A stretch of DNA of 57,770 nt from Cladosporium halotolerans (lineage: Eukaryota), in assembly GCF_011745625.1 (NCBI RefSeq), contig NW_027191476.1:310001-367770 (forward strand), given 5' to 3'. A program made the translations under genes and the position numbers. Below are positions 1 through 57,770 of this stretch, in pieces. Positions within the stretch are counted from its first letter, which is position 1, and every line of letters begins with the position of its first letter. Under the pieces are notes generated by a model, which did no database searches, was not told the DNA's origin, and was given only the letters and a program-made list of their open reading frames with translations.

Positions 1-459
1 GACACGGGCACGACGCTGTGCCTCGTCGGCGACGCCTTCTGCGAGAGAATCTACGGCGAGATCCCAGGCGCCACGTACAATGCCCAACAGCAGGGCTGGG
101 TCTTCCCGACGACGACAGACCTCTCCACCCTCCCCACGGTCGCCTTCTCCATCGGCGACGGCCTCTTCCAGATCAAGCCGGGCGACTTTGCCTTCCAGGA
201 TCTGCCCGACGGGACGACGTACGGCGGCATTCAGTCCCGCGGTAGTCAGGACTTTGACGTTTTGGGGTGCGTGTTCCTGCGCTGTGTGTATGCTATCTTC
301 GATCAAGGGAAAGGCCGCTTTGGGTGCGTGCAGAGGGGCCTGCCCGCGATGCCGGTGCAGCCGACTCCGTCGACGGTTACGGCGACGGTGTCGTCGAAGA
401 AGCCGAGGAAGAGGGCGAGGTTTCTGAGCTGCTGTTTGAAGGATGATGATTCGGATTAG
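1..459 (+). CDS. Pepsin-family (A1) aspartic protease, 3' part (5'-truncated by window)
   Basis: Frame 1 from base 1 reads DTGTTLCL...IYGEIPGATY...GWVFP...LPTVAFSIG...YGGIQSRG...VLGCVFLRCVYAIFD...RFG. This is the second catalytic DTG motif plus typical C-lobe motifs; stop at 457-459. Confidence 0.9.
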   Translation, partial: DTGTTLCLVGDAFCERIYGEIPGATYNAQQQGWVFPTTTDLSTLPTVAFSIGDGLFQIKPGDFAFQDLPDGTTYGGIQSRGSQDFDVLGCVFLRCVYAIFDQGKGRFGCVQRGLPAMPVQPTPSTVTATVSSKKPRKRARFLSCCLKDDDSD

Positions 460-777
460 GGTGCAGTGGGTGAGGGGTGTGGCATCTTGCATAGACTCCT
501 ATCAATGCTGTATGTGAATGTGTCTTTAATCCATTCCGGGTCGATTGTGGATGTTGTCGATGTCATGGTGCTAGTCCCGGGCAATCGATTCTTGGACCGG
601 AGTTGGAATGATTTCCGCAACGACGGCAGCTTTGATCGGTGGAGCGGCTGTCGCGGACGTCAGGCCCATCAATTGACCGATAGTTCGTCCTCGCGCCTTG
701 TCAAATCATCATGGCGGCATGTCGTTTGTGGACAAATTATTCCGGGATGAGGATATGGACACAGCATTCGGAACCCC

Positions 778-790
778 AACCCTAACCCTA
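778..790 (+). repeat. Short interstitial telomere-type repeat (AACCCTAACCCTA, ~2 units of CCCTAA)
   Basis: Read directly from the sequence; only two units, so could be chance. Confidence 0.35.
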
Positions 791-1228
791 CTTACACACT
801 ACTCCTGGCAGATGCCCTTTCCTAGCTGAATCAGGACGTGGGTATGTGGACATATTCTTCTTTTTCAGTGTTGATGGAATGGAGATTTTTGATAAGAGGC
901 AGTCAGACTCACGAACAATGTTCATTGTATATGTCAATCGTTGAAGGCATTCAAGTCAAGCTTGTCACCGTGTTTGCAGTGTCTCGCCCATGTCATTGGA
1001 TATATTCATCAGCACTGACCAGCCATCTTATTCGATGTGCATTACTGGATGCTGTAGCTCTCGAGGGCGAACTCATATTGTTCTAAGGGAAACCCTACTG
1101 CAGGAACTTCTGCGAACGATACGAGCTTGGGTATGAAGATCGAGGTCGTGTACGTGACGTCTCTCCAAAAAGGCTGAGTTTATGAACAGCACAAGCCTTC
1201 TGCCTTCCATCAAATCAGCAAACCATCA

Positions 1229-1319
1229 GGTTCAATGGTCTAGCGGTTACGATTCTCGCTTAGGGTCCACCCTGAGACACGATTGCGAGAGGTCCCCGGT
1301 TCGAGTCCGGGTTGAACCC
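1229..1319 (+). tRNA. tRNA-Pro(AGG) with 18-nt intron (1266-1283)
   Basis: Acceptor stem GGTTCAA/TTGAACC; A-box TGGTCTAGCGG; anticodon arm CTCGC-TT-AGG-G^T-GCGAG; T-loop GGTTCGAGTCC. Intron CCCTGAG pairs with the anticodon loop; T-runs follow. Confidence 0.95.
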
Positions 1320-2777
1320 GATTCTTTTGTCTTTTGCTCCTCCCCAGCCTGCCGCGCTGCTCGACGATCATCATCTGGCTTGCAGCAGAGGGCTGTGCAG
1401 CTATCAATGGCCGTGCAGGGCTGATCAACGCCGCGGTCGCAGATAGCACGCAGATAGCGACGTCTGCGGCTCGCGTACGCTGCGTAGCACATTTATTATT
1501 CGCTGCACTGCTTTTTGCGCAACGGACACCGTTGCAAGCGAGCTGGCGTGAGCCACATGCATGTCATCACTCGAAAATAGACGAAAGGTTCATGGGTTCC
1601 CGGTCGTGGTTCGCAGCGCTGCAGGCTTCCTCGAATGCGGCAGGACACGTGAGTGTCTCACCGGGAAACATGCGAGCGGCGCCTGGGATTTGCTGTTTCG
1701 GCCACAGACGCACAAGCGGTCCGGCGACCACAGGATTCGCGTGGGCCTCCTGGCGGAGATTGACCAGCTGGGATGGCAGAGTTTGGTTCGCCCGCGAGAC
1801 ATGGGGGCGGCAGCTGTGGTGCTGCCGCTACCTTGTCGCAGCATGACGGCGAGGTGAACGTTCGTTCATGCGCTGCCGACCGACCACGCCGTCACGCCAC
1901 CGACGACCTCGCGTGGACTAATCGTGTTGCGGCATGGGAGACTACAGCGGCAGTGGACGGCTTCTCGACGGGCGGGCCCCAGTGTATTTCTGAAGATGCG
2001 AGTAGGAGGGCATGCATGCGAGTCCACTCCTGCCGCGCGCGCTACTGCGCCAAGCTCAGGAACAAGAGCGGCCGACGTTGCGATTGGCGGGAGGCGGCGG
2101 GTGTTCCTGGCGCTAGCGTGGTCAGGAGAAACCCTATCTAGTCTCCGGGCGGCCTCAGGACTGCCGCCGGTGAGGCCGACCAGGCGTTTGGGACTATGTG
2201 ACTAGCCGGGACAATGGTATAGACGCTGAATTCGACAATGGGCAAATCTTCCATGATTGCGTAGTGAATATCACTGCAAGCGACACCCGCTCACTCTGAG
2301 ACGAGCGCGGGCGGGCTGTCTTTGATGAGGAGCGCCTTAATATCTGCGCCCGTCCACCTCCACTGCAAGTCGTGGCCCACCGCCCGCTTCGAGGCAGCGC
2401 TAGCCGTGCGCACGCTCCCTGTGCCAATGCTGCATTCCACCCTCTCCTTCCAGACCGACGCCGCCCGTCCTCACGACTCCAGCGCCGTCTGCCTCTCTTG
2501 CAACGCCGTCCACGCCTCCGAGGCCCTCCATTCTTTTGGCATTGACCGTATTCATTCCTTCACCACCGCTGTACAGATCCCCGACGCTCCTTATCCGCCA
2601 GCACGCCTCGCCGCACCCCATCCCCTGAAACGTCTCAAACAGCCTCCACACCGTATCACTCCGTAGACTTCCATCTTGGCTTCCACATCGCGGACTCGGC
2701 ACTCGGCCTCGCGCCAGCGACACACTTGACCTTGCCCTCGGGCTCGTCATTCCATACAGCAACCCCAGCCAGTCAAC

Positions 2778-4931
2778 ATGAAGCTCGCCCTCCTGTCCGA
2801 GGCGGGTCAGCACTGGCGACAACTGCAAGAGCGCGGCCTGGAACACTCTGCCGAAGCGGCAACATCAGTGGTAAATCATGTCACACGCACATTGGTAGCG
2901 CGACAAGACTCGACATGTAAAGCGAACGACTCCTCCGCTGCTTGCCAGAAGCCCGTTGCTGGAACCAACACACAGACGCTCGCCATCGCTCTGGGCGCTG
3001 GGTGAGTACCGACTCACCATCTGATCGCTGAACATCAGACACTAACAATATATAGAATCCCTCTGGCATGTGCAGCCATTGTACTCATCTACTTGCACCA
3101 GCGCCACCTCCGAAAACAGCGTCTCGAGGACAAGAACGACCCGCACAAGTCGCTTGACTTCGGCATGATGGACGGACCTCACGAATCGAAGTGGGCGAAG
3201 CAGAGGAATGGCAAAAACGCGCCTGAAATGACTATCACCGATGTCAACGGGAACTCGAGCTCTCGTAAGGATCGCGGTCTGTCTTTGGAAGACATGGGCC
3301 TTGGAAGCCCTTACCTTCTCCCCGGAGAGCTCCAAGGATCTGGTGGTTCCATTCACAGCATGTCCCGCTCATTGCACGACGACCATGACCCCTACCGACC
3401 TGTGACCTTCATCAAGGGCGACGGCGAATCTGTGCGTAGCCGTCCTTTTAACGAGAAGGGATCTGTCTACTCTGCCGCAACAAGCATGCACTCCACGAAC
3501 GAAAGACAAGGCTTGGTTGCCAACGCTTCGAGGATGTCACAGTCGTTCCCAAAGCGTGGTGATTCAAAGATGTCCGACCCGCTGTCGCCTCAGGACTCTA
3601 TCGATTCGGAATCGTCATTCACTCGTCAGATGCACAGCCAAACCACTGGCGCCCCTGTCATCCGGAAACAAAGTCAATCGTCCGAGCCTACCCTTCCCGA
3701 TATCATGGAGACTGGCCCCCGTATCGACGTCCACTCACCACCGCCACCACCCGAGAAGGAAGACTCGTCATACCCTCCGCGTACCACCTCTGCTGCCGAA
3801 GCCTCCTCTGGGCCTGCCGCTCGCAAGGGCTCTCTGCCTCATATCGTCGTCCCGCCTCGCCAATCAACACAGTCAAGTATCTATGACGACGCCGATGGCA
3901 CTGCTGCATCGCCTCCCATGATCGCCGAGCCTGAGGCTGCGCCCGCCCAAGCAAACAACACTCGCCGCGTCCCATCTCTTATGATCGAAGAGCCTGACAT
4001 GCAAAACCAACGACTGTCCGTCATGGGTCTGAACCTTGCTGAGCCTGCTGCGCCCACAAACAGGTTGTCCGTCATGGGCATGAGACCTTTGCCCCCTGCT
4101 AGCATGCCTGATGATAACCCTGAAGCCCGTGCCAACAGGATTCGCTCGTTCTACAAGGAGTACTTCGACGATAGCAAGCCTGAGCCTGCTGGTGCTCAGT
4201 ACCAGTACCCGGACACATACGACTTGGACTACCTGACTGACGCTGCGATTTATGACCCCGAATCTGGCGGATTCGTGACTGGCGGAGGTCCTCCTCGTAG
4301 ACCGTTCGCAGAGCCCATGGGTCGCCGCGCGATGACTCCCCCGCCTCGTGGTGCTGCGACCCCAGTCGGTGGCCCTCACATGCGTCAATTCTCGACCCAG
4401 ACTGTTGGCCGCTTCGGTCCCCGAGCACACATGCCCAAGAAGCCCTTACCGCCTCCTATGCCTCTGAAATCTCTGCCCACACCAAGCAAGTTGAAGGACG
4501 ACGCAGCCATCTTCAACGCCGACGACTTTGCCCCCGCCATTACTTACCGCGACAGACAAGCTGGACGCGGCACCGACAGTCCCACTGGCACAATGCGTCC
4601 TTTCAGCCCAAGTGTAGCACCTCACGTTCCTCTCGCCAGCACCGCCGCCGAGCTCAGCCCGATGCCCTCGCCTTTCATGCTGCGCAAATCTGGTACTTTC
4701 ACTGCACTGGACTTCGCACCACCCGGTCGCATCGGCGGAGGCGAGGTCGCGAGCGACGGCGGTTCCATCCGCAGCAATCGCTCCGGCATCTCCAACATGC
4801 ACTCGCAAGCCCTCCGCGCCGGCGCCTACCGCGTCTCCCGCCTGCCGCCCGAGATGGTTGGCACCCGCGACGATCTCGCCGCGCAGCTCAAGCCAAGCTG
4901 GGACATGCGCCGCGACAACACCATGGGTTAA
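2778..4931 (+). CDS. Single-pass membrane protein with long Ser/Pro-rich cytoplasmic tail, Skg6/Tos2-like; exons 2778-3001, 3056-4931
   Basis: Intron GTGAGT...CTAAC...TAG (3002-3055) joins TLAIALGAG to IPLACAAIVLIYLHQRHLRK, giving a TM helix plus basic stop-transfer. Conserved-looking blocks: EDKNDPHKSLDFG, NPEARANRIRSFYKEYF, LRKSGTFTALDFAPP. Family assignment is from memory. Confidence 0.75.
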
Positions 4932-6093
4932 TCAAGAACCGACTGCCGAATCTCCCTTCGTCTTGGATCGCAGAACAGACGGACCAAAACCGACATGTTG
5001 AAAGCCTCTCGTAACGAACCGCGAAAAAAAGCAAATGCAACACACTTCTTATATCATGACAAAGAACACATACTGGATTCATTGAGCCGGCGCTACTTGT
5101 TGCACACATACACAAATCTTCTTTACACAGAAAACACGCCCGCGAGCCCGGTGTCGTCCACGGGGCCAGCTCTCTCCCGCCCTGTCCATACTTCTTCTCT
5201 TCCTCTTCTTCTGCAAATAGCCGGCCACATTGTCGGGGTTGTACAGTACGCAATGTACTCTTTGTTTCTTCGCCATCTCTTGTCACCTCGCTCTCCAAAC
5301 GATTTGGGTTTTTTTCAAACCTCAAGAAAATCATCAGCTGCGCTTGTCATCGAATGCGGACGGCCAAAAAGAATATCGGAGACGCAAAGTGCAATTGATT
5401 TCTTGCTTGTCAATTTTTTTTCTTTTCTCACGTCCGGCATCATCATCGGTCACGGCAGAGGTGGGCGGCTGGGGTTCATTGCGGTGTATATTGGGATATT
5501 TTGTCTCTCTGGGAAAACGGGGATGGGGCTCAAGAGGCGTTCTTGATATATAGTGGGGATCTTTTGTTGTGTTTAATGTATTTCTTGGTTTTGACTGATC
5601 TTGGCTTCATTGCTTTCATTTTTTTTGACGTTTTGTGTGAATGTCGCCTTGCATCGACCATATCTCTCCTGCAGCAAGTCGGGACATTCGGTGAAAAGGT
5701 CTATCAAGGGATGGGGGAGAGGCCGTGAGGTGAGGAGAGAGTCGGCCCCTCTTGAAAGCACAGCATTGCAACAACAAGACTGAAAGGACACGCGATCGTC
5801 GATGCTCGCTTACCGGAGGTGCAACTTACACAATTGCAACCCGAGCGGCAGACCTTACATACCTGTTCCTCGAGATCGCCGAGCCACGACCCTGCTTCCC
5901 CTTACAAGGCAACTTGATTCTCCACTTTCTACGCGGGGCTCCCCTTCTACTCTCCGCAAAGAAAACGGACAGCTGGGCTTTGTCGTCGTACATATCGGAT
6001 TCGCGGACGCGCTGACTGTTTGCCGAGCCAGCTCTTGCAACGAAGTGGACCCGCCGCGCCCGCGGCCTTGCAAGGCGCAGGGATGCGTTCCCA

Positions 6094-6657
6094 TTAATTC
6101 AGGCATTTCTCGACTCCTTCTCGCCCGTCGAAGCAGCGGCGCGGCGATCGGTGATCGAAGAAGGGGCGGTATGATGGGGCATGGGGTTTTGCTGGGGTCT
6201 GGCGTGGCGGCGCCGGCGCACGCCGAACCATGTGGCCTTGCGCTTTTTTTCGAATGCGTGCGGTTGGCAGGCGTGGAGGTGGAGGCGGAGGAGAGGTGGG
6301 GTGTGGGGTTGCCTTTGCGGGCAGGTGCGCGGGCTGGGGAGGACTGCCGTGCCTTGCGAGACGAGTTGGGCGTGCTGGGCTGCTCGCGTATCGCGTGCGG
6401 CATTTTTCGGCTCGACGGGCAGACGTGGGTGGCGCTGTGGGAGGATGCGGTCGCGCGCTTCTTGATTCTGTCTCTTTTTTGCCGACACGGCTGATGCGAG
6501 GCGTGAGCAGGCATCTTTGCTTCTTACCTTTTTGCCGTGGCGCGTCGCGCGGTGCAGAGGAAATCTGGGGGTTTTGAGCGTCTATACTCGTCGTTCGGTG
6601 CAGACCGAGCCATGTGGACGTGGGTTGAAAGCTGGAGGTGGAGCTTGGGGCTGCCAT
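6094..6657 (-). CDS. Possible orphan basic Pro/Arg-rich protein (187 aa)
   Basis: ATG in ACGATGG context after a pyrimidine-rich leader; no recognisable domain; all frames are open here, so coding status is doubtful. Confidence 0.25.
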   Translation of the reverse strand: MAAPSSTSSFQPTSTWLGLHRTTSIDAQNPQISSAPRDAPRQKGKKQRCLLTPRISRVGKKETESRSARPHPPTAPPTSARRAEKCRTRYASSPARPTRLARHGSPPQPAHLPAKATPHPTSPPPPPPRLPTARIRKKAQGHMVRRAPAPPRQTPAKPHAPSYRPFFDHRSPRRCFDGREGVEKCLN

Positions 6658-8871
6658 CGTTGAGGAAAGTGTGGACTGAAGGATTGGAATTTCGCAGCCT
6701 GGGAAATTGGACTGGACTCGGCGATGTAACAACGCTGCACGTGGCAATATGGCCGGATGAGTTCGGAAGCGATTTATGCGTGAGAAGTGGGTAGACGGAA
6801 GGTTGTGTTGCTCGGCATGTTCGCTGTGCCTGCCGTCGTCTGGTTTTGACACTATGCACGTGGTCCAACTCCTAGAGATGTCGTATCTCGGATGTCTAAG
6901 AGAAGGCGTGGGTCAGGTCGTATGTACGATTATTGTAACCACGAGGAAGCGATTTCACCCCCAGATAAGCACTGCGACGGAGGAACATCTATGATAGCAA
7001 TGAACATCATGAGCCGGCTGCAGCAGCGCAGTCTGCCCCAACGATTTCGAGGTTCCGCAGTGGACCACCAAGAGGAGACGATTTTTCGATTGGTGCAGAG
7101 AAATTGGCCGCGGCCTGGAATTGCGCTGAGGGCGCCTTCCCGATAGAGAATCGCGGTGGTGTGGATACGGTGGGCTTTCCAGTGACGGTGTTAAGGTATG
7201 ACCCTCTTCGAGCGAAGACGCAGGAGTTGGCATTGGAGCGAAAATGCCAATGATGATAGTATGACTGCGATCACGGCGTCGGCATTGTGCAATCGGATAT
7301 GCTCCGAAAAGTCGCCATGTGGACACAGACCTGGATCGTCATGCGATTTTTGGACCACCATTGAGATCGACTGTGGAGTGCGACCAGAGCGAGAACACAT
7401 CGGGTGCGCAAGCGCTGGGGACAGCGTGGGTCGCAATCAACGCTGCTGTGGAGGTGATTCTGAGTCGTGTGCGTGCGGGACGCTGTTCAGCAACGACACG
7501 TTCACATCACTGGCTTGAGGATTTAAAGCCGCACGTATGTATTTGGCTTGCAATGCACGTAGATAGTCTGTGTGAAAGTATTATTGCAGCATCCATGATA
7601 GAGATGATGTAGCTCTGTTCTTTAGACATTTCGCATCGTGCGCGGCTGCCGCAAGCTCGAGATGTATTCGGCCCTTATCTTGATCGAGATGATGCACGCC
7701 GCTATAGCGTAGCGTCATGGGACGCGTTGACGAGCGTGGACTAATTGTGGTGGAACCGTGGGGTGGATTGAAGACAACAGACGTTGTAGTCGTCACGTGA
7801 CAAACAAGCCCTCGTGAACCCAAAGGCCATGTCGCAATCTACCGGCGCTCGATGGTGGCGTTCTCGAGGCTGGCTATAGACAGATGAGGCTTGCATGGTG
7901 GCTTGCCATCACCACAACTGCCGCCACGCCTAGACATGACGCCTCGAAACAATTGTTTGAAAAATCTCGTTGCCACATGGTGTTCTCGCCGCCGCCGCCG
8001 TCATTACATGAAACTAATGGATAAGGTTAGAGGGGAGGCAAATATGACGCGATTGACCGCCTACGCCAGACATGGGATTCTCTCGTTGGGATCGTGATCA
8101 GTCCTCCAGGGACGAGCAAAACGATGGCGATAAGCTCGATAGCCTCGGGTGGGCACGGAAATACGAGCCCGTCGTCATTCGACTTGAGGACTCGCCACCC
8201 AGGCGATGATGCGGTGCATTCGACCGGCGCCGCCCGTGCCTTAGTGCTTAATTGCGACCAGCAACGAGCTGAGCGTCGCATCTGCCGTCCTCCGTCGTCA
8301 TTGGGCGGTCACTCTTCCGGCTCGCGTCCAGGAGGCTGTGGTGTTGCATCGCTGAGCCAACACGGATGAAGCTCCGCGCAACGACGTCACCCAAGCTCCC
8401 TGAACCCCCGCCGACGCGGCAAGCATGTGAAGGGAGTGCGGCACAGCTTGGCTGGCATGGATTCTCTTCACAGCCCTACAAGTGAGGCTCTGCAAGGGTA
8501 CGATGAAAGGATACCTCGCGAGATGGGGCTCAAATTGAACCTCACGTCTTCAGCAGCAGATCCGTGTGTATAACACCATCGCCGCAGTAATGCACAGATG
8601 CCCATAATTGTTGCCACTTGCCCATGGGGTGAGAGCGATTACTCCAGTATCTCCATGCGCTAGCCGGCTGGTGCAGTGCAGAAAAATGGGCCTGCGAGGT
8701 TAGTCCGAGCGATAGTGACAATAATGGAGCAAACACTGGAGACTACGAGAACCGATGCGTGAGACCGACTCAACAAGGGCCCTCCACGTCTCCGAGTGTG
8801 TGCTCCACTGGCTGTCGCTCTCGTTCAGGAGCGTCCTGTTCCGGAGGTTGCTGTGTCCGTGGACAAGAGTC

Positions 8872-8877
8872 TATAAA
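8872..8877 (+). promoter_or_regulatory. TATA box of aldo-keto reductase gene
   Basis: TATAAA ~175 nt upstream of the ATG, followed by a CT-rich leader. Confidence 0.55.
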
Positions 8878-9046
8878 TGTTGCCTCTTTGTCCTGCTCGA
8901 AACCAATTCTGATTCCACATCAATCTTACCTTTATTCTCTTCTCGAACACAGCAACATTTAGAGCTGTTCAGATCCAATTTCTTCCGATTTCCAGACTTG
9001 AAATCCAACTCCTTTTGCTCTCCGCCACCCACCCATCACAGACACC

Positions 9047-10006
9047 ATGGCACCCAGCGCTATCTCTCCGGTGCAGTCCGAGATGAACCTTGCCCAGCAG
9101 AAGGGCGCCGACCTTGAGCGTCGTGACAGCACATCACCTCTGCAGGGCGTTGGCGGCAGGAAGATGCCCCAGCGCAAGCGCACCATCGACCTTAACGACG
9201 GCAGCGAGATCCCTCAAATCGCCCTCGGTGTGTACAAGGCCCCCAACGGCCAGGAGACCGAGGATGCCATCATCGCCGCGCTCGACGCCGGCTACCGCCA
9301 CATCGACTCTGCCGCCCGCTACATGAACGAGGAGGCTTGCGGTCGCGCGTTGAAGAGATGGTGCGAGCGCACCGGCACCCCTCGCGAGGAGGTGTACATC
9401 ACCACCAAGCTTTGGGATGCCGACCACGGCTACGAGGCCACCTTCAACGCTCTTGTCGACTCGCTCAAGAAGTTCGGCCTTGAGTACTTCGACCTCTACC
9501 TCCTTCACTCCCCTGCCGACTGCGAGACCAAGCGTCTCGAGTCATGGCGTGCTCTTGAGACCGCCCAGAAGTTGGGCAAGGTCAAGTCCATTGGTGTGTC
9601 GAACTTTGGCGCCGCGGACCTCCAGCACCTCATCCAGAATGCCAACGTCCTGCCCGTCGTGAACCAGGTTGAGGTGCACCCCTTCGGCCAGCGCAAGGAT
9701 CTCGTCGCCCTCTGCGAGCAGCACAACATCAAGATCGAGGCATACTCGCCGCTCGCCCGTGGCAACAAGCTCAATGACCCTCGCATCGGCGAGATTGCTG
9801 AGCGCCTCGGCAAGACACCCGCCCAGATCCTCATCAACTGGAGCGCGGCTCGCGGCAACGTCGTCCTGCCCAAGTCGCTGACGGCCAGCCGCATCCAGTC
9901 CAACTTCGAGTCGCTCGACTTCGAGCTGTCCGAGAAGGACATGGCTGCCATTGACGCTCTCGAGGAGAACTACGTCACCGGCAGCTTGCACAAGTCCGAT
10001 GACTAG
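9047..10006 (+). CDS. Aldo-keto reductase (AKR5-like)
   Basis: LNDGSEIPQIALG, GYRHIDSAARY (catalytic D/Y), ITTKLW, DLYLLHSP, SIGVSNF, NQVEVHP, AYSPL, LPKS; strong codon bias. Confidence 0.95.
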   Translation: MAPSAISPVQSEMNLAQQKGADLERRDSTSPLQGVGGRKMPQRKRTIDLNDGSEIPQIALGVYKAPNGQETEDAIIAALDAGYRHIDSAARYMNEEACGRALKRWCERTGTPREEVYITTKLWDADHGYEATFNALVDSLKKFGLEYFDLYLLHSPADCETKRLESWRALETAQKLGKVKSIGVSNFGAADLQHLIQNANVLPVVNQVEVHPFGQRKDLVALCEQHNIKIEAYSPLARGNKLNDPRIGEIAERLGKTPAQILINWSAARGNVVLPKSLTASRIQSNFESLDFELSEKDMAAIDALEENYVTGSLHKSDD

Positions 10007-11138
10007 AGTGCCAGCTGGCTGGCGTTCCGGTTAGACCTTGGCGACGACCAGGTGTTGGCGTTTGGTCTGGTTTTCTTTTTCCTTTTTCTCACGAGTACCC
10101 AAGTTTGACACGACATCTTACGACCAGTGTGGTTCGTAACCATAGATCATAAAGCATCGTCTTGGATATAGAGCGCGATAGACTAGATCGAGGCAATACA
10201 AACCTACCTATACAATAATCAATCATCCCCTCAGTGATTGTGACGTTTCTCACCGTTCAGGTCTTCCGTTCAATGTGTTCAACCGAATGATGTAACAGGT
10301 GATAGTTATCCATCATGGTATTTTGGTGTCTTGATTGATGTGGTGCGGACGTATTGGAATTGTCGACATTGTATTGGGAGTGGAAAAATTGTTCCGAAAG
10401 ACCTTCGAATATTGGTCTTCAGCAATGCAGAGACAGATGAGTGGGCTTCATCAAGCTGCAACGAGAAATGTCGTCGTCGACGAAGATCAACAATCGACTG
10501 TGTTGACCGTTGCTCATCGTCGCTCAAGCCTTGATTTCGTCAAGAAAAGGAAGGAAAAGAGAGGGATGCGATGATGAGCACCGGGAGAGGAACGACGAGC
10601 AGCCCTGAATATGTACGGCAGACTCTGCCAGAGTGCACGTCAACTGATGCAAACATTCGATAAAATCGGGTCACCGTCGAGTTTCGAAGCTCACGATACC
10701 AGCGGGTTGCCTAATTAGGAAGTCCCGTCTCGTCATCGGCTCGTAAGCCGTGCACAATCCCAGTGTCGTTTGCCGCCTCGCTTACGTTCCGTGACGTTCA
10801 AACGCTGCAATAACTGCGTGATGGTGACCGGATGGCAGAGTGCTGAGGCCGGTGGAATTGGCTGTTGATAAGAGTATTGCTCATTGTTCTTAGTTATACA
10901 GGTCTGTGATTTACATTTGGCAGAGACAGCCGTCCCCGAAGCGGGCCGTAAAGAGTATACCGACCGGTCCGGTCGTTGAAGCAGTCGTGATGTTAGAGGT
11001 CCACAGTTGCGACTCTGGCAGCCTACGCGTATGCGCGTCTCGCCATGCTTTCCACTCTCTTAATGCGACTCCTCTCAACGGTCTGGTTGGTGATAAGCAG
11101 CGATAAGCTGATCGCCACCGAACATTCCACAACCATCA

Positions 11139-12392
11139 TCAGGATTCTTGCAGCTTCACTTGCTTACCATCTTCCGCCTCCTCATACCAGCCCAGGGCGT
11201 GGGCCATGTATTCTCCAGCCAGACCCAGGGAGATAGCACCGCCAGTGAACCAGGCGCCCCGTCGGAACCAGGCCCAGCAGTCGGCCACGCTCGAAAGATC
11301 CACTTTCTTGATCATGTAGCCCAACGTTGCAGCAGCGCCACCGCAGACACCAGCGTAGAAGATCGGTCCTGCGCCAATAGCCATACCAGATCCTGCAAGA
11401 AGTGCCACCTGAACACCAGCCACCGCGGAAAGGAAAGTCTTCGCGTTGTGCTCTTGCGCCAGAGCAATGGACTTAATGCCAGCTTTGACGTCATCCTTGA
11501 TGTCTTGGTAGGCGTATATCATGTCGTAGACGAGAGTCCATGCGACACAGCTGCCGTATAGACAGGCCGCCGATATTAAGGCAGGCATGTTGGAAAGCAG
11601 GTCGATGCCCAAGGCCGGATATCCCATCATGGCGCCCCAAGAGAAGGTAAGCCCAAGCACAAATTGAGGGTAATTCGTTACGCGCTTTGCGAGGGGATAG
11701 ATCGTGACGAAAAGCAGAGAAGGAGTGGCGTAGAAGAAACATTGCCATGGGAATTGTAGCAGGATTGCCAGGCCGGCGAAGAGCTGCGCGCCCAGGAAAG
11801 GGATCGCCTGGTAAGGTGTGATTGCGCCTCGAGCGATTGGGCGAAGCCGTGTTCTGGCAACATGCGGGTCGAGGTTGCGATCCCAAAGGTCGTTCACAGT
11901 GCAGCCGGCACCGCGCATGATCAGAGCTCCAGAGTAGAACAGAAGACATGTCCCAGCCACTGTTGAGACAGGTGCGATTGGAGTGGTCAGAGGTGCAGCC
12001 AGCAGAGTACTGAACATGCATGGAAAGAATAGATAGTTGGTGCCGACGGGCTTGTCCAGGCGCACGAGCTCAGCGTAAGGGACCCACGAACTTGGTAGTA
12101 AGGAAAGCAGGCCAGTACTTGGGGAAGTGTAGGGAGCGGGTGTAGGCGGCGCCGCCGTTGGTGCCCCTACTTTGGCGGTGGGATCTATGGTCTTGGCCTG
12201 AGCTGGAGTTGCTGTGGTGTGCCGTCTTGTTGCGATGGCATGGAGGGGTCTCTGGGATGATGGACTTCCTTTTGACTCAGTCGAGGCCAGACTGCAACGC
12301 AGCAGTTGGAGTTGCCTGGACGTCCTTGCGAACGACGAAATACGTGTAGAGCTCTGACAGCCAGCAAAGCGCCTGGCTATGAGTGAGGCCAT
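11139..12392 (-). CDS. COQ2: 4-hydroxybenzoate polyprenyltransferase (UbiA family), mitochondrial
   Basis: RLDKPVG, RGAGCTVNDLWDRNLDPHVARTRLRPIARG, YPLAKRVT, YDMIYAYQDIKDDVKAGIKS; Arg/Ser-rich presequence. Confidence 0.96.
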   Translation of the reverse strand: MASLIARRFAGCQSSTRISSFARTSRQLQLLRCSLASTESKGSPSSQRPLHAIATRRHTTATPAQAKTIDPTAKVGAPTAAPPTPAPYTSPSTGLLSLLPSSWVPYAELVRLDKPVGTNYLFFPCMFSTLLAAPLTTPIAPVSTVAGTCLLFYSGALIMRGAGCTVNDLWDRNLDPHVARTRLRPIARGAITPYQAIPFLGAQLFAGLAILLQFPWQCFFYATPSLLFVTIYPLAKRVTNYPQFVLGLTFSWGAMMGYPALGIDLLSNMPALISAACLYGSCVAWTLVYDMIYAYQDIKDDVKAGIKSIALAQEHNAKTFLSAVAGVQVALLAGSGMAIGAGPIFYAGVCGGAAATLGYMIKKVDLSSVADCWAWFRRGAWFTGGAISLGLAGEYMAHALGWYEEAEDGKQVKLQES

Positions 12393-13010
12393 AATGAGGG
12401 TCGTGGAAGTAAGAAAAACCTACTGGAACCTACCTTAACATGCCGTAGAGTTTCGATGTGGAAGGAGTCAGGACCTACTGTACAGCTTGATTAGACCAGT
12501 GATGAGCCGGCTATTTTGCTTGCGGCCGTACAAGGCTAAATGTAAGCTGGCTGCTAGATCCAGAGCGGCAGGGGAAGAGCGATGAGGAGACTCGAAGTGA
12601 GGTCCCTCGTGAAGGCCTCCAGTCGCGGGTTCGCGAAATCAGATCTGGCTCCGGAGGCCCGTGCGTCTTCGGCCTCGGCCTGCCGATCTGCTTCACGCTC
12701 TCCGCGTCTCTCGAGCTTCGCGCCAACGAATGCGACAGCCACATTTCTTCCATATCTTCCCTCACATACCAGCACACGCCGGTGGCGACCATGAACTGGG
12801 CGATCATAGCCTGAGTGGGCTCCAGGCTGTTACGGATCACCTTGCCACCGCTCGCGACGCGCGCACACCTCACGCGATCGCGCCCCACCGCACTGAGCCT
12901 TTGCCGCGCCTATTCACCCAAACGATGCCTTTATGACCAGCGTATTGCTGCGAACACCCGCAAGCAATATTGGATAACGCGATTCACGATCGTCCGCGAT
13001 TATCGCCAAC

Positions 13011-16000
13011 ATGCCGGCCTCACGACCGCGTGCGGCGTTCGAGCCCATACCGCCGGACTTCGACGTCAAACAATTAGTAGAGAGCAACAGCAATTTCTCC
13101 TACGTGGATCGGATATCATGTGACATGATCGATCAGCAGGGACTACTCGCATTCGAGAAGCTGGTCCTCCTGCACGTGATTATTGGCGGCAAGCCTTTGG
13201 TGATCGACGGCTTTGAGGACCGCTTGGATCCATGGACTTTTACGCCTCGGTGGCTGCGAGACAATTGCGGCGAGAAAGTGGAGAATGCGCGCAACATTTC
13301 CGGCAAAGACTACATACCATTGACTTTGGCGCATTATCTTAACAACATGGGTGTCCTCACAAATCAATTCTTTGAAACGCCGGGGGCGTACAGGGAGAAG
13401 AACAAGCAGAGAGTCTACCTCAAGGATATCGACTGCCCGGGAGTTTGGTGGGACAAGCTGAAAGAGCATATTCCGAGCACGTTGGCATACCTGAATGACA
13501 GTACGGGCGATATCGGTGGTCCGGGATCCGTTCAGGACGGGCGGCGGCAAGGCAAAGGGATCGCGCATGCAGGCGACCTGATGAGCTCGCTTCCTTCTGA
13601 CATGCGTGCTGAGAACTTGATGTGCTACATCGGACACGAGGGAACCTACACACCATCGCATCGCGAAATGTGTGCCAGTCTGGGACAGAACATTATGGTG
13701 GAAGCAAGTGGCTCGTTCGACGAAGACGGCAAGCCGGAGAAACCCGGCAGTTCGATATGGTTCATGACGGAGTCCAAAGACCGCCATCTGGTTTCGGAAT
13801 ACTGGCTTAGCGTCCTGGGCCACGACATCGAAGTCGAGGACCACTTCGCACAGGTTGTGGCCTGGAAGAAGTCACCTTTCAACATTTATGTTGTCGAACA
13901 GCGTCCTGGAGATTTCATCCTAATCCCGCCTCTCGCGCCCCACCAAGTCTGGAATCGCGGCACCAGGACTATGAAGGTCGCGTGGAATCGCACAACTGTT
14001 GAGACCCTCGAAATGGCGCTGGCCGAAGCATTACCACGCAGCCGCATCGTTTGTCGCGATGAGCAGTATAAGAACAAAGCCATCGTTTACTATACTCTCC
14101 AAAAGTACTCGAGTCTGTTGGTCCTTGCACAGCAGACAGCCTCACGTATGCCCACCGACGTCGGTCATCAGATGTTGTACAAGGGTAAAGTGAGGCAATT
14201 GCAAAAAGATTTTAAAAAACTCTTCGCATTGTATCGTGAGATTCTGCTCACTGAAATGTTCAACCCCGACGAGCCTGCACCGAAGAACATCGAATATCTC
14301 CCCTTTGACTCTAACGTCACCTGCGCGTATTGCAGAGGCAACATTTTCAACCGTTTCCTATCATGTGGATCTTGTAAGGACATGCTCGGGCACCACGCCG
14401 ATGATGCCGAAGGTGACCCTTACGACGTCTGCCTGGAGTGCTTCGCCATGGGCAGGTCTTGCTGGTGCATCAGTGGACTCAAATGGGTAGAGCAGTTCCG
14501 ATGGAAAGAGCTGGCTTCAAAATACGAGACCTGGCGTAATTTGATTATCGCTCTGGACGGCGGCCAAGTCACGGACAAGACTCCGCTGACGCTGATTGAG
14601 GAGCGCAGGCGGTACGGCAAGAGGACGTTGGCTGAGGTCTGCAAAGATCAACTGAAGCGTCGTCCGTTCAAAGACATGCACAAGCCGGTCGAAGAGCCGA
14701 AATCTGACGCCGAGGAAGACGAGGAGATTATCGTTGGCGATGACGGCATGGTCAAGAAAATTCAAAAGAAGAAGAGCAAGACTTGGCTGAAGAACAACCT
14801 GCCTTGCCATGTCTGCTGCCATCGTCACGCTGTCTGGAAAATGGCTTTTTGTACAACCTGCGATCGGGGCTGGTGTTACGGTTCGCTTTTCAGAGGATGG
14901 GACAAGATGCCGCTCGAGATTATGGAGGACCCGGCCTGGAAGTGCCCACACTGCCTCGGGATCTGTTTCGCCGGTGCTTGCAAACGGGAGGGCAAAATGC
15001 AGCCGTACGAGCCGAAGGGCACATTGCTCGGCCACGACACGAAAAAGGTGGCGGATGTCCGCAGCGTCGAGGCTCTTGTCGATTTCAGCGTCAGCAATCT
15101 CAACTGGATTAAGGACGACGAAGCGCTTCCCAGGTCGGAATCGAAGCGTATGAACCGCGCGAAAGCTGACGCTCAGAAAGCGAAGGAGAACGATCCAGAA
15201 GTTGAGGACGACGATGATCACTATGACGACCAGGTAGTGGACCAGAGCCAGGTCGAATATGACAACTCGCCTCTTCCGCCAACGCAGATTGATCCAGCGC
15301 TTACGGGCGGCGTGCCTGAGAACGACGCTGACTCCGACGCTTATTTCGCGCGCCGTCTGCAACAGGCCAACAATCCGGAAAATGCCTCTGCAACAACTAA
15401 TGGAGCTCCGGCTCAAAGCGCGCCCGATGGCTACTCTGCTGTCCAGACGGCTGGATACGTGGCCCCGCATGCTCAGATGTATGGTGGAGTAGATGATAAC
15501 GATGCCACATACTACCTCGATCCGTACCTCCGCCCCGGCAGTGTTGAGCCCATGAATGATGGCGACGACCCTTCTTTCGCCGACGATCTCAATAAGCGCA
15601 AGCGGGATAGCGAAGAAGGCGACGACGACGAGATTGCCATGACCAAAGGCAAGCGATCGAAGAAACCCCGCCTCACCGGAGCGGGGTTCAAAAGCGTGGA
15701 TCTTGCGGACCCTGCGCCGTCAATGTCTAAGAATGATGTTCAGCGTCAATTTGGGAAGGAGAAGGAACGCAAGGCTGTCGAAAAGGCGAAGGCGGACGGT
15801 CGTTTCATCATCATGCAAGCCGCGCTTAAGAAGAAGAAGCGCATCGTTAAGCTTCCCGTCTCCAGTCAAGGACTCCGTGAAATTCTTGCTGCTAGGCAGG
15901 CAGTTCAAGCGGCTGAGATGGCGGCGGCCGCGCTGGCAGCTGAGAATACTAACGGACACACGGCTGCGGAGCAAGCTCCTCAGCAGGGTGACGATCAACC

Positions 16001-16970
16001 TATACTGACTACCGACATTTTGAAGAGTGACATCGCTCCGCGGAGGAACGAAAAGGCCTACCATAAGCGGAGAGAGGAGGAAGGCCACGTTATTACGAGT
16101 AAGACGAAGAAAGCTCTAATCCCGGTCGAGAAGGACGACAACTACGGCTATCGGTCGATGGAGAAACGCCCTGCGAATACCGCGGCATCGAAGCGCCCGG
16201 GACGTAAAGCAGCATCAACCCATGTCGATTACGAAGAAGTCGACGTTGGCTCAGACTTAGAAGAGGAGACGTTTGCTGTTCCTCAAGCAAGCAGCACATC
16301 ACGCACGAATAAGCGCCGTTCGATCCCAACCTACCTCAGGAATCGACATGACGAAGACGACCAGGAGATGCCCGATACGCCTCCGGACGACACTGAAGAA
16401 ATCCCCCGGGCCCGCCGGACCGACGCTACGACATCATTAGCGACAGGGGTGAATTCGAACCCGAATTCGAGCCCAAACGCGAGTCAACGCAGACGTGGGA
16501 GACCGCCGGCCGGCAAGCGGCCCAGCCTGCACCCCACCGCTGCGACCTCCGTAGCCGAAGGCAACGGCAACAGCAACGTCGCGGGGTCGGAATCGGGGGA
16601 CGGCGATGCCTTAGCGTCGATGCAGACTTCCGCGCGCGGGACCCCTGTGAATTCGTCCAGAGCAGGCGTAGGCGCCTCTGGCCAGAAGCCTTCGAGCGTG
16701 CGCCAGAGCGGCACGCCGGATTCTGTGGCGCAGAGACAGACTGTGATCGACGAGGAGAACCGCATCGCGAAGCTGCAGGCCCTCCAGATGGTGGAGGATG
16801 CGCTTCCGGGGGCTTCAACGACGTCGACTGGCTCAATCGCTAGAGGAATGATGGGCAAGGGGCAGGCGAACAATGTCAGCTTGGCCGATGGTCTGGACGA
16901 CGAGAGCAGTGACGACGATATCGAGAGCGTGCCTGCCAAGAGCGGCCGGCCTGTACATGCAAAGCGATGA
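13011..16970 (+). CDS. JmjC-domain protein with Cys-rich zinc fingers and AT-hook (putative histone demethylase)
   Basis: YLKDIDCP, GTYTPSHREMC (HxE), QRPGDFILIPPLAPHQVWN (distal His); two Cys clusters (CAYC..CGSC..CLEC; CHVC..CTTC..WKCPHCLGIC); RRRGRPP AT-hook. Confidence 0.9.
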   Translation: MPASRPRAAFEPIPPDFDVKQLVESNSNFSYVDRISCDMIDQQGLLAFEKLVLLHVIIGGKPLVIDGFEDRLDPWTFTPRWLRDNCGEKVENARNISGKDYIPLTLAHYLNNMGVLTNQFFETPGAYREKNKQRVYLKDIDCPGVWWDKLKEHIPSTLAYLNDSTGDIGGPGSVQDGRRQGKGIAHAGDLMSSLPSDMRAENLMCYIGHEGTYTPSHREMCASLGQNIMVEASGSFDEDGKPEKPGSSIWFMTESKDRHLVSEYWLSVLGHDIEVEDHFAQVVAWKKSPFNIYVVEQRPGDFILIPPLAPHQVWNRGTRTMKVAWNRTTVETLEMALAEALPRSRIVCRDEQYKNKAIVYYTLQKYSSLLVLAQQTASRMPTDVGHQMLYKGKVRQLQKDFKKLFALYREILLTEMFNPDEPAPKNIEYLPFDSNVTCAYCRGNIFNRFLSCGSCKDMLGHHADDAEGDPYDVCLECFAMGRSCWCISGLKWVEQFRWKELASKYETWRNLIIALDGGQVTDKTPLTLIEERRRYGKRTLAEVCKDQLKRRPFKDMHKPVEEPKSDAEEDEEIIVGDDGMVKKIQKKKSKTWLKNNLPCHVCCHRHAVWKMAFCTTCDRGWCYGSLFRGWDKMPLEIMEDPAWKCPHCLGICFAGACKREGKMQPYEPKGTLLGHDTKKVADVRSVEALVDFSVSNLNWIKDDEALPRSESKRMNRAKADAQKAKENDPEVEDDDDHYDDQVVDQSQVEYDNSPLPPTQIDPALTGGVPENDADSDAYFARRLQQANNPENASATTNGAPAQSAPDGYSAVQTAGYVAPHAQMYGGVDDNDATYYLDPYLRPGSVEPMNDGDDPSFADDLNKRKRDSEEGDDDEIAMTKGKRSKKPRLTGAGFKSVDLADPAPSMSKNDVQRQFGKEKERKAVEKAKADGRFIIMQAALKKKKRIVKLPVSSQGLREILAARQAVQAAEMAAAALAAENTNGHTAAEQAPQQGDDQPILTTDILKSDIAPRRNEKAYHKRREEEGHVITSKTKKALIPVEKDDNYGYRSMEKRPANTAASKRPGRKAASTHVDYEEVDVGSDLEEETFAVPQASSTSRTNKRRSIPTYLRNRHDEDDQEMPDTPPDDTEEIPRARRTDATTSLATGVNSNPNSSPNASQRRRGRPPAGKRPSLHPTAATSVAEGNGNSNVAGSESGDGDALASMQTSARGTPVNSSRAGVGASGQKPSSVRQSGTPDSVAQRQTVIDEENRIAKLQALQMVEDALPGASTTSTGSIARGMMGKGQANNVSLADGLDDESSDDDIESVPAKSGRPVHAKR

Positions 16971-17187
16971 GGGAAGATAGGCGACTGGTGTATGTAAAGG
17001 CGAAGTTTGAGGACGTTATCGCCATTCTTTGAGCGTTTGAGCAGGGTGTTCTTGGAGGACAAGACGGGTAATCATCGGCAACAGCGACTTGGCCAACGCC
17101 ATCTCATGGTTCTCTGTCGTCAACAATTGGTGCGTGTGCGTGTGTATGGACAGACCAATTGTACCATACGACAGTCTTACCCCAAAC

Positions 17188-17214
17188 GAACATCAATATG
17201 AACATCAATATGAA
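17188..17214 (+). repeat. 12-bp tandem duplication (GAACATCAATAT)x2 + GAA
   Basis: Seen directly, in the 3' region of the JmjC gene. Confidence 0.8.
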
Positions 17215-20122
17215 GTAGCTTCAAATGATCGCAGATCCGATCTACAGCCTGTCGTTACGTCCCGACCCTTGCAGTTGACATTATCCACGGAAAAGGTGCC
17301 CTGTCCGAACCCGCGGAGCCTCATACTAATCAGGCCACCAAGCCGTTCCAGATCGTCTGTCAACCGCACGAGGAATCGCCGCCAGAAAGCCTTAAAAGTG
17401 CCAACATGAAACCACATTACTCAGCAAGCTTTGCGCTGTAATAAACCTTACCACTGTACAGGCAAAAGTACCACGCGCACAGCGGTAGGCGCGCGCGGCA
17501 CTCTGACAACCATTGTTCTCTCGATCCGCACGGAGCCCTGCACGTAACGCGCTAGGCACCCATATCACGCGCATGCGACCATGACACCCGAGCGGCACTC
17601 GGCATACGTAGACAGATAGAGAAATAAACAAAACACCTGCTGCTGTGGAAGCACGTGCGAGCGGCAATCGCCCACTGCCAATGTACATATAGCATATGCA
17701 CTGCAGATAAGGCGAAGTGGACTCCGTGGATAAGAGCAGAGGAATGCCGGGAGTGAGAGAACCACAAAAGGAGTCGGCCCCATCGTGCCCGTGACTGATG
17801 ACAGGGGACTCTGCTTGGCCGTGCCCATGTTTTTACCAAATGCAGTGGGCTGGCGCCCAGCGGCCAGACGGCTGTGGGGCGTCACGCGTTCTCCCTCTTG
17901 TACTTTCCTGCTCTGGTTCGGTAAATATGCCCCTCGCACGGCAGGAAACACGTTGGCCGTGGAGTGCAGTAGTTCTGAGGATCACGAACAAGCATGTCGA
18001 GCAGGGGAAAAGAACCCGCGGAGCCAGCAACGAGATTGTGCTCCACAGTCGTGCGCAATGCATGTGCGCGGCGCTGTCGCAGCTCTGCGAGCAGCTCAGC
18101 GGCAGCAGCGGCAGCAAGGCCCAGCAGAGCAGCCAGAAACAGCCATCGAAACCTTGCGACATCCGAGTTCCGCCGCCGCGCAGCTCCTAGCTGCTCGCGC
18201 GCGCCATGGCCGACGCACGCACAAACCTACTTCCAGCCTTGCCCGGCCGGCGACATGCAGCTAGGCTACGTGCCCCCCGTGCAGCCGGACGGCACGCCCC
18301 TCCCACGTTGCGCTGTGCTACGAAGACAGCAGCACAGCAGCAGCAGCGGGCGTGCTGCATACGGCTGCCTGAGCGAGCCGCTCAAGGCCGGTGCCGTACA
18401 CGTGTGAGCGGTAAACTGGGGCGAGGGGGCGCGAGCAATTCACTGTGGAGGCCAAGTAGAGTTTGTGCGCTAGTCGAAGTCTGTACTGTGCTCTACTTGG
18501 ACGGCCTGCCTTGGCGCGCGTGGTGTTGCGAGACATCCTACTCGTGTAACGTCCGCTGCAGAGCTTCTGGTGCGCGAAGGAGTCGGTCTGCGGTAGGTGC
18601 TGAGAGTTCGTGGGGACTGTGTGGCTTCTGGCTTGGGCGGGTGACACTTAAGCCCGCTATCGGCGATATGGCGGTGCCCTTTGCGCTGGAAGTAGGCGCG
18701 TAGGCCGAATGGATGGGACGACATGCGGTGAACGAGCGGTACTGTTTCTTGCGATATTTTGTGTTACTTGAGATTGTGAGGACCGGTGAAGTCGGTGTGA
18801 CACGTGTGAGCGTCTAACCAGCGGCTATGAGTCCGAAGAAATCAAGGAGGGAAATTACGTGAGACTCGGAGACAGCTCCCGTGACTATAAAGGAAGTGCA
18901 TAGTGTGTAGTGTAGCGTAGCGTGATATAGTGACCTCTTCCAAGAGCAAACAAGCTGAATTAAAGCATCACCAAACCAGAAAAAAGGAGGTGAAAGGGAA
19001 AATCCCAGAAACTCCTGCTTCCATAGATTTCGCTTGGATGCCTGTCGGTGCCGTTGGATTTCTGAGATCTTTCCCCAGGCTATGCCGTAGAAGGGCAGGG
19101 AAAAACAGCACGAAAGTTTTGAAAAGAAGCTTCAAACAAGTGGCAATGCTCTCGTCTAAGCGTCGTTTGTCAGTCGAATAACCCTTTCAAGCTTCTTGAT
19201 GTCTGTATTGCCTCTGAGTGAGATAAAATTCATTCATTGTAGCAAGTAAGGTGTTTAAAAGGTTGAGTACGGCTTTTCAGTGTAGTCCTCTATGTATGTG
19301 GTGTAGTGTGATCTTTTCAGAGGTGCAACTCCGAGGATAATATTAATCACTGTAGAGACCAGAAATCAACCGCGATTGGATCCTAGTCAGGTCTGATAAA
19401 CTGCTTGGCATACGAGCCTTTATGGTCGAGGTCGTGTAGGTGAAGGCCGAAGTAAGATTAGTCGAGTGTCGCATCGTGCCAGCGCGGCTAAATCGCCAAG
19501 GATGCATCTGCCGCTGCCCTGCTATTGACGGCGTTCCCTTCCAACAATCCATCAATAGCAGCGCAGCGGTAAGCTGATTTCGAAGACCTCCAGGTGGGCG
19601 AAGGCCCACGCGGCTCGCCAGGACGCCACCTAATGCCGCCCTGCAGGACCTACGTGCTCACGCCAGTGCGGGCTCTGCGAATGACGGTCCGCCTTGCAAG
19701 CCTCCCGTGCACGCGTCCGAGACGACGGCCAATGCCGCTGCTGTGACGAGGCAGCCATGCGAGCCCGCCACGCTGCTGTGCGCTTCCTTCACGCAAGAAG
19801 CCCCCTTGCGCTTCTGGGGACTTCGGCCTCGCCGGTCCAAAGACGTGCAGCTCTGCTGACTCGAGCGGCCGCCGCGTTGGCGGCAAGTGGGAGTGGCGTC
19901 TAGGCTGGGCTGCCGCGGTGGACCCCGGAGTGGCACACGTGATATTGTGACGACGTCGGTCGGGGATGCACCGCAAGATCAAGAAGATTTCGGGCTCTCC
20001 TGCGACATGTGCATTAGCCCTGCGTGACACCGCTTGCTGGATGCGGATAGTGGAGGACACACGCGCGGGCGCTGCTCGCTGAGGCTTGCGCAGATTGGGT
20101 AAGGCAGCGACTCAGACTGACG

Positions 20123-20431
20123 TTAGCTACGACCGGCAGCTTGCTGATCACCCGCATGGGTTGAACGCCAGTATCGGTCGACCGCACGCTCGGCTGCGTC
20201 GCCCTGGAAGCGCGACCGGAAGTAGTTGAAGACCGCGAATTCGTCCATCGTGAGCAGGTACGAGTCTGGCTGGGCGTCTAGGCGCCTCTGAATATCGGTG
20301 ACTGCTTCCTCGAGGTAGGCGGTAACGCTAGGATCGAGATCTCCTTCGGTGTTGCGAGCGATGTCGATAGCTCGTTGGTAAGTAAGCTGGCCGATGCCAT
20401 CGATCTCGTCGGGGTTGATGTTGCCGCCCAT
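20123..20431 (-). CDS. Small conserved-looking fungal hypothetical protein (102 aa; alternative start 20542)
   Basis: ACCATGG context, coding-like codon use, globular helical composition (LTYQRAIDIARNTEGDLDP...YLLTMDEFAVFNYFRSRF...AVDRYW). Confidence 0.75.
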   Translation of the reverse strand: MGGNINPDEIDGIGQLTYQRAIDIARNTEGDLDPSVTAYLEEAVTDIQRRLDAQPDSYLLTMDEFAVFNYFRSRFQGDAAERAVDRYWRSTHAGDQQAAGRS

Positions 20432-22919
20432 GGTGGAGGATGAAGTAGAGATGGTGCGGTAGAGGTGAAGACGATCAGGTGAAGACGAGGCGCGCGAAGG
20501 AGGACTTGGATAGGCGGGAGCAGGAAATGTGAGGATGGACATGTTCGCTTTATTATTCAACGCAGGACGTGGTGATGGTCTGCGCTGGCAGTGGCCTCCC
20601 TGGACCGAATGGAATTGGGCAGTGTGCAGGACGTGTGAGGGCAGCGATTGTTTGGCGAAGGGACGATGCCTGCTTACCGCGTGCCTCGAGCGTCTACTTA
20701 GTATATCACCTGCAACGTGACTAGCAAGCTTCGACGAGACTCCGTAACGCCAGCCCTCCACTGGTGCTGGAACCCACAGCATCGCCCGGGGTGCCGCCAA
20801 GGCATTCCGGGTAGCTTTCTGTCGTCGCAGACCAGCCAGTGGTGCAGCACATCGTGCTCAGTGGTGGAAGGCTAAACACAAGCCTAGTACAGTAAGGACG
20901 GCTGGCGCCGACGGGCGATGTTGTTAGACGGGCGGCTTGCCAGTCTGCAACGATGAAGCTTGAGCTCCACCAGTGGCGTGCGTGCGCGCACAGATAGTTG
21001 ACGCCGCAAGAATCATCGAAGGGTGGAGACCGTCCTTCGGCAGATAAATCGGACTCCACCATCTGTGCGAACCTATCATGAACCGTAAGGCGTACAGTTC
21101 TCGTCGCATCGTTCCCCGACGCGGCAAGATGTCGCGCTTGGGGTGGCGGCATCTGCAGGCTTGCAGAATGGTAGACGCGAAGGCGCATCTGCGTCTGCCG
21201 TGACCGAGTTGCCCTACTGTACACGCAGGCGAGGCGTGCCGGCCGGACCACCGAGTGCAACAACCCACGCTGCAGCAAGGGTGAAAACAAGGTTGGGAAC
21301 TAGCAAACTCAGCTCCCTCCCGAGCCACATGGCTATTTTGACTTTCCTTGAGGTCGTCACCACAAACCGCGGTGCTTAGCTACTGCATAGGGTCGTGGCA
21401 CCTGCCACATCTAGGGCGTATTTTGGTCTTGTCCTCTCACGATGTGCATCTGTAACGAGGCCCAAGCGCGATGGCCCGGTACGGTAGATGGCGCTCCGAT
21501 CTGGCCATCACTCTTACCGTATCAAGCTGGAGCGGAGCAATCACATTTTCTCCGGTGGAATCGCGCGCTATGCCCGCCGCAAGGATCCATGAAGAGTTGC
21601 TCCATTCTCCCCCATTGTGCTTCTTCTAATACCATGCTGGAGTGCGGATTTGGTCGGAGCAGCGTCTATTGCACAGCGTAATTCGCAGTACATCATCATG
21701 AAGCTGCGCATCACTCGGCGCGCCCAGGCTTGCACGCCCAAGCGAATGGGGCAATTTATGATCGACCGGCACGTAGAAGATGCCAATATCCGTGCCCACA
21801 TATGTCCTGCGTAAGTACTATGCAGGCGGGCTGCGTAAAGGATCCCTTAGCAGTGTTGAGATTGTGAACATGATCCTTCAAGGCAGCCTGACGCAATTGA
21901 TGCGCGGCGCAACAGGCTGTCTCCGGGCATCCGCCTTTCATGGGTCATATCCAACAATTTCGCTCGTCTGTAGAATGATAAAGACCAGGGAACGCTTACA
22001 ATGGATTATGCGGACGAGGTTGGCTCGCTCGGACTCGCTGTTACGTTCAAGGGCGTCCTGCAATCAAGCGAAGTCCCTCAGGAATTTGCACTGGTCCTAG
22101 GGCACTGGTCGTACGGTTCGTCTCCCGTATGCGAGCCGAATTTCGCGAACGTTTGTGCTCGCGTGCAATTATTCAGGAGCCGCCTTTGTCATGGCAAGCA
22201 CGGAGGCGACACATCGCATGTAGGGCAGCCCTGGCCAGACGCCGCGGAGTGCCGTGTAAGCGAGTGGGCGGTTCGATTCAATGCAGTTTCGCTCCAGCTT
22301 TCTGGCTTTGAACCGGAGATAGAAGGCACGGGAACAACTGGCGTTGGCGTCTTCTGGACCGATTTTGAACCCTCAAAGACGGTTGAAGGCCGGTACGTGG
22401 CGTGGGCCTAACTTCGGCCCTCTAGCCTAAAAGCGCGAAGGAAGCCCTGGATGCGTGTGCGAGGCGTGTCTGACTCGCAGACTTCGAGCTGCAAGTGATA
22501 TGCGAAGGGCCAGTCTGGCACGCCTACAGAGGGCGGCCCCACGCGAGGGCGGCAGTTAAGGGTGCGTGTTCAGTCATGCTCGGTAGTTGAGCTGGGTCGC
22601 GAAATGCCGAGCTCGACGGTTTCACGTTGCACATGTTTTGCCTGAAGAGAATGTGACGCGATGGCCATGCTCCGCCGAAAGCCATGCACGTTTAATGACT
22701 CGTCGGCAGCTCTTCAACGGGAGGGCCCGAGCCTCCAGGCAGCCAGCCTTGCTGCCTGAGGGGAGCAGCTCCCGGCTCTATCGGGGATAGCTGGAAACCT
22801 TGTCCGGGCTGTTTCTCCATCACAGTCAACATGATGTAGGCACGTAGGCCTCTGTATAGGCAGCAACACTCTCATCAGTCGCGCAGGTAGAATCACGCGC
22901 TGGAAGTCCTACAGCAACA

Positions 22920-23718
22920 ATGTTTGTCTCTTCCCGGATGGCTCAGCTTCTGCGCCAGAAGCCCATGCAAGAGTCCATCCTCCAAGCCGTAGCACGGAGG
23001 ACCTTCATCAAGCCGACACCTTTGCGCCAACGTCCAAGCAACTTGTCGAGAACACACTTCACCGCGCGAAACACGAGATCGCAATCATTACGATCATGGC
23101 AGGCTGCCTACCGTGACCTCCTCCTACGACCCTTCCGCAACATCCGATTCAATTCTTCGAAGCAATCTCCTCGTCTTAATCCAACACCACACCTCGGCAG
23201 TCCCGAACCCACAGGCGTCAAGGCGCGTCTGAAAAAACTCTCCAAAGAATATGGTTGGGTGGCGCTGGGCGTGTACCTTGGATTGAGCGCGCTGGACTTC
23301 CCTTTCTGCTTTTTGGCAGTGCGACTTGCTGGGCCTGAAAGGATAGGACAGATCGAGCACACAATTCTGACGAGCGTCAAATCCATAACGGAGCCTGTAT
23401 GGAAGATGCTGGAACCCATAGTTGGAGATTTCCGAAAAGAGAAGAAGGCGGTGGAAGAGGCTGGTGAGGCTGTGGAGGATGCCGGGGAGCATGCTGAGAG
23501 ACGTCCCGCTCCTGCTAGTACGTTGATCTTGTAAGTTCTCCAAGGGACACCCGCTGATGAATTGCGCAGGCATCTGGACGGAACTTGCCCTCGCTTATGG
23601 CATTCACAAAACCATTGTCATTTTCCTCAGAGTGCCGCTGGCTGTAGCCCTGACGCCTAAAGTAGCAAAGACGCTACGTAGCTGGGGCTATCAGGTTGGA
23701 CGCAAGAAGGGCTCATGA
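22920..23718 (+). CDS. NAT2: FAM210/DUF1279 mitochondrial membrane protein (Nat2-like); exons 22920-23517, 23570-23718
   Basis: LKKLSKEYGWVALGVYLGLSALDFPFCFLAVR; after intron GTACGT...CAG: SIWTELALAYGIHK...RVPLAVALTPKVAKTLRSWG; presequence-like N-terminus. Confidence 0.85.
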
Positions 23719-24631
23719 AAGACTCAACAAGGAACCTATCCGGATTATGACATCTCTTCGCGAAGCGCCTTGTAACAACACGTTGTATAATAAGTAGACG
23801 GCTGGCAGATCTCAATTGCGAAATATGTACACTAGATTGGTGCACATACAGGCTGGGTATACAGGCACGGAATACAAGCTGGACATACATTGATTTGATC
23901 TGCGTAGCTGCTAATACGTATTTCGATATGGACCTTCACAAATCATTTGTCGAAAAAGTTCGGCGGCGTCATGTACCACCGGATGATAGTGGCACCGGCA
24001 GGGCTCCTGTAGGTGGCCGAGCGGGGGCGGCTAGCTCACTTCAAGAGTGCCCTCACCTGGCGGCTGTAGGGTTTGCTCAATACTTTCCGAGACCTTACGA
24101 ACAGATTGTATCTCAGTGGTTCCCATGTACAAAGCAACAGATCATGCTCGGATTTAAGATCGACGGTGCTTGGCGCCACTTGAGGCTGAATCCGATAACT
24201 CTATCTTCTCCACTTCCAACCTTGACCCTGTTGCCAACCCATGCAAGTGTTCCTGTCGTCTATATCATCAACCATATATGAAAGACGCTGCTCAGCTTCT
24301 TCAGCATATCCATTAGCTGCTCTTCTAGTCCTGCTTGCAAGCTTCTAAAGATTCTGTTGGTCGTCCTGACCGGAGCGGTCCCCGCCGGAATCACTACGTC
24401 TGGCCAACGTCACAAGACTTCGTTCCACGAGCTTTTGAATATCGGACGCCTGGTACAAAAAAGACCATTTAATGTATGCTCCCACTCATGGAATTGATGC
24501 GGCCCTTTTGCCCTTCCGTACATAAGAGCTTGTCCATTTCATGTACCTCAGAGAACAGTGCGAGTGGCAACCTGTTCCAGATCAATGCCTGACATGGTAC
24601 CAGAGACAAAGCCCTCAGTAAACGTCCAGAG

Positions 24632-25639
24632 ATGGCGTCCACGTCTGTATCGGAGCCAGTAGCAGCGAAGACTCCTGTATCCACCTCACCCAAGAAGACG
24701 AGAAAGAACCCTGCTCGCCGCAAAGCCGAGAAGGCGAACGCGAACGTAGAAGCAAACAAGGATGCAGATGCATCAAACACATCATCAACGCCTACTCCGG
24801 CCAAGTTAGCTCGGCAGGCCAGCGCTCCGACTGTTTTAAGCAACTCAAACGCGACCAAGCCTCCCCTGCAAAGCAGAAAGTCATCGAACACGACCGGCAA
24901 CGTAAAGAACGGCACCGCGACTGCCCAAGAGAACAACAGCAACCCTAAACCGCAATCGAAACCAAACCCCACCACAGCCCTCATAGCAAACCCCTCCCGT
25001 CCCAAACCCCACCGCAGCGCCACCACAAACAGCAGCTCTCTCGCCTTCAATGCCCCAGCTTTCGTGACGGGTGGCCTCATCGGCTGCGCAGCCGGCGCCG
25101 CGATCCTAATGGCCGTACACGTGTGGTACGACTTCGCCGGCGTGAAGGCGGCCATCGACACCGCGCGCGCCGCGCGGCTCTGTGTCGACAACTTCAGCGA
25201 GGAGCTGATCGGCAGTTTGCGCGCCGGCACGTACAGCACAGACGAGGCGCTGGACATTCTGCGGCGGACGACGCTCGCGTATGCGAGCACGATCCCCGAC
25301 GGAGCGCCTGCCGTGGAGCGCGTGTTTCGGGAGATTCAGCTGGTACGGCAGTCGCGGGGCGCGGAGGTTGATAGGGTGCTTGCGGGGGCGTATGATGAGT
25401 TGAGGTCTGCGGGCGATCGTGGGCTGTCGGCTAGGGAGACGAGGGATGTGGTTTTGAGGCATTTGCTGAGGTTGAGCTTGTTTGCGAGTCGGGCGACGCA
25501 GGATGTGTTGACCAGGAATCCGAGATTGAAGCCGTATAGAGATGGGGCTATCAAGGCACTGAAAGAACCACCGAAGGACAAGGTGCCTACTAGCAAGGTC
25601 AACTTGGTTGTTAAACACAGGCAGGCTGCTGCTGCATGA
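24632..25639 (+). CDS. Hypothetical membrane-anchored protein: disordered basic N-terminus, Gly-rich TM, amphipathic helical domain
   Basis: 335-aa ORF; TM GGLIGCAAGAAILMAVHVWYDFAG; helical LRRTTLAYASTIP...AYDEL region. Confidence 0.75.
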   Translation: MASTSVSEPVAAKTPVSTSPKKTRKNPARRKAEKANANVEANKDADASNTSSTPTPAKLARQASAPTVLSNSNATKPPLQSRKSSNTTGNVKNGTATAQENNSNPKPQSKPNPTTALIANPSRPKPHRSATTNSSSLAFNAPAFVTGGLIGCAAGAAILMAVHVWYDFAGVKAAIDTARAARLCVDNFSEELIGSLRAGTYSTDEALDILRRTTLAYASTIPDGAPAVERVFREIQLVRQSRGAEVDRVLAGAYDELRSAGDRGLSARETRDVVLRHLLRLSLFASRATQDVLTRNPRLKPYRDGAIKALKEPPKDKVPTSKVNLVVKHRQAAAA

Positions 25640-25816
25640 TAATTGGGAGTCGTAGGAGGCGTTCCTGAGCACTCGATTAGGCTTTTTGCCACAATTTCTG
25701 ATACACGAAGTACATGTTAATGATGGACCTGGTTGAAAGACGAACTCATGAGGATGGTCTTAAATGCACATGCTGCCAGAGCATGTGGTAGATACCATAC
25801 AGTCAAGCAAGAGCCC

Positions 25817-26701
25817 TCATCCTCTCGCAGTCAACCACCCCGTCGTCAACCTCCCCTTCTCTCCCATCCCACTCCGCCAGTCAATCTCCACCTGCGCCAG
25901 CGCCCTCCCACCACTCGCCCTGCGCTCCTCCTCAACGACAAACATAACCTGCTCCACATCCCTCGGCTTCAAAACAACGGCCTCCGCCTTCCCCTTCTCC
26001 CCAACCCCACCCCGCCACTCAATCCCCTCCCCACCATTCAACCAAACCCTCTCAACAACCACCCCTCCCTCGCCCACATTCTCCACCTGCGCCTCAAGCA
26101 CCCACCGCCTCCCCTTCTCCGCCCCAACAGCGCTCACCTTACTCCTCACAGCCAATACAGGCTGCGCGACGAACTGGTACAGCTTCCGGAACGTCCGCGC
26201 CCGCCCGCCGCTCGCCGCCTGCTCCTCGCCCGTGCGCTCCGTCTCCGTGTACGAGACCGTGACGGCGAGCACGTGCGCGCCGGGCTCGCGCAGATCGTGC
26301 GCCAACGTCTTCTGCAACGTCGCGCCGGGCGCTGGGTCCGGCCTTACTTCATCCTCTCCAGCATCCTGCAGCTCCAGCGGCACGCCAGCGGGGTTGCTGG
26401 GCGTCTGGAGCAGGGCGGCGATGCGGACGGCGGAGACGGATTTGCTCGTTTGGCTGGGCAGGAGCTCGTTGTTGAGGCAGAGGGTGCAGGCGAAGGTCTC
26501 GCCGACGTAGGCTGCGCCGAAGGCGGCAGGGAGGGTGAGGAGGGGCGTCAGAGGCGAGCTTGAGTCTGCTGATGGGTAGGCTTGCGAGGCGGCGGGGGGA
26601 ATGTCGAGGGAGGAGCCGAGGGTTGTTTTGGGGAGGGGCGTTTGGGTGGCGAGGGAGGGGCGCGAGAGGCGGAGGACTTTGAGGGAAAGGGAGTGCGCCA
26701 T
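25817..26701 (-). CDS. TRAPPC13: TRAPP complex subunit 13-like (DUF974)
   Basis: HSLSLKVLRLSRPSL, LLTLPAAFGAAYVGETFACTLCLNN, LREPGAHVLAVTVSY, RTFRKLYQF, LEAQVENVG, WRSGMGEKGRLTTG. Confidence 0.9.
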   Translation of the reverse strand: MAHSLSLKVLRLSRPSLATQTPLPKTTLGSSLDIPPAASQAYPSADSSSPLTPLLTLPAAFGAAYVGETFACTLCLNNELLPSQTSKSVSAVRIAALLQTPSNPAGVPLELQDAGEDEVRPDPAPGATLQKTLAHDLREPGAHVLAVTVSYTETERTGEEQAASGGRARTFRKLYQFVAQPVLAVRSKVSAVGAEKGRRWVLEAQVENVGEGGVVVERVWLNGGEGIEWRGGVGEKGKAEAVVLKPRDVEQVMFVVEEERRASGGRALAQVEIDWRSGMGEKGRLTTGWLTARG

Positions 26702-27538
26702 TGTTGTAGAATCTGGTTGTGGTTTGATGTCGAGATATGTCTTCTCTGGCCCAAGGATTGTGTTTTCAGAAGTCGAGACGATTGATGGTTGATGGAGGTT
26801 CACTTGCGTTGGCGATGATCAGATCGCGCTATGCCAGCCGGAGTTCAGGACATCGAAAGCTACTTTGGCATTGTATCGAGAAATTTGCTATTGACGGGTT
26901 TGGATATGCTGCAAGGTGTTTTCCAGTGATTTAATTTGAGTGCTCTCAAGCACATGATACGAGACGAGGTTGATGTTTGGGCAGCGCGTCGCAAGCCTTG
27001 GCACAAATGTTACGACCTGTCTTGATGCCCCGGTTGTACGCGCAATTAAAAGGAAAAGACCGCGTTCACTTGGCTTGCTTAAACGTTCACCGGATCGTCT
27101 TGACAGGCGCAAAGAATATGCAACTACGCCTGACGCGATCCTACTAGCTCGAAGCGACTCTGCCCAAATCTACGTTGGGCTGATCCTTGGAGATGATGTC
27201 AAGGGAGGCACAATAAGATGGATGGAAGTATTCTTCATTTGTGATATAAGAGTCTTCAGCTCGTGTTCGCCCCAAACCAAAAAAAGAAAAAAAAAGTTAA
27301 GGAGAAAGACCAACGGCCGTGATATGGCAGCCGTCATTTGTCTCGAACCCCGATTTGCACACCTTTCTCCCACGTTCGCAAACGCATAGATACAGCCGCA
27401 CTGCAGCAGTAACTTCCATAAAACGAAGCAGCACAGCTCCAGTCGTTTCTTTTTCTTTTGCCGTTCACTCATTCAGCCTTGTCGCTCACGCCAGATGTAT
27501 CTCCCCTACCGACTCTCCACCGTCTTCGCGCATCACCT

Positions 27539-28098
27539 CTATTGCCTGATAGGCACGCCACTGGGCTCTTCCGCAGCCGCCTGCGCTGCCTTGGACACCT
27601 CTTCCGGGTCCTGCTCGTCCACGCTCGTGCCTCGCTGCAGTAAGCTCTCCTTCACCGGGCTGCCGGCCTGGCCGTGCGAGACGGCCGGCGTCAGCGCCGG
27701 ACCGCCCGAAACGCTGCCCCTGCCATGCTGGTTCTCGCCGGAGTTGGAGTTCTGCTGCGAGAGGTGCGGGATGGTGTCCGGGGACGGGTGCTCGCGGCCG
27801 AGGCCGCCGACGAGGGCGTTGTCGGATTTGCCGGCTTTGGAGAGGGCGTAGTCGCCGGAGTCGAAGTACTTGCGCTCCTTGAGCTTGTTCTGCAGCAGGT
27901 CTTTCTTGTTGGGCAGTTTGCCGTAGAGGCGGAAGAGCTTCTGCTCCTCTTCGGTGAGGGACTGTTGGACAGAGCCGGTCAGCGGGCGACTTTGGATGAT
28001 TGTGCCGAATGTGGCGGGGAGTGCATTCTTGGTGCGATTGATCGTGGGATTGGTATACGTACGCTCACATCGACTTTGTTCTTCTGGTGCGGGTTCAT
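27539..28098 (-). CDS. IGO1: Endosulfine/ARPP-19 family phosphoprotein; exons 28098-28063, 27961-27539
   Basis: Spliced: MNPHQKNKVDVS|SLTEEEQKLFRLYGKLPNKKDLLQNKLKERKYFDSGDYALSKAG (FDSGDY Greatwall/Rim15 site); intron GTACGT...GCTGAC...CAG. Confidence 0.93.
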
Positions 28099-28972
28099 CT
28101 TCGCTGTGTCCGTCCCAGATCGCGGGGTGTCAGGTGTTCGCAGCAGCGCAAGTGAGCTTGTCACTGAAATCGGTGTTCGCTGTGTTGTGGCGAAAGCTTC
28201 AATTTAATCGTTGTTGTGCCTCTCTTATCGCGTTCGTTCAACACTGGTGTACGTTGGTGCCCAGCCGGGTTGAGTGAGCCCAAGTTGGGCAGGTGGGCTG
28301 GAGGGGTGGTGACAAAGAAACGGCCCGACGTCGGCTTGTGCGGTCGGAGGTATTGAGTCGCTGGCGGTCGAGGAGAGCGGTGCAGGTCAATTGAGGAAGG
28401 TCGACGGGTCGAAGTGAGAGAGCGGAGGGTGGTGAACGGGTGACGCAAGGCAAGTCACACGGTACGACAGACGCCGTTTCACGGACGGTGGTAGGTGCAG
28501 TGGGTATAGAGTTGTGACGCGGCGGGCCTAGTGCTTCCCGCTTTCGGCTCGGGAGCTGCAGTGAGGCAGGCAGGGTTGGCTGTTTGATCGCCAGAGGCTG
28601 CAGCGGCGATGAGCAGTGAAGAGGGCGTGGGCGAAGTGCCGGAACGATGGATCTCCAGCGTTCAGTGGGTGTAGCAAGCGGACAGCGTCAGACGCAGATT
28701 TTCTCACGCCTGGCCCAATGGCGCGCGCAATATGCAGGCCGTCCTAATGTGCGATGGTCACGCTCCCACCCCTCCATTCGTGAGCGTTTCGAGCTAGCAG
28801 GGTCAGAGCTGCGGGGTGCATCCTCGAGAAATGTTTCCCGATCTTGGCATCAAATTGTTGCGCCTGTGACAAAAGTGGATTTCTTTCGAGGAGGAAATAA
28901 TATACCAGGACACAAGCCAGACTTCGAAAGGAAGATTGCCAATTGAATCGGAAAAGTAATTCACTCGCAATA

Positions 28973-29732
28973 ATGGCCGCCACCAACCCATCCTTCAACG
29001 CCACTCTCGATGACTCGACAAAACATACCTTTGTCGTCGAGCACATGGACCCCGAGCTCGAGAGCTGGCAACTTCTAGAATACCAGACCATTGGCTCCGA
29101 ATGCGCTGCCGCCAACTCCCGCTTCCTCCTGACTGGCCTGCCCAAAGCTGTCCCGGAGCTGGCTCTGGTAGAGCAAAGTCCTCAGAGCGTCGACGACCTG
29201 GTGTCATCCGCCAACATCCCGAAGGAGCGCGTCTGTCTGCTTGATCCTCGCGGTGAGAGCGATCTTGCGCCTGAAGATGGCGACAAGTTCGACGTCTTTG
29301 TTTTTGGTGGAATCTTGGGAGACGACCCGCCTCGTGATCGCACGGCTGAGCTGAGAGTCAAGGGCTTCAAGGGCCGCAGGCTAGGCAAGGAACAGCTCAC
29401 TACTGACACTGCTGCGAGAGTTACACGCATTGTGGTTCAAGATAAGAGTAAGTATCAATGGCCGCCGCCTTCGTAGGGAGAGCTATCACTAATACCGGCA
29501 TTAGTCCCTCTCGCTGATGTGCCCTACATTGACCGTCCTAGCATTCAGGTCTCAGCAGCCGAGAGTGTTGAGATGCCTTTCAAATACGTGAAGGGTAAGG
29601 ATGGAAAAGCCATCATGCCGGAGGTAAGTGGTGTAAAAAACCCTGCGTCTCGCTGGACATGCTGACAACTTGCAGGGCATGATCGAGCTACTTGGTGACG
29701 ATGCGGACAAGGGCATCCTTGATCTTCTTTGA
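28973..29732 (+). CDS. SFM1: SPOUT-family methyltransferase Sfm1 (DUF431); exons 28973-29447, 29505-29623, 29676-29732
   Basis: FVVEHMDPEL..W..LEY, VCLLDP, FVFGGILGDDPPRDRT, RRLGKEQLTTDTA; spliced tail PYIDRP...EMPFKYV..PIMPE-like (AIMPE|GMIELL); two GTAAGT..AG introns. Confidence 0.92.
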
Positions 29733-30288
29733 GTGATACCATCCATTATTTTGAAGGCCACACAATGCATGCAACCATTCCTGAGGCGTGTCTGGAAATG
29801 GTCGGTCTCATGTGATATTTGGTCGATTCGAGGAGGTCATCAGAATGCTCTGAGTGCTCGTCCTTGACAGGCAAGGCTCCGAGATTGTTCACAAAAATTT
29901 TACGCAAGACGCGATGATGGGAACGCTCTCTTGCAGAAGCCAAATGCTATGTTTTTGAAATTTAGGAAGAAATTTTTTTGGAACATGGCATGAAAGACGT
30001 CGCAAAATATAGACAGCAATAGACTTGACTTGAGGCATGAATGCAAGTGTGAAAGTCTTTGGCAAAGGTCTTCCCGGTATCGGATTAACATCCAATCCTG
30101 CCTATGGTTCAAGCACAAGGCTCTTGTGTTGAAGCAATTTCCAAGATCCTGGGTAAGAGAAGAGCAACCAGCCTTCTCTTTTGTCCTCCGGGGATCTTGA
30201 GAAACAGGATGACGATGGTTTCTTTCTTTCGTGTTCGGACAATTTATAATTATATAATTTGTTTATTTTTGCTTGATGACATCAATTA

Positions 30289-30391
30289 GCAGCTTTAGCT
30301 CACATGGGAGAGCGCCAGACTGAAGTTCACTTCATGTCAAAGCATTCTGTGCGGTATCTGGAGGTACTGTGTTCGATCCACAGAAGCTGCA
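30289..30391 (+). tRNA. tRNA-Phe(GAA) with 30-nt intron (30326-30355)
   Basis: Acceptor GCAGCTT/AAGCTGC-A; D-stem GCTC/GAGC; anticodon arm CCAGA-CT-GAA-G^A-TCTGG; T-arm CTGTG-TTCGATC-CACAG; AT-rich upstream flank. Confidence 0.95.
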
Positions 30392-30797
30392 ATTCTTTTG
30401 CCTTGTCACTTGACTAGCAAGCACTGTCTCTTTTGCGATTTCATACTTTTTCTATTATTTCTATCTTGTTTCGCCAGACCTCACTTACATGTGTCAGTGA
30501 AAGCGTTCGGAAGCAGCGTCCCAGCAGTCACCTCCATGCTCGCTGCGTCGTCCAGAACCCCAAAGCGCGCTTTCCCGCTTTGAGCGAATTCGTAAACAAA
30601 CACCCAACCGACGCCCGCAGCCGTCTGCGACATCTCGTCTTCACACAACCAAAGTGCTCCACAAAACCACTGTCCGGAAGCAAGACATTGTGTGCTCACA
30701 CGGTCGTGCTCACAAATTTCCCAAAAGCTCCGATCTTTTGCGATCGCGCACCCAACACCTCTCCAACACCTCCCGGCTGCGCACATCAACAGCAACA

Positions 30798-32843
30798 ATG
30801 GGTCGCATGACGCGCGCCAAAGCGGCCGAGGTCGCGGAGCGTATGCACATCGACGAGGATGCCGTGCTCGAGCTTCCTAGCGAGGAGAAAGATGCCGCCG
30901 TGAACCCTGCGACTCCGGAGCTGGACCGCGCTATCTTGGGCGAGATTGCGCCGAATAGTGCGGAGAGCAAGGGCGCTGGGGAATCTGGGGGCAGGATTAC
31001 GAGGGCGAAGAAGAATAGAAAGAAAGGTGGGAAGAAGGAGGCTGCGATTGAGGAGCAAAGCGAGGTTGTGGAGGATGAGAAGGTGGAGGAAGATGAGGAG
31101 GGACATGACGATGCCGAGGCAGTTGAACAGGCTGCTGATGAGGAGTTGGAGGCTGATACGAATGAGGCGATGGAGAAGCTTGCGAAGCTGCGGATTACTT
31201 CTCTTGGGAACCAAGCTGCTGCGCAGGCTGTTCAAGAGGCTGAAGCCATCAAGGAGGATCATTCACCCTTGCTCGAAGCGGAAGAGAACATGGCCCCAGA
31301 GCAGAATGGCGCTGAGCTTGCGGACGAGAAGCCGATACCTGAGACTGTCGAGAACACCACTGCGGCCGAGGCAGAAGAAGGGCTACCCAGCATCTCTATT
31401 GGCACTCGATCGCATCAGCAAGAACCTGAATCATCCGTCGTGGAGGAGAAGACCGGGTTAGAAGCGCCTACTTCACCTGTGGCGTCAGCAATGCCCAATG
31501 TGATCAAGAACCTCAGACAAGACAGCCCAAGCAAGCGATCGACAAGCAACAAGGAGAACGTCGAGCCAGTCGAGCCAGTCGAGTCCCCAGCGTCGGCACC
31601 AAGCGCCTCGCCTGCAGTCACTGCTAATGCGCAACCGGCTCCACCTACGCAAGAGACTTCGACCAGTGCTGCTCCTCCCAGCCCAGCTACAACAAGTTCG
31701 GCGAGGCGCGGCTCGAGCGAGAAGGCAGAAGATCCGATTGAGGCCCTGGACGAGCTGGAGGACGCAGTTGAGAAAGTAAACCTTGAAATCCCGCAACTCC
31801 CTGCTTCGCCTAATAGCAAGAAGACCGAGAAGCCGGTAGATACCAAGGAAAAGGCGAAGAAGGCCAAACCAGCTCCGGTTGTCAGACTCACGAAAGCTAC
31901 CCAGGCTCGCTTGTCAATGGCTCAAGGAGGAAACAAGGACGCTGCTGTCAAGCCCGCAACCAACAGACCCAGACCTTCGACTACACTTGGTCGTGCCAGT
32001 AGCGTCCGCCAAAGTGTGGTCCCAAGCACAGGCAGACGCATCACCTCGAACACAAGCAACGCAAACCCAAGCAAACCCGAGGCGAAGCACAAGAAGGAAA
32101 CCGCAATTCCTCACAGCAAGCCCCGCCCAGTCTCCCTCTCGTTCCCCACGCCCCCTCCAGCCGCCAGGAGCACCAAGGCCCCGACTAAGAGCACCTTCCA
32201 GCTCCCCGGCGAAGCCGTCGCAGCCAAACTCAAGGCCGCGCGCGAAGAGAGGCTCAAACGTGAAGCCGCCGCCGCCTCTTCCAAACCCGCAACCGAAAAG
32301 AAAGATGCCGCCGCCGACAAGAAGCCCGCCTTCAAAGCCCGCCCTGCTCCCAACATGGCAAAGCAAGTCCCCAGCGTTCGCCAGACAGCCGCCAGCCGCG
32401 CCAGAGAATCCATCATGAACCCCAGCAGCAGCACCGCTCCGAAACCCAGCACGACCTCTTCCTCTCACAAACGCAGCAACACCGTCGCCACCACCCGCCC
32501 GCGCCCTTCCACCACACCCGCCCCGCCCCCACTCACAGTCCCCAAGCGCCCGCGCCCCTCCTCCATGCAGATACCCTCGAGCTCTGGCGGAGCGCAACGC
32601 AACCCCAGCGCCGGCAGCGGCAGCGGCACCGCCAAAGGCAAAGAAGTCTACGCGCGCGCGGCAGCGGCCAAGAACGCCGCTGAGGCGGAGAAGCGCGAGA
32701 AAGAGGATGCTGCGCGCAAGGCGCGCGTGGCGGCTGCGGAGAGGGGAAGGCAGGCGAGCAGGGAGTGGGCGGAGAAGCAGAGGGCGAAGAAGGCTGCTGC
32801 TGCTGTTGCTGCTGCTGCGGGTAAGGAGACTGTTGCTGCTTGA
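30798..32843 (+). CDS. Disordered protein, acidic N-half / basic C-half, with TPX2-like motifs (putative microtubule-associated)
   Basis: ACAATGG start; DPIEALDELEDAVE, RSTKAPTKSTFQLPGEAVAAKLKAAREER, FKARPAP, AAERGRQASREWAEK. Confidence 0.8.
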   Translation: MGRMTRAKAAEVAERMHIDEDAVLELPSEEKDAAVNPATPELDRAILGEIAPNSAESKGAGESGGRITRAKKNRKKGGKKEAAIEEQSEVVEDEKVEEDEEGHDDAEAVEQAADEELEADTNEAMEKLAKLRITSLGNQAAAQAVQEAEAIKEDHSPLLEAEENMAPEQNGAELADEKPIPETVENTTAAEAEEGLPSISIGTRSHQQEPESSVVEEKTGLEAPTSPVASAMPNVIKNLRQDSPSKRSTSNKENVEPVEPVESPASAPSASPAVTANAQPAPPTQETSTSAAPPSPATTSSARRGSSEKAEDPIEALDELEDAVEKVNLEIPQLPASPNSKKTEKPVDTKEKAKKAKPAPVVRLTKATQARLSMAQGGNKDAAVKPATNRPRPSTTLGRASSVRQSVVPSTGRRITSNTSNANPSKPEAKHKKETAIPHSKPRPVSLSFPTPPPAARSTKAPTKSTFQLPGEAVAAKLKAAREERLKREAAAASSKPATEKKDAAADKKPAFKARPAPNMAKQVPSVRQTAASRARESIMNPSSSTAPKPSTTSSSHKRSNTVATTRPRPSTTPAPPPLTVPKRPRPSSMQIPSSSGGAQRNPSAGSGSGTAKGKEVYARAAAAKNAAEAEKREKEDAARKARVAAAERGRQASREWAEKQRAKKAAAAVAAAAGKETVAA

Positions 32844-33443
32844 TGAGTGGTACTGGGTTTGGACTCTACGATTACGATAGCAATGGTTATGGCTGGGGGT
32901 TCTTGGAGACGGAGTTCGGTTAGGCTTTGGATTCAGGGCGTTTGATTTGGCTTTTGGCGCTCCGGACTCGGGAATTCGTTTGGATGTTTGCATGCGTGAG
33001 GCTTTTCGTAGCTGGGTTGTACGGACTATTTTTCTCAGAGGTTTCGTGTATGCTTATGCAGATGTTGAAATGACGGCCTCCGAAAAATATTTCTCCGAAG
33101 ATACTGTAGGCTTTGACCATACCTTCACCCACTTTCATCCCCTTTGACTCCCATGCGGATCGAAGGCAACCAACTGATGCAAGGTCGGATTTCATTTGGT
33201 GAGCAAGACGCCAGTGAGGAGAGATCGATCAAATTTGTTTTGTCAAGAAAATGCTTCGAAAACGATAATGCACATTGGGTATTCTTCGCCCACCAAGCTT
33301 TCGTTCGTGTCGTCCATACCGAACAGTATCCGCGTGTTCCTTGCAGCTCCCAGTCCTCCCCACGTTATCTCCCATTCTTCCAAATGCCGTACCTGCCAGC
33401 TTTTGTGTCCGTCTCTTCCCTCTCGCTCCTTTGTTTTCATCAC

Positions 33444-34640
<1,197 letters not shown>

Positions 34641-35479
34641 TTAATGCCTGAGGCGCTGGTCCAGAGGTCAATTGAAGAATTAGGATGTGTTCTCGCGAGA
34701 CCGATTGTTCAGTCAGATGGGCAAGGGGTATATCGAAGTCAGAGGATAAGTGGAAAGGTGTTCGGAGGACGCAGTAGGAGTTCAGATGGGGCGATTCTAC
34801 AGGCCAAATTGTTGCGCAGTGACACCATCGGCCGCGGCGAATCAAAGCGGGGTCCAAGTAATCAAAAAGCAGCCCTGGCCGGCCTTATCAGATCCGGCCC
34901 TTGTCCCGTCGCCTCCTCGGCTGCCCGGCATCCTCGCCATCGCCTACTCTTTCAGGCAACGGCGGTTTCGCGTGGATTCAGACTTGCCTTCCTCGCAACG
35001 GGCGATGTGAACATGAGTTTGTCCAGTACAGATTCTCCTTTTCAGTCGATACAGCGAGCGGTGTTCGCCAACTTGCCCTCACTTCAGCCCTCGTATTTTG
35101 GCTGACGGGCGCAGGAGCGCTGCAGGTCTGCGCCGCTAACTGCATCGTGTCTTCCTTAATTTGCTCATTGCGTGCAGAACCCAGAAAGGATACCACTTGT
35201 TGGCTTCAGATGTGCTATATTGATGGCATCAACAGACATGCCAGTGTCGTGGTAACTTTGGCACTCACTGGCACGGAACGCCGTCTGGCCTCTCCACGAG
35301 CCTAGGTAAGGTTTGCATGAATGCGAGAAAGCGACCGGCCAAAATCCGCCGTATCTCGCCCCACGCGATCCATCTACGTCAACAAGCATCTCAGCAACAC
35401 ACCGTATATAGTTTCCCACCTTGCGCTGCTATTTGAAAAAGATGCTGCGACCTGGGATTAATTCCGTGCAATCAATACA

Positions 35480-36775
35480 ATGTCGAATTCAAAAAGCATC
35501 TTAATCGCTGGAGCAGGCATCGCAGGCCCTGCGCTTGCAATCCTGCTCAACAACAATGGCTTCAAGACAACGATTGTGGAACGGGCACCAGACGTCAGGA
35601 GGGCCGGCCAACAAGTCGACGTCGCCGGCCCTGGTATCGAGCTGGTTCGCTTCCTGGGCGTCGAAGAAGCCATCAAAGCCCGCACCGTCGGAGATGAAGG
35701 CATCAAATTCGTCGACAACGACAATAAGCCATACGCGGCATTTGCCGCATCGAGCAGCACCGTCAGCCTCGTCCGCGAGATCGAGATCATGCGGGGCGAC
35801 ATGGCCGATGTGCTGTACCAAGCCAGCAAGGACCGGACGGAGTACATCTTCGACGACCGCATCACCTCCCTCAGCGAATCCTCCGACGGCATAACATCCA
35901 GCTTCAAAAACAGCCCTGGCAGAACTTTTGACCTCGTCGTCGCCGCCGACGGCCTCAGCAGCCGCACCCGAGAAGTAGCCTTCGGCAGCTCGAAGGACTC
36001 CGTCGTCAAGAACCTCGGCCAATGGGGCGCTCTCTTCACAATCCCCCATGAGCCGCAAGATGGCACCTGGAGCCGCGTCTACATCGCGCCCGGCGGCCGA
36101 GTCGTCTGCCTCCGTCCGGACTTCAAGCGCAGCCAAACGAGCGTCTACCTCGCCCAGGGCTCGTTCGACGTCTCCGTCGCGGGCAAGAGCGTCGACGAGC
36201 AGAAAGCGCTCATCCAGCGGGTCTTCCAGGATGCCGGCTGGGAGACGAAGCGCGTGTTGTCGCATATGCACGACGCGGACAACTTCTACGTCCAGCAAGT
36301 CGCGCAAGTCAAGATGCCCTCTTTGAGCAAAGGCCGCGTCGTCCTGCTCGGCGACGCAGGCTACTGCCCGTCGCCTGTCAGCGGGCTGGGCACGACAATG
36401 GCGTACATCGGCGCGTACGTGTTGGCAGGCTGTCTCATCACTCACAGAGACGATCTGCCGGAGGCTCTGAGGCAGTACGAGAAGGACCTGCGGCCGTTCG
36501 TCGAGTCAGCGCAGAGTCTGGGCCCTGGTGTCCCGGGAATCGCGACGCCGCACTCGGAGTGGGCTGTCTGGTTGACGACGAGCGCGATCGGGGCTGTAGG
36601 GTCCACGGTGAAGTTCATACAGGCGACCGGGATCGGGACGCTGTTGGGCTGGGTGTTCTGGCCTTGTTCTTTGCTTCTGAATCGCGTTGGGTGGTTGGGT
36701 GGCGTTCAGAGTATGAATTTGCCTGTGTACGAAAGCATGAAAGGTCCTGGGGGTAGGAAATGGTCTAATGTATAG
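35480..36775 (+). CDS. FAD-dependent monooxygenase (FAD_binding_3 family)
   Basis: ILIAGAGIAG, DLVVAADGLSSRTR, GRVVLLGDAGYCPSPVSGLGT; hydrophobic C-terminal segment. Confidence 0.92.
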   Translation: MSNSKSILIAGAGIAGPALAILLNNNGFKTTIVERAPDVRRAGQQVDVAGPGIELVRFLGVEEAIKARTVGDEGIKFVDNDNKPYAAFAASSSTVSLVREIEIMRGDMADVLYQASKDRTEYIFDDRITSLSESSDGITSSFKNSPGRTFDLVVAADGLSSRTREVAFGSSKDSVVKNLGQWGALFTIPHEPQDGTWSRVYIAPGGRVVCLRPDFKRSQTSVYLAQGSFDVSVAGKSVDEQKALIQRVFQDAGWETKRVLSHMHDADNFYVQQVAQVKMPSLSKGRVVLLGDAGYCPSPVSGLGTTMAYIGAYVLAGCLITHRDDLPEALRQYEKDLRPFVESAQSLGPGVPGIATPHSEWAVWLTTSAIGAVGSTVKFIQATGIGTLLGWVFWPCSLLLNRVGWLGGVQSMNLPVYESMKGPGGRKWSNV

Positions 36776-37289
36776 CTAAAAATGGTAGAGCTGTGAGATT
36801 TCCCCGGGGGTTAAGGCGAGAGTGTTGGCGCAGGATTGTGGCTTTCGGTTCCGGGAGGATGGCGTACTGTAAACGAAAGGCATGGTCATTCCAGGCCCCA
36901 AGAAAAAGATACTACTTCAGAGATTCTCTAAATTTTCCCCATCCCAACATTTACCAACTTCATGAAGGCATTGGTTGGAAAGGTCTTCACTATAGCTGAG
37001 GTCAATGAATACCAGATAATCAACGCCATTGTTTAGAAGGGAATCGTGCCGCCGGAATGGGAGCAGGTGATCCTCGGGCACAGAATTGCCGACGTCAAAA
37101 TGCGTAAATTCATTCGTTTCTGATAATGATTGTGATAGATCACCAAACAGCACCATGCACATTCAAATCCCTCACATGCAAGATCAACAATGACTTCCTG
37201 TCGCAGCACAGCCAATCCCCAACTTTTAGCCCGACAGTCTATCGAATCCGACTCCCGACAACATGACATGCAGCACGATAGCAAGATGT

Positions 37290-38474
37290 TTAGCAGTTGT
37301 TGTAGACAGCTGGGAAAACAAGTCAGCCCCAGGTCATCAACATTGAGACGGAAATGAAACTTACCACCGGCGAAAAGCGCATAGGAGTCGGCGTTGGCAA
37401 GGGCCTGGGAGGTGGAGAGACGAGTGGCGGCAGAGTATCCGTAGGCGTTGTCCACAGTGCCGGGGCTGTAGACAGCGGGGGCGTGGGTAGACTCGTGAAG
37501 GACGGTAGTGGCCTGGTCCTGAGCATAGCAAGACCTGGAGAGGGCGGGCAGCTGGTTGAAGAAGAGAGGGCAGTAAGCAATGTAGTTGTAGGCAGGAAGA
37601 GTGTAGGCGAGGACGCCAGAAGAGCAGGCGCCGTAGACGTCGGTGCAGTAAGTGCGGGTCACACCGCTGCTGGTCGAGCCGCAGTCGTTGGCGACGGCGC
37701 GAAGACGGGCGGCAACGGTGCTGCGGACGGAAGACGAGGTGCTCTTGAAGAAAGTGTTGAACCTCGTGGCACTACCGGAGGTAGCAGCAGTGGCTGCATT
37801 AGACGCAAGGCTGCGGCAGCTGCTGAGGGCGTTGGTGATCGCAGTGCGGCGAGAGCTGGTGCAGTCGCTCTGCACAACGGTGCGCTTGGAGATGTTGTCG
37901 ACAGCATTCACGACGTTGGCAGCCTTCTCCGAGTCGATGTCGACGGGGATAGACTCGCTGGTGTACATGAGAGCATCTTCGGCCAGCGTAGTCGAGTTGA
38001 GTTCGGCGTAGAGGAAAGCGCCCGACGTAGATACATCGTAGGTGGCGGTCTCAGCAAGCTCGTAGATTTCCGCAAGCTCAACCTCAACCTCGATGGTCTC
38101 ACCGGCCTGGATCGGACGGAAGACATCCTCAGACAGGTCAGTGTAGAGCATGCGCTGGAAAATGCCGGTGAAAGGAGCACGAGAAGCTGAACCATGATCA
38201 GTGGATGTTCGACAGTGCTGCAAAGAATTCGAAAAAGGTGGGACGTACACTTGGTGGTGACGGTCAGCTTGTCAGCAGGGGCATCGTCGAGGAAAGACTC
38301 CTTGATGAGAAGGTTGTAGCCAGTCTCGGCGTTGTTTGTCAAAGCAACCTTGACCTTGCTGTCCTCAACATGCGTCAACTTGACGGAGAGGGGAGTATCC
38401 CTCTTGGTGAGATCGACAGCCGCAGCGCTGACGGTGGTCGCCAGAACGGCAAGGCTGGGGATAGAGTACTTCAT
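37290..38474 (-). CDS. Deuterolysin / neutral protease 2 (peptidase M35) prepro-enzyme; exons 38474-38249, 38186-37365, 37309-37290
   Basis: Signal peptide MKYSIPSLAVLATTVSA; pro-domain ending SKR; HESTH plus GTVDNAYG aspzincin motifs; NADSYALFA|AVYNNC; two canonical introns. Confidence 0.95.
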
Positions 38475-40304
38475 GTTGGAATGATCGAGAGATTCGAGCG
38501 AACCGAATGGAGCGACTGTCTGTAGCGATTGAAAATGATGCTTTGATGGAGTGTGATTTTCTACGGGAGTCTCAAGCCTTACTTATACCCTCTTCGCTTT
38601 CATCCGAGCGATATCAGCACGCTCTCACCTTCTCATCTCGTCAAGCGCCAGTGACAGTTCGTAAGACGTCTGCCATTCATCCTTGGCATGTAACACTGGG
38701 CAGTAAATTGCTCCGCAGACATGCTTGGCTGGAAATGGCAGGTCAAGTCTCCATGCCCAGCAGCGGATAGCGAGACTTTGATACAGGTGCAGTCGAGGCC
38801 AGATGATCAGCGTCCCGAGCGAAACGCAATCCCGTACCATTTAGCGAAACAGGAAAAGGTCCGGCGCGAGCGGGTGATTGAGCGCTAGGGCTATCCGTGG
38901 GGTTATACCAGTCTGCCAACCAATCTTCGACGCATGTGGCTGGATGTACGATGGCCTACAAACTTCTTGCAGGGCTATGGAGTCAGATAGCGGACCTGCA
39001 GTAAAAGGTGGGGCTCCTCACAGATGGCTTGCTGTGGCTGCTGCCCGGACGGGAGGATTGCCCGTATGATTAATTCCCGAGATCAAATCCTGGCTCCAAG
39101 CCTCGGGGCATGTGTATGATCCGTGGCTCCCTGACTGCCGGGGTGGCACGTTGCCGCCCTGTGTGGCCTGACAGCAAGGATGGTGACGGCCATTGGAGGA
39201 CTTACCTGGACACTCGCTTCGCGCGATACGTCCCACTAGCCATGATGGTCCTGTTCCCCAACGCAAGCGTAGGGTAGTTGATGGGTCCAGCTAATCGTTT
39301 CGTTAGATATCGTTAGTTGAACTCTGCCAGGACATCTACAGAAGTGTCGGCTCCTCCGGCTTAGATTTTGGTTGGCAAAAGATCCAATCAAGCGTATGGC
39401 CTAAGCTATATCGACGATCAATAAGAACGTTCTGGATCGCATACTTTTCGAGTAGCCGCGGATTCTGAATCTTCGCGAAGATGTGCCATGAGCTACGTTG
39501 GATCTTTTCGGGTAGGGCGACCGCCCGAGCCTTCTAGTGCTGCGATCGTCAACTTGGCAGCGACAAGCGCATGGTCCTTCGGTCCACGGGCGAAGAAACG
39601 TCTTTGCAGTAGGCAGGGTTGCATCCTCGCAATCACATGCGCAAGTGGTATATGATGGGGCGTGGTAGTGCGCACCAATGGTGTTGTGCAGGCTCTGGGT
39701 AGCGGGAGGGAGGAAGTGAGGTTCGTCTCTCCCGCCTTCCTCTTCCGTGCGCCTCCGCTCTCTAGCGCTGGCTGGGCAGGAGAGCGTTGTTGTTTGAAGA
39801 TGCGTGCCAAGGAAGCCAAGCAATCGCGGGCGATGCTGCCAGCATGCGTGATTACCAACGACACCAATCATCGCCTTTTGCGAGAGGCGGAGCAGCGCTA
39901 CCCGCCCTGCTCTATCACCCCAGAAGATGCCAAACGCCTATGACAGGTCGACAAGCCAGTGTTCGTAGCATGTAAGTTACATGGCTGTGCATGAAACTAT
40001 GAGGCCCTCGCTTGCGGATCCTCCGACGACATGCAATATACCTCAACCTTCATGTTTGCTTCGCCTTGGTGCGCCCTTATCGCAAAATCAACGTGCCACT
40101 TTTACTGGAGATCACTCGGGTACAGGGCATTGGAGATCGGCAGGGTGCAGTCCACTTCTTAGGCATAGAACCTTCTGAGGCCTCGATACTGTTTGACCGA
40201 GGCACGTACTCGCTCTTCACAGCGCCGGTCATATCGCCCCTCAGCCGTTGGAAATATTGTCATCGATACAAACAAACAATTCGAGGCCACCACCGGGTCA
40301 CTTC

Positions 40305-40883
40305 ATGGCAGTTCGAACAGCAATAGTCGCAACAGCTTTCCTAGGCACCATCGCCACCCTCTACCACCTTACGTCTTCGCAAACCTCGATCATGTCGTCA
40401 ACGAGCAGGCCACAACTATCTGCCCAGGACGTGTCAGTTGAGCTATCGTCCACAACAGCTCCTCTGACGGTCCAAGTCACCATCAGGAACTACTCCCCCG
40501 ACCAGACATTCTCTTTTCTGACATGGGACTCGCCCTTCGACCCACAAGCAATCAATACCGGCGTTCTCTCGGTCAAGGACACACAGACGGGTGTCGAACT
40601 CGAAGGCCCTGGCATGAAGCTGAACAGGCAACTACCACCACCTCGCGAAGAACTGATCGAGGTCAAGCCCGGATCATCCGCCACCAGGGAGCTCGGCCTG
40701 GCTTCGCCGTGGGTTCCGACTGACGGCAAGAAGTACCAACTACAGATGCGAGGCAACTGGAGGGGTGCTTGGGCAAAGGCAGCGTCGGAGGTCACCGACG
40801 GGGAGCTGGAGGCTATGGGCAGTGATCAGCTCTCAAGCAATGCATTCGAGAGCGACCTAGTTGAGATGCACATGCAGCAGTAA
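40305..40883 (+). CDS. Stand-alone M35 pro-domain-like protein (192 aa) with N-terminal hydrophobic signal/anchor; no catalytic domain
   Basis: Block-by-block similarity by eye to the neighbouring protease pro-domain; no HExxH; stop follows directly after the domain. Confidence 0.75.
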   Translation: MAVRTAIVATAFLGTIATLYHLTSSQTSIMSSTSRPQLSAQDVSVELSSTTAPLTVQVTIRNYSPDQTFSFLTWDSPFDPQAINTGVLSVKDTQTGVELEGPGMKLNRQLPPPREELIEVKPGSSATRELGLASPWVPTDGKKYQLQMRGNWRGAWAKAASEVTDGELEAMGSDQLSSNAFESDLVEMHMQQ

Positions 40884-42271
40884 ATGTACGCATGGCTTCA
40901 TCCGATAGTTCGCAGCTTCCTTTTTGGGTTTGGTCTTCGAAAGCTAGTAGGCAATTCACGACTCACGTCGTTCTCCGCCGTGATGTGAGACCGAGATCAA
41001 AGAACGTACATGAGTGCTTGACGCAGGCTCTAATCAAGCATGTTGCTTTCGATAGTCGTCTTCGTGACTGAACGTGAAGTGACAAATTGAGATACTGTCA
41101 TTTCGCGATACCACCTTCCATTGGATTTGGGCAGTCACGAGTGCTCATCAATATCAACACCTCCTGTCTTCACCTTGAGGTCCGGCCAAAGCCGTCACAA
41201 TTTTGATTGAAGGGCTGAGAACGATAGGTATTCTTCCCTTTGAACTTCCTATCCCTACATGCAGAACAGAAGCCTTACATAAAAGGCATTGTGTTGGTTG
41301 TGACGATGGACCTTGGAATTGCGCGATGTCGGGTGATAAGGTATCATGGAGCTTCCATGACCAGCGACAGTCTAAGGTACGTCCACGCGAATCCTAGATA
41401 CGAGGAACGAGTGACGCCGAGGTCTTGGGATCTTCCTCCAAGACGCACGGAAGGTGCAACCGCAAAATTAGGGGTTGCCTGTACACGCCGTGCGATTGAT
41501 GCCTCTCAGTTTGTTGCGATGATGCTGTCGATGGCAGACGCATTATTGTAGCCGGGCCACGGAAGACCAAACGAACTCCCAGGGTCTTGTCACTCGTTCG
41601 GTACTTCAGCCTAAGCCATCACAGCAGATCTCGCCGCGATAGCATGCCAACTATCCGAGGGTCGATTTATACATAAGGGGATAGAATGTCAAAGGGTTGT
41701 AACCACTGCTGATTCCCAATCTTTCAGAGACCTCAATACGAGGATAGTCAAGATCAGGCGCCCAGCCACGGGTTCTCACAGAGCGAGTTACTCTGTGCTC
41801 AGCGCGAAAACAGGCCCACTATCCGAAGTAGCGTAGGCCTGCCTAATCAGTAATGTGTATAAGCTGGCACATAAAATTGTAGATGAGGAGAGAAGGATGG
41901 AGGCGCGCGCGAAGTTCCTTTTGTTTTTGCTAGCGGCGGGCGGGCTGGCACGGGCTGTGGATGTACGGGAGAGCGCGGGGGCTGTGGTTGGCTGGCTGCA
42001 GCAGGTGGGAGGAGCTACGTTTACTGTACGAGAGACCACGGAGACCGCAAGAAGCAGCTGGCAGTTGGAATATTGTCGCTGCATTAAGGAGAACCCGCTA
42101 CACACCAAGCCCCCGAAATCTGCCCTCCGCCAGCAATACCATCAACTTTGACGCTGCCACATCGCTTCAGCCGCAGTTGCAGGCGGGATCGATAAGCGGC
42201 CACGAACCAGCCGACCGCCTCAATCACCACCACGACGCGCATCTTCCACTCCCACGAACACAACCTCCGCC

Positions 42272-44666
<2,395 letters not shown>

Positions 44667-45290
44667 ATGTTGACGAGATAAGGCTTGCTGAAAAGATTTG
44701 TTTGGAGCGAGGGGCGCAGGAGGCTGGGACTTAGACGATAGGTTTATTTATTTTAGTACCGGAGAGCATGGTGGGTTGTCTGAAAATGTGGCTTCCATGG
44801 CTACTTTCTGATTTATCAATACAGCGATCCAAGGCCCCTAAGTGAGTCAAAGTGCGTCGTTCGACCGAATGTTTTCATCCTGTTTTGAAGGCGTGTTTGT
44901 ATTCACATTCTAACGCTGATCCTTTATGTTGACGGCTTCAATGTTGATCAAAGTCCAGATCCAGCGATTCAAAGTACCGCGAAGCTGCATATACACCCTG
45001 CCAACCGAGTTACCGTATGAAGAATTGTCATGTGGGAATGAGCATATGTGCTAGCCTGGTACAGTCCGATAAGTCGTGTCCTAACTTCAGCTTCCTCACG
45101 AACGAATTTCAGAACATGGATTCGCTTTGTTGACAAGGTGGTTTCGACATTGAGCCAGCCAGGCAAGAAACAACTCAGAGCAGATACCAAATCGGGCTCC
45201 AGTGTCATCCGTTCAAAGCGAACCAAGGCCCAATCCCTACGCACAGCGATCTCGTATTCTCTAGTACGCAGGACGGCAAGTCCATGAATT

Positions 45291-46192
45291 TTATAGCTTC
45301 GCCATCCTCGCTCGTTGCGACCCATCGACAAAGCATCGTATAGCTTTCCAATAGCGCTCGGAATCTTCAAGCGGGAGCGCCACGTGCTCGGCGTATTCCC
45401 ATACCTCCCTTGTAGCACTCAATCTCAGCCCGATTTCAGCTGCATGGGAATCCACGTCTTCCGCTGCCACGAGGCGGTCTCCTTTGGAGTGGAGGTATAG
45501 TCTGGGAGCATGTCCAAAAGTGTTCAGGTCGTTCAGCTCTCGCCTCAGATCTTCCACTGAGCTGATCATGCCCCACGCCTGCAGTAGGGAGACGGATCCT
45601 ATCACTGGGAGTAGGCACGCCCGACCAAGCAGACTGAACCCTGGGATCTGGATTGCTGGCAGCGAGTACATTGCCCCAGCATAGGCCTTGACGAAGCCAG
45701 ACGAGCCGGGGCACGAGTCCAAAACGACGCCAGTAAGAGGAATGGGAAAGGGAGCGGTAGGGTCAGTGCCACGCAAGAGGCGACTCAGCTGCAAAGCGGT
45801 GTTGCAGCCTCCGTGAGAGAAGAGGTGCAGAAGAGCGCCACCTTCCGTTCGTGGGCCTCCAGGTGGGAATGCCGACAAGAGAAAATCTCGCGACGACTGC
45901 AATTGTGCTTGCACTGCAGCAGAGGTCTTGATAGTGATATCGGACAAGACAGTGCGGATGAGCAATATCGATGCTCCCGGGTAGGCAGCCTGATACCCGC
46001 GACAGTAGACGGCGATGCGAGCGGCGGAGGCGCCACCAAGCCAGGTAGCGAGTATCTCACAGCAGCGCCGTCTTTGCTAGAGCGTCGCTGCTGTTGGATC
46101 TGAGGTGGAGGCGTGTACAAGAGACTGTTAGGCTTCAAGGGATCGATTGGTGCGAATGAGAGAGAACCGAGTGGGTCCGCTGTTGGTGGCAT
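45291..46192 (-). pseudogene. DUF829/TMEM53 (PaxU-like) alpha/beta-hydrolase with a frameshift near 46056 (pseudogene or sequence error)
   Basis: Downstream frame reads ILATWLGGASAARIAVYCRGYQAAYPGASILLIRT...HLFSHGG...LDSCPG...PRLYLHSKGDRLV...EHV..YW. It is closed upstream by TAG, and the ATG-containing N-terminus (MPPTADP..SLLYTPP) lies in another frame. Span is 902 nt. Confidence 0.75.
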
Positions 46193-46811
46193 GTCGACGG
46201 TTCTGGCTTTCGGAAGCAACTCGCAAGAACGCTTTTTGGTCTACCACATACGCCGGAGGAACAGCTGAAGCTCAAGGTACAAATTCACCTCGCGTAAAAC
46301 CTTACGGATAAATACCAAGCACGACGTGGGACGGATGTATGGTGCCGCACCGCTGCCTACTTTACTGCATCGCCTGTGCGACTAGTGCTTCTTTGACAAT
46401 CGAAAGAATCCTGCCGCCTGGAACTCTCTTTCAACCTGCTTCCCGATGCCGCATCCTACTTCACTTCTCGGCGCTTCCGGAGCGCGCCTTCCGCGCCTGC
46501 AGTGTCTGCAGGTGAACCTTGCAAGCAATATCGGTTGGTGCATCGAGCGGCCCGTGCTTACACAGGCCCCAGCCGCATTGCAGCAGAAGCAACATCGAAA
46601 TCAAAAGGGCTGAAGCCTCCACTAGCTGGATGTGATCGCTACAAACGCGATCATGCAGCGCGTACCAAGAGCTTCTCTTTGTCGGGCCCAATCGGCTGCG
46701 CTCTTCAGGCACCGAGTCTACGGTACGAGGTGGATTGAACAAGGCTCTGTGTGAAGTCATAAGTCTGGTCTTCCCCTTTGACACATTTGATCTCTTGTGA
46801 TCCGTAAAGAC

Positions 46812-48815
46812 ATGTTCGCCATGCAGGAACAACCGACGTTTCGTCCGCTATTGGTGCCCTGGCTGTACGACCTCTTACTTACTCTCTTTTCCGCATGCCT
46901 CGACATCTTCTTTCGGGAGGTCTACCCCCGAAGCACATGGCGCATTCCCAGACACGAAGCTGTCATTATCGTTGCGGCACCTCACGCGAATCAGTTCGTC
47001 GACTCTATCCTGCTCATGCGCATTTTGAAAGAGCATGCTGGCCGCCGCGTGGCCTTCCTGATCGCAGAGAAGTCCATGAGGGACCCTTATATAGGGCCTC
47101 TGGCTGCGCGAATGGGTGCATTGCCAGTTGCGCGCGCCATGGACAATATCCGACCAGGGCAAGGGGAGATCTATTTGGCCGAGCCAGACGGGGATAGAAC
47201 AGTCTTACGCGGCCGTAATGTCGACTTCACCGCTCTGTCGGTCGGAAGCCTGATTGTGCTGCCCAGGATGGGAACCGAAAGTCCTGGGCAACAGACTATT
47301 GCTCAAATTCTGGGGCCTGAAGAATTGATATTGAAGGAGCCTTTCAAATCATCGAAAGCAAACGAGCCGCTGCATGAGCAACTAGTGACCGGAACATCGT
47401 ACAGAGTTGCGCCTTATGTCGAGCAAAGCAGTTTATATGACACCGTTTTTCGAGATCTCTCCAACGGCGGCTGCATTGGAATTTTCCCAGAGGGAGGGAG
47501 CCACGATCGCCCTAGCATGCTCCCACTGAAAGCCGGCGTTGCAATCATCGCCTTGGGTGCCCTCGCACGCGATCCGGACTGCAAGCTAACCATTCTGCCT
47601 TGTGGCCTGAGCTACTTCAATCCTCACAAGTTCCGGTCTCGAGCGGTTGTGGAATTTGGGAACCCCGTAAAAGTCAACGCCGACCAAGTTGTTGCCTTCA
47701 AAAAGGGTGGAGAGTCAAAGCGGCATGCTGTAGGATCTTTGTTGCAGACGATCCAGGACGCCTTAGCTGCAGTCACTCAGCAAGCTCCGGACCATGAGAC
47801 TCTCGCGCTGGTACAAGCTACACGCAGGCTTTATCGTCCGTTGCGAATGAAGATCCCTCTGCCTGTTGCGGTTGAGATCAACAGAAAGCTCATGGCAGGC
47901 TACGTACAGTTCAAGGATGAGCCCCAAGTGGTACAGTTGAAGCAAGCGGTGCTCGACTACAACCGGGAGCTCAGAGCTTTGGGAATCAAAGACCATCAGG
48001 TTGAAAGGGGCAGTGCAAAGCAGAAGTCACCATGGCTTGCCGCGTTGGCTTTGGTGTACCGCTGCGGGCTGTTGCTGACTTTGGGTCTGGCTACTCTCCC
48101 CTCGCTCGCGCTATTCTGGCCGGTCTTCGTCACCGCAAAGATCATCTCTGTTCGAAAACAGCGTAAAGCACTCGCTGCATCTGTCGTCAAACTAAAAGGC
48201 CGCGATGTGGTCAGCACATGGAAGATCTTAGTTGCGATGGGCCTGGCCCCAGTACTGTATAGCTGGTACACCTTGGTGATGACTCTTTGGCTTCACCATT
48301 GCCGCTGCAACGGTTACTACGCGTTGCTGGCGCCTTCGGCTCTCCGAGCGGATACTTACGTGCCTAAGACCATCCCTCTTCCGGCGTTCTCTGCCGCAAG
48401 TTTTGGAGTTCTGGTTGCAATCAGCTTCGCCGGCTTGCGCTTTGGAGAAACTGGTGTCGATATTGTGAAGTCATTGCGGCCTCTGTTCATCGTCCTGTGG
48501 TCACGGTCCGGCAATGTACTCATTGATATTCGCGTTGAGCGGCAGGGACTTTCCACGCGAGTCAAGGAAGTCGTGCATGCGTTTGGGCCAGAGAGCGTTC
48601 GTGACTTGGAATCCAAGGGAATGGATACGGGAGCTCTGCCTGACGACGACGCCATCTACGAGTCTCAATTTGGTGCATCAGACAAGGTCGAAGAATTTTT
48701 GGATGAGCAAAGCGCAAGCGACAACCAGATCAGAGGTAGCTCTACTGGTGTAGATGGCTACCGCTATTACGGCTCCGCGGCTGCTAATAGGCTCGCTACA
48801 AGAAACAGTCCGTAG
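46812..48815 (+). CDS. Glycerol-3-phosphate/DHAP sn-1 acyltransferase (Sct1/Gpt2 family), divergent
   Basis: AAPHANQFVD (HxxxxD), FLIAEKSM, IGIFPEGGSHDR, YFNPHKFRSRAVVEFG, GRDVVSTWK; C-terminal TM helices. Confidence 0.92.
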   Translation: MFAMQEQPTFRPLLVPWLYDLLLTLFSACLDIFFREVYPRSTWRIPRHEAVIIVAAPHANQFVDSILLMRILKEHAGRRVAFLIAEKSMRDPYIGPLAARMGALPVARAMDNIRPGQGEIYLAEPDGDRTVLRGRNVDFTALSVGSLIVLPRMGTESPGQQTIAQILGPEELILKEPFKSSKANEPLHEQLVTGTSYRVAPYVEQSSLYDTVFRDLSNGGCIGIFPEGGSHDRPSMLPLKAGVAIIALGALARDPDCKLTILPCGLSYFNPHKFRSRAVVEFGNPVKVNADQVVAFKKGGESKRHAVGSLLQTIQDALAAVTQQAPDHETLALVQATRRLYRPLRMKIPLPVAVEINRKLMAGYVQFKDEPQVVQLKQAVLDYNRELRALGIKDHQVERGSAKQKSPWLAALALVYRCGLLLTLGLATLPSLALFWPVFVTAKIISVRKQRKALAASVVKLKGRDVVSTWKILVAMGLAPVLYSWYTLVMTLWLHHCRCNGYYALLAPSALRADTYVPKTIPLPAFSAASFGVLVAISFAGLRFGETGVDIVKSLRPLFIVLWSRSGNVLIDIRVERQGLSTRVKEVVHAFGPESVRDLESKGMDTGALPDDDAIYESQFGASDKVEEFLDEQSASDNQIRGSSTGVDGYRYYGSAAANRLATRNSP

Positions 48816-49652
48816 GAGACGAAGGTGTTGAAGAACAAAATGCTGACCCTGTATCATTCCTGGACTTCCGTGGGAGGGCTGTGGTTGTCATACAAGTACT
48901 TTGTACATGTCCATTCTCAAGACATGCTTCATTGACGCTGCTTATACATGATCGTAACATGCAGTCACTCCGGTAATGGGCGCCTGGAGGGAATGTCATG
49001 GGTCTCCTGGGCTTGAACATCTGGTGATTCTGAAGTTACTCCGGGTTTGCGGCCAGGTGCAATCAATGCGTATTGGCGGGAGACGGCGTAGTAACAGACT
49101 GAATCGCGCTTCTGAGATATCCGACAATCGCTTTGTTGTTCCGTCAGGCCGTCTCCTCGTCCTCAGTCGCATCTGCACGTTTCTCGTAGCCCGATTCAGG
49201 GTTGCCTGCCTCGTAACAAACGAAGCATTGCCGAGTCAAAGAACTACTTTGACGTCTGGCGGCTTTGCTTTCTTCAGGAGTATACAACATTCCATATCGT
49301 TGGGAATGACGGGGTGCGACGTATAAGGCAAGTAGAAAACACACCAAGACATCAGTTCTACCAGATCAAGCGAAATGTTACTGTCTAGTCTGTTCTTCCC
49401 AGGCATATAGGCATGCCCGAGCAGATTCGGGATTTTGGTTCTGTCAAGTAGGAGCTCCGATCATTTGAAACGCCTGGTAGAGCGCCGAACCAAACAATGC
49501 AGTGAGACCTAGCAGAACATAGCATCAAGGAGTCACGGCTCGTTGCTCATTACAAGCTGCGGCTTGTCATATTCAATCCCTCTCGCAGATGGATTGTGAC
49601 ACCAAGCTGCCACACCTGCGATACCGCGCTGATAACGAATCGCTAAGCCGCT

Positions 49653-49662
49653 CCGATGACGG
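49653..49662. promoter_or_regulatory. Candidate Leu3/LeuB site CCG-N4-CGG
   Basis: CCGATGACGG ~510 nt upstream of the branched-chain aminotransferase. Confidence 0.4.
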
Positions 49663-49911
49663 GCCTGGCGATACGCGAGCCTCGGCTTAAAAGCTAAACC
49701 GAACAGCATTGGGGCGGGAGCTTGCAGGGCCTTGCCACACGCCCACTGCGACGCCGCAAAAAATTCTCGATAAACAAAGACAGACGCGCGCCCTACGGTT
49801 CTGCGTCAACGCCCACCCATTCGCGGGCTGCTTGCCGCGCCTTGGCGGAAGTTTGCGGTAGGGCGGAATGTCTGTCAGAGCCACGCGAGTCGATGTGGAT
49901 GGCATTGGGGT

Positions 49912-49918
49912 TGAGTCA
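49912..49918. promoter_or_regulatory. Gcn4/CpcA consensus site (TGAGTCA = TGACTCA reverse complement)
   Basis: Perfect heptamer ~255 nt upstream of an amino-acid metabolic gene, before a TTTATAG element. Confidence 0.55.
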
Positions 49919-50173
49919 TTGGGGCATGGTAGGTGCCGGGTTTCCCGCCATTGCGATGCTATTTTATAGGCCGTTGTCACTTCACTCCACCTTCTCTGCC
50001 TGTCTTTCGTTGTACCTGCACTCTCATCTCGTTTGCACATTTCGATTGGAAGGGTCGTGCCTCAATCGATTGTCCGTACTGCCGTCTCATTGATTGCCAG
50101 CTGTTTGCTGCTGAACCCTCGGTTATATCTACTGGCTCCAAGAGAATCACCACCTCATTCCGGATCCCTCACA

Positions 50174-51505
50174 ATGGCTCCCTCTGCCATCACCCCCGAG
50201 TCTTCGGGCACCACCACTCCCACAACTGCCCAGGCCTCCACCCTCACCCAGGCCGGCATTAAGCACCACAATGGCGACGGCGACGCCCTGGCCCCTCTGG
50301 ACGCCTCCAAAATGACCATCACCCTCAGCACATCCCCCCGCGACGTCCCTCCCATGAACAGCCCCGAAGTCATGGCCCAGAAGACCTGCACCGACCACAT
50401 GGTCACCGCCGCCTGGAACGAGACCACCGGCTGGGCGGCGCCCGAACTCAAGCCCTACGGCCCCTTCTCCATCATGCCCTCCGCCTCCGTCCTGCACTAC
50501 GCCACCGAGTGCTTCGAGGGCCTCAAGCTCTACCGCGGCCATGACGACCGCCTGCGCCTTTTCCGCGTCAACAAGAACTGCGAGCGCATGCGCCGCTCCT
50601 GCGCCCGCATCGCCCTGCCCGACTTCGACGCGAAGGAGCTCGAGAAAATGATCATCGCGCTCTGCGCCCGCGACGGCCCCAAGTGGCTGCCCTCCGACCG
50701 CAAGGGCTCCTTCCTCTACATCCGCCCGACCATGATCTCGACCGACCCAGCGCTCGGCGTCCAGCGCCCCAAGGAGGCCCTGCTGTACGTCATCATCGCC
50801 CTGTTCCCCGACATGAGCAAATCGCTCGCCACTCCCGCCGCGCCCCCGGCCCTCGCCGGCGACGCGCAGCCCAAGAAGGCCACGACGGGGCTCAAGCTCC
50901 TGGCCTCGACCGAGGACACGATCCGCGCGTGGCCCGGCGGCTTCGGCTACGCGAAGCTGGGCGCAAACTACGGCCCCTCGCTCGTGGCGCAGGGTGAGGC
51001 GCGCGCGCGCGGCTTCGACCAGGTGCTGTGGCTGTTCGGGCCGGAGGCGAGCGTGACGGAGGCCGGCGCGTCGAACTTCTTCGTCGTGTGGCGGAACAAG
51101 GAAACGGGCAAGACGGAGCTGGTGACGGCGCCGCTGCAGGAGCGCATTATCCTGGAGGGCGTGACGCGCGCGTCGATCCTGGAGCTGGCGCGCGAGCGCC
51201 TTGCGCCGGGCAAGGCGGCCGGTGCGCTGGAGGGTGTTGAAGTCGTGGAGCGCAAGTTCACGATGGCGGATGTGCTAGCTGCGCATGAGGAGGGGAGACT
51301 GGTGGAGGCGTTTGCGGCGGGTACGGCGTTCTTCGTGGCGCCCGTTGGGTTGATTCACTACAAGGGACAGGACGTTGAGATCCCGATGGGCGCCGAGGGC
51401 GAGAGTGGGGATTACGCGAAGGTGCTGAAGGGGTGGCTGGGCGGAATTATGTATGGCAAGGAGGCGCATGAGTGGGGCGTCGTTGTTGATGAGGTTAAGG
51501 CTTAA
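50174..51505 (+). CDS. Branched-chain amino acid aminotransferase (PLP class IV)
   Basis: TDHM, SVLHYATECFEGLK, LYIRPT, RAWPGGFGYAKLGANY (PLP Lys), TEAGASNFF, ILEGVTR, EAFAAGTA. Confidence 0.96.
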   Translation: MAPSAITPESSGTTTPTTAQASTLTQAGIKHHNGDGDALAPLDASKMTITLSTSPRDVPPMNSPEVMAQKTCTDHMVTAAWNETTGWAAPELKPYGPFSIMPSASVLHYATECFEGLKLYRGHDDRLRLFRVNKNCERMRRSCARIALPDFDAKELEKMIIALCARDGPKWLPSDRKGSFLYIRPTMISTDPALGVQRPKEALLYVIIALFPDMSKSLATPAAPPALAGDAQPKKATTGLKLLASTEDTIRAWPGGFGYAKLGANYGPSLVAQGEARARGFDQVLWLFGPEASVTEAGASNFFVVWRNKETGKTELVTAPLQERIILEGVTRASILELARERLAPGKAAGALEGVEVVERKFTMADVLAAHEEGRLVEAFAAGTAFFVAPVGLIHYKGQDVEIPMGAEGESGDYAKVLKGWLGGIMYGKEAHEWGVVVDEVKA

Positions 51506-51796
51506 ATGACGCTGGGAGCGGAGTCCAACTGATAGATACCATGGTTTTGCATAGCGACGAATTGGAATGTTTTATGAATCCACATGTTCTGCTCCTTGAT
51601 TTCACTTTCCGCGTTTCCGACAATGCTGTGGTGGTCAATTCTTCGTTTGGTCATTTACGAAGTTTCTGGATATAGGACGGTCAGGAAGTCGAGCGAGTCA
51701 GATGTGTAAGCGATCATGCTCTTATCGACCAATACCTTGATTTCAACAATATCGCATTACACATGCGTATTCTACAATATCCCATCCGACGAAATC

Positions 51797-54064
51797 CTAC
51801 ACGAAATCGAAGGTATCTCCCGCCCCACCCAGCATACTCCTAACCCTATCAGTACCGACCACACGCTCCGCCCTCATGCCGTCCCATCTGCTGAAGAGCG
51901 CCCTGGCAGTCGCCTCCTCAGGCACAACCTTTCCCTCACCAATCGCAGTTCCCAAGTAACCACCGACGATCTCGCGGTAGAAGATCTCATTGTCGGGCAA
52001 GCCATAGAGCACGACGCGCTTGACGCCCCTGATCTTCAAACGGTAGAAGTGGTGCGCACGCTGTGTGTATAGCAGGAACGAGTGGCGGCCGGACATGAAG
52101 TGCGAGCGCGCGCGGCGCTGCTCCGGCACCTCGGTGTAGTCGTGGATGGCGCCGAATGAGATGTTGGCCGTCAGGTCGGAGGTGGCGAAGAAGTTGCGCA
52201 CGCGCAGGAAGTCGAAGTACGAGGGAATGAAGACTAGGATGCCCTGGGCGCCGTCGGCGGGCTTGGGCAGGCGCATGAGAGCCGGCAGGACCGCGGTCGT
52301 GAAGTATTTAAAGCGCGCGTCGGGATCGGCGGCGGGCGTGGGTGCGTTGAAGCGCGAGAAGGTTTGCTTCATGCCGAGGCCTGTGACGGAGGTGATTGCG
52401 CCGTCGTAGTGCGAGGTGAGCTTGGCTTTGCCGGCGATGTTGACGAGGTCGCTGTTGAACATGCGGTTGATCTCCGGCGTCATGTGGCCTGAGAAGATCA
52501 TGGTCTGGCGGAAGTGTCTTGCGTTGCCGTCGAGGTACCAGCTGCGAACACGGTTCACGTCGCATCCGTGGAGGTCCTTGGGCTGCAGGTTCAGATGCTT
52601 GAAGACCAATTCGACGTTTTCCCAGTTTTGCATCTGCATCGCGTCGGCTTGGTCCACGATCACCATCTCGATAGAAGACAGGAAGTCGTGATCCCTCTTT
52701 CGCCGATCTTCATGCTCAATGATCCGCCGCAGGCCAAGAGGGGATGCAAGGATGATGTCGCTGGTGTAGAACGCTGAGAAGAACTTGAGCGTCTTGCGCG
52801 TGAATTTGAGTGCTGTTAGGAAATTGTTGTCGTTATTTCCTGAGAACAGCTCGCGGTAATCCTCAGGCATGGTGTCTGCATCGTCTATAACTTCGGTAAA
52901 AGAGTCTTTGAAACGCTGCTTGTTCTCTTGCTGCTCTGGCGCGAACAGATCAACGATAGCGTCCGCATACCGGGCGCACATTTGACGCGTCTCGAGGAGA
53001 ATTAGAACCTTTGGTCTGGTGAAACCTTGGTCTCGGAGCTCAAGCGCTTCGCCATCTTCCGTGTGAGTGATGCGAGTCGTGTTCTTCAAAATCTTGTCCC
53101 TGCCCTTAAGAACATGGTTCAGCGCATGCATACATGCGAGGCTTCTTAGACTTCCAGCATTCGATGGTGATCGATTTGCCACAAGCAGGTCGGTGTAGTT
53201 GAGCATATATGGCGCGACCGTCCTTTGAATATCGTCAAAGTCTCCAATCTGGCTCTTCGCTGTTTCCACGAGTTTCTGTTTGAGAGTGATGTCTGTTGTG
53301 CTAGCGACGTTTGATTTCCGAGTTGCGCTTTCGGGCGCCGATTTGGGAGCCGTCACTGTCAAGCTAGCTTTCTGGTAAGCCTTCTGCTTTTCGGTGCGCC
53401 ATTCTCCGTCCTGGGTCTCTTTCAGACGTCTCGTAAGTTCGTTGTCGTCTGAGTTCGCAAAATGAGCTTCGAAAGGATCCGACGCATCGTCTTCGTCGTC
53501 GTTCTGAAGCGTTTCCGATGACCCGTCTGCATCATCTTTGTCGAACTCTGCCTCGTCCTCATCCTCCTCATTACCATCAATCCCCTCATCCACTTCCAAC
53601 CCAGGCTCTGCATCTGATCCATCATCGCTGCCTTCCATGTCCTGCGGAGCTTCTGCAGCAGTCTCCCTCACATCAACCTTGCGTCTCTTCCTAGCCCTGC
53701 CTTCCTCATCTTCAGGTCGCTTCAGCGACGCCAAAAGTGCACCGTAAGCCCTACCAGCCGGCACAACTTCTTCCTCCTCTTCGCCTTCACTAGACTGATC
53801 GCTCTCCTCGTCCGATTCCTCTTCCATAGGCGGCGCTTCATTATCGCTATCGTCGGACTCGACTTCTTTTACTCTCTGGCTGTCGAACTTTCGGTAGTGT
53901 CCTCCTCGTGTTCTAATTCCACTTCTTGCGTCCTTGCCGCCGCGGTCGGCTCCTCCACCTCGGCCTCCTCGACCACCTCCTCTACCTCCTCTGAAACCAC
54001 CACGAGGGCCGCCTCTGCTTCCTCCGCCACCGCCTCGTCCTCCTCTGCCTCTGAAGGGTGCCAT
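51797..54064 (-). CDS. UTP25: U3 snoRNA-associated protein 25 (DEF/DUF1253)
   Basis: RGG-rich N-terminus, acidic linker, [57 protein letters not shown]. Confidence 0.96.
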
Positions 54065-54149
54065 TGTGCGAAGTTGTTGAGTTGTTCTCGCACCTCTCAG
54101 CCGCTACAAAAAGTTCATCAATCGCCGACTTTAGAGCATTTAAGGTTAT

Positions 54150-54157
54150 CTTATCGC
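54150..54157 (-). promoter_or_regulatory. PAC-like GCGATAAG element in the UTP25/eIF3f bidirectional promoter
   Basis: CTTATCGC on the + strand, ~90 nt upstream of the UTP25 ATG; resembles the ribosome-biogenesis PAC motif. Confidence 0.4.
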
Positions 54158-54333
54158 GCGCTGCATCTCGCCACACCTTCCGCCGTCGCAAAGCGAGAGA
54201 AATTCAACTCCCAGCGCCCGCCAAGACGTTTGAGCGAGCGACAGACAACAGCCCTGCCCCTCGCCGCCGTCGATATATCGCCCGGAGCGCTCCGATACTG
54301 GACAGACGGTCATACGGACAACACCTCGCGAAG

Positions 54334-55353
54334 ATGGGCTCCTCCTCTTACCTCCACCTGGCCCGGCCCTTGGCTCCGGCCCAGATCTCTGCTTCCACCT
54401 CCACCACTGCGCCCTGCTCAGTCACCATCCAGCCCCAGGCCCTCTTCAGCATTCTCGACCACGCTTCAAGGAGACCCGCAGACCAGGAGCGCGTGATTGG
54501 TACCCTTCTTGGTACCCGTTCGGAGGATGGAACCGAGGTTGAGATCAAGAATTGCTACGCGGTGCCCCACACCGAGACCGCGGAGCAGGTTGAGGTCGAC
54601 ATGGACTACCAGAAGAGCATGCTGCAGCTGCACGCGCGCGCTGCACCCAAGGAGGTCCTTGTCGGCTGGTACGCCACCAGCGACGAGCTCAACACTTTCT
54701 CCGCCCTGATCCAGAACTTCTACTCGCAACAGGGCGAGGGCACCTGGCCCCACCCCGCCGTCCATCTTACCGTCTCGACTATCGCTGGCCAGGACATTGC
54801 TGCGAACACCTACATCAGCGCTCCCATCGGCGTGACCCCTGAGCGCGCTGCGGATAGCTGCCTGTTCATCCCTGTCCCGAACGAGATCAAGTACGGTGAT
54901 GCTGAGAAGAGCGGTCTTGAGCTCATCGCTGGCGCGCGCGACCGTGAGGACCGTGGACAGTTGCTGCAGACGGATATTGAAACCCTGGAGCGTTCCATCG
55001 AGCAGGTTCTTGAGATGCTGGAGCGTGTGTCCAACTATGTCTCTAACGTGCTGGACGAGGAGGCCGAGCCCTCATCTGCTCTTGGCCAGTTCCTCATGAA
55101 CACCCTTGCCCTCGCACCCAAGGTCGAGCCCGAGCAAGTCGAGCGCGACTTCAACAACCACATCCAGGACGTCCTGCTCGTCTCATATCTCGCAAACACC
55201 ATCAGGACACAGATCGACCTGTCGAACCGCCTTGCTACGGCGGCTCTTACTATGGGCGGTGAAGGCAAGGAGGGCGGCGAGCAGAAGGGTGGTGACAGGA
55301 AGAGAGAGCAGCGTTCAGGAGCTGGCCAGAGAGGTCAGCGGGCTGAGCAGTAA
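54334..55353 (+). CDS. EIF3F: Translation initiation factor 3 subunit F (MPN domain)
   Basis: [63 protein letters not shown]. Confidence 0.95.
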
Positions 55354-55877
55354 ATTACGCGCCACGACAGCGTGAGGCGGCAAAGGCAAGGAGTCTGGTA
55401 AACCTTGCAGTGCTGTTCACGCGCACGAGATTCGGGAGTCACGTTCACGTTACGAACTTCCCGACCAGAGTTTTTCATAAACTACAAGCTTTAGTGTTAG
55501 AATAAGGGGAACAAAAGCTAGCATTAGCGGGAGTACTGCGTATGGAAATGGCGCCCAGTAGGGGGTGCACGAATTATTTCAAAAGAAAAGTTAAAAAGAA
55601 CCATTTGCTTTTTCCATTTGTCTCTGGGTATCGTGTGTTATGAATGAACGCCGTAACGCCATCGCTAATAAGTCAAACAATCCTCGACAGCGACCAACGA
55701 GTCGGGGGGTGGTCTTCGCTTTCGTGAGGCCTGAGCCGGACGCTCTGTGAGAATCGGCGGCCTTCGCGAGCCGGATTCGGACATCCAGCTCCCGTTCACG
55801 CAGACCAGGTGCATCAGCAAGTCGACAGTGCCTTGTCCGTAGGCTTGCCGCAACGTGAGATCGAACCGTCTCCATCC

Positions 55878-56405
55878 CTAACCCGACTTTCTCCTCTTGG
55901 CCTCCCTCCCCTCCCCATCCTCCGCCTTCTTCTTCCTTCCCCTCTTCGTCTTCTTCGCACCCCCAGCCTCCGTCTCCTCGTCCAACTGCCCCGCAGCCAT
56001 CACCTTGATATCCTCATTCGTATCCACCATTTTGCGATCCTCCTTCAGCTTCCGCTCTCTCCACAGCTGCTCCTGCACGCGGCCGAGCAGGACCTCGTCC
56101 CGCCGCAGCACAAATTTGAAGTCGTCGGCTTTGATTTTCTGGCGGCGCGAGTACGATGCGCTCAGCGCTGCGTAGTGGCAGGTTTCGATGATGAAGTCCG
56201 TCAGGATCTCGTCGAGGGCGGTGATTGTGGAAGGGAGAGGTGGAGGGTGGTCGCCGAAGGCTACGAGGAGGGAGCCGACTGGGTTTTGGGTTAGATTGGG
56301 TTATGTTTGCGGGGGCGGAGTTCAGTTGGTGCTTGTTGGGGACTTACGGTCGTCGGAGCTGAAGACTTGGCCTTTTTGGCGGACACGGGCGCGTGGTTCT
56401 GCCAT
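55878..56405 (-). CDS. TAF13: TFIID subunit 13 (histone fold); exons 56405-56348, 56278-55878
   Basis: Spliced: MAEPRARVRQKGQVFSSDDL|GSLLVAFGDHPPPLPSTITALDEILTDFIIETCH...RRQKIKADDFKFVLRRD..LGRVQE; intron GTAAGT...CTAAC...CAG. Confidence 0.92.
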
Positions 56406-56664
56406 TGTCGTGGTTTGATGATTTGTGGAGTTTGCGAATGGGGAGTTGGTCGTGCGAGGCAGCAAACAGCGACTTTGCTTTGGCTTGTGAAAGTGACGTT
56501 GGCGCGACACGAGACGCCGCGGCTGACCTTCCGCTCTCCCTGCAAGTCAACAACTTGCACTTCACATGCAGTGTCAAGGCTACGATTTCCAGACCGAGAG
56601 CATTTTGCAGACTAGAAAATCAATTTGCAAGTTCGCTGACGCACGATAGCGTTCCGGAATCAAA

Positions 56665-57055
56665 ATGGTAGCATTCCCTCAAACCACCGCAAAACATATC
56701 AGAGGCTAAGTACATTTCGCAGCTCGGCATCCTCAAGTTCCAGACCCTCCTCCTCGTCGTACTGCTGTTCATCTGCACATGCACATACCTTCACGGCGTC
56801 TTTCCGGCCTTCTTGGACAGGAATAAGCATGGGTGCGTGTAGCTTCGAAGGCGGCAGGCCGCTCTGTGAAGAAGGGACATGATCTGACGAGGGAAACAGA
56901 CCACTTGGAACATTCTGGAGAGCCGCTCGTATTGGCGAGAGATTGAGCCCTTACGTGAGCTTATGCTGTGTGGCTATGGCCGTGAGTACAACCTAGAATG
57001 TCAGTGCAAAGCGACTGCTGACGAGAGACAGTTGAGCTTGCTGGTGGGCCAGTGA
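56665..57055 (+). CDS. KSH1: Kish/TMEM167 small secretory-pathway protein; exons 56665-56667, 56723-56832, 56900-56981, 57032-57055
   Basis: Spliced: MLGILKFQTLLLVVLLFICTCTYLHGVFPAFLDRNKHGPLGTFWRAARIGERLSPYVSLCCVAMALSLLVGQ; absent from the ORF track. Confidence 0.92.
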
Positions 57056-57356
57056 TAGTATCAGGCAATAGGGGTTGAAGCAGCTTGTTCGTTTAGCGAT
57101 GGAGTTTTGGAGTTTCCATGAAGATGGATCGGTCAAAATGGGGAGGCATCATTTAATCTGCATTGCATCACGTCTTCACGAATCGAATGGACGACACATT
57201 TAACGTGCCCACTTGTTCGGCCTGAAAGCCCATGTCTGCTTTACCGGCACGATCTGATCAAAATCTCGACCAATTCTAGTATACGTCTAGCCAATTACGA
57301 TTACGACACTTCGCATTACGTCTACTCCACTTTCATTGATTGATTGATCCTCGTCC

Positions 57357-57770
57357 TCACCTCCTCATAACCTGCACACCCCCCAGAATAGCATCAACCG
57401 ACTTCTCCGCCTCCGCCTCCAACCTCCCCATATCCACCATCCCCAACGCCTTCCTCTGCGCCCTCACCACCTCCGCCTCCTCCGCCACATCCCTCATGAC
57501 CTCCCCATCCTTCGTCCAATACCCCGCCGCAACCGCCCTCATCCCGCGATCCCTCACAACCGCATTCCTCACGACCCCCAACCCCTTCGCCTTCCCCAAC
57601 ATCCCCTCCAACAACCTCACCTGCTCCCCGACCCTCTCCCCCACCTCCCGCCTCCTCACAAAACCCCTCCCAGTCCCCTGCATCCAAACCCCCCACCCAA
57701 GCACCGCATCGAACGCCGCAACCCCGACCCCCCTCCAAACCAGCATCCGCCAGAACAAAAACCCCGCCTC
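57357..57770 (-). CDS. Conserved fungal hypothetical membrane protein, 3' part (5'-truncated by window)
   Basis: Open frame with hydrophobic segment RGVGVAAFDAVLGWGVW and a helical tail (GVVRNAVVRD...YW...EVV). Confidence 0.7.
   Translation of the reverse strand, partial: EAGFLFWRMLVWRGVGVAAFDAVLGWGVWMQGTGRGFVRRREVGERVGEQVRLLEGMLGKAKGLGVVRNAVVRDRGMRAVAAGYWTKDGEVMRDVAEEAEVVRAQRKALGMVDMGRLEAEAEKSVDAILGGVQVMRR

Follow-up and report, generated by a model that had tools for sequence, protein, structure and literature searches.

The window analysed here, a stretch of 57,770 nucleotides from Cladosporium halotolerans, contains between positions 37290 and 40883 two divergently transcribed genes. The minus-strand gene encodes an M35 deuterolysin, and the plus-strand gene, which we call ORF192, encodes a stand-alone protein homologous to the M35 pro-domain. 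The protease gene and the region that separates it from ORF192 comprise the following features:

37087..38544, minus strand: spliced M35 transcript contig (X7 record 23, 1369 nt; blocks 37087-37309, 37365-38186 and 38249-38544)
37290..38474, minus strand: M35 deuterolysin gene, 355 aa; exons 38474-38249, 38186-37365 and 37309-37290, stop codon included
37483..37497, minus strand: HESTH zinc-binding motif (H306-H310) of the M35 catalytic domain
37882..37887, minus strand: dibasic K176-R177 processing site at the end of the M35 pro-domain
37882..38417, minus strand: M35 pro-domain, approximately residues 20-177, spanning the intron 38187-38248
38475..40304, no strand: divergent intergenic region; 1,830 bp lie between the start codons of the M35 gene and ORF192, which stand head to head

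The minus-strand gene is intact and encodes a secreted M35 deuterolysin zymogen that includes a pro-domain. Its product matches both PF02102 (272 bits against a cut-off of 27, E 9e-81) and PF14521 (139 bits against a cut-off of 30, E 1.8e-40), and beyond the HESTH motif it has the segment GTVDNAYG, which carries the Asp that is the third zinc ligand of the GTxDxxYG pattern; both HExxH and GTxDxxYG are invariant in an alignment of 37 M35 relatives. The structure model of a fungal M35 relative superimposes on deuterolysin (1eb6) with a Z-score of 31.5, and the start of this match to the mature enzyme, together with the alignment, delimits the pro-domain. The HESTH motif and the dibasic site were read off the sequence, the KR being followed directly by TVVQ; the signal-peptide boundary is putative. 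PMC11985622 describes processing of M35 relatives by Kex2 at KR. A split-gene arrangement, with ORF192 substituting for a pro-domain lost from the protease, is ruled out because the M35 has a full pro-domain of its own.

Two sequencing runs from two studies, X2 and X7, were the only ones treated as RNA-derived; X1 and X4 were left out because both cover the introns and look like DNA. The introns 38187-38248 and 37310-37364 are both skipped exactly in X7 contigs, the former also in X2, and the M35 transcript contig has a 5' leader of ~70 nt and a 3' UTR of ~200 nt. Over ORF192 the contigs are unspliced (39898-40878 in X2, 40231-40889 in X7), with the 5' leader of its mRNA starting at 39898 and 40231, respectively; each of the two runs has spliced contigs for the M35 as well as unspliced ones for ORF192. 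The group of related loci nearest to this one retains blocks 38474-39003 and 39843-40300 of the intergenic region. The region also contains a spliced minus-strand transcript (38525-39655), for which, as for the intergenic RNA features generally, the basis is X2 records 11 and 12 and X7 record 25; a coding role for it is rejected for now, as its spliced form has no long ORF.

In ORF192 an N-terminal hydrophobic helix is joined by a short Ser/Thr-rich linker to a single beta-sandwich domain:

40305..40883, plus strand: ORF192, free-standing M35 pro-domain homolog, 192 aa, intact and without an intron
40308..40376, plus strand: N-terminal hydrophobic helix, residues 2-24, an AlphaFold helix (block pLDDT 88-93)
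40392..40394, plus strand: internal ATG (Met30) with A at -3, a putative second start codon
40431..40871, plus strand: beta-sandwich domain, residues 43-189, from hhalign, AlphaFold strands and VIA-align
40602..40643, plus strand: conserved loop, residues 100-113 (EGPGMKLNRQLPPP), which the complex model puts in the active-site cleft of the M35

The helix is a candidate signal peptide or type II signal anchor. Among 89 aligned family members, 63 have at least 30 residues ahead of the domain, with a median best 19-residue Kyte-Doolittle window of 1.85; in 51 of these 63 a Met lies 6-20 residues before the first strand (~21% would be expected), and 26 of the 89 begin at that position. At its other end ORF192 stops where the sandwich stops. 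The sequence-only reading had described an intact reading frame that lacks HExxH and ends with the pro-domain, and this description holds, the end falling ~17 residues short of the position of the KR cleavage site; likewise, its coordinates and anatomy for the whole locus agree with the gene models, the Pfam matches and the RNA-derived contigs.

The family to which ORF192 belongs comprises 265 clusters at E<=1e-3, mostly of ~150-210 aa; among the matches listed (150 clusters), 134 are 150-240 aa long, nine are shorter and seven are longer, the range being 88-391. A Pfam search with ORF192 matched no family. Within the length ranges searched, none of 13 longer relatives contains any of the M35 Pfam domains (0/13), and the family searches revealed no fusion of an ORF192-type domain to a catalytic domain. 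Some relatives are labelled 'secreted protein' in databases (e.g., 'secreted protein ARB_00926'), and searches for literature on ARB_00926 or on six locus tags of relatives returned no paper. Conservation within the family is highest in the loop, where R108 is retained in 86, P111 in 87 and P112 in 80 of the 89 aligned members, with the consensus (I/L/M)-(K/Q/M)-x-(N/R/S)-R-x-(L/M)-P-P. The N-terminal helix, the conserved internal Met and the size of the family had not featured in the sequence-only reading.

The beta-sandwich of ORF192 is homologous to the M35 pro-domain, a relationship that emerges when profiles are compared with each other. A pairwise BLASTP comparison of ORF192 with the window M35 gave no similarity (best E 67), and none of the 89 relatives matched PF02102, whose model spans the pro-region (0/89 at E<=1), or had any other consistent Pfam match; a search of PDB sequences with the family profile (hmmsearch) yielded solely chance-level matches (E 0.85 or worse). 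When the 89 relatives were aligned as a profile with 37 full-length M35 sequences using hhalign, ORF192 residues 40-192 were placed colinearly onto M35 residues 29-171, i.e., onto the pro-domain only, over 140 columns (Prob 97.3, E 1.6e-11, score 81.3); two reversed controls scored 15.6 and 15.7, and 20 column shuffles reached at most 17.2. N62 and D79, invariant in the ORF192 family, align with N47 and D63, which do not vary among M35 pro-domains. The colinear similarity noticed in the sequence-only reading is therefore borne out at the profile level, where all of its alignment blocks match the hhalign alignment, but not by pairwise comparison or by the Pfam M35 model. Because of the latter result we treat the ORF192 proteins as a separate family, related to M35 pro-domains at the superfamily level only.

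Structure comparison leads to the same domain. An AlphaFold model of ORF192 (pLDDT 91) was searched with Foldseek against 350,542 PDB chains, and the top four matches were all the proenzyme of AsaP1 (E 5.6e-5 to 7.2e-4), the only M35 proenzyme whose structure has been solved (PDB 2x3a, 2x3b and 2x3c). VIA-align superimposed 117-118 residues with a Z-score of 11.4 and an rmsd of 2.9-3.1, the matched chain residues, 23-153, being the propeptide. The next-best structural neighbour was 3isy (BsuPI; Z 8.5, rmsd 3.8, 112 residues aligned), and generic Ig-like sandwiches were numerous at Z 6-8.5. For the pro-domain of the fungal M35 proenzyme model, the neighbours were 3isy (9.2), 1tza (7.4) and then ApaG-type proteins and transglutaminases; that ORF192 and the fungal pro-domain have the same secondary structural neighbours supports a shared fold.

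The divergent pair is also conserved. A metagenome scan based on a close 18-sequence alignment recovered 33 related loci, and in 18 of them an M35 gene lies upstream on the opposite strand; at one more (L023) the first 41 aa of an M35 are seen at the contig end, head to head with the ORF192 relative. As the upstream flank of the other 14 is at most 1,772 nt, below the gap in their group, the head-to-head M35 is present in 19 of 19 informative loci, a sample that comes from few metagenome projects and approximately five lineages, includes near-duplicates (L007/L008, L026/L027 and L030/L031) and has the Sordariomycete and Eurotiomycete members outside it. Linkage extends to ORF192 relatives at 28% identity, and in this group and in those at 39-48% identity the M35/ORF192 pair is all that the loci have in common with the window. 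Across groups, the identities of the two partners covary (r 0.77, from 16 pairs that are not independent).

Modelling of ORF192 together with the M35 predicts a complex at the active site. Three runs gave ipSAE values of 0.87, 0.88 and 0.87, against 0.10 for the best of three controls, and shared at least 90% of their contacts, with a partner pLDDT of at least 83; among solved complexes 51 of 78 attain this ipSAE mark, among mismatched pairs 2 of 108. The predicted interface places ORF192 residues 100-110 and 113 against H306, E307, H310, D321, Y324 and the rim strand 264-275. Part of this result may reflect the model's memory of the solved AsaP1 proenzyme; it indicates likeness to a pro-domain rather than binding by this copy.

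These observations suggest how the pair might work. The M35's own pro-domain would be cut off at KR in the secretory pathway, and the paralogous domain of ORF192 would then dock on the mature catalytic domain in the manner of the pro-domain, so that its loop covers the HExxH/Asp zinc site and runs antiparallel to the rim strand. A loop that blocked the zinc site in this way would make ORF192 a trans inhibitor, one that keeps the M35 latent or protects the producer's membrane and wall proteins. The free-standing homolog is ancient, and its gene most likely arose when the 5' half of an M35 gene was duplicated in inverted orientation. The sequence-only reading had put forward ORF192 as a candidate trans-inhibitor or chaperone, and of the refuting conditions it had named, none of the four that computation can address overturned the idea: the model's best PDB matches are to the AsaP1 propeptide, the M35 is head to head with an ORF192 relative at every informative locus, the RNA-derived contigs over ORF192 (ending at 40878 and 40889) contain no joint to a downstream exon, and the complex models exceed their controls with the conserved loop in the active site. 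We infer the inhibition itself, along with the cellular compartment and the evolutionary origin of ORF192. On balance, we think it probable that ORF192 is a trans-acting, pro-domain-like inhibitor of the divergently encoded M35. There are two weak points: if the ~17-residue linker between pro-domain and enzyme is the inhibitory element, ORF192, which lacks it, might bind without inhibiting; and the conserved internal Met suggests a possible cytosolic isoform, which would never meet a secreted protease.

The homology, linkage and docking evidence would also apply if ORF192 were a trans-acting foldase or escort that binds the M35 transiently in the ER or Golgi during folding, disulfide formation and transport, adding to or replacing the chaperone role of the pro-domain and leaving the mature enzyme uninhibited. 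The N-terminal helix could retain ORF192 in secretory membranes. Pro-peptides of secreted peptidases often aid folding, and changes in M35 pro-peptides alter expression (PMC11985622). Yet a second chaperone seems redundant for a protease whose own pro-domain is intact, and the predicted position of the family's most conserved loop, on the zinc site, suits blocking better than folding; we consider a foldase or escort unlikely.

It is also conceivable that a sandwich derived from the pro-domain has taken on some other role. It might, for instance, serve at the cell surface or be secreted, act as a decoy substrate, or inhibit M35 enzymes made by competitors or hosts, and it would then adjoin the M35 gene mainly because both genes use one bidirectional regulatory region. 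The 'secreted protein' in the source names of relatives and the many generic Ig-like neighbours would be in keeping with this, as would the faster divergence of ORF192 than of its partner (39% against 69% identity at L026/L027). We nevertheless judge it quite unlikely, given that linkage is kept down to the most distant relatives while the flanking genes change, that the loop predicted to touch the M35 catalytic residues is nearly invariant and that the partners covary. The remaining explanation, that two unrelated Ig-like sandwiches became neighbours by convergence or chance, draws on the failure of pairwise and HMM-to-sequence searches and on how frequent beta-sandwiches are. It was already disfavoured by the hhalign result with its clean controls, and the coinciding invariant residues, the four leading matches to the sole solved M35 propeptide and the retained neighbourhood make it very improbable.

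The closest known counterpart of ORF192 is the covalently attached pro-domain of M35 peptidases such as fungal deuterolysin and AsaP1, with which it shares the beta-sandwich, colinearity at the profile level, the invariant N and D and the predicted docking at the active site. Unlike that domain, it has a gene to itself, on the opposite strand, as well as an N-terminal hydrophobic helix of its own, and neither a KR linker nor a catalytic domain is attached to it. The AsaP1 propeptide reportedly inhibits by filling the S1' pocket. The ...NR-x-L-PPP loop is conserved in the ORF192 family and not in M35 pro-domains, where the consensus is G-I-x-x-R.

Free-standing inhibitors related to pro-peptides are familiar from MEROPS families I9 (subtilisin pro-peptide-like; e.g., PBI2 of yeast and POIA1 of Pleurotus) and I29 (cathepsin pro-peptide-like; e.g., CTLA-2). 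The logic proposed for ORF192, in which a stand-alone homolog of the candidate target's pro-peptide works in trans against the enzyme's mature form, is the same, but the I9 and I29 proteins have another fold and target serine and cysteine peptidases, whereas the candidate target here is an aspzincin metallopeptidase. No I9 or I29 family is known to us to be encoded divergently from its target in a conserved pair. A metallopeptidase precedent is said to come from Yeats, Rawlings and Bateman (2004), who proposed that the PepSY/FTP domains of M4 and M36 pro-peptides, which also occur alone, are peptidase regulators. Like ORF192, these are pro-peptide domains that occur free, with a hypothesised role in trans; however, they are unrelated to it in fold and family, the examples are mostly bacterial, and no Pfam PepSY/FTP match was found for ORF192 or the 89 relatives. 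Our search of the literature, with subscription journals outside its coverage, found neither an endogenous protein inhibitor of M35 nor a free-standing M35 propeptide-like protein.

M35 proteases are reported as virulence factors of fungal pathogens of insects, plants and humans (PMC7051145, PMC11522218 and PMC11241649). A conserved, linked anti-protease, if real, would explain how fungi hold M35 enzymes latent after Kex2 processing, and would offer the design of M35-specific inhibitors a natural scaffold. A family that has 265 or more sequence clusters but no Pfam model would gain a function, and ORF192 would be a clear case of a regulator that evolved by partial inverted duplication of its target gene. 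In a more far-reaching form, which we hold tentatively and regard as falling somewhat short of probable, ORF192 would be the founding member of a new family of aspzincin (M35) inhibitors, widespread in Ascomycota and born from the enzyme's pro-domain. The divergent protease/anti-protease pair would have persisted over hundreds of millions of years. Its rigid ...K-x-N-R-x-L-P-P-P loop would plug the zinc site in a substrate-like direction, and two conserved start codons would perhaps give a membrane-anchored or secreted form and a cytosolic one; together with BsuPI and the M35 pro-domain, the family might constitute one ancient beta-sandwich superfamily of protease blockers.

BsuPI (Bacillus subtilis intracellular proteinase inhibitor, PF12690) ranks second among the structural neighbours of ORF192, and likewise among those of the fungal M35 pro-domain. 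It is a bacterial inhibitor directed at a serine protease and, like ORF192, is small and free-standing. Z-scores of 8-9 can reflect a mere common arrangement, and PF12690 matched none of the 89 family members (0/89 at E<=1). M35 was not listed among the named clusters when ORF192 was placed in the ESM Atlas; for both the whole protein and the domain, the named cluster nearest in features was BsuPI (0.85), which we take as a lead only.

The M35 deuterolysin gene and ORF192, whose 192-aa product is a candidate free-standing homolog of the M35 pro-domain, lie head-to-head with 1,830 bp between their start codons, in an ordinary fungal chromosomal region:

Exons 38474-38249, 38186-37365 and 37309-37290, minus strand: M35 gene, 355 aa
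38525-39655, minus strand: spliced intergenic transcript (record 11 of run X2, joining 39655-39206, 39134-39024 and 38974-38525)
ATG 40305 to stop 40883, plus strand: ORF192, 192 aa

The M35 protein has a hydrophobic N-terminus, a pro-region that runs up to KR and is followed by TVVQ, and the motifs HESTH and GTVDNAYG; its large exon matches Peptidase_M35 (E 9e-81) and Aspzincin_M35 (E 1.8e-40) in Pfam. Contigs from two public runs, X2 and X7, skip 38187-38248 exactly, and X7 contigs also skip 37310-37364; as both segments have GT..AG ends on the minus strand, the contigs are RNA-derived and confirm the M35 gene model. ORF192 is found in single unspliced contigs from the same runs and two studies (39898-40878 and 40231-40889), with an intronless coding region and no joint downstream of it, so that splicing to a downstream catalytic exon, which would have counted against the sequence-only reading, is not seen. 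The coordinates and anatomy that this reading assigned to both genes were right. Each of the two RNA-derived runs contains both genes, and contig depths give no ranking between them. The nearest named relatives of both proteins are from Cladosporium and other Dothideomycetes.

The two ORF192 contigs both stop at most 6 nt from the stop codon (40878-40889) with no loose end, which points to a very short 3' UTR or to a break in the assembly. The long 5' leader in X2 (from 39898) contains a 65-codon upstream ORF (39981-40178, plus strand) that lies outside the X7 contig, which is shorter and begins at 40231. The intergenic transcript, whose intron 39135-39205 has the ends GTAAGT...CAG, was searched for a long ORF and none was found; it ends a few bases from the M35 leader and may be either a distal M35 5' UTR or a separate non-coding RNA. 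Taking 39898 as the start of the ORF192 transcript, the divergent transcripts would start ~240 bp apart. The pair is flanked by a FAD-binding monooxygenase gene (35462-36775, plus strand) and a Sec23/24-family gene (42152-44734, plus strand), and the remainder of the window holds housekeeping genes; Pfam matches on its long ORFs include ALAD, FAD monooxygenase, Sec23/24, Utp25, TRAPPC13, UbiA and aldo-keto reductase.

Pairwise BLASTP of ORF192 against the M35 protein gave nothing (best E 67), Pfam (2025 copy) assigns ORF192 to no family and has no model for its relatives, and none of 89 relatives matches the M35 Pfam model. The relationship emerges when profiles are compared: hhalign of the 89 aligned family members against 37 aligned full-length M35 proteins gave a probability of 97.3% (E 1.6e-11, score 81.3, 140 columns), pairing ORF192 residues 40-192 with M35 residues 29-171, the pro-domain alone, against scores of 15.6 and 15.7 for two reversed alignments and at most 17.2 for 20 with shuffled columns. 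All the colinear blocks named in the sequence-only reading were recovered in this alignment, in which N62, the sole invariant residue of the family, and the nearly invariant D79 coincide with the invariant N47 and D63 of M35 pro-domains. ORF192 is thus almost certainly homologous to the M35 pro-domain.

The predicted fold agrees. The AlphaFold model of ORF192, built with the 89-member alignment, has a mean pLDDT of 91 and consists of a helix (2-24) and a beta-sandwich (43-189) joined by a linker of lower confidence. Its best PDB matches are the propeptide of the M35 proenzyme AsaP1 (no other M35 structure among the matches includes a propeptide region): in Foldseek against 350,542 PDB chains, the four AsaP1 chains (E 5.6e-5 to 7.2e-4) were the only matches at E ≤ 0.001, and VIA-align gave Z 11.4 with 117-118 residues aligned at an rmsd of 2.9-3.1, model residues 42-192 mapping to AsaP1 23-153, N-terminal to the catalytic domain. 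A proenzyme model of P0196, a fungal M35 relative (pLDDT 87.7), has a catalytic half that matches deuterolysin 1eb6 at Z 31.5; over residues 28-355 it matches AsaP1 at Z ~20 with an rmsd of ~18, which suggests, as far as the model goes, that the domains are arranged differently. Strand order corresponds between the ORF192 and P0196 models, and a short strand of P0196 (85-88) stands where ORF192 has loop 100-110.

The two models also share their further structural neighbours. BsuPI (3isy), a free-standing bacterial intracellular proteinase inhibitor, is the next-best for both, at Z 9.2 with the P0196 pro-domain and 8.5 with ORF192 (all others at most 7.5 for ORF192); for P0196 it is followed by 1tza (7.4) and then by ApaG-type proteins and transglutaminase domains. 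These modelled likenesses hint that the M35 pro-domain, ORF192 and BsuPI could form a wider superfamily of protease-blocking beta-sandwiches; in sequence, none of the 89 family members matches PF12690. BsuPI is also the closest named cluster to ORF192 by language-model features (0.85).

By profile and fold ORF192 belongs to the M35 pro-domain superfamily, and it lies outside the Pfam M35 family, hence constituting a distinct family. Exhaustive searching with phmmer yielded 265 representative clusters at E ≤ 1e-3, 142 of them at E ≤ 1e-10; the 43 close relatives are 147-196 aa long, and 134 of the 150 matches listed are 150-240 aa (range 88-391). None of the listed relatives carries a fused catalytic domain: 13 of them are longer (233-391 aa), but the added length is a low-complexity tail or an upstream extension, and they have no M35 Pfam match at E ≤ 1. 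Members found by profile search come from Colletotrichum (many species), Stachybotrys, Hapsidospora, Cordyceps, Neofusicoccum and Cladosporium and are named just 'hypothetical' or 'putative secreted protein', one taking its name from 'secreted protein ARB_00926', presumably a dermatophyte secretome protein; the clusters further include Cladosporium allicinum and Aureobasidium. In 63 of the 89 aligned members the domain is preceded by 30 or more residues, typically M-x-x-R and then ~17-20 apolar residues (median 1.85 for the best 19-residue Kyte-Doolittle window), an extension that is a signal peptide or signal anchor.

A Met 6-20 residues ahead of the first strand occurs in 51 of these 63 long members (~21% expected), being Met30 (40392-40394) in ORF192, and 26 of the 89 begin there, including the NCBI model in C. 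allicinum. ATG30 has A at -3, and ATG1 (40305) has T. Use of both starts could yield a cytosolic isoform beside an anchored or secreted one.

Linkage of the two genes extends beyond the window. Scanning metagenomes with an alignment of 18 sequences gave 33 loci, in which M35 was sought by tblastn with six M35 proteins. In 18 of them an M35 gene was found, always upstream of the ORF192 homolog, on the opposite strand and 1.3-2.3 kb off; in L023, which has 1,473 nt upstream, the opening 125 nt code on the opposite strand for M35 residues 1-41 (E 3.8e-9, single-subject search). The other 14 have 155-1,772 nt upstream, below their group's gap or the smallest gap anywhere (~1.29 kb), and are therefore uninformative on linkage; none has M35 downstream. 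The head-to-head arrangement thus holds in 19/19 informative loci, which are non-independent (several near-duplicates, few projects) and represent about five lineages by protein identity.

Identity of the ORF192 homologs and partner M35 proteins to those of the window

Lineage 1: ORF192 homolog 65-71%; M35 70-76%
Lineages 2-3 (two sub-groups; type named in Cladosporium fusiforme and C. halotolerans): ORF192 homolog 44-48%; M35 ~57%
Aureobasidium-like group (L026/L027): ORF192 homolog 39-40%; M35 69%
Unplaced group: ORF192 homolog 28%; M35 47%

By tblastx, the FAD-monooxygenase neighbour is common to the window and its closest group only, no downstream neighbour, the Sec23/24-family gene included, is syntenic in any group, and the distant groups, over up to 10 kb on each side, have the pair alone in common with the window, a pattern that would be expected if selection acts on the pair itself. 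The pairing is very probably conserved. ORF192 diverges much faster than M35 (39% vs 69% in the Aureobasidium-like group, 28% vs 47% in the most distant).

Three runs predicting the complex of ORF192 30-192 with mature M35 gave ipSAE scores of 0.87, 0.88 and 0.87, against 0.10 for the best of three controls, passing a mark that 51 of 78 solved complexes and 2 of 108 mismatched pairs attain. The runs share at least 90% of their contacts, and partner pLDDT is at least 83; the pass may owe something to the solved structure of the AsaP1 proenzyme. The predicted interface places loop 100-110 (EGPGMKLNRQL), together with residues 73, 75, 80, 81, 84, 113, 116, 166 and 169-172, over the M35 active site: H306, E307 and H310 of HExxH, D321 and Y324 of GTxDxxYG, and strand 264-275. 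Since the residue numbers of contact pairs sum to a constant, the loop runs antiparallel to that strand, the direction in which zincins bind substrate. It is the best-conserved segment of the family (R108 in 86/89, P111 in 87/89, P112 in 80/89), and residue 105 varies (K in 38 of the 89, Q in 16, M in 15, R in 5). As described in PMC11985622, M35 zymogens have no activity before Kex2 cuts at KR in the secretory pathway, and M35 enzymes prefer Lys or Arg beside the scissile bond. Given that preference, a basic residue that a loop stiffened by prolines holds over the zinc is, in the model, a plausible plug.

Taken with the profile, fold and linkage, the complex model supports the inhibitor or chaperone role first proposed, as far as computation goes, and inhibition would be the most likely, if unproven, mechanism. 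ORF192, as an additional and non-cleavable pro-domain copy, would silence M35 after the Kex2 cut at KR or, alternatively, anchored or secreted, would shield the producer's surface; we hold this full statement with somewhat better than even confidence. One caveat is that the free protein lacks the 17-residue linker through which a pro-domain joins its mature enzyme. That ORF192 is instead a trans-acting foldase or escort of M35 seems unlikely: docking and an N-terminal anchor would suit it, but M35 keeps its own pro-domain and has less need of such help, and the conserved active-site loop is less well accounted for. A pro-domain-derived protein with some other role, or one directed at foreign M35 enzymes, is slightly less likely again: the faster divergence of ORF192 fits it, and linkage persisting at 28% identity does not. 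Chance resemblance is effectively excluded.

Free-standing pro-peptide homologs are established inhibitors of subtilisins (I9) and papain-like enzymes (I29), and M4 pro-peptide domains (PepSY) have been suggested to act in this way. In open-access papers and preprints, mostly titles and abstract starts, we found neither the ORF192 family nor any protein inhibitor of M35 enzymes described; ORF192 is thus a candidate propeptide-like inhibitor for a metallopeptidase family with none described, fixed as a divergent pair with its putative target. Aspzincins are related to the zincophore Pra1, and the P0196 catalytic domain (residues 180-355) matches Candida albicans Pra1 (9n47) at Z 14.5; PRA1, too, is divergently paired with another gene, ZRT1, in a conserved arrangement.
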